A stretch of DNA of 64,000 nt, from the NCBI GenBank assembly GCA_021613535.1, contig CP075497.1:3100001-3164000 (forward strand), given 5' to 3'. Below, in pieces: positions 1-64,000 of this stretch. The stretch comes from Adineta vaga. Its lineage: Eukaryota > Animalia > Rotifera. The notes under the pieces are model-generated. The model made no database searches and was not told the origin of the DNA. It saw only the letters and a program-made list of their open reading frames with translations. How positions within the stretch are numbered: position 1 is the first letter of the stretch; each line of letters starts with the position of its first letter. A program made the translations under genes and the position numbers.

Positions 1-106
1 GCTGAGATGCTGAACGGATGCCAAGTGGATGCCGAGTGGATACCGAGATGCTGAACGGATGCCAAGATGCCCGACAGGTGCTGAGATCTGGTCTGCACTT
101 ACCCCC
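1..106. repeat. GC-rich degenerate tandem repeat, probably the end of an inserted element (runs off the window edge)
   Basis: Repeated units gagatgctgaacggatgccaag (twice) and gatgcc(a/g)agtg. Abrupt switch to AT-rich GPCR coding sequence at about 106. Confidence 0.6.
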
Positions 107-512
107 TTGAAATAAAGATTTGACTGATGATGAAAATGATATGACAATTGTAATTGAATAATCTTCGATGAATGTAGAAAACAATGAAAAGTAAACGAGA
201 TATTCCTTGAATAGCATATGAATAGGATACCATATTGAGAAATGTATAATTGAGATATGCGATAATTCGACACTACCAATCGGTTAAAATCGTTTCTGTA
301 TAGAGAAAATAAATATTAATCGTTGTTATAATTAGATAAAGAATTGTAGATAAACATGTATTACATACAAGAAGATTAGCTGGTAGATAGATAATTTTAC
401 TGAGAGAAATTAAAGTAATAATAAAAATAGAGAGAAATATGGAAATTAATACGGCGATAATAAAAACAGCAAAGACAATTTTCATGTCGACGTAACTATT
501 CAATCGATCCAT
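99..512 (-). pseudogene. Class-A-like 7TM GPCR, disrupted by an in-frame TAG and truncated by the repeat
   Basis: TM1-TM2 (ANLLVCNTCLSTILY), then TDW*CRIIAYLNYTFLNMVSYSYAIQGISRLLFIVFY continues in frame past the TAG at 273-275 (TM3 with conserved Cys and a degenerate DRY-equivalent, SRL). The frame ends in the repeat at about 100-106. Confidence 0.65.
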
Positions 513-940
513 CTTTCAACGAAGAAAATAATGTCGTATTTTCATTACAATAAAACTGATTAATCACGAACAAAATAATGTTTTGAACATAACTGAATAT
601 TCTTACGGTAAAATGATATGTTGACTTTATATTAATAGTGTTTTACTTTCATTTCGGATTTAAATCAATATCGGAATGTATTCAATAATGAAAGAGAATG
701 TGTTTTTCTTTCACACAAATAAACTAAGTCATGATCTACTTGTTATGAACTGTTTTTTCTTACTGTTCAGTATCAAATTAAATATATCGTTCGATCGTGT
801 TCATGTGAATTTTATCCATTTCTGTTCTACTAAAATCGAAATAGAGATTCGCAATATCTTATTGGTTATTTTCATATCTTTTGTTGTAACTAATTGTTTA
901 GATTTAGACGTAATGTACTAAACAACATTCATATTCGAAA

Positions 941-1510
941 ATGAACATACATAATAACAATACATCATCCAAATCTGAACAATCTATCGAAGACGATCTA
1001 TTCATTGTGAATATGTCCGATGAAGTTACTATTAATATATCCGATGAAGAGGCATCTTTCGCACTTTTTGAACAAAATAAAACGATATATGAACTGGAAG
1101 ATGTTTCTACGGAAGATGACGAACAAAAATCATTACCAAATATACCATTTATAAAATTAGTTAAGGATAAACTTTGTTCAATATGTAATATCGATTTAAA
1201 CTTCTGTCCGCATTCAAATTTAACTCCATCTCAACGAAGCAATCGAAGAAAACGATCACGAAGATATTATTTTCAAGTTACTCGTACAATTTATGAACAA
1301 TTTACTATTACACATATCAAGCGAATATTAATTTGTATGAATATCTATTGGGTGAACATTAATGTAGTTAGAAATACTTTATATATCGGACTGAAAGATG
1401 ATCAGATTCGTCAACAAGTAGAAACTTTATTGCACAAAAAAGTGTTTACCAAAGAACATTATCAACGAATTCAAGCAAAAGATTCTCGTTTAGAAATATT
1501 ACGTCATTAA
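941..1510 (+). CDS. Hypothetical intronless 189-aa protein (acidic N-terminus, CxxC-x5-CxH, basic RRKRSRR patch)
   Basis: Long uninterrupted ORF with protein-like composition and AATAAA about 40 nt after the stop. No family recognised. Confidence 0.5.
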   Translation: MNIHNNNTSSKSEQSIEDDLFIVNMSDEVTINISDEEASFALFEQNKTIYELEDVSTEDDEQKSLPNIPFIKLVKDKLCSICNIDLNFCPHSNLTPSQRSNRRKRSRRYYFQVTRTIYEQFTITHIKRILICMNIYWVNINVVRNTLYIGLKDDQIRQQVETLLHKKVFTKEHYQRIQAKDSRLEILRH

Positions 1511-1740
1511 CTGCTTTTTCAGGTTTCTTTGTAACGTTATATGTATAAATAAAATATCGATTCGTTTGTTAGAGACCTCTTTTGGTGTTTGAACTAATAT
1601 ACGAAGGTTTTGACTGGTCAAATTGAAACACTTTGTTCTGACCAATCGGGTGATCGATATAAAAAAAGATGGTTAAAACGACTAGAAGATATAAATTCGA
1701 TTTTAAAAGTAAAAAAAGAACTGCTTGCATAGATTTCAAG

Positions 1741-3613
1741 ATGCCAACAGTATTGTTAATTGATTGTTCGTTGGGGATGGCGGAACGTCTCTCATTTGTA
1801 ATCAAACAAGGAGATAATATGGAAACTACGATGAATATTGAAAAACGTAGTTTAATTGCGAAAATAATCGAATCATTAATGATCAATGATAATACTCCAA
1901 CAAAACTTGAAACGATGGCTGTTGTAAGTATTTTGTCTTTATCTGAATGAAGATAACTCATGTGGTAGTGTACTTAATAGGTATTATTTGCCGGTGAAGA
2001 TACAATTAAAATTGTACAAAATTTTACAAAGAATTCAGATGATATAACAAAAGCTGTTCAAAAACTACCCATTTTTGGTGATTTATCATTGAAATCAGCG
2101 ATTGAATTTTGTAAAAAATATCTAACAACAACATTTGGTGCACAACGATCACAAAAGGTTTATTTTCTACTTTTTATTTTCGTTCAATCATATAAATTAC
2201 AAGATTTAATATTTAGATTTTAGTCTTTACAGATAGTTCACATTGTGATGATGATTCAATCAAAGATTCAAACAATCAAATGGATATCGATTTACGTAAA
2301 CCTATATTCAATGATGAACAAGAAAAAATCTCTTTATCAAATTCCTATACAGATATTTCATTTGTCTGTATACGAAAACCATCGAATAGTGATCATGCAC
2401 GATTGGAAGATATAACTGTTCAAGCTCATTGTTCTTTTTCAAAAATCTATTGGTTATTAAATCAAGAAAAAGAAAATAATACAACAGTAACACAAGATAT
2501 GGTTAAAGATGTAATCACACACATCAAAGCTGATCTAACAGATGTCTTTATTTCTGTACTTAAATGTGGTCATTATGAATCTCAACTTGCTGTTTATCCA
2601 ACAATCAAACCTGCAATCTTGTATGTCGATATTTCAGTTCGATTTAGATACTAGTTTTCGTTTTAGACAAACAACTGGTGAATTACTTCAACCTTCAAAT
2701 ACATTGACAGTCAATGGTTTTATTGAATTATCATCGATACGTAGTGCGATGGCCACATCCAAACATATACTATTACCAATACAACGATACACTCGATCCA
2801 ATTCAACTATGCCGATATTTGCTACAAAGAAATCTGCAGCTGCAACAACGACTGCGTCACCAACACCAGTCAGTCCTTCTGTATCGAATTCGAAAAAATC
2901 AAATACAGCAAATAATTTCTATTATCTATTATTAATATCACTGAAAAAAGAAAAATCTGCTGCATTGATTTCTGTCAATGATCAATGGTTTGGTGTGATT
3001 CATTGTCAAAAATTTGAACGAAAGAAAAAATCAAGTCGATTAATTCTCTCAGTCTTCGAACCCGGTGATTGTATTCCATGGATTTCGAGTTTTGAACGTC
3101 TTGGACCTTATGCTCTTGTATTTCCTCCTGACAATCAAAGTGAATTAGTTTATAAAAAACAACCTTGGCCTGTAAAACCATTTTCAAGAAGTTATACAGA
3201 AACGTTTTTGATCTGGTGTCGACAAAATAATTTTCAGGTAATCATTTTCTCTATCTATAATCTATATGTATGTTATTTTTTTATAGAATGATCTCAATAA
3301 ATTTGTTCGTTCATCAGCTAAATTACCTGACAAAGTCAGTATATTTCATAGAGTAAGTACGAATCTAAATTCAAATGAATAATTTACAAAACAAAACGAA
3401 ATTTTCTAGGAATTGAATAAAATCTGTCGTGGTGCATTTATTTATGGTCTACGTGAACGATTATTTCATTTATTACAAAAACTATTTCAACGTCAAATTC
3501 AATTAGGAAAAATTAAACCTGAAGGTGTTAAACATGTTCAAAGTATTATTAATTATATGAATCGACTCAGTTCATCAGATCGTTATATAAAATATGAAGA
3601 AATGTCTACATAA
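1741..3613 (+). CDS. INTS14: Integrator complex subunit 14 (VWA9), multi-exon
   Basis: N-terminus MPTVLLIDCSLGM resembles INTS14 MPTVVVMDVSLSM. C-terminal PVKPFSRSY...W...NDLNKFVRSSAKLPDK..IFHRELNKICRGAFIYG matches the INTS14 C-terminus. AATAAA directly after the stop. Confidence 0.88.
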
Positions 3614-3687
3614 AAATAAATAATCATCTTTTTATATGTACAAAATCTTTCATCTTACATTTCATTTCAGATAGAGAAAAAACAGTC

Positions 3688-6600
3688 ATGTCTAATGAAA
3701 CTGATTATTTTCCTCGTGGTTCATCAACAACAAAATCTGAAATAAAAACTGATAAATCTCGATTCAATCGTGTTGATCGTGATGATTTATTTGTTAGTAG
3801 TGCACCATCAAAACGAAAACGTTCACAACATGATTCTCAAAAAGTTAAAGAAGAACGGAAGAAAAAATCGAAAAAATCTCTCGATGGTGAAGATCGTCAA
3901 GGAACACTTTACCGTCGATTACATAAACAAGTTTGTATTTCTTCACATTTATCTATCATATTTGAATATTTCTTTTATTCTAGAATCTTACAGAAGGTGT
4001 TCTTATCTGTGGTTGTATTGAAAAAATCACTCCATACGAATTACGTATTAGTCTTCCACATCAAAATATTGGATATGTTCCATTAACAATGATATCAGAT
4101 GAATATACTGAATTAATTCAACAGAAATTATTAAATAATAATCAAGATGAAGATTTCGATAATCTATTTCATCTTGGTCAATATGTGATTTGTCGTGTAA
4201 TTGAAGGTGACACAATTAATGATAATGACAAACCAAATCAACAAAAACGTTTACATCTTTCAATGAATCCAAAAGATGTCTGTGATCAAATAACACCAGA
4301 TAATCTTATTAAAGGAATGGTAAGAAAGATTAGACGAAATTAGAATTGAATTTGTTTGTTTTCGAAGATGTTACCTGGTGTCGTTTCGAGTATTGCTGAT
4401 CATGGTTTTATTATTAACATTGGATTTTCACAAAGAAAAGGTTTCTTACCTAAAGATAAACATTTAAATGAAGGTAATTTGATTGTATTTTGAATTGAGT
4501 TTTATGTCTACACGAATGAATTTTTTATTTAGATAAATTAAAGATTGGATTTCATGGATTATTTCAAATCAAAGAACCTACGACAGCTAATTCACGTATC
4601 GTACCATTGAAACTTCTGGATAACAAAAAAGCAAGACTAGTATGTTCTTATTTGAAATAATACTTTCGATTTTTATAGAACTTTTCATTTAGACATTAGC
4701 ACCAACAAAATTACCTTTTCATATGCTTTTACCTGGTTTAAAGTGTAAAGTGACGGTGGCTAAAGTAATTCTTATAAAAAACGGACTTGTTCTTTCGATC
4801 TATTGATGAAATATTCTAGACACGAATTAATGGTCTTCAAGTAACATTTGGTGAAATCAAAGGATTTATTCATTTACAAGATTTTGAAACATTAAAAACT
4901 CCCATCACTGATTTTGCTCCTGAACAAGAAGTAATGTTATTCTTTAATTAAATACAAAAAAAAGAGAAAATCTTCGTACATTTTCTTTAGCTTGAAGCAA
5001 CAATCTTATCCATTGATCCGACAACAAAATTAATTCACTATTCGATGCAATCACATTTATTAGCATTGACTTTTCCACCATCCATTATTGAAAATGACAT
5101 TCAACCATCAATCATTGGTTCGATTCAAGCATGTATTATTGTACGACATATTGGTTCATCACTTGCGATACGACTTCCAGCATTGAAACAATATGGAATT
5201 GTTTCATCAACACATTTAACAGATGAAAATTATGACGATGTTCAACAAATGTTAAGTTCATTCATAGCTGGACAAAAGACACAGTAGGTTATTCTCTTAT
5301 TTAGAAGCTTTTATAATCCTATTTGACTTCATTCAGATGTCGAATTATTGGTATTTCATTATCAAGTAATTTAGCAATATGTACTTTGAAAAAGTAAGAA
5401 GAGAAATCAACTTTGTTTTCTTTCTAACAATTGATTTTATTTTAGGAGTATTATTGAAGCACCATTTATCACGTATACTGATATTCAAATTGGTAGTTTA
5501 GTTAAAGTAATGATGATTGAAAATATATAGACATAGATCTATTTCGATCGATTTAGGGTACAATAAATCATGTCGATCAACATGGTTTAATTATTAATTT
5601 AACAAAACATATCAATGGTTTTGTACCGATTATTCATAATGCTGATATTCCAATTAAAGAAGCATTACATAAATTTCCATTGAAGAAGAAAGTTCAATGT
5701 CGAGTTAGTTATTCTTTCGATGAAAAATCAAAATATTCATGTTTTTCTCTTGTCTTAGGTTTTACAAGTTGATCCATCACGTCAACGATTAATCTTAACA
5801 ATGAAAAATTCTTTATTAAATACAAAATTACCAATTGTTTCTTCATACAATGATCTACAAACGGATCTTCTTACCATTGGTGTTGTTATATCTATTCAAG
5901 AATATGGTTTGTTAGTAAAATTATTTGGTGATCTATGTGGTTTAGTACCAAAAATGGAAATTGGACAATTACATACATTAACTGGTACAAATATTAAAAG
6001 TCAATTACAACAAATGTTTTATATTGGTCAAACTGTTTCATGTAAAGTGTTGAATTTCGATGCAGAACAAAAGAAGATCACATTAAGTCTTAAAGTAAAT
6101 AGTTATCAATTTCGATATTTAACATTCGAATTCTTTTGTCTTGGTTTAGGTTCCTGGAAAAATGACATTCGGTAGTAAATTAGCACCAGTACCAGCTGAT
6201 TTCTCCATTGGAAAAGTAAGTGAAAATGATGAGCAATGTTTGAGTGAATCCATATCTATTTAGGTTATTCAATGGACTGTAACTGAATGTGAAAATGAAG
6301 AACATTTAAGTGGTAGTGTTGTTACCGAACGTCGACGAAAACCAATATCAATAACTTTAACAAAAAATCATACATCCGATTTCGTTGAACATCAATCATT
6401 ATTAATGCGTCTTGATTTATCAGCAAATAAAAGTCAACAACGTGATGGTATCTATTGGTCTCATTTATCATACATAAATATTTCAATGAAAAAAATTCTC
6501 GTGGAATTTTGTCGACGATCAACACTTCCACAGAAATTTGAAGATTGCACTGTAAATTATTTTCCAATCATTCTAATTCTTTCGTATAACATATTTATTT

Positions 6601-9600
6601 TTAGGCTGGCTCAATTGTTCCAGGTGTTATTCAAAATATTTTTGACTATGGAATTTTTATTGATTTACCAAATACAATTATTGCTTTTGCTCCTCATAAA
6701 CATCTCGATTTACGTGGTTCATTAGAAAATGCTGAGAAAAAATATCGAATCGGTCAAACAGTATTCGTTCGAATTTTACAATTAGATGAAGAAAAACAAC
6801 GTTGTATTGTTTCATTGAAATCATTAATCTATGATGGTGAAATCGCTCAATTGAGTCAAGCTGATTATGTATTAAGATCGTATCTTGATGAAAAATATCA
6901 ATTAATTCAACATATGAAAGAGAATGGTTCAGGTCCATTATCAAAATTCTTTCAAGAAACAACAAAATGGATCGGATTCAAATGTCGATGTTTGATCGAA
7001 AAACGATCGGATACTTGGTTTGTTGGCCGATTAGAAAATGGTCTACCAGCTACATTACCTTACGATGCACATTATTCCATTGGTGATTCTATCGATGGTT
7101 ATATTATTGATTTTAATTTACCTGCTCAACAATTTATTGTCACAGTTGATTTGAAGAAACCAATTAAATATTCGAAAGAATCTTCTCAATCTTTCACACA
7201 ATGTACTATTCTTTGTCAATTACCATCCTATGCTTTAGGTTTAACAACAGATTCCAATCAACTCGTTCATTTACCAACATTTTCAGAATTAAATTCATTT
7301 TATTCAACTTCATCTACAGTTTCCTACAAACGTAATGAACAAGTTGATTTAACTTCATTAATTCCGTACGTATCCGAAGAATTCAATTATATCATTATTC
7401 CATTTGAAGTAACGAAATCTTCAATTGAAAATTATCAAACCAATCAAATCGTACCTGTGACAATTGTTGATGTTCTACCGAAACAATTAAATGTGAAATT
7501 AAATGATGGATCTCGTGGACGTTTACATATCACAGAATTATTCGATAATCCATCGCCCGATAAATTTCAATCATTAAATGAATTTTATCATATTAATCAA
7601 ACATTAAATGCACGAATTATTGGTACAAGAAATATTGAAAAAGATTCGAAACATCAACGACCTGTTTATGAATTATCTCTTCGTGAAAAATCTTCAAAAG
7701 AATATGAAATTGGCGATCGAATTGTTGGATTTTTTGATAAAATCGATGAGAAAACTAAAGGTTATTGGTTTTATTTATCACTTCATACACGTGGTTATAT
7801 TCCACCGGTTATCTTGCAAAAGAATTGTCTGTCGCTCAATGTTGTTACGTAACAATTATGAATAAAACAACGAGTAATAAAGGTGAATATTATACATTAT
7901 CAATGTTTGAAAAGAATCCATCGGAATCCAATGTAACTTACGCAAAATTTAAAGAAATCAAATCGATTAATGAATTTCATTTTGATATAACGAAAAATAA
8001 TGAAACTTATGAAGGAATATTAATATCAACCGATGTTTCGGATGTTTTTGAAGATTTCATCTTTTGGAAATTTTTAATGAATGTTAAACCACCGGTATTA
8101 ATCAACGGACAATTAAATATGAAGAAAGAATTATGGAAATTTCGAAATAGAACTATTCGAGCCTTTATAAAAGAAGAAAATTCCGAGAAAAAACAAATGA
8201 TTTTATCAACAAGAAAATCAAAGTTTGTTTTTTTATCTATTGACAAAGTCTTTTTTTTCCATTTCAATTGTTTAGATTGGATGAAAATCATTTGGATGTT
8301 ATTGATGAAGAAATTGAAACGATTGAACAAATCTCAACAGGTGATATTCTTCATGGTTATATTGATATCTTAACAAATCGTCAAATAACATTATTATTGG
8401 GTGCTGGAAAAGCAATTCTTGGACATGTTGAAAAAGTTGTGAATCGAACATTAAATGGACATTTGAGAGAATTTTTAGATGTTGGAATGATTGTAGAAGC
8501 AATTGTTTTAAAGTAAGAGATTGAGCTTGGAATAGTTTGAAAGAAATAAGTTCATTTTCTAGTGTCGATAAAGAAAAGAATAAATGTCAAATGAAGTTGA
8601 CAGATCAATTTATTGAACAAGTAGTATCAAAACGTTCAAAACGAGATCGTTTATCGAGAACAAATAGTTTGGTAAGAATAATTCCTTTAATTAAAGAAAG
8701 TTTTATAGAATCAACATTTAGAATGGTTCTATTGCTGGTGGTGATGATGATGACACTCGAGAATCAAATGTCAAACGATTAAAAACAGTTGAAGATTCTA
8801 CTGTACCAAGTACTCTTGGTAATGATTTGAAATTCGATTGGAGTGATGATTTATCTGCTCTACGTCCATCGATCGATGATGAGAATGATGTTGAACCAAT
8901 GGATGAATCTATTTCTTCATCATCAACAATGAAAAAACGAAAAGTTGATTTGAATGGTTCAACACCCACTCATCCTCAACGAACACAAGAACAATATGAA
9001 GAACTTGTTAAACAAGCACCTAATGATTCACAATTATGGATTGAATATATGCAATTTTTTATTGATCAAGCTGAAATTGATCGTGCTCGAGCTTTAGTTG
9101 AACGTGCATTAGCAAGTATTTTCTATCGGTAATTGAATTTTAGAAAAGTTGTTGCTCTCTTCCTATAAAACAAAATGATCTGTCTATTCTAGTGAAGAAC
9201 GTGATAAGTTAAATATGTGGATTGCTTATCTTGCACTTGAAAATCGTCATGGTACACCGGAAAAAGTCAATGCGATCCTATCACGTGCATTAGGTAATTG
9301 TGATGGTGTAAAAGTTTATCAACGATTAGCTTGTGATGTTTATGAAAAGAATGAACAGCTTGAAGTAAGGATAAAATATGAATTATTAAATTAAAGATAT
9401 GAGCAATTTTATTACTCTTTGTCTAGGATGCTAATGCTACATTTGCTCTATTGGTTAAGAAATTTAATAAAGATAAACAAGCATGGTTAGAATACATAAT
9501 GTATCTCTTTCGACATCAACAAACTGAACAAGCAAAAGCAATACTTGATAAATCATTTTCAAGTATACCATCAACTGATCGTAAGTCAATGGCACGATTT

Positions 9601-10053
9601 TTAACATTCACTTGTTATATTGTATTTTGTAGATGTTGAAATGATTAACAAATTTGGTCAATTAGAATTTAAATATGGTGATAAAGAACGTGCAAAAACC
9701 CTCTATGAAAAATTACTTGCTAGTTATCCAAAACGTACTGATCTCTGGTCGATCTATATCGATATGTTAATTAAATATGATTCCGATCCATTAATTGTAG
9801 CAAGGTAAGTTTTCCGAAGACATACAAACTCTATTCTATTCGTAATTGAATTGATTATTTTAGATCAATTTTTGATCGCGTACTTTCATTAAATATTCCA
9901 CCGAAGAAAATGAAAGCTTTGATTAAAAAATATCTTCAATTTGAAAAACAATGTGGTACAACAGCTGATCTCAATCGTGCTAAAGAACGTATTACTCAAT
10001 ATGTTAATGCTAACGATGATCCAACAGCTAAATCGAATATCGAAGATTTCTAG
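3688..10053 (+). CDS. PDCD11: rRNA biogenesis protein RRP5 (S1 repeats plus C-terminal HAT/TPR), many exons; one apparent frameshift at about 7807
   Basis: N-terminal FPRG motif, multiple S1 domains, and HAT repeats [65 protein letters not shown]. Confidence 0.93.
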
Positions 10054-10904
10054 ATTGTTTTTAATAAGACATTTGTTTTGTTGTCTTATTATATTTGTTT
10101 TTGTTATTTACAAAAAAAAAATAAGAATAAAAATATCAACAAAATTCGTTGTTTTTCATTGTGTATTGTATTTGTATGAAGAAGAGAAAAATATAGAAAG
10201 AAGAACGAGAAAGATTTGAGTAATAGAATGTGTTCAACCATTCTCTTGACTTTCTCGACTACCATGAACTAAACGAGAAAGAGAGAGAGAGAACAATGTT
10301 GGTTCATGCCTCGTTATTACTTTGTCTCTCATTCTTTTTTTTTTTGATAGCGGTGCACTGTTATGTGAGTTGACTGTAAGTCGTTTTCCGCCTCTTTTTC
10401 TCTCTTCTTCGTTCGCTCGAGCTTTTTTTTTCGCTATTACGATGCAGAACACATTATGACAGTTTTTTTTATTTTGTATCGTTGTATGTCGCATAGTTGA
10501 GGCTATCGAACATCACATGAATGTCGTTTTTCTTTTTTCATATAATTATTGTCTCAAACAAAATAAGAAACCGAATGATGATGGTACGAGAATATGTTGT
10601 TGTTATTTTCTTTTTAACTGAGAAAAAAATTGTCATTAATTTACGCAAAATTACTGAAGACTTTCAATCGTACAGTAGCAGGTTTCTTTGCAGAGTAATT
10701 GTATGAAATAGTTGTGAGTTTGAGTTGAAAAGAAGATTCTAAGCAACAGTAATACATTGAAGAAGTTAAAAATATGGAAATATTTCTTATTTTCTCTATT
10801 TTAGATAAAATTCAAGAATTAATATTGTGTTTCGTTATTTGAAAGACTTTTTTTTCTCTATTTATTTAATATATTTTCCATCGATTAAAGATTATCAGTT
10901 TCCA

Positions 10905-12157
10905 ATGGATAATATTACATTACAGAAACAAGTCGAAAATCTTCGGCAACAACTTAAAGTTGATCGACTTCCATTATCAAGGACATTGATGGAGTGAGTA
11001 ATTCTTTTTATTTTTCTTCCATCTTCGGCTATAGCCTGATCAAGACTATCCCAAATGCATATCTAATAGAAAAAAAAGCATTTAGCAAGAGCACGTATGG
11101 CGCCATTAGACATTATTCGTTCTTCTTATTTCCTTCTTCTTCTTCTTCTTCTTCTCCTCGTCGTCGTCCTAAACTAAAAGCAATCCGACGGCAACGTCGT
11201 CGGCAAGGAAAGATAGTTGAGATGATGAACTGGCATACCATCGGCCGAGAGAAAGAGAAAATAATAGTATCTTTGACGGCAAGTCGTAATAAGAAATACT
11301 AACGAACGAGAAAAAAAGAAAAGAAACGTCCTATACTCGTTCATAGCGAATGTATGTTTATGTGGTAATAATAGCACATCGCCGTTCTTTTTTTCTTTTT
11401 CTTTCTCTCATCGATCTTTATTCGTTCTGTTGCAATACTCACATATTAGTAAAACTACGTATTGCCTGATTTTTTCGCGCTCGCTCGCATCTATTTGGTT
11501 GGTCTCTAATTTGCCAGCTAGCTCTTCGATTCTCTTCTTTCCTCTCCCTCTCTTTTTATCAGAACACGTACACATATCAAGAGCGGTTTTTGTTGCCGCT
11601 GTTGTTGCTGCTGCTGTTGTTGTTGTCCTTTCTTCTCTTTCTCTTTCTCTTCCTTTTCTTTTCTCTGTCTCTTTTTTTTCTGCTCTGAGACCGTGTGTTT
11701 GTCCATTATCATTCTATATTATTTATTGGGAGTACTGTGCGTCATCTAAGAAAATCGGCCTATCAACCAGAAACAAAAACGAAAGTTTTCTACACGATTT
11801 ATCATGGATAAAGGTTCATTGCAAAAACAAATTGATTCATTGCGATATCAATTACGAGTGGAAAAAGTTCCTCTATCGAAAACCCTACAAGAGTAAGTTT
11901 CTCTTATGATCATCTATCAGATGAGTAATCTGTTTATTCACTCATTCTTTCCATTTTCTTGACTTTTAACTCGATTTCTATTCGTTATATAACGATTGTT
12001 TAATTATATAAAAAGAGTATTCTATTTCACTATGATTTTGACTTTATTTAGACTAAAACGATACATTCAAGAAAACGAACAAGCTGATCCACTTATTCAT
12101 CCTCCCGATAAGAAGAACAATCCATGGGCAGAAAAAGGCAAATGCACGGTCATATAA
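10905..12157 (+). CDS. Heterotrimeric G-protein gamma subunit, isoform A (exon 1a 10905-10993 + exon 2 12052-12157)
   Basis: Spliced product [64 protein letters not shown]: GGL domain with DPL and NPW motifs and a CaaX box, close to the Drosophila Ggamma30A type. Phase-2 GT-AG junction. Absent from the ORF track. Confidence 0.88.
11804..12157 (+). CDS. G-protein gamma subunit, isoform B (alternative exon 1b 11804-11892 + the same exon 2)
   Basis: Exon 1b encodes [30 protein letters not shown], is 89 nt like exon 1a, and ends GA|gtaagt in the same phase. Confidence 0.88.
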
Positions 12158-13783
12158 ACAGACATATACACATATTTATAAATATATTTCAAAACAAAAT
12201 CAACTGTTAAAAAGACTCTTGTTGCCTTTCTTTCGTTTTTTCTTTGTCTTTGACACTAACACCACTGATTTGCACTGTTGCTTCATTTGTCGACTAGGAT
12301 GACTGATCGAGTGTCTTGTGTGACAGTTGAATTTTTTTTCTGTTCTTCTCTCCTCTATCTTTCTCTAGTCGGTCAGATCGTGTGTATTTCTGTACAGTGG
12401 ATGACAACGATACAATGAGGATAACCCATAAATCCTTTCAGACGATCTACAGTAGTCACCACTAGTCGTTTTCTTTCTTGTTGTCTTATTTGCGAAAACT
12501 TATCTTTTTAGTTGAATGTGCATCTGTCGGTGGTGTTCATTGTACTATCTTTTACTCTCATCAATGAGTGTCTCTGTATTTCTCTTTCGCTCTTTTTTTT
12601 TAAAATACGGATTGAAGATTTTCTAGTGAGATTTCATTCGTTAGTCTTGGAATTATTTTTTGCTTTTATCTAATTTTTTTTTGAGAAACAACTGGAGAGT
12701 TTAATCGAAAAATCTATTCTTAAATAAGATTGATAGATTTCTTTTTCTGTTCTTGGTTAATTTAGTTTATTATTTATCAATCATCATATCCAAATTATGA
12801 GAAGACAGGGAGAGAGATATTCAATTAGAATGATTGATCATCGGATGAGAAGATGCAATGATTATCTATGAAAAGAGATAACAGTGAATTGCTACAATGA
12901 AATTTTATTTCTGAAAATACGTTCTGTACGTAAAAAAAAGATTTTATCAAACAAGTGCAAGTTTTCTCTCCATAGATAAAATGACGAAGGTCAAACGACT
13001 ATTTCTTGTTACACATATTGTCTAACCTTAGAACACTTTTCGCACATGATGAAATCATGTTATTTTCATAATGTAAACGTGCATTCAGATACTGTAAGAC
13101 CAGAAAAGTATTCTGGGAATCTAGTCATGGTTAATAACCTTTTTGACATTATATCGACTGGGTACAAACACATACTAGATATTGTATACATAATTGATGA
13201 CGGATCTCAGCTGTCAACGTTCCTTGACATTCAAAATGATCTTTTTAAATTTCTCCTGCATAATAATCCAGTCATAACATTAAATTTTAATGAAACATAT
13301 ACGACGCTTATAATTGTTATAACCTTTTTAAATGAACAATACTATAAGTATTTACTTTCTAGGATCTTTTGATCATTTCCAGTAGAGTTTTAGATGTTGC
13401 ATAAAGATAAACTGATTGTCAAAAACTTGATTTCATTTTATCTGCATATTCACTAAAACTAAGACCTTGATTGTAGTTGATCTGTATACTTTGTAATCTA
13501 ACTATAAATACTAACAAGATTTGATGAATAATATTGTTTATCAGGTCACATCAATATCGAAGAAATAGTTTTTAAGGTGTCAAATTTAGTTGCTCTACAT
13601 TCGAAAATGTTAATCTTTGTTATCGTTTGTTGGTCCAAAAATTATTCATCATTGTCAAATATTGAGATTATAGTGTTTTTATCGAATGAAAACAAATCAT
13701 TCATAAGCATTCAGTTTTGAAGAGCCTTACAAAATCGCTTGATTCCGATTGACCTTCGATCTCATTTTGAATTCTAACGATCA

Positions 13784-15852
13784 ATGTATCGACAATTACT
13801 ATTATTTTTGAATTTATGTACGATTGTATTGGGTTGGTATGCATGTCCGTTCACGGATGGTTCGATAAATAAAACTGTATGGAACAATGTGATAATTCAA
13901 GCTGAATGTATGTTTTTAACGAGTCCACTTGAATGGAATGGATTCAATCCAAATACATTCGATGGTACGATTTACAATAAGACGAGAAATATTTCCGTGA
14001 CAGATATTCATATGAAACGTTTATTCTTTTCAAAACTTCCACCACAAGGAAGTTCATCTGTAAAGCACACAATCAATTATTGGCTAGTTAATGGTGGCGG
14101 TGGTGCTCAAGTTGGAATGGAACCATTTGGTATATCAATGTTAAAACAAATTGCCTTGAATAATTATCATATTACTTATCCTAATACACATCCAATTATG
14201 TATTTATTTCAATATCGAGGTGCAGGTATGAGTAATCCATCTATTCATTGTCATACGGCAAGAACATGGCTTGATTGTGCCACAGAATTAATCAATACAA
14301 CAGTACCATCATCACGTGAAGAATCATTGAAGATAATTCATGCTATGACAAATCAAAATATTGCACTAGATTTACAATATCAAATTCAATATGCAATCAA
14401 TCAAGCGCAGTCACCATCACAAATATCAACTTATATCTATGGATTGAGTCAAGGTAATTTTGACGAAAAGATATTAAAAAATCAGTAGAATAGAGAATTC
14501 ATAGCAAAAATAACATGATTGGTTGTGTATATTTGTAAGACCGAGAGGGATGAATAAAGAGTTTAGAATAATATTTGACATGTTAAATTTCTTTCATGCA
14601 TATAGGAACTGGTATTATTGAATATTATTTAACAATTCAATCGATTAATTCGCAAGTACAAATCATTGATGGAGTTATTCTTGACGGTGTTATGTCGGTG
14701 AAAGATTCTGATACAGGTCGAAATCAATTCAAATTTCACAATGAACGTTTTTATTTGTATTTATCAAAATGTCAACAAGATATCAAATGTTCAAAAGTAT
14801 TTCATAGTGTTACCGGAAGTGATCAAAATCTTATTAGTGTAACATTACGTTTACAAATGTTATTTTTGACAAATAAAGTAAATCCTTTATGTACGTATAA
14901 AGTTGGTTTAACGGATTGGCTACTCTTTATTCAAATTGCAAATCAAGGAATTGAAACGGTTTCTGCTCGTCCAATAACCGCGATTTTAATTGCTCGTATC
15001 TATCGATGTTCCATCGAAGATCAACGAGTCTTATCGAAAGCATTACCAATCATGATACATTTAATTGAACAATACGGACCTGGAACATTGGTTGATCCAC
15101 CTGATGCTTATCCAGGTGATGGTAGTGTTTTAAGTATTACAACAATCTGGAGTGATTATCTTGGTATGACTTTAAGTGATAGTGTGAAAACAAATGCAGA
15201 ATTTTACAATGATCTCTGTATTAATGTTACTGTTGCTAGTGAACTTTATCTAGCATCGGTTGGCCTCTTGCCACTCTGTAGTGAAACGAAAGTTTCAAAA
15301 TATAGTTACATCTTACCATCGGATTTCAAAGATGCTTTATATTCGAGAAACCCACGCTATTGGGGACAGTTTCAAGTCAATCCAAGAATTTTTCGTTCTC
15401 GTCTAGATGGAGCATTATTGTTCAATGGTGATTTAGATTACAATTCACCATTAGTAACAGCACAACAAGTTCAAGACTACTTTCAAACGCAAGAAATTCC
15501 AACAAAACTAGTAGCAATGAAAGGTTTAACACATGTTACCGCAATTCAATCCTACACAAAAAGTGGTGGATTTCAATTACCATCATGTACTGAACAAATT
15601 ATCGCACAATATCTTTATCAACGAGAATTAAATGTGAGTTTATCAAATCTAGATGATCGATGCAATTCTGAACAGACATTGGTTGGTATTGATTGGTTCT
15701 ATCAAGATGCAACAGTTAATAGTACATTATATATGTTGTTTGGTAATACGACATATGATTATTGGGGAATTACTTCTGGCAATCAATCCAATAGACTTAA
15801 CGTAACATTTTCACTTAGTTTTTTATCTATACTATTTTTTTTATTGGTATAA
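13784..15852 (+). CDS. Secreted, probably GPI-anchored alpha/beta-hydrolase (peptidase S33 / TAP-like); 2 exons, intron 14454-14605
   Basis: Signal peptide, oxyanion loop NGGGG, nucleophile YGLSQG|T (GxSxG), GVILDGV, acid motif LLFNGDLDYNSP, His motif GLTH, hydrophobic C-terminal tail. Confidence 0.8.
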
Positions 15853-16210
15853 AATAATTGATTTGCTACTATCAATTCGGTAGTTTCGAACGGTGATCAA
15901 GTATTGATATATCTGATAAATCGGATGTTATCATGAGTTAAGTAAAGTATTTATACATCAATTTAAAGAATAAACATCGCATGTCCTGAATAGCAAGATG
16001 AATATCTGTCCTTTTTTTATTATTTTCTTTCAATAAATCTTCAATTGTCTATTATGTGCATGAAATTGATCTCGTTTCTCGAAAGATCAGTTACTCCTAT
16101 GTCGTATTACGTACGTAATGAAACAAAAACAAAAGAAGAAAAGTAGCCAAAATACTTAGTAAGAAGAACGTAAACAAAAGTCATAAACAAAGAATAAATG
16201 AAATAAATCA

Positions 16211-17281
16211 TCAAACTGATTCCTTCATTAATGAAATAAATGAATGTAAGCCATTTTCATTCTCAGTTTTATCCATCATTGCTTCCAAATCTGATAACCA
16301 ACTAGATGAATATTGTCGAAAATAATGTACATGTTCCGTAGCGAATGTCAGAAACCATTGATCAGGAATCATTCCTATTGAATAGGATTCCATATTTTCA
16401 CGACTGTTTGTGCAAATAATTTTTATATAAGTATCTTCAGCAGAACGTTTGGCGTCCATATATGTACATGGAGATAGTCGATAGATAATATCAATAATGT
16501 GTAATTTTTCGCATGTTGTCAATGGAGGAAAAATGATCTAGAAGATAATGAATGATCGATAGAAATATGGAAGAAAAATTGTTTACTTGTTGAGAATTTG
16601 TCTTTTGAGTTAAACTACGAGTTCGTTGATTATTTCTCGATGTATTCATGGATAAAACTGGTGCTTGTTGATGTTTTACTTCAGTAAATCGTCTTCTAAA
16701 TTCTTCTACACGCATTTTATCTTCAGTATCATTTGAAATTTTCAAAAGTTCATTTGCTGTTGACCACATCAACATTATTTGTTCACTATCACCTTCTGCT
16801 ATCATCTAAATATTGAATATCCTGTCGAATCTCTAACTGAAAAAGACTAGAATATCTTCATACAAGTACTGAATAGATGATCATATCGTTTGCATCAATC
16901 CATTTTTCTGTAAATTCTTTATCCAATAAACAAACATGATACAATTGTCGATCAACTAAAACCATAAGTGAACATTTTATTTCTACTATGAATTATCTTA
17001 CTATCAAATTTCATTACAAGACCATTAATATTGAAAACAATTGCAGGAAAATATTGAGTATCTATTTGAACGATAACAATATCACCTGTTTCAAAATGAC
17101 GAAGTATTTCTATAACAAAATGTTGTATTATTTAAAATTTCTTCGTTGAAAAATTTTCTTTTTTCAAACCTTTGTGTGATTCACTTGATAAATTATCAAT
17201 ATTTTCATCATTCATTGTATTGTTATCTATCATTACTAATGGTACAAGACTATCCAAACTAGGTCGATTATTTGTCATCAT
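16211..17281 (-). CDS. Hypothetical multi-exon protein with a degenerate PWWP/Tudor-like N-terminal domain
   Basis: Exons join via GT-AG introns: FETGDIVIVQIDTQYFPAIV...YHVCLLDKEFTEKWIDANDMIIY, followed by the helical C-terminal ORFs 16491-16805 and 16211-16522. Confidence 0.55.
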
Positions 17282-17417
17282 AATTGAAATTTAATCTGAA
17301 AAAAAGATCCTCTCTCTAACAGATTACATAGACATAGCATATAGACATGTTCAGACATTTATTCACAAAAAATATTTTCTCTTTTTCATTACAATCACAA
17401 AATCTAAATGACAATCA

Positions 17418-19841
17418 TTACATATTTGTTATCTGACTATCTTCAACTTCACGTGTTGCAGGTAAATACACTTTGAAGCAATATTTATTTATTGCAAATG
17501 AACCCTATTTCGAAATATGATAAAATAAACTTTTAATCTAATAAAAATAATTTGCTTCTTTACCGGATTGATAATTGTACAATCAGCAATAGTATCTGTT
17601 ATTGATTTGAATTTATCACAAACGACAATTAAATCTGGCAATGGATATAAATGGAGTGCATGATCGTATGACCAATAGATAGGTGTCATATAAACAGGTA
17701 ATGGTGATAGATGTGCTTGAGTAATAAGTGTATGACAAAGCTACAAAAATGAATTCTTCTTCTATTGATTGAGTGGAGAATGAAACAATATCTTACATGC
17801 ATAGGTAAATTATCTGAAGGTAATTTAATACAATAGCGACAAAGTTTTTGCAAGAGATCTTCACGAAAGACGACTATTTCTTGAGTACAATATTGAATTC
17901 GAACAGGATTTGTTGCTAAATGTAAATGACGAATACGTTTTTTCAATATATCATTAATAGATGGTGGAAGTGGTGCACTGAAATAATCAAACCATATAGT
18001 TATTTTATTTATTTTGAAATGCAAAAAAAAATGGAGCAAACCGAGGATAAATTTTCGGTGCATGACGATCTTGTGGTCCAGGTACAAAAATAAAATGAGA
18101 TCGTTCACATATATCTGGATATTTTCCAACAAGTTTACCAAAAGTTTTGAAAGCATCTATGATTTAACAACGTTACCGAACTTTGGATTTCGAATGAAGA
18201 AAAACAAAACGAACCTGACAGATCATTGACATAAAGATTAGCTGTTGGTCGAGAGAGAAAATTACCACAAAAGATAAATGCAAATGGAGGTTGATCAGCA
18301 AATCCATCGAATAATTGTTCGATACGTTCCATTACCTAGAATATATATAAATATACATTGAATGTCATCGAATGCTTTTCACTTGACCTTTTTATCATCA
18401 AGCCAAACATCCGAAAGAAAGATAAATGCATCATCAGATTTCTCTTCGATTTCTTTCAGACGAATCTTTGTTTTGGCACTTTGATCATGAGGATTTCCTG
18501 TAATATTGATTTCACCAAAATATGATCTAGAAATATTGTCCAAATTCACATAACCAGAAATATCTTTCCTTATCATCAAACCTTGTATTCTGTGCTGATT
18601 CTGGTGGTGGTAAACCAATTCCTATCGATGGATGAAAGAAACAGAGAAATGTCTAGTTGTATTTAACGAATTCTGTACCTGAAACTTTAAATATACCATC
18701 ATCAATTTGTCCTTCCACAAGAACAAAACAGTTTTCAAAATAGAATCCTGGATGAAATGTCTTCAAATAGAAAAATATTTCATAAATTCATTTCGAATAG
18801 AATAGAAAACAAACACAAGCAGTACCGCATTATCTAAATTGAGTGAAATAACACCAGTTGGATCTTGTAGATCATATTTTGCCTATTCAAATTCAATAAA
18901 TATTTCTCTATATCACAGCTGATTCTATTACCTCATGTAATTGTGATAACATGCCAAGTAAAACAACTTTTTCCGATTTTGAACCAGCAGCCAATAAATG
19001 TTCGATAGTTTTCAACTAAAACGTCAATAGAATGATCAAATATTGATATTCATCGAAGTATCACTTGATATTTTTGTCCTTTATTCGTTGATGCTGATGC
19101 TAGATTGACTTGTGAAAAGACATCATGTCTTGATGTTCTCTAATTTGAATAAGAAAATAAGATTTCATTGAAAAATATGATTTTACTTGTAATAACAAAT
19201 CATATCGTTCCCAAAATACTTCAGATCGTGTACGAGCATTTCCGAATAGATCATTATCAATTTCTTTTCTACAGTGAAATAGAGAGAACCATCATCATCA
19301 TAGGAAAGTAAACATTCGTTTTTGAAAAAAATATATACTCCATAAATTTCTTCATTGTTCGTGAATAAATAAATTTTGGTATGGAAAATGCATTCAGAAC
19401 TGTGAAAAGAGCTTCACTACTAAAATATAAAAAGCAATTCAAGACTGCTCTTGATATTTATAATGATCAAACGAACTGAGAATCATTGGAAAGTTGAGCT
19501 CTTAGTTCTTGAACAACATTTATCAAAAGTGTTTTTTCAACAGTCGACGATGTTACTATTTTAGAAATGAAATAATATTCAATTTGAAAAATGAGAAGAA
19601 AAACGACACGAACAATTTCGTTTTGTCAATAAATCAATTAATTGATCGAGCCAAGAATTTAAAGAAGCTGAAGGAACCGTTGCAGCTAATTCCACTAAGA
19701 ATTGCGATGCATCACTGAATTGAAATTTGATAATAAATCTTTTCTTTCATATTCATTTGTTGTTACTTACAATTTCAAATCCAAACCACGTAAACGAAAA
19801 GCAGCTAAGACATTTGATTTCACTGAACTATCTAACGACAT
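17418..19841 (-). CDS. POLE2: DNA polymerase epsilon subunit 2 (B subunit, Dpb2)
   Basis: VLAAFRLRGLDLK N-terminus, FIFLSDVWLDD, FIFCGNF, TNPVRIQYCTQEIVVFREDL, PIYWSYDHALHLYPLPDLIV, INPG, FKVYLPATREVEDS. Confidence 0.95.
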
Positions 19842-19853
19842 GTTCACTATTTT

Positions 19854-20273
19854 CTATCTACAAACATTCTCGACATCATGACTATCAACATTATTCATGA
19901 AATTACGCGTAATGATCAATCCGTTTACATATTCTTTCATATCAAAATCATTTCCTAATTTTCGAATTAATTGAGCATCGATTCGAATAGAATCACCACC
20001 TTGTCGAATAACTCTTCCATAAACTTGAACGAATTGATCTTTTGGTACAGCTAATGAATGTAAATCAAATGATGTGCGAAGATTGCTCAGTGAAACATGT
20101 ACAGTTGATGATGATGATGATGATGATTTTCCATTGATATTGTCATCACCAACATCATCATAGATGATAAAAGTTCGTTGCATTGAATTAATTGATTGAA
20201 TACGTGCTACAATGCAAACTACATCAACAAAAGAATCGCCGAGTTCACTAATACGAAGCCATGAAGCAGCCAT
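19854..20273 (-). CDS. Small single OB-fold protein, TEN1 (CST complex)-like; RPA3 is the alternative
   Basis: About 139 aa, intronless. Pattern ISEL..VCIVARI..FIIYD..VHVSLSNLR..FVQVYGRV..IDAQLIRKL..FDMKEY..LIITRNFM resembles the TEN1/RPA14 OB fold with its C-terminal helix. Splice-acceptor AG at 20281-20282 just upstream of the ATG. Confidence 0.6.
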   Translation of the reverse strand: MAASWLRISELGDSFVDVVCIVARIQSINSMQRTFIIYDDVGDDNINGKSSSSSSSTVHVSLSNLRTSFDLHSLAVPKDQFVQVYGRVIRQGGDSIRIDAQLIRKLGNDFDMKEYVNGLIITRNFMNNVDSHDVENVCR

Positions 20274-20883
20274 AATCAATCTAGATGAAAGTGTCAGAAT
20301 ACAATCCCATCAATCGGATGAGAAGTTCTATTCCATTTATCGAAAAAGAAAACAAATCATTAGGTCGATTTTTTATGTTTTTTTTTTATTTTCGTAATTC
20401 TTTTTGTTTGTCTCAGATCGCGTTTCTCCCTCACGGTATCAAAAGAAAATGCCCAAATATCTCGGTTCCACATCGTTCAATTCCGTCATACAAAATAAAA
20501 CAAAACAAAACAAAACAATCAAGCCAACGCCCACACAGCAAACACACAAGACGATAAAACAAGCAGAAAAAAAAACGAAGAAAAAAAAGTAAAACAAACG
20601 AAACCGCACGCACATCAACTCATCGACTATTGTCGAGATAAAAAAAATGAAAATCGATTTCTATGAGTTGTCCAAGTCTAATCTAGGATCCTCACAGAAG
20701 TCAAAAAGAAAAAGAAAACAAGAAGAAGAGAGATTTCTTTTCTCACCGAGTTGGTTGGGCAAAATATACGCATACACACAGATAAATGCTGTTAGAATTG
20801 AATAATTTTTTTTCTCTCCCTTCTTCTATTGCACTTAATTTGTTCCGAAAAAGAAAAACAACTTTTTGAAGAAAATAATTTCA

Positions 20884-23061
20884 TCATTCATCACACGATT
20901 TCTTTTCATCAAATGTTGTGATACTATCTTCAGAATTTCTTATTGTACTAGAAGCAACAACAGCATCATCATTAACTGTACTGCCATTCACAATTGTCGA
21001 TGTATCATTGAGATTATTCGGCGATAGATTATTTGAAACAGAATTATGCGATTGATCGGCATTATTATTAGTAGTAGAATTACTATCTTCATTTGATACA
21101 TTTGTTGAATCACGGCTCATTTGAATAATCGATTGAATACGCCGCTGAGCGAACTGAATAAGAAGAAAAAAGTGAGCAAAAATTAAGATGAAATTCATGA
21201 CTTTACTTGACTAGCTTGAAAAGGACCAATAATTTTAACGGGCACTTCAGTAGCTGATGTTTGCTGTGAATCTTCAGGCAATTTAATAAGTATCCCGTTG
21301 ATTGTTGTAATTGACGAACCTTCATAGTGAGGAATATTTTTCACATAGACTGAAGTTAAAAAATCAATAGAATTGCTTACATTTTGTCCACCTTTACCAA
21401 CCAAACGTCCAATTAATGATGTAGGTACATAGATTTCTGCTCTTAATCGAACTTCATCATCACCAGCATAACCTGAAAAGAAATCGATTTGCATGATGAT
21501 TCAAACCATACATGAATGTAGAACCTTCTTGTCGGATTTTATCGTATATATAATATTGACTTTTCCATTGTGCTTCTGGTGTTCCTGTTATTGTTACTTG
21601 TCGATCAACTATCTTATTTTGATCCTCATGTGGACTCTGTGGACTAATCTAAGATACAAAACAAAAAACATTCTTACTGATGACAAAAGTTTTAATTCTG
21701 AGACAATCAATTACTTTGACTGTTGCATTTGAATTTTTAATAATACTTTTAATAAAAAGACCTTTACTACCAATAATAGCTCCAATCACTGTATTTGGTA
21801 CATATAAGTGTACCGTTTCAACGACTGCTGGTGCATTTGATGATAGGTGTGTAATTGATGATGGATATTGCTGTTGTGGTGGTAGATGGGAAAGTGTTCC
21901 GTTTCCATTTAATGCGACATTTCCATAGTGATGAGATGGCATTACATGACCTGTCGGTGGGTAGGACATATAATATGGTCCTGTAGTAGGAAATATTTGT
22001 GGCTAAAAATCAAAGAAATATTCTTTCATTCTTCCATCTTATCGTTTTACAAAATTAAACTTACGTAATAAGGTTGATGATATATTGCAGTTGGATGAGG
22101 TTGCTGTTCAATATATTTGTTCGATGAACCATTACTACTACTTGTTGATGTTTGTTGTATTAATGGTGGCTGTTGTTGTTGCTGTTGTTGTGTATAATGA
22201 GTAGGTAATAGAGGTTGACCACCATTAGCAGCTGCTGCCATTACTGCTTGTTGAGCGAAATGTTGTATTAATTGCTGTTGCTGCTGTTGCTGATGATATG
22301 ATGAAGTGGGAGGATTCCATGCTCTTGCGTTATCATTTTCATATGCTGAGCATAATTTTGTATAGATTGTTTCGACTGCGCGTATTTGTTGATCAAGTTC
22401 ACCTTTAATCGTTATAGTTCTTTCTACATTATATGTATTCAATTCATTAATACTTGATACTGTAATACTATGAAAGGAGAAAGAAAAATTTCTCAAAAAC
22501 AAATGATCAAAATCTGTTTCAAACAAACTTTGTCTCTGTTTCTTTTTTTATTGTATTTATTATATTACCACCTTTACCAATAATTCGACCGATAAAATTA
22601 TTATGTGCAAGAACTTTTACAACAACATCACTAGAATATATATATAATGGCATGAAATGAAGATAAAATAGATGCGTATTATCAATTACTTTGTTTTGTT
22701 CTTATTTTTTGCATCTTCATACATGATACGAAGAACTTCACGACAAGCTTGAATACAATTTTCCTGTTGACCTCGGATAACAATCACTCGCTCTTGTGTA
22801 TTTGTTGATTCATTTTTATTCACATCAACTCTATAATTAATCATATGGAAAACATTTGTCAAACTGTGAACGAAAATACTTTGCATGTGTTGATTGTTTG
22901 ATTTGTTTTACTGTTGAACCCTGTTTACCAATTATAGCTCCAACAGAATCGCTGGGTACAAGGATTCTATTAAAAAGAAAGTCTACTTATTCATTACAAA
23001 TTGAAACAAAGAACATTTACCGAAGTGGGTAATCATATGATTGTCCGTATGTATAATCCAT
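20884..23061 (-). CDS. IGF2BP: IGF2BP/Imp-family RNA-binding protein (4 KH domains, Q-rich linker, no RRMs seen)
   Basis: DYPLRILVPSDSVGAIIGKQG (KH1), KVLAHNNFIGRIIGKGG..YNVERTITIKG (KH2), ETVHLYVPNTVIGAIIGSKG (KH3), EIYVPTSLIGRLVGKGG..VKIIGPFQASQFAQRRI (KH4). Confidence 0.9.
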
Positions 23062-23784
23062 TGTTTTGTTCGAAAAATCGTTGATTGAATTAAGGAAAGT
23101 AAAAATCAATGACAGAAGGGAAAATAATCACAGTAAGATCTATATAGTTATATGATGTTGTGGATAACAAAATGGATAAAAACAAAACAAAACAGAAAAA
23201 AACACCACCACCTGTATAATCTGAAATAACTATGAAGAGAAAATACTTGCAATTGATATTCAGATATGATATAGTATAAACAACGCAAGAGTAAGTAATT
23301 ATTTTTACCTGTATAAATGATATACAAGGAGAAATAAAAAAAAAGCAAAAATAGATGTCGAACAATCATTTATGTAAACAAGCAAACAAAAAAAAATGTG
23401 TATTGAATGATTAGATTTCGATGAAAAGTATCTTTGAAAATGTTTTATTTACTATGATTCTATTCTTAAGATAAGTAAAAAGAAATTTTGATAAGAAAAT
23501 AAACTTGAAAAAATCTACAAAGATGGAGCCACTTTTCTTTTGATCATTCATGATTGGTGTGAATGATTTATCAATATAAAATGCAATAGATCAATAATAA
23601 TCAATAAACCTACACGAATGCGAAATCATTCGTGCTTGAATATTGAATATGAATGAATCAATCGAATTATTTTTGTTTACTTCTTATTGAAACATTCATT
23701 ATCAAAGTCTTTCTATTTCGAATATTAATTGGTGCTATCAAGTACGGATGAGGATGAGAACGAATATATAGATAGAAAAATGAC

Positions 23785-23947
23785 TACAAGAACCGTATAA
23801 GGATGGATGCGACCCATCCACATTCTCGCCTGGCGGTAAATGAACCGTTTCGTCCTGTAATCATGGGCGTATTTTTACGGTATTGTAAACGCGTTGTATT
23901 CTCCTTCGAAACGGTTACTATACGGACTGTACCGTTCAATCTGAGGA
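23785..23947. repeat. GC-elevated intergenic patch, possibly a decayed DNA-transposon/MITE fragment
   Basis: Local GC/CpG rise with repeated acgg/ccgt words, ending tacggactgtaccgttcaatctgagg. No TIR pair or TSD found. Confidence 0.25.
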
Positions 23948-25193
23948 ATAGTCTTCTTATTTTAGTCTATTGCTTTATTTTTGTAACATCGTCAGCATCA
24001 ATAACAATAACAACAAAGAAGATGAAAATCATTCGATAACTTTTTTTGACTTCATACTAAAGTCTCGGTCAGAAATAAACATAAGCAATTCGGTTTCGCG
24101 TATAAAGCTCCTGGTGATCTGTGATGAGAACGAAAACAAGTAGTATGCAAGAAATATTTTTGTGCTCTATCCTATCATTTATCAACGAAAGCACATAAAG
24201 ACAAGCGATTTCTTCTTTTTTTTCTCAACAAATCAGCAATAAGAATATATATTGTTAGTTAGATGATATATATATTCTTATTCAAATTTGTTGATTTTGT
24301 TTCTGATTGTTGTCAAAAACGAAAATAAGTCTGCACTTCCTCTCAATGAAATCAAACCTTCGATTATCATTATATTCGAATTCAGGTAACTAATTCTTTA
24401 ACTGATATTTTATACAAACAGACTGTAGTGCAATACAATAGCGAGAATGACGAAGAAGTATCCGGGTGATTTGCTTAACATCGTTTATGATGCACCATAT
24501 GATTGGTGTATTATGAATTAGAACGTCATAAAATCGTGTAAAAAAGTTGATTTATCTCGTAATACGTCGATCGCATTGATTAATTCAGTTTTAACGTTAA
24601 CTCGTTTTTCAGTCCGTTTATGACCAAAAAAATATAAGATGAGTTAGAAAATGAATTAATCAATGTAAATGCCGTTGCTACGTAAAAATACCTATCACGA
24701 TGCTGTATTCAAGTTTACGTTAGTTCATTTTTTTCTGTCTAAGAGGTCAATTACGTCGAGAAAAATGAATCCGTTCGAAGTTCTTATTAAGTTCGAGTAG
24801 TAACTTGTTATAGTATACATCTATCTATTCCTATATAGATAGTCACGGTTCTTCTGATATTTGCTTTTATAATATAGGTTAATACTTCTCTTTACATGCG
24901 CGCGACATTAATAATGCTTCCAAAATGAATTCCTTTTTTCATTGATTGATTATTTACAGATGCGAAAAACGTTATTGGCTATCTGACGATCCAATAGAAT
25001 TGCTTTTTCTTTTTTCATCTATACGACGATACTATTATACACGATATATAAATAACAGTAAACATCAAGCGTAGGAAGAAATGTCATTTATTTAAGGGAC
25101 GCATTCTAGAATGGTTATTTATGTTATTTATCTTGTCGAATAAATGCAATGATTATTAGAATAATTTTAGATTGAAACACAATAGATATTAAT

Positions 25194-27627
25194 ATGCATA
25201 AGTCGAATGAAGATTGTTTTTATTTTCTTACATCATCTTGTGCAAAAGTATGCCATATTTTTGTAATTCATATTTCAATGTTCATTCTATTCATTTGTAG
25301 GGTGTATCATGCACATATCGACATAGTCCATTAGCACTAGCATCTAATGTAATTTGTCCGTTGTGGACACGTGGAAATTGTTTAGATCCAGCTTGTCCTC
25401 ATCGTCATACTACTTCTTCTCAAGTATGTTGTCTAGAAGAAATGTTGTTGTTGTTTTTTTCAAATTATTTATTGATTTTTATATTAGCGTCCGAGCGTTG
25501 GTAATGGAATATTATGCTTCTACGAAAATACACCAATGGGCTGTCTTAAACCTGATTGTACATTTGTTCATTCACGTCCACGAATGCACTTACGAAATAC
25601 ATCAGCAATTCGACGTAAGAACATTGTTTTTTTCTTTTCTTTATGATAACAATATGTATGTGAATTTTCTTCAGCATCAGCCACAATACTTATCAATAAA
25701 GATGCATCTAAACCCATTATCACCAAAACATCGTCATCTGATACATTACAAACAACTCAAGTCGTCAGCGTGGAAAGCAGTCAATCTGAAACAATAGTTC
25801 CGAATACAACAACGGAATCTCCATCTGTAGTTAAACCTGAAATTGTAACGCGTCGTATTACAGTTTCACCAACTAATGAACAAAAACCTGAACTCAAACC
25901 TTCATCTGATGATAATAATAATCATCTTAGTCCTATCAAATGTATGACTCGTAGTGTTATTACGGATTCTCCAAAACTAGATCAAGATGTGATACCACAA
26001 ATTCAAACGCGAATAATTATAAATCGAAATGTTGTGATGGCCGAACCAAATAATACAACTATTTCAAATCGAAAGATTGTTCAAACAAAAACACCGTCAT
26101 CAACATCAACTCGTGTCGTTGTCTCATCTGAAGCTGTTCATTCTTCCAAAGAAAAACGTAATGATATGGATCTGAGCGAACAAGAAAATAACACGAAAAA
26201 GTTTAAATCAAATAGTCAATCAAGTAAATACGTTTTATATTCGTATGAAAAGCAAACATCATTGAAAATGTATCTATATTAGTTATTGATATTTCATTTC
26301 CTTGTTCAACACCAACGATTATTGATCGTTTGTCATGTGTATCATCAAAAGAAACAACATTCATCAACAATACAAAACCAATTCAATTGAATCGTAATCG
26401 ATTGCCTACAAGTAAAATTTCAAATGCCAACTCATCTATTTCCATTTCAAAACCAACCGGTGAAGACAAAGTACGATATGAAAAACAAAAACAAATCTCT
26501 ACTTATGTTTTCTTGTTTTACTCTAGTTATCTGCGGGTACGTTTGTTGGCATCACATTTATCATTATATCAACATATATATATATATATATATTTCTTCC
26601 CACACTATTTTCTCTTCTTTACAACTACCAAACTGTTTGTTCAATGATGCACAACAGCAGTTATACAAACTCCAGTCTTTTCCCCTTCTTATATCGCCTA
26701 TGTATTATGTATTTTGTATGAATCAACTGACTGAGATTAGATAGGGTGTTCAAAACAAAAATATCTTTGATTATTCATGTTACTCTTCATTTCTTTTGAC
26801 ATGAGATACATCAGGTTAATGGCGACTATATGTTATTGTACATCGTCATTATTGTTCGGTGTTTTTTACTTGCATGAGTTAAATGTATTCGTAGTATTAA
26901 ATATATTCGGACTATTCTAGGAACAGGATTATCAAAAGATGAAGAACGACGAACCATGCGGATTGAGTAAGAAATCTAATGATAAATTTTCTTTGTGCTA
27001 ACTACATAACATTTAATTTATGTTTTTAGACGTTTCCAGAAAAAACCAATATCGCCACCTCAATCAATCGTTTCTTCTTTTCCAACAACTAGAAGTGCTA
27101 ATGATGTGACCACCTCATTATCCAATGAACGTAAACGTACTGCACCAGAAACAATATCGAAAAATTCACCACCACCAAAACGTCTTTCGACATCATCATT
27201 ACCAATTCGTGATAACAATGGGAAAAAACCAACCGATGAAGTCAACACTAAAACTATTTCACAAAATAATCCTTCATCAGTACTTCCTCCTACAAAGAGT
27301 TCACGATCGATACCGCAACCCATTGTTGCGCCTTCGTTGCAATCAAATTCATCGGCTAAGCCATCGCGTCTTCGACAACCACCGTTAGTTCCGGTGACGG
27401 CACCTTCTCAAACAATAACGAAATCAACCGAACAAATTTCGTCAAATACTTCTGAAAATCGACCATCGCCTTTGAAATCAACACTAGAACATTCAACATC
27501 AATTTCTATTAATGAAGAAGATGAAAATCAACTATTAAAATTCAATGAATCTACCGACATCGTTGATACATTTGCATTAATTGATGAAGCTTTATTAGAA
27601 GCAGATAATTTACTTGAACTTATGTAA
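25194..27627 (+). CDS. ZC3H11A: ZC3H11A-like CCCH zinc-finger protein with a long disordered C-terminus
   Basis: Spliced N-terminus NEDCFYFLTSSCAKGVSCTYRH..VICPLWTRGNCLDPACPHRH..ILCFYENTPMGCLKPDCTFVH matches the three-finger array of ZC3H11A. Confidence 0.8.
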
Positions 27628-30600
27628 ACTGTAGAATTATTCTTTTGTATAAATACCTAAAACTTCCTTGTAATTTCTATTCTTTCTTTGTATGGATTTG
27701 TTTGTCTCATTCTATTATTTATTTTTGTTTTCTTTTCATATTTTTGTGTTGATACAAAAAATAGATCATTTAAAAATTAATATCTGTTTTGAGACACATT
27801 GTACTATTGCATAAATATGAATATACCAAAATGAATTTGACATTATTTGTACTGACAAAATCTTTGAAATATGATAAAAGAAATTAATCTATTTAAAATG
27901 TATTTTCAATTGAAAGTAATAATCAATCAATTGTCGATATGAATTATATTCAATAGTGGTGAGCGAGAGAATATTTGATGATTCATTTTACGTAGAATAA
28001 ATCATTTTTTCGATGGTGAAGGTAAGATAGAACGTGAATCAAAAATTTTCATGTGCTTAATAAACTTTTCAGTAAAAGTGAGTTCGATATTTTTGAAAGA
28101 CAACTAAAAAACGTATGTGCATAAAATGATGCAGTTATTGTTTTGATAAAGAGAACAAATAGTTGTTAAAATAGTATTAGGATAGTTCTTATCTTTAGTA
28201 TCTCACCACTGCTGATATGTTAATATGCTCTATTGATATGCAATCTCCAGATGTTGACGAAATTAATACTAGGATTTCTATTACTAAATCTCTTGAATGT
28301 ACTTAAAAATGAGGAATCTTCATGTGCATTCATTAGGATAGCACAGGTTATTCAACAAGAAATAACTTGCTTTTGTCGTTGTTAAATCGTTGAGAAAAAT
28401 ACTGGAGCTCACTATATTTTGAGATGAATAGTAGAATAGTATCTCTTCGAATTCACTTTTATAACGAAGAAATTTTCACGGTTGATTTTTCAGCTCTACT
28501 CCCCCCCTAACGTAATGTATGACGATTATTCTGTTTAAAAAACAAATATTTGATATGAACAAACTAGTCCATCAAAAATGATTTCATAGTTTCCCTCGTT
28601 TTTGATTAATTTAGAATTCATACATGATTGTAAACTTGAATTAATTTGTTCAAGTGTCAATAGATTATTAATGAATCATGAAGTCAAGGTTTTAATCGAA
28701 GGTCGATAAATTAATCCACAAGACAACATAAACATACGATGTCTTTTCTTGTTTAGTTTGTTCTTTCTAATGTCTAACCTTTCATTCGTGTATTTAGGCA
28801 ATCTTTCAAACAAGATTTCTATATCCTATTCTCTTTATTTATTTCTTCTTGTCGAGAGAATATCATAAATATTTTATATGTTAAGTCATGTAAAATGTGT
28901 TTTATGTTAAAATTATAGTATCTGACGACTAAACGAAGAAAACAAGTTAATATTCTTTCGTTAACAAAAACCTAGCTTATCTTGTTTTGTTAAAGAACGA
29001 ACAAAAAAATGATACTTTTTCTCTATGTTGTTCTGTGAAAACAACTCGACTTTTTATCCGTTATTTATTTTCTAGTTATATCGGTCCTAGCACATAGACT
29101 TATTTTTTTTCTCTTCTGTACATCCACAAGATTTCTTCATTCAGCGATTAATGTCCTTCTCGCCCGCTTTCGCCCTTTCATCTATGTATTCTTTTTCATA
29201 TGCGTCATATTTTCTTATTTTTGTCGGTTTACTCGATGTAGCGTCAAGTTTCCATTTGAAAATAAATCGAACTGTGTACATTTTACTCGTTCTTTCAGAA
29301 CGGAAAAAGAAAGAACAAAATATGTTAATTCAATTCTTTTTAAAACGATGCTATTTTTTGTTTCGATTGGTAAGAAAAATGTTTGTCGCAATATAGTTTT
29401 TCTTTTGTTCTCGTTCGAATCACATTCTATACAATAAGAATAATAATAACAACATCAACGTCAGTCAGTAAATGAGGTACAGATCGAGGAAAAATAGTTG
29501 TCCTTGCATATAACGAGAAGAAAAGACATGAGAGAGAGAGAGAAAGCGATGGAGAGAAAAAACAGAGACGATAAATAAATATGAGAATAAATGTGACATC
29601 AAATGAATAGTTTCGTTTGAAAAACTTCACCTGAAGGCACGATACTTATCAGTATATAATTGTTGCGTAGTTCTTAAGTATGTGATCATTAGTATTCGAA
29701 TATCGGGAGAAGAAAAGGCTATTTCATCAGATGAAAGTAAAGTAGTTTCTTTTTTCGTAAGTAAAAATAAAATAAAAATCAAAGCATTCAAACATCCGTT
29801 CACTATTACATCATATGAATCTATATTATATATACGACCAGCAGGTAAGAATTGACTTTAATTGTTTAGTATAAACATATGGATAGTATAAGACAAATAT
29901 TGAACATAGTTATTAGCTATTTTTTCTCTCTTGGTAGGAATAAATGAGTTGATCACTAATAATTGTTATTTGGAAAGAAGAAAGGGCATAGTGATAACAA
30001 CTAAACGTGTGGGTGTCATTAATGACAATAAAAAATTCTTATCGAGACATATTAGATGATTTATGTATCAATTTTACAATAAAAAAATACAGATGGAATT
30101 TAAAATATTTGAATTGAATAGGTACAATTATTATAGTCACATGTTTTTCGTGTTAAAAAGACGAAATATCGAAAGTTAAGTTCGTTTTTATTTACATGAA
30201 AGGAAAGGAAGAAATGTAGAAATGATGATGATGATGATGATGACGAAAGAGAAAAAACGAAAGACGAAAATTACATGTTGTTGTCATTGATGACGTCATT
30301 TTAAATGGTGTCTCATTCACTCATGAAAAGTAGTGTTATTTGTTCTATCGAATGTTGACGCATCCGATAGGAATGTTGAGAAAGAACGAGAAGAAACGAG
30401 AAAAAACGCGAAGAAGAAAGAGGGTGAAAGAGAGAGAGAGCGAAGAATACAAAACCCAGTTTTTTGATAACCAACAAGAAACGAAGAGGCGGTAGTTACG
30501 GCGAGAGAAAAAGAGATGAAGAAAAGTAACAGAACAAACTGCGTTATTTTTTTCTTCTTTTGTCGCGCGCATGCCTTATAATAACAGGGCGCGCATTCGT

Positions 30601-30824
30601 TTGTACGACAGCATATCAACTTTGAGCTATCGCCACTGTGCATTTGCTCTTCTGTACAGTAAATAGTATTTCTGTATACATGTATGTATATGGGTTGACT
30701 GTTGATTTTTTACTTTATATAGATATGTAAATATTAATATATATATATATGTTTTAGATGATTTTTGAATACTAAATTTAAACGAAATTATTATTAATAA
30801 ATATTCTATAGATAAAACATAACG

Positions 30825-33243
30825 ATGTCTTCAACAAATGGTTCTAATCGTCCAACTGGAGTAAGAATTTGATAAAAATTAGGAATAAAAAACATATTTT
30901 GGGGATTTATTTGTTTTAGTCCGTAACAATTCCTGTAGAAATTATTCGTGATTCAAACTCTACTGGTTCTAGATCTCATTCACGACAAAATTCACCATTT
31001 CGAACAGTTTACAATGATAATCCATATGGTGGTTTTTCTGATTCTCCACCATGGGGTTCAAATTCCACTAGTCGTTTTCAACCACGTCATAGTCCAAATA
31101 CTGCCTATGATCGTGTGATTAATAATTCTCAATTCAATCAACCACTACATGATCATTCATCATTTCAACAATTTCAAGATCCACAATATCGTCCTCCACA
31201 ACCAAGGATCTTTGAAACAAATCCATCACAACTAAGACGATCAAATGAAGATCTTCTCAATTCACCATATGATTCAATGCATCCAAGTATGCAAACACCA
31301 TTTACTTCTTTAATTCCTCCATTTGGTAGTGGATTTGCAAGTGACTCTGATTTTGTTCAACCGATAAGATTTCCAACATCTCACCGTCGATCATTCGATG
31401 CACTTAATGATTTTCCAGATATGCATCAAAGCTTTCCGTCTACACGGCAATATCAATCGGAACAGCCGCAGCCGCAGCCGCAGCAACAACAACAACAACA
31501 ACAGCCGTATTATCGAACAACATATCAAACGCAACATCAACCTCAACCGCAACAACAACAATCTAATTATGGAAATCAAGCTTTTAATAATCCGAATATT
31601 GTTTATACAAATGAATTTGGTCAACCCGCAGATCATTATCAACCAAATACCTTTCAAGGATCAAGTAATAATCTTGGTAAGTAGCATTTCTTGAAAAGGA
31701 TACCTTCCAAATTATTTATTTTCTTCGTCATTTATAAAAAAAAAATTCGAGCTCTTTATTTGACAACGAGTAGCGTTTTTTTATTTTAACGAAAATATGT
31801 TTTCGTTCGTTATGTTTGTTCCCAGGTAAACTATAAGGGCAACTGAAATTTCTTTTCGAATGAATTGACACATCTAATTATAAATCATCGATTTGTTTTT
31901 CTTCCTAGAGTAATAAGACAAAAAAAACATCTTGAAATCTCGTGATTTCTTAGTTTATTTATGTTTCTGAAGACAACAGAAGAAGCTTTTCTTCCTATCA
32001 ATCTGTCGATCATTTTCCATTGTTACTCTATCTATCTTGATGTCAGTAGTCAAGTAGAGGACGTCGACAATCGTTCGAGAAAATCAAATCATAATAATGA
32101 GAGATCCATTTACATACACATGTGCGTGCGTACATATATATAACAAGAGAACAAATAGTATATTCTGCTTTTGTTTCCTATCGTTTGCCACGACCACCTA
32201 TTTACAAACGATAATAGAAAGGAAAGAAAAGAAAAGAAATGATGTTAACAGAAACTAACCTATTGGAAGAACGAAACGAAAGAAAATAGTACTGTTAAAT
32301 AAACTACATATAAAATTGTGTTGTTCTTCTTCTTCTTTTTTTCGAAAAAAAGAACTTTTCAAAAAACGACTTTCGTAATCGTAGTTATTTGAAATATTTA
32401 TACGACGATAATAGAAATTAAATCGAATGGGTGCATCGAATTCGAAAAAACGAAAACGTTCACGTGAATGAAATGATAATCTTTCTTAGAAATAAATTCA
32501 TTTAATCTTTTTTTGCTTTTCTACCAGGTGATCGATCTCGTTCACCAGCTTCACAACGAGGTGCATCGCCAGCTCGACCTTCACCCTCATCGCAACAGCA
32601 ACAGCAACAACAACAGCCGCAGCAGCAACCAGAGGAACCTGAACTTAAAATGGCTAGTGATTCAGATGGCCCCATTCCTATGCCTGCACCAGCCTTCTCT
32701 TCAACTTCAACTTCTACGTCTACTTCTTCACCAACTACACAGGCTACTGATTCACACGTTCCACCAACTGATACCGGTGCTACAAGAACGAATACACCTC
32801 CACCGCCACCGCCACCAGAACCTGTACGTGATCCAAATACAATCGCTCTAGAAAAACTTGATCAAATGAAACAAACGTTGGATATTTTGGAAAAAGATGT
32901 TGATACGTTCCATGGTTCAACTCGTCATGAAACTGGATATAAATCACTTGATGAACGAGCATTAAAAATAATGATTCGTTGTGATGAATTAGTCGATGTT
33001 AGTGCTGATATCAAAGACAAACGAAAAGAAATGATACGCAATGTACAAAGAGTCATTGATAAACTTGAATCGAAAGTACCAGCTACACCTGCTGTTAATA
33101 GAAATAGTAATCCCATGGAAACAGCAGCCGTTTCTTCTAATCAATCCAATGTAGCTGAAAATATTCATGATCAACCTTCATCTTATTCAAAGTCGCAAAA
33201 TAACACAATATCCACAGCAACTGAACAGTCAATATCATCATAA
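30825..33243 (+). CDS. BAG-domain co-chaperone (BAG3/starvin-like); exons 30825-30860, 30920-31676, 32528-33243
   Basis: N-terminal IPV motif (SVTIPVEII), Q/P-rich region, poly-Pro, then BAG domain ALEKLDQM..LEKDVDTF.G..YKSLDE..IKDKRKEMIRNVQRVIDKLESK. Exon phases are consistent. Confidence 0.82.
32427..33243 (+). CDS. Predicted short N-myristoylated BAG isoform from alternative first exon 32427-32463
   Basis: Exon encodes MGASNSKKRKRS(R) and ends in phase 1 at c|gtgaat. A 64-nt intron leads to the phase-1 acceptor at 32527. Confidence 0.6.
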
Positions 33244-34344
33244 AAGAAAAGAAAACAAAATATCATTATTGAACTTTCTAGATAGAGAATTTTCTTTTAC
33301 TTTTGGCTTTTTGGTTCTAATTCTTTCATTTGTCTTTGTTTGCCGTGTATTTTTCAGCCTGCTTGTTTCTTCCTCTGTCTAATGTATTTCTTCTTTCATT
33401 CTCAATGTTCTCATTCATGATCATCAGCAAAGACCTATTGTTTTTACTTTTTTTTTGTTCGGCCCATTTTCTAGAGGAAATGTAAATTACAAAAAGAAAA
33501 CTTTAAAACAGTAATTTGAGATATTTGAAAAGAAATTTCTACTCAATCAATCATAAATAGATGTATAAAAAAATACATTTTCTTTTCTTCCTTGATCAGA
33601 GAATATAAATTCGATATTTCGAACAATCTTATCAATATAATACAATCATCTAGTCAGATATGTATGAAAGATTTCCATAAGAATCTTATTATTGTTTTGT
33701 TTTGTAATACATGATATTTCTGACAAATGTAACATGATTGAATTTGTTCTGACAACCACAAAACTAATATAATCATGAATATATATATGCATATAGCGAG
33801 AGAGAGATTTTGAGTTTTCGTCATTTATTAGAATGGTAGATACAATTTCTTTGAACATATACTTATCATTCTTATTGATTACTCAATTTCCATTCTTGTC
33901 TATTTCCGTTTTTCTGTCTTCTGAAAACTTCAATAAACTACGATAGTAAAGTTAATTTGTGCTTGTTGCTTCGCTTGTCAACATTTTTTCTTTTTGTCAC
34001 TCTTCGTAGTTCTTGTTAGAAAATCGATAACGACATTCAGAAGAGAAACTGACTGACAATAATCGTTGAATCGAATAGAAAAATCAATTCTTCTCTCTTC
34101 TTCTATTTCTAAATGATGAGTCCTGCTACATAGATTGATGGATTTTCGAATTGACGATTCATCTCTCTTTTTTCTCTCCTCTCTGATCTAATGATAAAAA
34201 AATCGGAGAACGACGAACAATAAAGCTGTTATTATAGACAAATAACATCAAACAGTTGTACTTATCGATTGACATGAAAGTCGCTTTGGTACATCGAATT
34301 TTTCGTACAATATTAAACATGACAATGATGTATATTTAACAATT

Positions 34345-36446
34345 ATGAATTTAACAATTTCAAATCAATTCTATTTATTCTTGATTATCGCTCTTGGTAT
34401 TTCTTACTTTCAACAAGTATCAACTTCATCGGTATTTACCGGTCCAACCAGGAATAAAAATCATAAAATAGATAAGAACTCAGCAAATCGAAAGAATAAA
34501 GGTGCCTATGATGATGATTCAGATGTCAATACTAACAATGATGATGATACAAGTAAGATTTTTTAAATTCTAGTCACTTTTTCTCTTAGTTCTATGCTCT
34601 ATTAGCATTTACATGATTTGATCGACACTTTGCATATTTTGTTTCTGAAGAATGATAGAAACTCAATTTAAGCTCTTTCTTCGATGACGTTAGCAAAAGA
34701 CGAATGCCTAGAAAAAATATTTATGAGACTCATTCCTTTAAAACTCCATTAATTTACTGTTTTTATCTAGTTGGTCAATCCAATTCTGATGAATGTCGTT
34801 TACGTAAAATGTTACTTGCAAGTTATGTACCTGAAGCTCGTCCTGTTGTTAATACAACAACTGTAACTGTTGTCGATGTTGGTCTTACCATCATTCAAGT
34901 GATGGCTTTAGTAAGATCAATAAGTTTCTAGTTCGATTATTTCGTACGTATATGATATTGAATTTAGGATGAACAGGATCAAGTCATGACTACGAATGTT
35001 CAAGTAACATTAAGATGGCACGATGAACATTTACAATGGTTTCCAGATGATTTTAATAATCAAAGTCGAACCGTCTTTGCTTCACGTGAAATTTGGACTC
35101 CAGATATTGTTCTCTTCAATTCTGCTGAACTTGCCTATTCTCAACAACGTGAACATTATCTATTAACTGTTCATTATAATGGTACAGTTGAATGGGTTTT
35201 TCCCGATGTATTTCGATCCTACTGTGATGTTGTCATTACTTATTTTCCATTTGGTAAGATCGAAAATTATTTTCTCGATCGTTTTTGTTCTCATCTAGTG
35301 TTGATTTATTTAGATAATCAAAATTGTACATTGGAAATTCAATCATGGTCACGACCATCGGATGAATTATTAGTTCGTCATCAACCTCAAAATACTCGTC
35401 AACGTACTCAATATATTCGCACGGAATGGCAAATTTATGATATTTATGTAAAAACGGCAAAAATGAAACGTTATCTTTGGCTTGTATTTCATATTAGTAT
35501 GAAACGTAATCATCGATTTTATGTTAATCAAATGATATTTCCATTTTCTATATTATCTTGTTTAACATTATTTGTCTTTTGGTTACCACCTGATTCAGGT
35601 GAAAAAATTACATTAACAATAACAATTCTACTTGCATTAACTGTATTTCTACAAGTTATTTCTGAATATACACCTAAAGCATCTTCGACTCTTCCAATTA
35701 TTGGTAAGTAGACTATATAGTTAGATACATATTGATTTCATAAATTCAGACTATCGAGGATATATTTTTGTTATCTAGGTATATATTTCAATGTTAATTT
35801 AATATTGGTGCTTATTTCTGTTGTTCTGACTGTTGTTGTCCTTAATTTTCATTATCGTGGTCCAAAAAAATCACGTGTACCTGCTTGGTGTCGGCGTATT
35901 GTCATGGGAAAAATTGGTCCTTGGCTCGGTTTCAATTTCGTTAGTCCTGAACAATTACTTACTTCGATCGTATCAACAAAACCTCGTACACAACGTCCCA
36001 CTCGTCGAGATATTTCCAATGGTGATATTAATCGAAATTCTAAAGATAGAAAAATCAAATTACTCAATCGTTCTACAACACCAGTAACAACTACAGAAAC
36101 TGATTTGGATGAAATTGGCCCACCGACAGATGAACCACAGTCATTAACATATAATATTGAACAGATATTATTGAAAATGCAAAGACAATTTGATCCAAGT
36201 AAAATTGATGATGAACAATTGAAAATTTCAATCTTACGTGAAATTCTCGAATGTCAACGTTTACTTTTAACAATTCATGCAAAAAAACAAAATCTAAATT
36301 CTCAATCTTTATATGATATTTATGAAGAATGGAAAATTTTAGCGATTATTGTTGATCGAATTTGTTTTATTTTCTATCTAACAAGTATGCTGGCAGCATC
36401 GATTATTTTCTTCGTACGAGAACCAATCTTAAAACGAAATGGATAA
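34345..36446 (+). CDS. Nicotinic acetylcholine receptor-like Cys-loop cation channel subunit (non-alpha, divergent)
   Basis: Signal peptide, RPV, IWTPDIVLFN, Cys-loop CDVVITYFPFDNQNC, M1-M2 LPPDSGEKITLTITILLALTVF, M3 VVVLNFHYR, M4 EEWKILAIIVDR. No vicinal CC. Confidence 0.93.
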
Positions 36447-37071
36447 GATATTTTCGATATGTATTGTTTTTTTCTTTCATAAAACATTAGTAGTAAATGC
36501 AAGAATCTCATTCGACGACGGAAAAGCATTAGTATATAAAACTGTTATGAATCATATGATTCGTATTAAGTTAAACAAGTCATCTTTTTATGTAGAAACG
36601 AGAAGAAAAAAAACCTTCCTGAAAATGAAGATGTTCATTATCAAAAATGAATGAAAACAAGATGGAAAAAGAAACTGAACAATACAAGAATATTCTGAAT
36701 TAAACACAGTCATATAAATCAATCATTTTTTTGATCGTTTTTTTCCCAAAATTTTGTCTTGAACTATGAAGGATGATTGTTCCACATTAGGTATTTTTCT
36801 CTTAAATGCTTGTCGTGTAACCATTTTCAATAAAGATGATTGATTTTCACCAGGACGTAAAACCTGTATGATGAAAAGGCACTTTTATTTTTATCTGAAT
36901 TGGTTTTGTATTTCAAAATATGTATACAAGAAAGAAAAAAAAAGAAAGAAAGCTGAATTAAGAAAATAGCACAGGATAAATCAATCGAAATCAGTATTAT
37001 TTTTTCACATATGAAAGTATACGTATATATAAAATCACAAGCAGCATGAAATAAAGTACTTCTATTATTTA

Positions 37072-40000
37072 TTAAGGTGAATCGATGATTAATGAGCGAC
37101 GATAGCGAGCATACTCGATTCTCACCTTTCGATTGGATGGTGATGAATTTCGAATGGGTGTTGTCCAAAGATTTTGTTCTTCAATAGGACGCATTTGAAC
37201 AGCTTGATACCATTTTGGCCAAAGACGATAGTATGGTTGATTTGTTAAATTGTTGGAATTACTTAGGTCAATAGCACGTACGACATGTGCATCAAGTTTT
37301 GTTGGTTGAGAACTAAAACAAAACACATTGATAAAATTCTATTAAACATATTGTTATCAGTTTCTACCCAGCAAGAAAATAATGCCATTTATCGATTTTT
37401 GCTTTATCTTCTTTTGATATATCTACACTTGTTTGCGATGAAAACATAGTTGGTGTACTTGAAATTGATAATGATCGTTGTGTTAAATCTTGAATCGATT
37501 TTCTCATTGTTTCATTCAATAAACCTGATGATGATGAGGAGGATAGATAATTATTATTATTTTGATTAAGTTCAGTGTGAGAATGATATCGTCGGATAAT
37601 CGATGAATCTGATGCTGAAGATAAATTCGGCCAAGAATTTGATCGAATAAGTTGTTCTCTAGAAGATTTATGTGAACGACGAGATTGTCGACGTTTTGGA
37701 CAAACAAGTCCAATTAAACTTAATCGTGATGCAGGACGAACTTTCTGTTGATATCGATGTAATTCATATTGATTTTGTTGAATTTTATCGATTAATGCAC
37801 AACCTGATGGACTAATAATTAATGTAAATACCATTGTTAAACTATTCAATAGAGGACGAGTAAATAATGGTAAAATCGTTTTATTTTCTGTTGATAACCA
37901 TTGTAATTGATGAATAATATTTGTTTTAATCAATTGTAAGTCGTTATTTTGTTGATTTTCAAATCCACTTACTTCTAAATAATGACGATAATTTCGATTT
38001 AATATAAAATCATTAAGATCAAATAAATCGATTAATGAATAGAATGATTGAATTAATTGTGAAATTGAATTGAGTATTGCATCATGTTCATTGGATGTTT
38101 CTTTTTTCTCCGTCGACAAATAATGACTAGAAAACTTTTCGAATTGATCAATTGTTTTGAGAATTTGTGAATGTAAAATTCGTTGTTGAAGATAATATTC
38201 TAATAATCGAAGACCATCAGTAGAAGATAGATTGATATATGTATTAAGAAATGGCCAATATTCACACCAATTAATAGAATACGTTTCTAATGCATAGCTT
38301 CGAGCAACACGTTCCCAACCTTTTTCAGCATCACTACGAACAATATATATTGGACTTTTGGGTGAAGATAGAAAACTTTGTGCACGACGAGCTTGACCAC
38401 GTGTTGAAGAATTCACCGATGTGTAAAATTTCATAGCCTAATAGAAAGAAAGATTGTTGATTAGGTTCGAAAAATGATTCTGACTCTTCTCTGTAATCTT
38501 ATTGTTAAAGATTTAAAGTATATTATGCTGTATATGTAATTAGTACTATTTACAAGTATTATTCGCAACTTTTATGGAGAAATAATATTTGAACGTACAT
38601 CTCCTAACCTACTTGGGAAATCTTGGATACAAGATGATTTTTCTAATAAATGTTTGAGAGTTTCTCAAAGATAAATGGACTAAATTTCATACTATTCTAT
38701 TTAGAAATATGACATGGAAGAGTTTCGTCTATTCTTTTTTTTTCTTAATAATGATAAACGGAATCTGTATAATCAATCATTCTATAGGTTCAGTATACTG
38801 AATAAAAATGAATTCGAATCGGTAAATGATATTTACTAACCAAATCATAAGTTGTTGGACCGGCAAAGGCAATTAATATCATTTCATTATCACATTCAAT
38901 AGGTAAATTTGTTGATGCTTGTTGAATAGTATTCAAAAAAAGTTTAAATGCTGTCTCATCGATTGGTTTGGAAATAATTTTTTCCATTGTAATCTTTCGA
39001 CTATAAATTGGAATATAATACGTTGCTAAAATGAATCAATCTTACAGTGAACACAAACATCAAATGAAATCTTACATTCAAATAATTGACGAATTTTCTT
39101 TTCTTTTGATTTCTCTTTTGCACGGCTACAAACAATCTAAAAAAATCAAGTCTTTCAAATCTTTTCTTTTACATATCTTACATCACGCGCTATTGAACCA
39201 GCTTTATTTATTGCATCTCGACTACAACTTGGTTCGTCAAGTAAAGCAGATACAGCATCATAATGTCCAAATTTAGATGCAAGATGAAGTGGTGTTTCAT
39301 TTTGCTATTTAAATACAAAAGAGAAACACATAAATATTGTTGTTTTAACTTCTTTTTCGCTAAATGAAATTTTCATTTACCATTTTATCAGGTGTATTCA
39401 CGTACATATCAAGAATAAATTGAATGCGTTGTTGTGTTTGTTCTTCAGTATCATTAACATAAAGTCGACGTATAAAATGAACATTTTTAATGGTTTTTAT
39501 TAACAAACGAATGATCCCTGATTGACCAGAAAGTGCTGCTACATGCATACTATTATATCGAACTGAAATCTAGAGAAGAATCCATGTTATTTGTATTATT
39601 TTCAGACAGAAAACAACTTACTTTAACAATTGTTGGTGAATCACCACTGCTTATTAAATAACGAGGATTTGTCCAAATTAATCGTTCAAATTCATTTTCA
39701 TCACCTTTTTCTGCAAGATTATAAAGTTTCGTCAGTTCAGATGTTGGTACATCACTATATGGTAATTTTTCTACATCATTTGTCACTGGTTTTGATGTCT
39801 GTTCAATAGACATATTTAAATCGATGTTATTCGTTGAATTATTTCGAGTTTGCTGAATAAAATTCTCAGCATCATCACGATTGGCAAATATTTTCACTCG
39901 GCTATTATGTTTACTATATTTTTTACAAAGAATGAAAGCACTTTTCATATCATTAAAGACAAATTGATTTTCTAAATTAAAAAAAAAACGAAGGATTTCT

Positions 40001-40198
40001 ACTAAAGAAAATGAGAAAAATCATTTTACCAGTTGTTTCGACATCGGATGGAATCCATACTGCATAATAATGTGAAATTATTGGTGGATTCTGATCAGTA
40101 TTTTGTTCATGAGTTTCATCATCATTGAGACAATCAAAAAATTGATCATCGTCAGCGACTGTTATTGGTTCTTTGCTACGAGAAAATAGATTACCCAT
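37072..40198 (-). CDS. ANKLE2: Ankyrin repeat and LEM domain protein 2 (LEM4) ortholog
   Basis: WTNPRYLISSGDSPTIV, RYNSMHVAA, LDMYVNTPDK..ETPLHLASKFG, AFAGP, DAEKGWERVAR, WCEYWPFL..LSSTDGLRLLEYYL, PTKLDAHV: all ANKLE2 conserved blocks. Confidence 0.9.
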
Positions 40199-41053
40199 CA
40201 ACCGATATTAAATCTAATGAGAAAAATAGAAAAATAACTGATATAATTGAAGGGAGATGTGATGATAGATATTATTACTATTAGTTATGAATCATAGGAG
40301 CCTTTTTTCCTGCCTGACTGTTTGTTTTTGATTGACAAACGAAAAGAAATGATTCTTTTATTATAAATCCGATAGATATCGCTTTGGAATGAAAGAATGT
40401 GTTTATAGAGAAAAAAAGGGAGAAAATGCGGAAGAATAAGGGAAAATATTTAACATTTCAAATATCAGAATGAAATAATTTAAATGTTTGTTTATATTAA
40501 TTAGACTATGCCATTCTAATACGAAATATGGTCTGATTAAAATCATTCGAAAAATAGAAGCACCTGTTAAATTTCATATTTAGTTTATTTTTTCTTTACA
40601 TAATTTTAAAAATAAATTTTTATCAGATATCAATTTTAATCGTTCGAATGTTCTCTTTGTCAATAAAATGATTTCCAAATGTATCAATTCATAACAATTT
40701 GACATTGTCTCATTCAAGAAAGATAAAATTTTACAAGAATATGAATAAGAATGTCTTTCGAAATGCAGTAGAATCAATATATATATATAAATATATACAA
40801 AGTTTGTCAAATCGACAAAATGAACAGTTGAGAAAAGAAGAAAAAAAAGATAGAAGAAATATATATCACTTAACTTGTAAATCTAAGCGTCGAATTCATC
40901 CACATAACAAAAAAAAGTTTTCATCAAGAATTAACATTTTGATGTTCTATCTAAGCGTATCGAAAGGAAAAGAAACAGACAAAGATATCCGAAAGCACTG
41001 TTGTGTATTAAATAAGAAGAAAAAAAAACAGATATACAAGCGCAATAAATCGA

Positions 41054-42596
41054 TTACTCAGTTGTAAATAAAGAAGCTTTATGGGTCGTATCCAATGTAC
41101 CAACAAGCTGATCGAATTCTTCGACTTTTGATTCAAAAATGCGTAATTCTTCATTCAATTGATTGATAGTTTCACTTAGTGATGGTTCAACAATAAATGA
41201 TTCAAGCATTGGAGGTTGTTGACATGAACGAATAAATAATGCTAAATCATCTGTCGAATCACTTTTACCAAAAAATGGTTTCTATGAAAATAATCCGAAA
41301 TAGATTTCATTCGATTAAAATCATAACCATCACTTACAACTTCAACAAGAATAAAATCATCCGGTGCTGTTTCATTTTCTGAATCACCACTTGCATAAAA
41401 ATTACTCTTTACATTATGTTCTTGTTGATGATCATGATCCATTGAATGTTGTTGTTGCTGATGTTGTTGCATCATAAGAACAAATGGGAGATCATTATCA
41501 TTTGTACGTGAATATGAACCAACATTGGAAGGATATGTTGTTGTACCAGGTGTTGCAAATGCAGCACGTAATTTACTATAAAAAACTTTATCTGGTGTTC
41601 TAAATAAGTTAAGACAAAATATGAGATGGTTCTCTTCTCTCTTTCAAATGAAATTTACCCATGACTGGAAGAAACTGAATCACAACTAGCATGTCGTCGT
41701 TTCATCACTTCAATTGGCGAACTTTTTGGTACACTGGAATTATGTTCTGATGGTAATTGAGCATCATTATCACTAAAATAAACTTTTTGAATAAATCTCA
41801 TTTTCATTTTTCATAATCTTCTTACTCTTCAACACTTCGTTGTGTTTTATCCAATGAAAAATGATCAGTTTTAATATCAATACCAAATTGTGTTGTCATT
41901 GCATTCATTCCATTTTCTATTTGTGGCGATGACATTGTTAAACGTGTACGATAGGCAACATTTAAAACAAAACGTCCAATCGGTGTAACAATACTTCCAA
42001 TCGTTTTCTTCGAATAATGTTCACCAAGATGACTAACAATGGGTTCTCCAGTATACATTTTATAACAAATAATATATTTATCTGCGGATTGTTTTCGTGA
42101 CAATTGATATGTTGGTGTTGCACGTGTACAAGCAAGTAATGATCGGAGGACAATGCTCATACGATTATAAATATTGAATCGAACACGTTGTGCAGGATCT
42201 GATACGGAATCATCGAAAGAAATGCACCATGTTTCTAATGTAATTGTATCACAGTCGGGTGTGCGTAGAGATATTTCGACACAAAATGGACTATGTGGTG
42301 AATCGATAAGAAGATGTTGAGCATCGCCTAAACATTTCTTTGCATTGACAGTTACTTCTGGAATGTCTTTGATGGAAAGATGAAACTAAACGAAATTGAT
42401 TGTTTATTTGATAGATGAAAAGAAAAGAGTCATATTTTCTTACCCATTCATTGCCGGAATAAACAGGTTTAGATTTGGTAGTTTTCTTTTCACCTAATCG
42501 TGATTGAACAATAATTTGTGCAGCTTTGACTAAGAAAAATTTGGTAAATTTTCCCAAAGCTTCATAATCTTCATTACTCAATTGATAATCAGACAT
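41054..42596 (-). CDS. ATG13: Autophagy-related protein 13
   Basis: HORMA domain KFTKFFLVKAAQIIVQSRLGEK..WFHLSIKD..LETW..YNRMSIVLRSLLACTRATPTYQLSRKQ, C-terminal LIR DDFILV, KPFF and CQQPPML. Confidence 0.93.
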
Positions 42597-42850
42597 ATCT
42601 AAAACAGAAGTAGGAAAAAAAATGTTTCGTACTCAATGAATGAATGATTTCTATGAAAAGCTTGTATTGCAATGATCCTTTTGAATGAAGTTTTATAAAA
42701 ATGAAAGAAAAATGTCTGTTTATTTTCTTTTTTCTTTATTTTAATTTGACAACGATGATGATGATGATGATGAAAAACCAAACTAAAGCGAAAAATATGT
42801 GAGAGAGAAAGAAGGACTACGATAGTCTACGAATAGAAAAAGGACGAGTC

Positions 42851-43640
42851 TTAATGTGCGGCTGGTTTTTGCATTTCTTCAGTAATACCAAAATCACTCA
42901 AATCAACATATTGTCGTTCAGTTAATTTGAACCAATGACCTAAAGGAGAAAGAAAAAAAAATCATTCAACACATTTAGATATCAATGAAAACGTACCACA
43001 GTAACATCGTTTTGGTTCACCACGATGAAGATGCATCCATTTCAAATGATAGACATCTTCATTACCTATAAATAAGTGATTTTATCAAAATATGTTTTGT
43101 TTATTGAGAAAACTTTATTCATAAACTTACAAATACAAGCCATCAGTCGTTTATCATTGCAGCTTGGTAATAGATTTGGATTATCTTGTGTACTGTTCGC
43201 AATACGTTTAACTGGCATCATGTCGAAAGGATCATCGTATCCTTTAAATTTCTACATATAGAATTTAGAAAAAACTAAAATATATCAATTAATTGTCTTA
43301 TTTTGTCTCTAACCATTGCATATTCAAAACGACGTTTGTTAAGAATAATATCCCATGGATTTGGAAAACCTTTATAAAAGAAAAAAAATCACATGTATCA
43401 TTCAAATGTTTGGAATAAACATGTACATGTTTACTTACGGACTTTGCCATCATCGGGCGGTAATGGTCGTTGACTCATTGGTGAACGACCATGATCATCA
43501 ATTGGTGTTGAAACCGCAACAGGTTCTTCGCTTTTCTTATTTCCACTAGATGAAGCTTGGCGGATAATAGCTAATGCATGAACACGAGGAAGTGTACTAA
43601 GAGTTGTACAACGACCAGTAGCAGCTAGATGAGCTAGCAT
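42851..43640 (-). CDS. COX5B: Cytochrome c oxidase subunit 5B
   Basis: Mitochondrial transit-like N-terminus; spliced DDPFDM..STQDNPNLLPSCNDKRLMACICNEDVYHLKWMHLHRGEPKRCYCGHWFKL carrying the four Zn-binding Cys. Confidence 0.9.
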
Positions 43641-44050
43641 TCTGTTATGTATTTTTTGTAGAAAAAAATTATCTAAAAGAAAACAATTATGAACAATTTC
43701 TAGAGTATGGAAATACGAGAACAAGAACAAGGAAAAACAGATGAATAATGATGGCTTGTAGGAGAATGATTTCGTTTTCTTCTTTTTCCATTGGATAAGA
43801 ATAGACTAATAGAATTGTATTGATTTAGTTATGCATTTTTATTTTATCCTAAAGTATCATCTTATAGTTCTCTACAATAGTTAAATAGAATTGACCAGAG
43901 GAAATTTTTTTTAATTTTAATAATTCATCAACATGTCATCGATCAGTCAATAGTAACCATATCGATAATGGCGATTAGATATTCTCTTTACCGGTACCGC
44001 ACATTCACATCTACGAGATCGTCATTCAATACAAGTTCATAGAAGACAGA

Positions 44051-46754
44051 ATGATCATAATGACTCGTATTCTGATCTATTTTTTCATTATTCTTCAACT
44101 TTATTCAAGTAATTAATGTTCATTTTTATTGAAAAAATAGCAATCTATCTGACCGTTGTGTGTTATCTTTAGATATTGTATTCTGTCAACGTAGTTTTAC
44201 AAATCCTGCTGTTAGTGATCCAGCTCCTTGTGCTTGTGATCTACGAGCAAATAATTGTGATTCGAATTGTTGCTGCGATCCAGTTTGTTCTCCGATTTCA
44301 TTGAATTAATAGTTATTTTATAAAACGTTTCTTATTGATTTAGGACTGTAGTGATGATGATCTGCGTGTATCTCCAGTATGTCAATCAGTTCGCACTAGT
44401 CGTTCTTCTACATTAAAAGAAGAAAGTCTTGCAAAATGGAATTGTTCAAATACAACTACGGCTGCATTATATGATTATTTTCCATTTGTTTGTGTACAGG
44501 TATAAGTTCATTATTCAAAAATTTAAAGAAAGAAAACATGATCATAATAATTGAGTTATAGCTATCACTCACTGAAGTGATTGGTTCCTATCATTCGACC
44601 GAGAATGTACAATCTATAAAAAGTGCCGACGACGTAACTAGTTTACGTTCAACATTTGTTACTGAATATTCTGAATTATTTCAATCATCAACACTATCAT
44701 CATCTGTTCCTACAGGAGGCTATACTGCAAATTCACCTGTTCTACAATCATCATCAACAATATTTACATTACCAGGAAATTTACTTGGTTTTACATGTCA
44801 AGACAATGTTCCGGTTGTATTTGGAGTCAATCGAGATGTTTATTGCACAACAACTGTATGATTATCATTTTTTTTGTGTGAGCAATTTCCAATGATAGAT
44901 TTTCTTTTGTCAATTTTTAGTCAAATTTATGTACTCAAATCAGTAGTATAACATCATTAAACAGAAATGGTAGCTCAACTTCGACGGTACCTATTAATTT
45001 TTTCGCAAAAGCATATACATCGACGACTACTACTGCTACAACTTCCACGCAGGAATATTATTTTCAAAATTCATATAATCTAAGTATCACTGATACTTCA
45101 TCAACTACTGATACAATTAATGATTATTGTCCCGGTGAACATCCTGTCAGTCGAACCCAACGTTATCGTTTTGTTTGTACTGCAACAACTGGAGATCCGA
45201 CATGTTCAAACTATCAAATATGGAGTGGATGTCCATTACGAGATTCTTTTCAATATAGTTCAATCAATGATACATTTTTCACAGCTCGGAGTTCATCCAC
45301 AGATGATTCGATAACTTTTACTGCTTATAATTCTGTAACAAGTATAACATGAAAATCTTTGGAATTTATTTTATATCGTTTTTTTTCTACTATAGCGATA
45401 TCTTGTCCAAACAATATCCGACGAGTTGTCTATCGTTTTACCTATTCATCGGCAGATAATACTATTTCGGCTGTTGACGCATATGTACTGTATAATCCTT
45501 TATCGACTACACCACGAATCACAATTGAATGGGTTGATACAGCTGATAGTACTATATTATCTACAAATATTCCTCGTAAGAAATCATTTCTTGTCTTTAT
45601 ATAAGAGAGTGTATCACTGTTTTGATATAGGTGGTTATTTCAGTAATGAAGCTCTTCAATTTCGTCGTAATAGTGCTTCTTCTGACGTATCTGCATTAAT
45701 TCCAAGTAAGTTTCTTTTAGTCTACTTCAGAAAAAGTGTTTTCTATCTTGTTTTTTTTCTCTCCAAATCTATCAAGGTGCAAATGGTTTATGTATTGATG
45801 CAACTCGTCAAACTCTTCGTTATAAACAAAGTACTACATCATATTGTTCAATTCAATTACAACGAAATACTATCCAACAAGGATGCCACAATTTAAAGTT
45901 CGTTTCTCGATTTTCCAATAAAATTTTCTAAATTCTTATTTTGATAGACTGAACCTTTATCTTTATTTAAATGTCTTCTTTGCTCCAGCATCGCATGTTC
46001 TTGCCTATCCCAATGTAAATGCAACAACTATTAAAATAAGGTATGAGATATCTCGGTAAAAATTGATTTATATTTCGAATTTCTTTTATCAAGAGATGAC
46101 AATCAAGATTTAATCGATCTCGATCGTATTGACGTGACACGTCTTAATAATCGATTAACTAATGATACTATTACGAGATCTAACTTTCGAATACCTGGTT
46201 ATACAGTCTATGATACGACACAAACTCTTCCTATTTGTTTCAACGTTCCATCAGGAATTTATATCGAATTTGGTTATGTTCGTATTAATATCAGTTCAAC
46301 ATTATCATACGAACGAATTGTTTCTGTTCAATATAAGTAAATGTTTCTCTCTTGTCTTCAACAGTTATTCTACATGTTTTCTTTTCAAAGCTATACATAT
46401 TCCGATTGGCAATTTGATTGTACAAGTGGATCTTGTGATAGTACGTCAACACAACAATATCTCATATCATTTCAATCAAATTTCGTTGATTATACAAGGT
46501 ACTATTTTCAATTTTTGAGAAGAATTCACTTTGTAATTTCTCATTTTAGTCGTACACTTGGTTTAAGCGATACGAAAAGAATAGATATAACATCAGCAGA
46601 TAATTATATTGAACATTTACTTTGGCTTATAACTCCTGAATATCTTGGTGAACCTGGCTATCGAAAATATACAATTGCAATGATTCTCATCTTTACTGGA
46701 ATTTGTGTGATTGTCATGCATGTTTTACTATTTGGAATAATGTTTCCATTTTAA
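44051..46754 (+). CDS. Tectonic-family ciliary transition-zone protein
   Basis: Signal peptide, tectonic signature PCACDLRANNCDSNCCCDPDCS, CQDNVPVVFGVNRDVYC, PxGY, CFNVPSGIYIEF, C-terminal TM. Paralog (TCTN1/2/3) not resolvable. Confidence 0.85.
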
Positions 46755-46899
46755 ATGAAAAAACAAAGACAGATCTGTTTGTTTGTGTTTTTTTCTCTTT
46801 TGTAGAAATGTTTCATAGAGTTTATTTAAAACGAAAAAGAATGAATGAAAAACCAGAATAAAACTGTTGATCTTGTTTATAATTATCAGATGAAAGCAT

Positions 46900-47977
46900 T
46901 TACGAATACATATTACTTGTTTGTGTTGATGCTAAACGAATCAATTGTTTATTTGTTTTGTCAGTTAGTTGAATATAAGATTTTAATGGTGTTGATATAC
47001 GATCTAAAATTCGTTGTAAAAGTTTCAAAGCATCTGCATTTACCGATGAATGACGTTGATAAACAACAAGAACAAGAACCGGAATATTTGCTCGATTTAA
47101 TTTAGTAAATACTATTGAAAGAAAAACGATATCTTTAGGTGTGAGAGAATAAAAGAATGACTTACAAGCAGCGGATAAACCTCGAATTGCATTCGGAGGT
47201 TGAATTGGTTTGATTGTTTGCGTAATTTTCTCATCGGTTGGAATTGTTGATGATTTTATATAACGAATAAATAAATTAGATTTATTTTCTAATTCACCGG
47301 CAATTGTTACATAATCCATTGATAAACGTGATTGAATAATATAAACCGGATTTGTTGATGAAAGATTTGATAAATTAAATTTATTCAGAATCTACTTTTT
47401 TTTATTCAAAGAATAATAATTATTTCTTTCGGAATTCTTTCATTTACCTGTTCACTAAATGGCCAAATTCGATCGGATTTAATTGAAGAATTCAATTGAA
47501 TTAATATAAATGAACTTGATGCTAATCGATAAACTCGATCGACATTTTGTGTCGAATATTGCTGCGTTTTGATTTGATCAAATGATTTTGTTTCATTACC
47601 ATCATCACCCGTTGCTTTCTCATCCGTTCCATATCCAATTAATTCCATATCATAATTGCACAAAACATGAGTAAAAGCAAATGCTAACGAAATTAAACTA
47701 TAGATTCATTTGAGTTATTTTCAAACCTACCTGAAGCAGTAGCACCGAGAGCAATTAATAAAGATGAACATGGAATTTTCACATCATCATTTTTCAAATC
47801 ATCTCGCCAAATAATTGAAAATGGTAATCTAAAGAAATCGAATGTCTTCAATTTAAATTTATCGATAATAACTTACTTATCTGGATCTCGACTCGATCGC
47901 TTTTGATCTTCTTCATCACTATCGATCGTTTCAATTTCTTCTGATGGTACATCACCATATCCATATAATGTTGACAT
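46900..47977 (-). CDS. PSMG1: Proteasome assembly chaperone 1
   Basis: Acidic N-terminus (YGDV..DSDEED), PCSSLLIALGATASAF (cf. PCSKFIIAIGNNAVAF), QPPNAIRGLSAA, C-terminal SNMYS (cf. SNIYT). Confidence 0.82.
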
Positions 47978-48091
47978 CTCAAATGAAATATAGAATTCTA
48001 TCAAATATATATATCAATATTTTATTTCTATTTAATTAAAAGTAACTCTCAAGAGAAAAAGAATCTGACATCGAACAAAGAAACAAATGTT

Positions 48092-49651
48092 TTAATCAGT
48101 TTGCGTTTGTTTTGTGATACCAGTTTGTTCTATAATCGATGATGATTTCAAATTTAATGCTTCCATTTCCTGTTGTTGTTGTTTTTTTTCCAAGAAAGTT
48201 TTCTTATTAATTTCGTCTCGACAAAAATGTACAAAACAACTAACAGGTATCCAAATAATCAATGAAAACGTAATAATCATTCCAACAATATTTCCTTCAA
48301 ACCATTCAGCACGTCGATTATTATTGAAAGCATTTTCAATATAAGGACTTTTGCGATTTTTTCCATCGATTAATATCGTCGATTGTGAATCCAAAGATTT
48401 TTTACATGAAATTTGTTGTTTTGATGAATTATACATGTCAATGTAATTAAAACAAAGATGTGCACGACGTTGTAATGCCGATTGTAATGTAATTGGAATG
48501 AGATCAATACAATTTTGAACAACTGGTGCTATTTCTGCATTAAATTGAAAGAAACCTCTTCGAGTTGCATTTGTTGAACATAAAGTTAAATTTAAACCCA
48601 TTTGACGAAAGAAAAGATAACTTGTTTTCATTAGTCCATTGAAAAACATCGAAAGATTTCGTGTAATATTTTCATTGAAAATTGATAGACCTGTATTGAG
48701 ATTAATTTCATCGGATTGATTATTATTTACTGAAAATGGTGATGAACATATTCCTCCAACATCATACGTATTGATGGAAGATTGATAACCAAGAACATGA
48801 TTCTCTTTATCATAATCAGATAATAACATTTGATGAACAAGACAATAACTTTTTAATGAATAGTTTTGATTGACTGATAAAGAATGAAGAATATCAAATG
48901 ACATACTTCGATTATTTCGGAGATGATTAATTAATGTTAAACGTTTGATAAGAAATCCTCCGTATTGATTTCGTGTTAATGTTCGTAATAAAAAATTAAA
49001 ATGTTCAATAAATGTATATAAATAATAAAGATTTGATCGAAAGATTTTTTCATATAATAATTGATCAATAAACAAAGCTAATGAACAAAATGAAATATCT
49101 GAATTACATCGTAATGTTAATAATTCATAGATAAAATGTAAATCATGTAAAAGAATAGAATTTTGTTGATAAAGATTTTCTTCTTGTTGTAATTTATTCC
49201 ATAAACTATCATTGACTAATTGAGGATAATATTGAAGTAATTGTTGTTGAGAAAATTTTAGTATTAGAGAAGTATTTTTTGATAAAGAAAGGTAATAATA
49301 ATATGTACCATTGAGATAAATATAGATTTGTAAATATGGATAAATGATTAGACTAATACTTGAACGATTTTCATTGATTATATGACCGAGATAAGTAAAA
49401 CGATATTTCGATTGAGGTGGAAATTGTTTATCCAAAGAAAGATTTTGTGAAAAGAAATGTTCATTTGAATGAATAACAGCGTTGAATGTAATATTGCATA
49501 GAGTTATAGTTACAGTTTGATCGGTGATGATAGATGAATCGATGGCAGGTGAAGGAATGGTTTGATTACAGAGAATATTTTTTGAAGAAAATAAACTATA
49601 GATTTCAGGAAGAAATACGAGAAGAAGAATAGAAGATGCGATGAGATTCAT
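48092..49651 (-). CDS. Intronless ADAM17/ADAM10-like type I membrane protein, predicted catalytically inactive
   Basis: Signal peptide, prodomain-like YLGHI, CSLALFIDQLLY, YCLVH..DY..VLG..GGICS..LNTGLS, and TM NIVGMIITFSLIIWIPVSCFVHF (ADAM17-like). No HExxH. Confidence 0.75.
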   Translation of the reverse strand: MNLIASSILLLVFLPEIYSLFSSKNILCNQTIPSPAIDSSIITDQTVTITLCNITFNAVIHSNEHFFSQNLSLDKQFPPQSKYRFTYLGHIINENRSSISLIIYPYLQIYIYLNGTYYYYLSLSKNTSLILKFSQQQLLQYYPQLVNDSLWNKLQQEENLYQQNSILLHDLHFIYELLTLRCNSDISFCSLALFIDQLLYEKIFRSNLYYLYTFIEHFNFLLRTLTRNQYGGFLIKRLTLINHLRNNRSMSFDILHSLSVNQNYSLKSYCLVHQMLLSDYDKENHVLGYQSSINTYDVGGICSSPFSVNNNQSDEINLNTGLSIFNENITRNLSMFFNGLMKTSYLFFRQMGLNLTLCSTNATRRGFFQFNAEIAPVVQNCIDLIPITLQSALQRRAHLCFNYIDMYNSSKQQISCKKSLDSQSTILIDGKNRKSPYIENAFNNNRRAEWFEGNIVGMIITFSLIIWIPVSCFVHFCRDEINKKTFLEKKQQQQEMEALNLKSSSIIEQTGITKQTQTD

Positions 49652-49794
49652 GATTAATCGTTTATATTTTTACATCTGAAAAGAAAATTTATTGAATTAA
49701 TACATTTATTTTACAAAAATAGGAAGAAAAAAAAGAAGATATTTCGTCAAAATAAACATCGTTTTAGAAGAACAAATAATGCACACAAGATTGC

Positions 49795-50789
49795 TTAAGT
49801 TTTCTTTTTCTTTCGTTCATCATTATCGATTTGTAAACCTAAAATAATCCGATTGAACAGAAAATTTTCATTACAAAACTCATTTTACCTGTTAAGAAAA
49901 GTGTATACATTTCTCCAATGAGATACAAACCAATACTGAACAATGTTGAACCGAGAAAAAATAATCCACGATACATAAATGAAAGTTCATTTAAAATTGG
50001 ATAAACCCAAAGACTCATTTTAAATTCTAACCAATGAATATGATGTAAATAATGAATCCTTAATGAAAACAAACGATACTTATTTAGAAACTAAACTTAA
50101 CTCAGATATATTACCAGGCAGTATATCCACCAGTTGCAACTAAAAGACAGATCATTCCACTTAATCGCGATGGATAATGATGATAATGAAATAGATTTTC
50201 AAGCCATATAGCTATTCCTGGTAAGGTATGCTAAAAATTAAAGATTTTATGTTGAAGATAATAATTATACTGATCATTTCAAATCATACCATAACATGAT
50301 TGAGTATTGGTGATACTAAATTATCTAATGCTTCGGGATAGATTAGTTTTCGATCGAAATGATATAAACCCCAAAATGAAATACAAACAAACTAAATACG
50401 GTATTCAATGTTCATTAGTATGTATGATATTATTATGCTTCAACTTACCGTTCCGATGGGAAATACAGCACCAGCAAAGAAAAATCTCGTAATCTTTGTA
50501 ATTTTGATCGATTTTTTGATACAATTGTATTTGAACCAAAAAAGAAATTAATGATACATAAAATATAATAAAACATTTGTAAATACTAAAGATTCAAACA
50601 TATTTCTCAATATAATCAACATCAAATTTCTCTTACCATATTTAATATCGTTAAAAATTTATATTTCCCACCAGCTGCAGTGACTAATTCTCCCATGATA
50701 ATTTGGTCAATTTCAAAACTACAACCCCAAAACATTGCACCAGCTGAACATATCGATAATACAAGTCCAACGTAATCTCTAATCGGCAT
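49795..50789 (-). CDS. AIG1/ADTRP (FAR-17a) family membrane hydrolase; apparent 1-nt frameshift at about 50480
   Basis: GGKYKFLTILN (catalytic Thr motif), SKLQRLRD, FWGLYHFDRKLIYP, LNHVMHTLP (catalytic His), WVYPIL, C-terminal KKKT dilysine motif. Confidence 0.85.
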
Positions 50790-50947
50790 TTTCGTTATCT
50801 AAAAAACATGATTATTTATATACTTATTCATCAGAAAAAGAAACAAGCAAGAATTATAACTGTTTGAATATCTTTTAAAAAGAAACAAAAAAAAAAGCCT
50901 TGAAAATATTTACATAAACAGACAGAATATTAGCGCATATCAATTTT

Positions 50948-51798
50948 TTAATCAGCTTCGAGAAGAACACGTTGTTTGACTCGTGTTGGCGAAGTGACAT
51001 GTACACGTTCATGTTCACCCTCACGACGATGAGGAACATCAGGTAAATGACCGATTTGAGTTGCTTCTTCATTACGAATTAATTCATCTAATTCCGCTTC
51101 AACATCTTGTTCATCAACTCGACTTAAACCACCTGATAAAAGATTCGATACTTCCTACAAAAGTGAGAACAAAAACCAATAATTTCATAAGAAAAAGAAA
51201 TTCTTTCATACATTTTGATATTCAATTGCTTCACGAGAATCTTCCATTAATTTTTCAATATCTTCAAGTTTTAATATAGCATTCATTTTCTTCAATTCAT
51301 CGTTTCCTTGTTTTAAACTATTAACAACATTAACTTGAACTTGAGCAAATTCTAAATCATGTGTCTAAAGAAAACATTTTTTAATCCAAATAAATTTTCT
51401 TCAAAGTAAAGTTTGTTCTTACCATTCGTTCAACATTTTCTAAAATATTTTCGCTTTTATCCATTTGACTTTCAAGCATTTTCTTCTTTCGAAGTAAAAG
51501 TAATGCACGACTAAAAGAATTCGATGAAATATGATTTCAAAACTTACAACTAATCTTACTCTTTATGTCCATTTTTTAATAATTGCTTCGCAACTTCTCG
51601 TTCACGATCTAATTGACTTTCAATTCTTCGTCGATTTTGAGTTAATCGATCACGTTGTTGTTTCAATTGCTAAATAGAATAAAAACTTTCGAATCGAAGA
51701 ACAAAATGTCGAGAAAAGATTACAAGTATAGCACGATCTTGTTCGGTAATTGCTGGTTGTTTCGAAGGTTTAGGTTTCTTACCAAATATATTTCCCAT
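50948..51798 (-). CDS. CHMP6: ESCRT-III subunit CHMP6 / Vps20
   Basis: MGNIFGKK myristoylation N-terminus, ITEQDRAILQLKQQRDRL, RALLLLRKKK, LEFAQVQ..LKQGN, DEQDVEAELDEL, LPDVP (MIM2). Confidence 0.95.
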
Positions 51799-51938
51799 CT
51801 AGAATGATTAAATAAGATAACGGATATATTCTTATATTTATCTCTCTCTCTCTTTTCCTCCACTGTTTATAACAATAAAATCAATGTTTTTTTTTTCTTT
51901 TTTACTTCACAGAACAACAAAAAAACGAAGGTTGAACT

Positions 51939-54672
51939 CTATTGCTTCTTTGTACCCCAAGAGAAAAGTCCTTTGACAAAACCACCAATAACAGTTTGTT
52001 GTTGTTGTCCTCTATCATTCGTTGTTGACATTGCTTGACGTTTACTTTGAACTTTATCATCCAAAGATGGAAATGTTAAATGATTGAGTGCTAAATCAAA
52101 CAGAACCGGTTTGCATGGAATTGGTTGAAATGGTGGTGGTAAAGAAACAACATTAAGACGATTTTTATTCGTTAATGATGAATCTTCAAAATATGTTTCT
52201 AAACGATCAATTAATGGCTAGAAAAGACAAACGATATATTGAAATCGTTGGTAAAGTAAAACTTTTACTTTTTTCTCTAATTCTTTCTGTTCATCGAGTG
52301 AAAGAACTTCATCAAATGATTGTTGAATAGTACCAACTTTAGGTGATGCAGTACCCGTTGGTGTTGATGTTGCTGATGTTTGAATTTGATATTTAACTTC
52401 ATCAAGTTTCGATTGAATAAAAGTAAATTCATTTAATAAAGTCTATTGAGAAGAAAACAGAACCAAAATTGTTTTATCAATCAAATTTTCAACGAGAAAA
52501 TATCTTTACTTGATAATTAATTTCACTTGATTTTGGTTGTTGTCCATCAGTAGCTAATTTCTTCGCTTGTTCCATATAGATTTCAGTTTTGTTGACCAAA
52601 GCAGCGGAATCTTTGAAACGTTTTTGTTGAACAAATGATATTGCGATATAAAATGATCTATATCAAGAAAAATACGAAAGTTTTATCTAGTATGTGTTGC
52701 TTTGGTAAAAGAATAGATCAAACCTGCAAGCCTTGTAGATAATTGTTTGAAAATTCACATCCGATTGAATTGTTTTATCATTTTGTAACGCAGGTATTGC
52801 GATGATATCATTTAAAAACTATGAATATATTCATGAATGAATGCATAATGTACAGAAGAAAAAGTTTCTCTTACTTGTAATAACAGATCATACATTCGGA
52901 TCAAATCAGCCGATTTTGTAACCTTTTTGCTTCCCGTAGCATCTGTTTTATCATTTCCGGATGTTGTCGATTTGAATACTTGTTGTTTACCATTTTCAAT
53001 CATTGCTAAATTACGTTCGATCATTTTCGAAAGACGAATCCATGCAATGTAACTATAAAGCCAAACACCATCGGATAATTTTTCAGCAGTTTCACGTTTT
53101 GTATTATCAACTGGTGCAGCCGATACTGGAATGGGTTTGAATGTCTACAAAAAATACGAAGAATATTCTAGAAAATAGTTTATACTATGTTTAAAATACG
53201 TACAGGATCATTTTTAAGTTCATCTTTAACAATTTGCAATGTTTCCACTGCTTCTTTAAGAAAACTTTCGTATAAACTCATTTTGGTGTCAAATGAAACA
53301 CCTGATTTCTTTTTTTAAAAAAAGAGTAAGAAATGAATGTCATATAGAATTGATTCGTATGTATTTAAATTAATTTTACTTTGATTTCAGTTTCAAATTC
53401 TTGTAAATTTAATAAAAATAAACGAGCTTTTTCACTTGTTACTTGAATTTTACGTTGTCGCCATGTTATTTCAGAAATGGATGATGTTTGCTGTTCATGT
53501 GTTTCACTAAGAAATGCCTACAACAAAGATGTAAGTTAATAATCTAATGAATGAGTAAGACTTACATCAAGAACTCGTGTCATTTCAGGATCATCCAATG
53601 CTGCTTTTGTTCTTAAATTTCTTAATTCTTTCGCAGCATTTTTATCACCATTCTTATATTGACAAAACCGAACATTTGTTGTTATTTCATCAATACGTTG
53701 ATCAAGCATTAATTTATCATCTTCACTGCGAACACCCGTTATTAATTTATCATAAATGGCTCTAAATATCATTGCATGAATGAAAAATTTCATAATCATA
53801 ATCGATTTACTTACTGAGCACGAATATAAAATTCTAGTGCATTACTCCATTGTTGCATTTCGAATTTTAAATGTCCATTCATCACAGCTGTATAAGCCTG
53901 AATCGATAGGATTGAATAGATGAAAATATTTTCAAATAATCATTTTTTACTTGAACTTCAAGTTTTGTACGAGCATCACATGTTTTCTGTTGATTGCATA
54001 AAGTTTCCAATTGAGCAGCATGTTTTACTGCTTTACGAAGACGATTTAGAAGATGAAATTTTTTTCGTGGTTCCGTATTTGCTTCACCTAGAATTAATCA
54101 AACATGATGAATATTCATTGCAATTGATCGATCGATCGATATACTTTTAAGTTGCATAGCATAAGCCCAAGCACGTTCACTGCAAATCAATGGTAATAAA
54201 AGATATCTGAAAAAAGTAAAGAATAGAATGATGAAATGAAAAACAATAACTTTTAGAAATATACCGTGAGTCTTTTGCAACGAGTTCATCTGTAATAACA
54301 GGTTTTTGAAACTTTTTATGATTACCATAGGTAGCTTCAAGTGATTTTCGTATACGACGAAGTCGACGAGAGCAAAATGATCTGAAAGGCAGAGAAATCG
54401 TTTTTTTTCTAGATAGAAGAATGAAATAAGTCGTTCAACTAACCGATATCGTTGGTAGTCACCATGACGAAGACCATGCTGTTGTTGACAAAGTCGAATG
54501 ATACGAAGAACTACAAATAAAAATGTGACAATCAAATTATAATTAACAAAGATCTGATAAACAAATACATACTATCAAGTTTTAATGGAGGTGTAACCTT
54601 CGTTGATTGACTAGTCGAAGTCGTTGCTGCTAAGGTGTCACTTGTAGGTTCAGATGATGTTGGTTGAGACAT
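51939..54672 (-). CDS. SRP68: Signal recognition particle subunit SRP68
   Basis: QQQHGLRHGDYQRYR..SRRLRRIRK, SERAWAYAMQLK.EANTEPRKKFHLLNRLRKAVKHA, FPPPFQPIPCKPVLFDLALNHLTFPSL, GFVKGLFSWG. Confidence 0.96.
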
Positions 54673-55094
54673 AGTGTTAAAACTAAAAATTCAATACTGA
54701 TCTGCAATAAGAAATTCACGTCCTCAAAAGAACTAACTAATATATAGCGAGACGAGAATAACGACAACACGACACCCTACATACAAAGCGAGAAACATTT
54801 TATTGGTACTTATAAGACACGTCTATCCGTTAGATGTCGTTAAATGTCGAAGTGCTTCTTGTTCAAAACAATAATAATTTGCCTTCAAAATCTTCAACTT
54901 GAAAAAATTGGATTTTCCCTTGATACATATACATTTCGAAAAGGTATAGGCATAATCAACATCGCCTATGAGTTAGTTTATATATTTTTTTTATTAAAGA
55001 TATGTATGTATAATGAATAATAGATGCAAAAGAAAGAGAAAAAAAACATCAAATTGCCACATTTTGCATCTGCTCTAATATCGACTGATTCAAG

Positions 55095-58000
55095 TTAAGA
55101 TTCTTTTCCGCTTGCGCAATGTAATCTTGTTGCACTTCCAAATATAAATCAATATAACGTGTATTATGCTCCACTAAATAATTCTAAATAAAAACAAAGC
55201 AATGATAGGAAAACGAATGAAGTTCAATGTGTTCTTACCTGCATATTCGATTTTGACTCCATGTATTCAAGAAGAATTGCATATGCTTGATTCTCAACAT
55301 CTTCAATAGATTGATCCACGTTCATTTCTTGATCTATTCATAGAAAGAGTTGAAATATGTTTTTTTTTGTAAACAAGTCTGTTACTTTGATGTTTCAATG
55401 TTTCGATAATATCTACTAATAATTGATCATAATTTTCTATTTGTATTTCATCTTGCTGATGTAAATCATCAATTTCTTCTCGATGTTCCTCATTGAAAGA
55501 AATTGAATCAATTTCACTTGTTTCATCATGTCCATTTATTGTTGTTGATGATGTCGATTTAAATGGTGGTTGTTGGTGTTGTTGTTCATCATCATCTTTA
55601 GTGAATTGTGATGATAAGGAATGATTATGTGTTGATACTGACATATCATCAGTAAATCGTAAATATTGACATTCAAGTTGTTGATTAAGTTCATCGAGAT
55701 ATGTTATATTTTTTGTTAAAAGTTTCAATTGTTCTAAACGTTCACCATGAACTTTCGTTTCTTTTTCATTATCATCGAGTTCATTTTGAAGATTACTAAG
55801 TTTTAATGTTTCATTATTAACAATCTACAGAAAAGAAATCATCGTTGAAGAAAATTACAAATTAAAATCTACTTTTCGAAGTTGTTCACAATTTTCTTCC
55901 AATACACATATTTCATTATTTTTCTCATCATTTGCCGACATTTGTTTTCGTCGGAATGTAACTCTTAAAAGACAGCATGAATCTTTAACAAATGACAACA
56001 TGTCTTCCTTTTAACTTACTTTCCCAATTCTACAACTTTCCCACCTAATAATGTATTCTCATCGGAAATACATTTTGATTCATGATTACACATATTTAAT
56101 TCGTCAGGAAGATAAATAGCTACTTCATCTCGAAGTGTACTCGTAAATGCGTACTATAAATAAAGAAAACATACGAACGATGGAATGTTTGTTGTTTTTT
56201 CGTGAACTTACTGCAGTATGAAGATCATTAAGATGTCTTTTATAGGATTTTTCTTTCGCCCATAGATACTCCCATATTTTTCGATATTGATCAGTTAAAA
56301 ATATTTCATAGCTTGAATGACATTCATATAAACGATCAAATTGTTTTAATTCCTTGGAAGAACAATCTAAACGATAAGATTATTGAATACATGCTTTGTT
56401 ATTTTGAATAAGAATATTGAAAATTTTTAAGTGCCTCTTATCATGAGCTGTCAGTAGAATTATTCTTCGTATTGTCGAGATAAAAAATCTAAAACGGAAG
56501 AATTTTACTTACTATTAGTAACAATATCATTGAAATCAAAATGTGGTATTGAAATCAAATCATGATCATTCCATGATAATTCATCAACAATTGAATTTTT
56601 TGTTTCCGAATTGATATACAATTCAGTTGGAATAGGCATTGCCCATGAATCCATAGATGATCTTTGATTTATAAGAACGTTATCATCATTATCATCTTCA
56701 TCATATTCAGTTTGATGTGTTAAATGATGTTTTTGATAAAATGGTCCGGTTGCTGAATTTCGTGTTCGTTGTTTTATTGAAAGTGATCGTGTACGAGGTA
56801 AAATATCATCTGTAGATGTTGTTGTTATTGGTGCAGCAAGAACAGGTGAATGTACATGATGTCCACTGGCACAAGAAGCCGATGCACATCGTTGTCGTTT
56901 TTCATTTGTTGATGTTGGAGAACTATCATCATATTGTTGATGATGCTGCTGTTGTTGATTATCGAGACTGTGTTCTGATGGAGAAACATAAAATGTTGCA
57001 TAACGTTGTGGAGTTGATACAATAAGAAGATTCGAATCAAAGCGACCAAGGATTTTTCTCCAATCCGAGGGTATATCTGTAAAAAAAAGAAAACATTTTA
57101 TATGATGATTGTCAAAGGAAAAACATCATCGAAACAAACTTTGATCATAAATTGTTGAAATTGTATTGATAACTGTTTCAACATAGATATGATGTTCTTG
57201 ATGTGAACGCCGAATCGTTGGTGTAGATGTTGCAGATGATGTCAGATCAGTATTACTTTGTAATTCTGGCATTGTTTTCACTGCTCGTATATCTGATCCA
57301 AGTGAAGGGGAAGGTGATGTTAATATTCCCGAAGACACATTAGGAATCGATAATGTATTGGTAGTATTAGCAGTTGTAGTAGCTGCTATACCAACATCAG
57401 GTGTAGAAATTGTTGTTGCTGGAGTCGATGCAGATGTTGGACGAACGAAAGATTTGATTTTATCCTTAAACTTTTGAAATGGAGAACTACTGGATCGTTT
57501 TGAAATAATTTCCGCTAGAATTTCAAACTCATAAAATAATTCTATTCAATCATCTAAAAAATATATCCTACGTGGTGTTACATTATCAATCATACTTCTC
57601 AATCCATCATATAATTGATCAGTTGATCTAGCTGGTGATTGTCCTAGAGAGAAGACTTAAATATATTTCATAGGATTATTTTACTCGAATTCTTACGTTT
57701 AAAATGTTGAAATGGTAAAATTCTTTTCATTTCTTGATGCATCCAATTGACATTCATTGGTAGTTCTCTTCCAAATAATGGATCTAATGAAAGTTTTCTC
57801 GCCTCATAAATAATATTATAAATATCGTTTCTTAATCGTTTATCTTTATCTGATTCACGTTTTCTATCACTTTCAATTAATCGTGAATTTAATCGAACAC
57901 GTTGAAACATTGGAATAAAAATATTTTCAAATACATCGGGATTTTCATTACGTAAAAATTCACGTTGAATTTGATAAATAAAATTACATGGATATGCTGT

Positions 58001-58838
58001 ATAAAGTGTATAGAATAATGCATGAGCCGATTGATTAACAATCCATAATTGAACTTTCTCAAGTGAATCTAAAAACAAGTCAAAATCGAGTTATAAACAA
58101 ATTTCTAGAAGTTTGATTTTTTTACGAGAATATATTTGAAGTGATAATTGTCGAAGTGAAGCAAGATTCTTATATAAATATTTGCATGTAGCTTTAAATA
58201 TATTCACAATTGCATCTGTTTGTTGAATAATTTCACCTGGTAAAGTTGCAGCTAATGCAGCAAAGAAATAACAACCTTGTGCTAAAATATTTGGATCATC
58301 TTTACACTAAAAAATTTCAAAAAAGAAATCGAATATTAACTTGGCAATTTTATCAATCCTACTTTTGTGATTGCATTAAGACAATTTGTAAGTAAAACGC
58401 TATCTTTAATCAATAATGCTAATCCAGGTACTTGACTATGAATAATTAAACATAAGATACGAAATACTTTCATTGTATGAGCTATTCTTTCTTGTTCTTC
58501 ATGGGAATGCAAATCGGTATTACCAAGACTAATTGATTGACGATTACACTGTTTCAAACCTTGATTATTCAAATGTTCGATAAGAATCTATGTGCAAAGG
58601 AAAATTTTGATTAAAATTAAAATTATAATTTTTAAAGATATACTTTAGTTTGTTCCTTTCCATGCTCATTGAATTGTTTGATTAAAAGAAGAGCATTTGG
58701 TGATTCAGTTTGGAAATAATAATCAATCAATTGATTCAATAATGGTTGATTTGGTTGTTGACAATCTGCTATGAGAGTTGCAAGCAGATTTTGCCGATTC
58801 GAGGCTGAATTTCGCCTATTATCTAGGATAGTAAACAT
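55095..58838 (-). CDS. TSC1: Hamartin (TSC1) ortholog, divergent
   Basis: LLNQLIDYYFQT, ALFYTLYTAYPCNF..VFENIFIPMFQRVRL..IIYEARKLSLDP match the hamartin N-terminal domain; S/T-rich middle and coiled-coil C-terminus. The exact start exon is uncertain. Confidence 0.82.
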
Positions 58839-58973
58839 CTAAAATAAAAAAACGAAATTCAATTGCATTACAGATGTGCACATTCTCATCTTCCAAATGT
58901 TTTTTTTATTCTTATAAAAAGCAAAGCACATCATGAATAGTTTTAGGAAAGGGTCACTCGCTTATATAACACG

Positions 58974-60078
58974 ATGTTTGTTACATTTATCATTCTACTC
59001 GTTGTACTGCCTCTCAGTTGGGCAGGTCCAACGAATCATTGGTCTGTTGGAAATATTATTATCACAAAACCAGACATACGTTTTCGATTAGATATTTATT
59101 CTCCAACAACACCTGGTTTATATCCTGTTCTTATCTATTTACCAGGTTTAGCTGGTCTAGTACCATCAACATTCTATACTACAATGGTAACAGCTATAGC
59201 TGAACAAAATGTTATTCTTGTTGGTATTTCAAAAATTGAAAATATTAAACCAGAAAAAATATCAGTTCATATGGGTGAATTTCTTGAATGGGCTATGAAA
59301 CCAAATGATGGTATTGCTCATCTATTTGCTGAACATAAACAAGTTAAACAAGTTCTACCAAATCTCGAACGTCTTGGCTTTCTCACACATTCATCAGCAG
59401 CTCATTCACTAGGTCAATATATGAATACAACATGCGGTCCAATAAAATTAATTATTATGATGAATCCTGTCGATGGAATTGATCCGTTTGGTATTGTACA
59501 AGATTTCATTACACGTATGAAAAGAAAATCAATCCTATTCAATTGTCTCTCCTTTTCTATTCAGATCCTCCAACGCCTCTTCCATTTCGAACACCAGCAT
59601 TGATTATCTCGGCTGGTTTAGGTAAAACTTAATCTATATATTCTCTCTCAACTTCAACTTCTCTCTCTCTCTCCCTCTCCTAATCTTAGATAATGTCTCA
59701 GTTGGTCAGAAAACTCCAGCCTGTGCACCTAATAATATAAGTAATGATCGATGGTATCGTTCCTTATATGGACCAACATTTCTAATTAATATTACTGATT
59801 ACGGTCATGCAGATAATCTCGATGAACCTTTTCATGAAGCTAGTAAACTCATGTGTACAGCTTGTAAAGGTTCTCTTTGTCAGTTTCGTCAGTATAAAAT
59901 CGACGAAGCAACATTAATAACATCTTTCATTCGTGCCATATTCGAACGTGATCTTCGGCAATTATATATCATTAAAAATCCTCAATTCACTATTCAAAGT
60001 CATGTTTCAAATAAATATGATTTCCATGGTTATGACTATCAATATGGAGGACCTGGAGGTTTTTGTACGCATGATTAA
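58974..60078 (+). CDS. Secreted chlorophyllase-like alpha/beta-hydrolase (3 exons)
   Basis: Signal peptide, IYSPTTPGLYPVLIYLPG, nucleophile THSSAA, NPVDG, PALIISAGL, PACAP, DYGHADNLD: the chlorophyllase family motif order. Confidence 0.8.
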
Positions 60079-60114
60079 CATAACAATAAAAGAAAGTTCA
60101 AACTTTTGCTTAGC

Positions 60115-60718
60115 TTATTTTTTCATCGAATAAGTTCCGTAAAGTTCATGTTTTTTGTGCCATTCTTCTATACTTCCTTGTGGATAACGTGGATATGCAT
60201 GAATGTTATCACCTGTTGGAATTTCAATATGATTGAGTTTGAAATCTGTCATTATATGATTATATTCATCAGGTTTTGGTAATGGTGTATCAATCGCTGA
60301 TGCAAATGGATAAACCCATTGAGCATACTCATCATTATAAGCCCATAAATACGAAGCACATTCACTACAGAAATGTCGTTTATGATTACTTAATTTTGTA
60401 CTGGATTTTTCATTAGCACCACTTTCCGTATCTGTTAATTTTGCTTGATAAACTTTAACAAATTCTTGACCTTGCTTGATTTTAAATGTCGAATATTCAC
60501 CCATAATATTACAATTGAAAACACCAGCTGTTTTCGTATCCGCATGACAATGGCATATCATATACGGATATGGAGTATCTGCAATGAAAACAACAAACTT
60601 TTGTAATAAATAGATAACCTATATAATAAAAACACCTACATGAATCGACTGAAAATTTTACACGTTGACAATGGCAACTTCCTTCCAGTGTTACTGGTTT
60701 TGATGTCGACGAAGTCAT
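60115..60718 (-). CDS. GFA/CENP-V (Mss4-like) Zn-binding protein, microbial-type subfamily; 2 exons
   Basis: LEGSCHCQRVKF..YTPYPYMICHC..KTAG..RHFCSECASYLW..YPFASAIDTPLP..YPQGSIEEWHKK. One phase-1 intron at about 60579-60639. Confidence 0.85.
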
Positions 60719-60989
60719 TCCGGAAAAAAGAGTTTCTTTTTCTAAAACATATTGATATATAAGCTCGTATTGTTCTTTTATTAAAATTGAATGCGATATA
60801 TAAATTATTCTATAAACATCCGAGAGATTTCTGTTTTTCTTTTTTGTATATGAAAAATAGAATAAAAATAAAAAGTGCTGAATTGATAGAAAAAGTATAT
60901 GATGATCATTTGAAAAATTGATGTGAATAATTAACATCGACTAGTTTTAAATTATCCATTTGCAACGGAGAACAAGCAATCATGAAATT

Positions 60990-63900
60990 TCACTTTGACG
61001 GTTTTTTCACACTTGACGATCTCTAAAAAAAAGAAACAGACGAAAGAACAATCATTGATTATCGAATCATTTCGATGAGATGGTTTCTTACGATTGTTTG
61101 TGGTCTATTCAAAGGTATGAAATCTTGTCGAGAAAGTAGTTCGTCTGATTGAGAAGGAGGAAGTTTAGATATTGTAGATGATGAATTATCTTCGTTCGGT
61201 AAGAAATCACGAGATCTTCGTTCATCTATGTAAGAAAAAAGGAGTGAATATGGAATAGAATATTTTCTTGATAAGTTTCATCGTACCATGTCTACTGAAC
61301 AGCATTGATGCTCGTTGTTTCTGTTGTTGTTGAAGTTCAGAAAAACGTTTTGGTTGAATTTCAATAGTTGATCGATATTGTACAGAAGTTGTTGTTGATC
61401 GTGCACGCCGTGATGTACCAACCAATCGTTCCTGTACTATAAAAACAAAATGTTATTGAAATATTTCTCTTTTAACAACAAGTTTCTTTTTAGAGAATCT
61501 TCAATATAAATTAAAGCTTAACATTTGATGAAGAAAACATCTTCGTTCGATTTCAATTAAATAAAACTTACATTGTGAAGAGACTCGATTTGTAACAAAA
61601 GCATTCGTATTTTGTCTTGTATCTTCATTTTGACTTAATACTGTAGTTCGACTTCTGTCTACATCTGTTTCATTATCAGTTGTCAATGGATTATTTGTAT
61701 CCTATTTGAAAATCAATAGAAAAATTATATCAAATAGTTAAATTAGATATTTACTTCATCAGCATATGACGATGGTATGCGCGATGGTTGAATCGATGGT
61801 GAGGAAATATTTGTTGTATTGTTTGTTTCATGTTCCGAATCTATATGAATTTAAATCTTAATTTTCTGAATATAATTGAATCTTTCGAGTTATTTTCTAT
61901 TGAAAAAAACTAAATTCAAATCATTGAAATCCAAAAAAACAAACAGTTATTTATGAGGAAAATATAGTATTAATAAACAAAACAATAGCATCTATGCACA
62001 CCTCGATTATATTGGAGTGGAAATAATGCTGAAATATATTGATATTTGAAAAAAAAGAGAAACAGAAATCAACCCCTTAAAGCCTTACTATTGAGTCGAC
62101 GAAGTAAATACGTCGTTGTAAATGCATTTCGAGATTCATTAATCAAGGTTAATTCATGTAGATCAGCTGTTTGACAAGCTGAATAACGAACAGGATCACC
62201 TGAAGATAATCATCAAAGAAAAATTACGACTTTAATGAAATTTTCATCTTTTGTTTTTACACAAATATTAGAATAAACAATTAAAGAAATGTCAAAATAA
62301 AGTGGCGCCACATACACTAATATTTACATATAAATATATCGATTTCTCTCTGACATCTAGCGGCATCATTTCGTAAACTGATCTTTACCTTTATCTGAGA
62401 CTGTTTTCTGAGTTCGTAAGAAAGAAGATGTTAGTAAAAGATCATCCAAAAGTTGTTGATGTACGGATTGTTTTTCTCGATTGTTAGTTGTTATGAGTTT
62501 ATAAACTTCAGTCTAGAATAAGGAGACCAAGCAAGTTACACACAGATTATTAGAGGCGGAGGAGAAGAAAATAAATCTTTTTTAGATAACTTCAAATAGA
62601 ACTCATCCATACCATGAGTAGCTTTGAATATTTGCTAGAAATTCAAATTGCCGAATTTTGGAATAGCATTCTATGTTATTTAATTCATACCTGTGATCGT
62701 CGTGCTCTTTCATCAGCTGTTGCTACGCGATTGTTTGGAACTGATGTCGGTGTTATAGTTGGACAACGACTTGCTCGACTTGTATTATTACTCGTACCTT
62801 CTAATCGAACTGGATCAGTATTACAAGTATGAAGTCGACGAGCTGACATCGAGACTCTTGGTTTACCCATGTCCGTAATCTAACAAAAATAGAGCGAAAT
62901 GTACAATAGATCATCGAAATAAAACAAAGTAGAATTAAAATTAGAAGAAGATAAAGCAAAAGCTTTGAAGCAATAATTAAAGCAATTAGTTTCGCATATT
63001 CCTTAGCAGAACATATCGTAAAAATGTTTAATATATATTAAGTTAAGGAGCAAAGAAAAGAGCAAGTAGTAGTATTATCGATGATTTTGAGTGTATATAT
63101 ATATAATGCAAATATTTTTGTACCAATGGTATTTCAGTGCGTGGAAGTCGTGCATTTAGACAGGCAACACATTTGCAAACGCGATAATTTTGAAGACCAC
63201 GAGCTCGTCTTCTCTTCCGTTGCTTGTTTTCACCTTCCGTCTAGAATTTGTTTTCGATTTTAATTTAATAATAACATAGATTCAAAATCAGAATTGTTCA
63301 TTTTCATTCATATCATCCATCGAAAGAGAAAAACACGAAGAAGAAGACTGACGTACTAAACTTACCTCTGATACGGGTGGATTATTAACTGTAGTTTCTA
63401 ATAAAGCCTTGAAAATATGAAAAAGAGAAAAAGGATGCACAACATAACCTTTGCAAAGTTAAAGTTAGTTTATCATTGGAGATAGTGTGATGAGAATAAG
63501 AAGAATAATGAGAGAAAACTCAGAAGACTAAGAAGGAATAAAGAAGAATTGAAAAACTTACAATATTTGGAAATTGAGAAGTACGAGTTTTGGACACGGT
63601 TAAACCTGTAGATTTATTCTAATTCCAAACATATGTTTAAATAGGATTAGTAAACACGATCAGACAAATTACTTTAAGAGAATTTTCTTTGTCGATTTCA
63701 TCTTTCTTCTTAACTTCTTTAATTGGTTTTGTTGGTGTGACTTTTTTTCTTGTTTTTTTCAATTGAAGCTAACGAAAACAAATGATTTTGAAAGTGAATA
63801 TTATCTAATAAAATGTACTTTTGCTGCTGCAATAACTTCCAAATGTTTCGGTAAACCATCATCAGCTGATGAATCAGATCCATCATCATCACTGAAATTA

Positions 63901-64000
63901 TTGAAAAAAGAAATCATTTTTCTATTCAAACCTTTTTTTTCTTTTATTGTCTACCTTGAATCATCATCGGATGAGAATTGATCCAGATCAATATCTGCTA
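60990..64000 (-). CDS. 3' part of a multi-exon gene, probably the disordered C-terminal tail of a cytosolic carboxypeptidase (AGBL2/3, CCP2/3)
   Basis: Exon at about 63818-63891 reads SDDDGSDSSADDGLPKHL followed by a Lys-rich exon, like the GSDSSxxDGLP motif after the CCP catalytic domain. The catalytic domain would lie beyond the window. Stop TGA at 60990-60992. Confidence 0.5.

Follow-up and report, generated by a model that had tools for sequence, protein, structure and literature searches.

An 87-bp block carrying the end of a TEN1-like gene upstream of POLE2 is absent from the Adineta vaga assembly and present in A. vaga transcripts

Bdelloid rotifers are famous for their long-term asexuality. 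Parallels to the compact gene chain treated here are found in the 'SL1-type' operons of C. elegans and in the operons of Ciona and Oikopleura, which have almost no intercistronic spacer. In the spliced-leader operons described for nematodes, tunicates and chaetognaths (PMC12460157, PMC7986045), genes on the same strand are separated by tens of bases, each ATG is preceded at 14–16 nt by a pyrimidine-AG acceptor, the leader is found on a downstream gene of the chain and the gene order is conserved across species, and all of this is shared by a locus in Adineta vaga. The window analysed was a stretch of 64,000 nucleotides (GCA_021613535.1, contig CP075497.1, positions 3,100,001 to 3,164,000), whose own numbering is used throughout (Table 1).

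A KH-domain gene, a TEN1-like gene, POLE2 and a further gene form a same-strand chain with 12–122 nt between genes in the window, and the order of the TEN1-like gene and POLE2 was kept in 13 related loci (L005–L012, L016–L018, L024, L027, L028); same strand, very short spacers and conserved order are among the features of a spliced-leader operon. The rotifer leader has a reported consensus (PMC3795323); in A. vaga it is 22–23 nt long, and the assembly holds 58 copies of its gene. The leader was seen on the gene after POLE2, as the loose end CTTGGTAAG (reverse complement CTTACCAAG) at 17297 in contigs X1 and X6. In the contigs of four A. vaga RNA runs no leader was seen on POLE2 or the TEN1-like gene and no contig bridged any two genes of the chain, and a metagenome scan for a junction of leader and POLE2 returned unrelated matches only. 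The initial annotation had placed the TEN1-like gene and POLE2 in one transcription unit that yields two proteins or an OB–POLE2 fusion; the operon-like chain, the trans-splicing organism and the conserved acceptor-like sites were borne out, and the fusion was not supported by the comparison with relatives given below. The position of the TEN1-like gene directly upstream of POLE2 across bdelloids suggests co-expression of two replication/telomere factors from an operon-like unit.

Table 1. Coordinates of features around the TEN1-like/POLE2 junction (window numbering)
Feature	Position	Strand	Evidence and details
TEN1-like OB-fold ORF, short allele	20273-19854	-	139 codons + TAG; ATG at 20273
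Pyrimidine-AG acceptor-like site TTTCATCTAG, 8 nt ahead of the OB-gene ATG	20281..20290	-	conserved
Junction without the 87-bp block	19864..19865	-	loose ends of X1/X6 contigs; alignments with L005, L006, L007; L007 vs L009
POLE2 acceptor-like site TTTGTAG	19858..19864	-	conserved; putative spliced-leader acceptor
POLE2 5' UTR, 16 nt, ATAGAAAATAGTGAAC	19842..19857	-	sequence; X5 POLE2 contig extends to 19854
POLE2 coding region	17418..19841	-	16 exons, 1572 nt, 523 codons, stop TAA 17420-17418
POLE2 3' UTR	17309..17417	-	AATAAA 17363-17358; RNA contig ends 17379, 17342, 17309
Next gene: spliced-leader acceptor AG 17297-17296, 14-nt 5' UTR, ATG 17281	17279..17297	-	leader on X1/X6 contigs
Upstream KH-domain gene 3' UTR	20369..20886	-	stop TGA 20886-20884, AATAAA 20390-20385, RNA contig end 20369
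Base absent from the assembly, last KH-domain exon	21291..21292	-	frameshift on assembled haplotype

The identification of the downstream gene as POLE2 held, as PF04042 (DNA_pol_E_B) was matched by one exon of the window gene, both PF12213 (Dpoe2NT) and PF04042 are present in the A. steineri orthologue found at the corresponding place, and the 16-exon model is in phase, exon by exon. At least 15 exon joints were found in RNA contigs, and the three 5'-most introns (19770-19715, 19613-19556 and 19476-19420) were taken from the sequence. The upstream gene was recognised by its ORF and KH_1 matches and is represented by RNA contigs X1, X5, X6 and X13. The extra base at 21291 is full-depth in X1, X5 and X13, and all relatives have it. 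This KH-gene frameshift, borne by the assembled haplotype and lacking from the RNA, counts in favour of the preferred reading given below.

The product of the ORF ahead of POLE2 had been taken for an OB fold of the TEN1/RPA3 kind, and this was borne out by profile matches, an AlphaFold2 model and a structure search. The model (mean pLDDT 77.9) has five strands and a helix at residues 112–132, giving the single OB fold with C-terminal helix that characterises TEN1 (about 120–140 residues), and the top Foldseek match was a TEN1 (8d0b_C, TM by target 0.81). Structure comparison gave Z values of 14.4–14.9 for human TEN1, 13.0–13.5 for S. pombe Ten1 and 13.1–13.4 for archaeal RPA14; the TEN1 matches had rmsd values of 1.6–2.0 Å over 98–116 residues, with sequence identities of 11–19%. 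The small subunit of human and fission-yeast CST (4joi_C, 8d0b_C, 8soj_C, 6w6w_D, 3kf6_B, 3k0x) has the same single OB fold and C-terminal helix; unlike it, the rotifer protein has a Ser/Asp-rich loop (residues 43–53), and its long forms add the tail ..DNSGNPIRTIL. The fold is likewise that of RPA3/RPA14 (PF08661; 1quq, 2pi2, 8rk2; archaeal 8aaj_C), but human RPA14 scored against the rotifer protein at the level of generic OB folds (Z 11.3–11.5). The Pfam family Ten1_2 (PF15490) was matched at E<0.1 by 7 of the 21 family members (best P0021, 25.4 bits against a cutoff of 27), none of which reached the gathering score, and was not matched by the window ORF. Rep_fac-A_3 (PF08661) was matched weakly by 20 of the 21, with P0021 reaching 28.2 bits and the window ORF 21.2 bits, below the cutoff of 23.5. 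A better candidate for the RPA3 orthologue of A. vaga is a canonical one on another chromosome (C4:5805800), where ..RINGSMIQQFSGKPVSIIGTV.. alone gives 27 bits on the RPA3 N-terminus. HMM searches of the A. vaga assembly with Ten1_2 and, in six frames, with STN1_2 were empty and uninformative; for STN1_2 none of the control genomes attained the family cutoff, one giving a match below it, and genes are matched exon by exon. As modelled, the protein looks more like TEN1 than like RPA3.

The minus strand at the junction reads ...GTC GAG AAT GTT TGT AGA TAG, AAA ATA GTG AAC, ATG TCG TTA GAT, with the ORF's TAG at 19856-19854 and the POLE2 ATG at 19841-19839, which confirmed the reported spacer of 12 nt, in frame and stop-free. 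The ORF takes its final three codons (VCR) and its stop from the POLE2 acceptor and 5' UTR, bases 2–4 of that 5' UTR being the TAG itself. The two acceptor-like strings noticed earlier, tgtttgtag (AG 19859-19858) and ttcatctag (AG 20282-20281), are indeed present and were kept in up to 11 related loci: at the POLE2 acceptor, TTTGTAGATA is invariant in alignment A2 and the site is kept in all loci compared, and ..ATCTAG/AT ahead of the OB-gene ATG is kept in 11 loci, a GC-richer lineage among them. In A. steineri and other relatives, L005, L006 and L007 in the alignment, an 87-bp block lies between GAGAATG and TTGTAG. It contains the last 16 codons (the tail), the stop and an AATAAA-like signal, and in these long forms the POLE2 acceptor and ATG come 52–76 nt after the TEN1-like stop. 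The 12-nt in-frame spacing arises because the assembled copy lacks this block, which bears the true end of the TEN1-like gene; judged from the alignments, the TAG of the short ORF is probably an accidental stop created by the loss.

Contigs of the TEN1-like gene from two studies (X1, X6) match the window to 19865 and then leave the assembly, reading AGGGTTCAGCCGATAATAGTGGTAACCCAA, in frame E-G-S-A-D-N-S-G-N-P. This is the conserved tail of the orthologues, which end ..EN-EGxxDNSGNPIRTIL, and the transcripts seen do not use the TAG of the assembly as their stop. The A. vaga assembly gave no match to this continuation with its 30-mer, 18-mer or 21-mer or with the relatives' 111-nt segment, which rules out a tail exon elsewhere that the GT at 19864 would join by cis- or trans-splicing. 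Nor does the tail come from a second gene copy, the gene being single-copy in the assembly. The contigs show that the block absent from the assembly is present in A. vaga transcripts, and that the TEN1-like gene and POLE2 are represented by separate contigs. None of the contigs of the four RNA runs lies over 19855-19864 or crosses the short junction, and depth arithmetic gave no coverage of 19833-19864 in X1, X6 and X13, with the qualification that this RNA evidence consists of assembled contigs, which drop rare variants, so that rare short-junction RNA or precursors could escape. Contigs of the TEN1-like gene in X1 and X13 reach 17–23 nt upstream of the acceptor-like AG (to 20298 and 20304) and are leaderless. 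The X5 contig end at 19854 was rejected as a transcription start, being adaptor (an inverted copy of the same 11-mer terminates the contig at 17388, ahead of the poly(A) signal), and the X13 loose end at 19789 was rejected as an alternative POLE2 5' end, being a DEAD-box helicase mRNA from C3 with 18 nt shared by chance.

Exactly the same block is absent from the A. vaga assembly and from the independent contigs L008, L009, L010-12, L016 and L017/18, and the short form is for this reason not an assembly error. An assembly in which the 87 bp and the base at 21291 are wrongly missing, the real genome being long-form only, is very improbable: the two differences between RNA and assembly are indeed no more than 1.5 kb apart, but the identical junction recurs in independently assembled contigs from five or more further lineages (short-read metagenomes, Logan assemblies), and an error would not copy a natural allele base for base. 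Readthrough of the TAG into an OB–POLE2 fusion protein, suggested by the four sense codons that lead in frame to the POLE2 ATG, can practically be dismissed. Frame and spacing are not conserved among relatives, since the spacers of L008 and L017 are 11 nt, that of L008 holds a TAG and a TGA, and the short ORF runs past the POLE2 ATG in another frame in L009/L010, P0003, P0010 and P0011; the long forms have a poly(A) signal within their longer spacers, and an in-frame spacing is expected by chance 1 in 3 times.

At least six lineages hold both forms with near-identical flanks; the long L007 and the short L009 share 99.5% identity along 2.2 kb, with the 87-bp indel between them. Long forms only were found in A. 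steineri (8 contig records) and the P0021 lineage (35), and short forms only in P0001 (3 contigs) and P0017 (4 contigs). A metagenome scan for the A. vaga long junction returned nothing relevant. A rival explanation is that the block is excised from body-cell DNA, or that its loss recurs very frequently, the two forms being states of one chromosome and not old alleles. In favour are block boundaries that coincide across many lineages whose flanks match fully or almost fully, and the short DNA of A. vaga beside long RNA of a replication gene; the long-only lineages count against it, as does a block without end repeats, structure or splice-like ends, and this explanation is considered most unlikely. 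To our knowledge, precise excision of short DNA segments is not known in animals. As candidates for the nature or loss of the block, an intron was ruled out by ends of AG..CT on both strands, unshiftable boundaries and retention in RNA, and loss driven by slippage or a hairpin found no support, with no boundary repeats and a fold z-score of -1.06.

In all short forms compared the stop lies downstream of the POLE2 acceptor, and therefore any complete short-form OB mRNA must contain POLE2 sequence. This would fit a functional bicistron, in which the TEN1-like protein ending in VCR is made from un-trans-spliced RNA running into POLE2, POLE2 is made by trans-splicing or reinitiation, and long and short forms are two working layouts of one operon. 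The short-only lineages favour it, as do the short-form ORFs, which all lineages keep intact and whose dN/dS values are 0.17–0.45, like those of long forms, at dS up to 1.8; these ORFs are under purifying selection, and the values suggest that protein may be made from the short allele too. Nevertheless, conversion from long alleles could keep the ORFs intact, the short junction is uncrossed in the A. vaga contigs, and the C-terminal extensions (VCR, VL, VVDINT, VVDINTNHVYG or 30 residues) are arbitrary, with the conserved tail gone. L016, the sole contig that had looked like a transcript, was ruled out as a leader-trimmed bicistronic transcript since it retains POLE2 introns. A working bicistron is thus possible and rather unlikely.

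The preferred reading, to which a probability of about 0.65 is given, is that the TEN1-like/POLE2 pair is conserved in bdelloids and represented in the window by its short allele, that the spacing there is a by-product of block loss and that a long allele feeds the mRNA. The TEN1-like gene of the ancestral long form would end in a conserved 16-residue tail with its own stop and AATAAA-like signal, followed by the POLE2 acceptor and ATG. With the block gone, the short ORF would enter the acceptor TTTGTAG and halt by chance at the 5'-UTR TAG (AG/ATAG). The RNA suggests that the clone carries a second, long allele supplying stable TEN1-like mRNA; POLE2 mRNA would come from both alleles by leader trans-splicing at 19858/19857, and the upstream RNA fragment of the short allele would mostly be lost. 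Points that weigh against this reading are the unseen leader on POLE2 and the TEN1-like gene, the TEN1-like contigs that start upstream of the AG, the short-only lineages and the dN/dS values of the short form.

For annotation, this means that the stop codon and zero-spacer layout of the reference misdescribe the mRNA that the animal makes, and that a haploid reference misses the conserved tail of the TEN1-like gene, with the neighbouring KH gene frameshifted on the same haplotype. It is conceivable, though improbable, that the long and short forms reflect an old obligate heterozygosity or a continually regenerated state, with the work divided between alleles in an asexual animal: TEN1-like mRNA would come from the long allele, and the short allele, which has no terminator, would serve POLE2 only, both being kept through a bdelloid radiation of many lineages while gene conversion erased differences in the flanks. 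Presence or absence of the 87 bp is a simple PCR-testable marker that could separate heterozygosity kept over a long time from precise deletion that recurs and from exchange between lineages.

The locus departs from spliced-leader operons in that a polycistronic precursor and a POLE2 leader were unobserved here, and in that the upstream stop of the rotifer short allele lies beyond the downstream acceptor, so both mature mRNAs cannot be complete. We know of no description of such an arrangement in spliced-leader operon systems. A second comparison is offered by sheltered loss-of-function or structural alleles of asexual diploids and by the divergence of haplotypes known as the 'Meselson effect', as reported in asexual mites (PMC8463897, PMC11758997), where a disruptive haplotype likewise stands beside intact transcripts; on the assembled haplotype of A. 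vaga, the KH gene is frameshifted and the TEN1-like gene truncated. Unlike in the 'Meselson effect', the rotifer flanks are undiverged and the same indel occurs in distant lineages, neither of which is predicted by simple long-term independence of haplotypes.

The window most likely holds the short allele of an operon-like pair, a TEN1-like gene (the OB gene) and POLE2, and this goes jointly with a functional TEN1-like mRNA that would come from a long allele missing in the reference assembly, G000. Long alleles carry an 87-bp block with the tail of the OB ORF, its stop and an AATAAA-like signal; short alleles lack it. The layout described in the initial annotation was borne out on the minus strand, where the OB stop is followed by AAA ATA GTG AAC and the ATG of the downstream gene at 19841, and the acceptor-like strings claimed at the end of the OB ORF and before its ATG were both found. 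The downstream gene had rightly been called POLE2, with PF04042 matched by one window exon and an A. steineri gene at the matching position carrying both POLE2 domains (Dpoe2NT and DNA_pol_E_B). At least 15 GT..AG introns of POLE2 on the minus strand were confirmed by RNA contigs, the three 5'-most introns were taken from sequence reading, and an exon-by-exon phase check of the model (16 exons, 1572 nt) gave zero internal stops.

Coordinates of the features at the TEN1-like/POLE2 locus and of the RPA3 candidate
Feature	Sequence	Position	Strand	Remark
OB ORF	window	ATG 20273, stop TAG 19856-19854	minus	end reads GTC GAG AAT GTT TGT AGA TAG
POLE2 stop	window	17420-17418	minus	just upstream of next gene's leader acceptor
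POLE2 AATAAA	window	17363-17358	minus	contig ends 17379 to 17309
Leader acceptor, gene after POLE2	window	AG 17297-17296; region 17279-17297	minus	14 nt before ATG
RPA3 candidate	G000 chromosome C4	5805800-5805886		first exon alone above Pfam cutoff
RPA3 candidate	L015	1492-1602 + 1733-1936		

Transcript contigs of four RNA runs from four studies (X1, X5, X6 and X13) were compared over window 16900-21900 (5,001 letters). Contigs of the OB gene, which is single-copy in G000, tracked the window in X1 and X6 from about 20298 to 19865 and then departed from it into AGGGTTCAGCCGATAATAGTGGTAACCCAA (111 letters in X6), translated in the OB frame as E G S A D N S G N P; this continuation was sought throughout G000 and was absent. 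POLE2 contigs were distinct, with ends at 19832 (X1, X13) and 19854 (X5), depth arithmetic gave zero contig cover over 19833-19864 in X1, X6 and X13, and no contig spanning two genes was found among the four runs in the compared interval. The X6 contigs differed from G000 in the OB gene by five single bases (19908, 19917, 19958, 20173 and 20181), three of them on the contig with the long junction; X6 may be another strain or may show the second haplotype. In the run of serine codons (TCA) at 20095-20136, the X1 contig differed from G000 by 6 letters. A further contig in X1, X6 and X13 met the window only at 20329-20356 and 20564-20588, with a joint that skips 207 nt between non-canonical TC..AG ends and more than 255 unlike letters on either side, and is probably unrelated RNA that has low-complexity UTR stretches in common with the window.

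A word-index search gave 21 relatives (118-192 residues), A. steineri and Rotaria proteins among them, many with a conserved C-terminal tail, ..EN-EG-x-x-DNSGNPIRTIL, which the A. vaga transcripts start to encode. The A. steineri loci L005 and L006 and the metagenome contig L007 all maintain the order KH-domain gene, OB gene, POLE2. The OB gene is a single unbroken ORF in these three loci, where GAGAATG is followed by 87 nt that hold the tail, its stop, a AAATAAATAA signal and ..ATATATTCT, then by TTGTAG and, past the acceptor, ATATAAATACTAATC-ATG, with 62 nt from the OB stop to the POLE2 ATG. In long loci of other lineages (L024, L027, L028), POLE2 follows at a distance of 52-76 nt, and both a pyrimidine-AG acceptor and a poly(A)-like signal are present. 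In the deepest-branching lineage (L024, 1323-4783) a Kelch-repeat gene stands in the KH gene's stead; throughout the lineages compared, the conserved linkage is TEN1-like/POLE2 only. Since the window junction, GAGAATG-TTTGTAGATAG...ATG, lacks the 87 nt that long loci have between GAGAATG and TTGTAG, the apparent 'VCR-stop' is what the acceptor-like site and 5' UTR of POLE2 spell when translated in frame with the OB ORF. Read this way, the 12-nt gap is the remainder, past TAG, of a predicted 16-nt POLE2 5' UTR.

To judge from the sequences of relatives, the short form occurs beyond the G000 assembly. L009 and L016 equal L007 less exactly 87 bp, at 99.5% identity across 2.2 kb, and the next-closest difference is 183 nt from the indel; L010-L012 lack the block too, as do the GC-richer L017/L018, whose gap is 11 nt. 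In L008, of the sister lineage, GATGATG-TTTGTAGATAG is followed by 11 nt holding TAG and TGA. Because frame and spacing thus vary among short forms, the case for a conserved fusion is removed, and the OB-POLE2 readthrough product proposed earlier is unsupported.

Both forms recur within lineages. Single 90%-identity clusters hold short and long proteins together: P0011 and P0022 (core difference 6/123 residues), P0006 and P0030 (8/125), P0013 and P0029 (core identical), and P0023, P0026 and P0027 with P0018, P0024, P0025 and P0028 (core identical; P0023 = P0024); short P0004 and long P0005, with identical cores, fall in separate clusters. In the tree, long and short pair within a lineage, not form by form. 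Long forms alone were seen among the 35 contig records of the P0021 lineage and the 8 of A. steineri, and short ones alone to date in P0001 (3), P0017 (4) and four singletons. Short ORFs are not decaying, as dN/dS in the core common to both forms ranges over 0.17-0.45 in short-short pairs (0.29-0.45 in long-long pairs). Everywhere the left boundary of the block falls past the first G of the Glu codon, and the right one where the T run ahead of GTAG begins; the block's ends showed no microhomology or splice-like form, and repeats and notable structure were absent from it. Either conversion may have homogenised the flanks of two states that have long coexisted, or the block may be prone to repeated, precise loss.

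The OB-fold call for the upstream ORF was right, its AlphaFold2 model being a single OB fold with a C-terminal helix (mean pLDDT 77.9). The model matched human TEN1 best (Foldseek TM by target 0.80-0.82, VIA Z 14.4-14.9), followed by S. pombe Ten1 (0.76-0.79, 13.0-13.5), archaeal RPA14 (0.73-0.79, 13.1-13.4) and human RPA14 (0.65-0.68, 11.3-11.5). Against Rep_fac-A_3 the 139-residue protein reached 21.2 bits, short of the 23.5-bit cutoff; 20 of 21 family members matched that profile and seven matched Ten1_2 weakly. A better RPA3 candidate, probably the genome's canonical RPA3, lies on C4, where a single exon encoding ..RINGSMIQQFSGKPVSIIGTV.. scores 27 bits. On these structural matches and this candidate the OB protein was named TEN1-like; the suggested comparison favoured human TEN1 over human RPA14, but its place in the TEN1 family is provisional, as its score on Ten1_2 falls under the cutoff. 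STN1 was sought in G000 with no match, and the controls of that search were uninformative.

The assembled haplotype is also frameshifted at 21291-21292, in the final KH-domain exon of the upstream gene, since one extra base follows 21291 in RNA of X1, X5 and X13 and likewise in every relative. The last KH domain there reads ..VRQLQQSTG and then changes frame into ..LIKLPEDSQQ. Together with the block missing from the OB gene, two adjacent genes are thus disrupted relative to expressed RNA, which would fit a heterozygous clone with intact messages supplied by the other haplotype. In X5 (organism B), a 12-nt CACGCACGCACA insertion lies past 20610, in the KH 3' UTR.

The earlier proposal of one transcription unit yielding two proteins is a possibility for the putative short allele only. 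No description of operons in rotifers turned up in the literature searched. Acceptor-like sites ahead of the OB gene and ahead of POLE2 are kept across all loci compared; no leader was seen on either gene in RNA contigs of the four runs, and OB-gene contigs reach 17-23 nt beyond the OB gene's acceptor-like AG. The gene after POLE2 bears a spliced-leader end (loose end CTTACCAAG) in X1 and X6, and the ends of the POLE2 contigs lie 12-82 nt before its acceptor. Leader RNA genes, at 58 places in G000, are clustered (e.g. C5:9884354-9925971) and often paired head-to-head about 157 nt apart, with variants among them, such as copies in which A replaces C at position 10 of the leader. The leader followed by GT, GCTTATTACAACTTACCAAGAG|GT, has these 58 copies in G000 versus 0 for the reversed control, and its sequence agrees with the published rotifer leader (PMC3795323).
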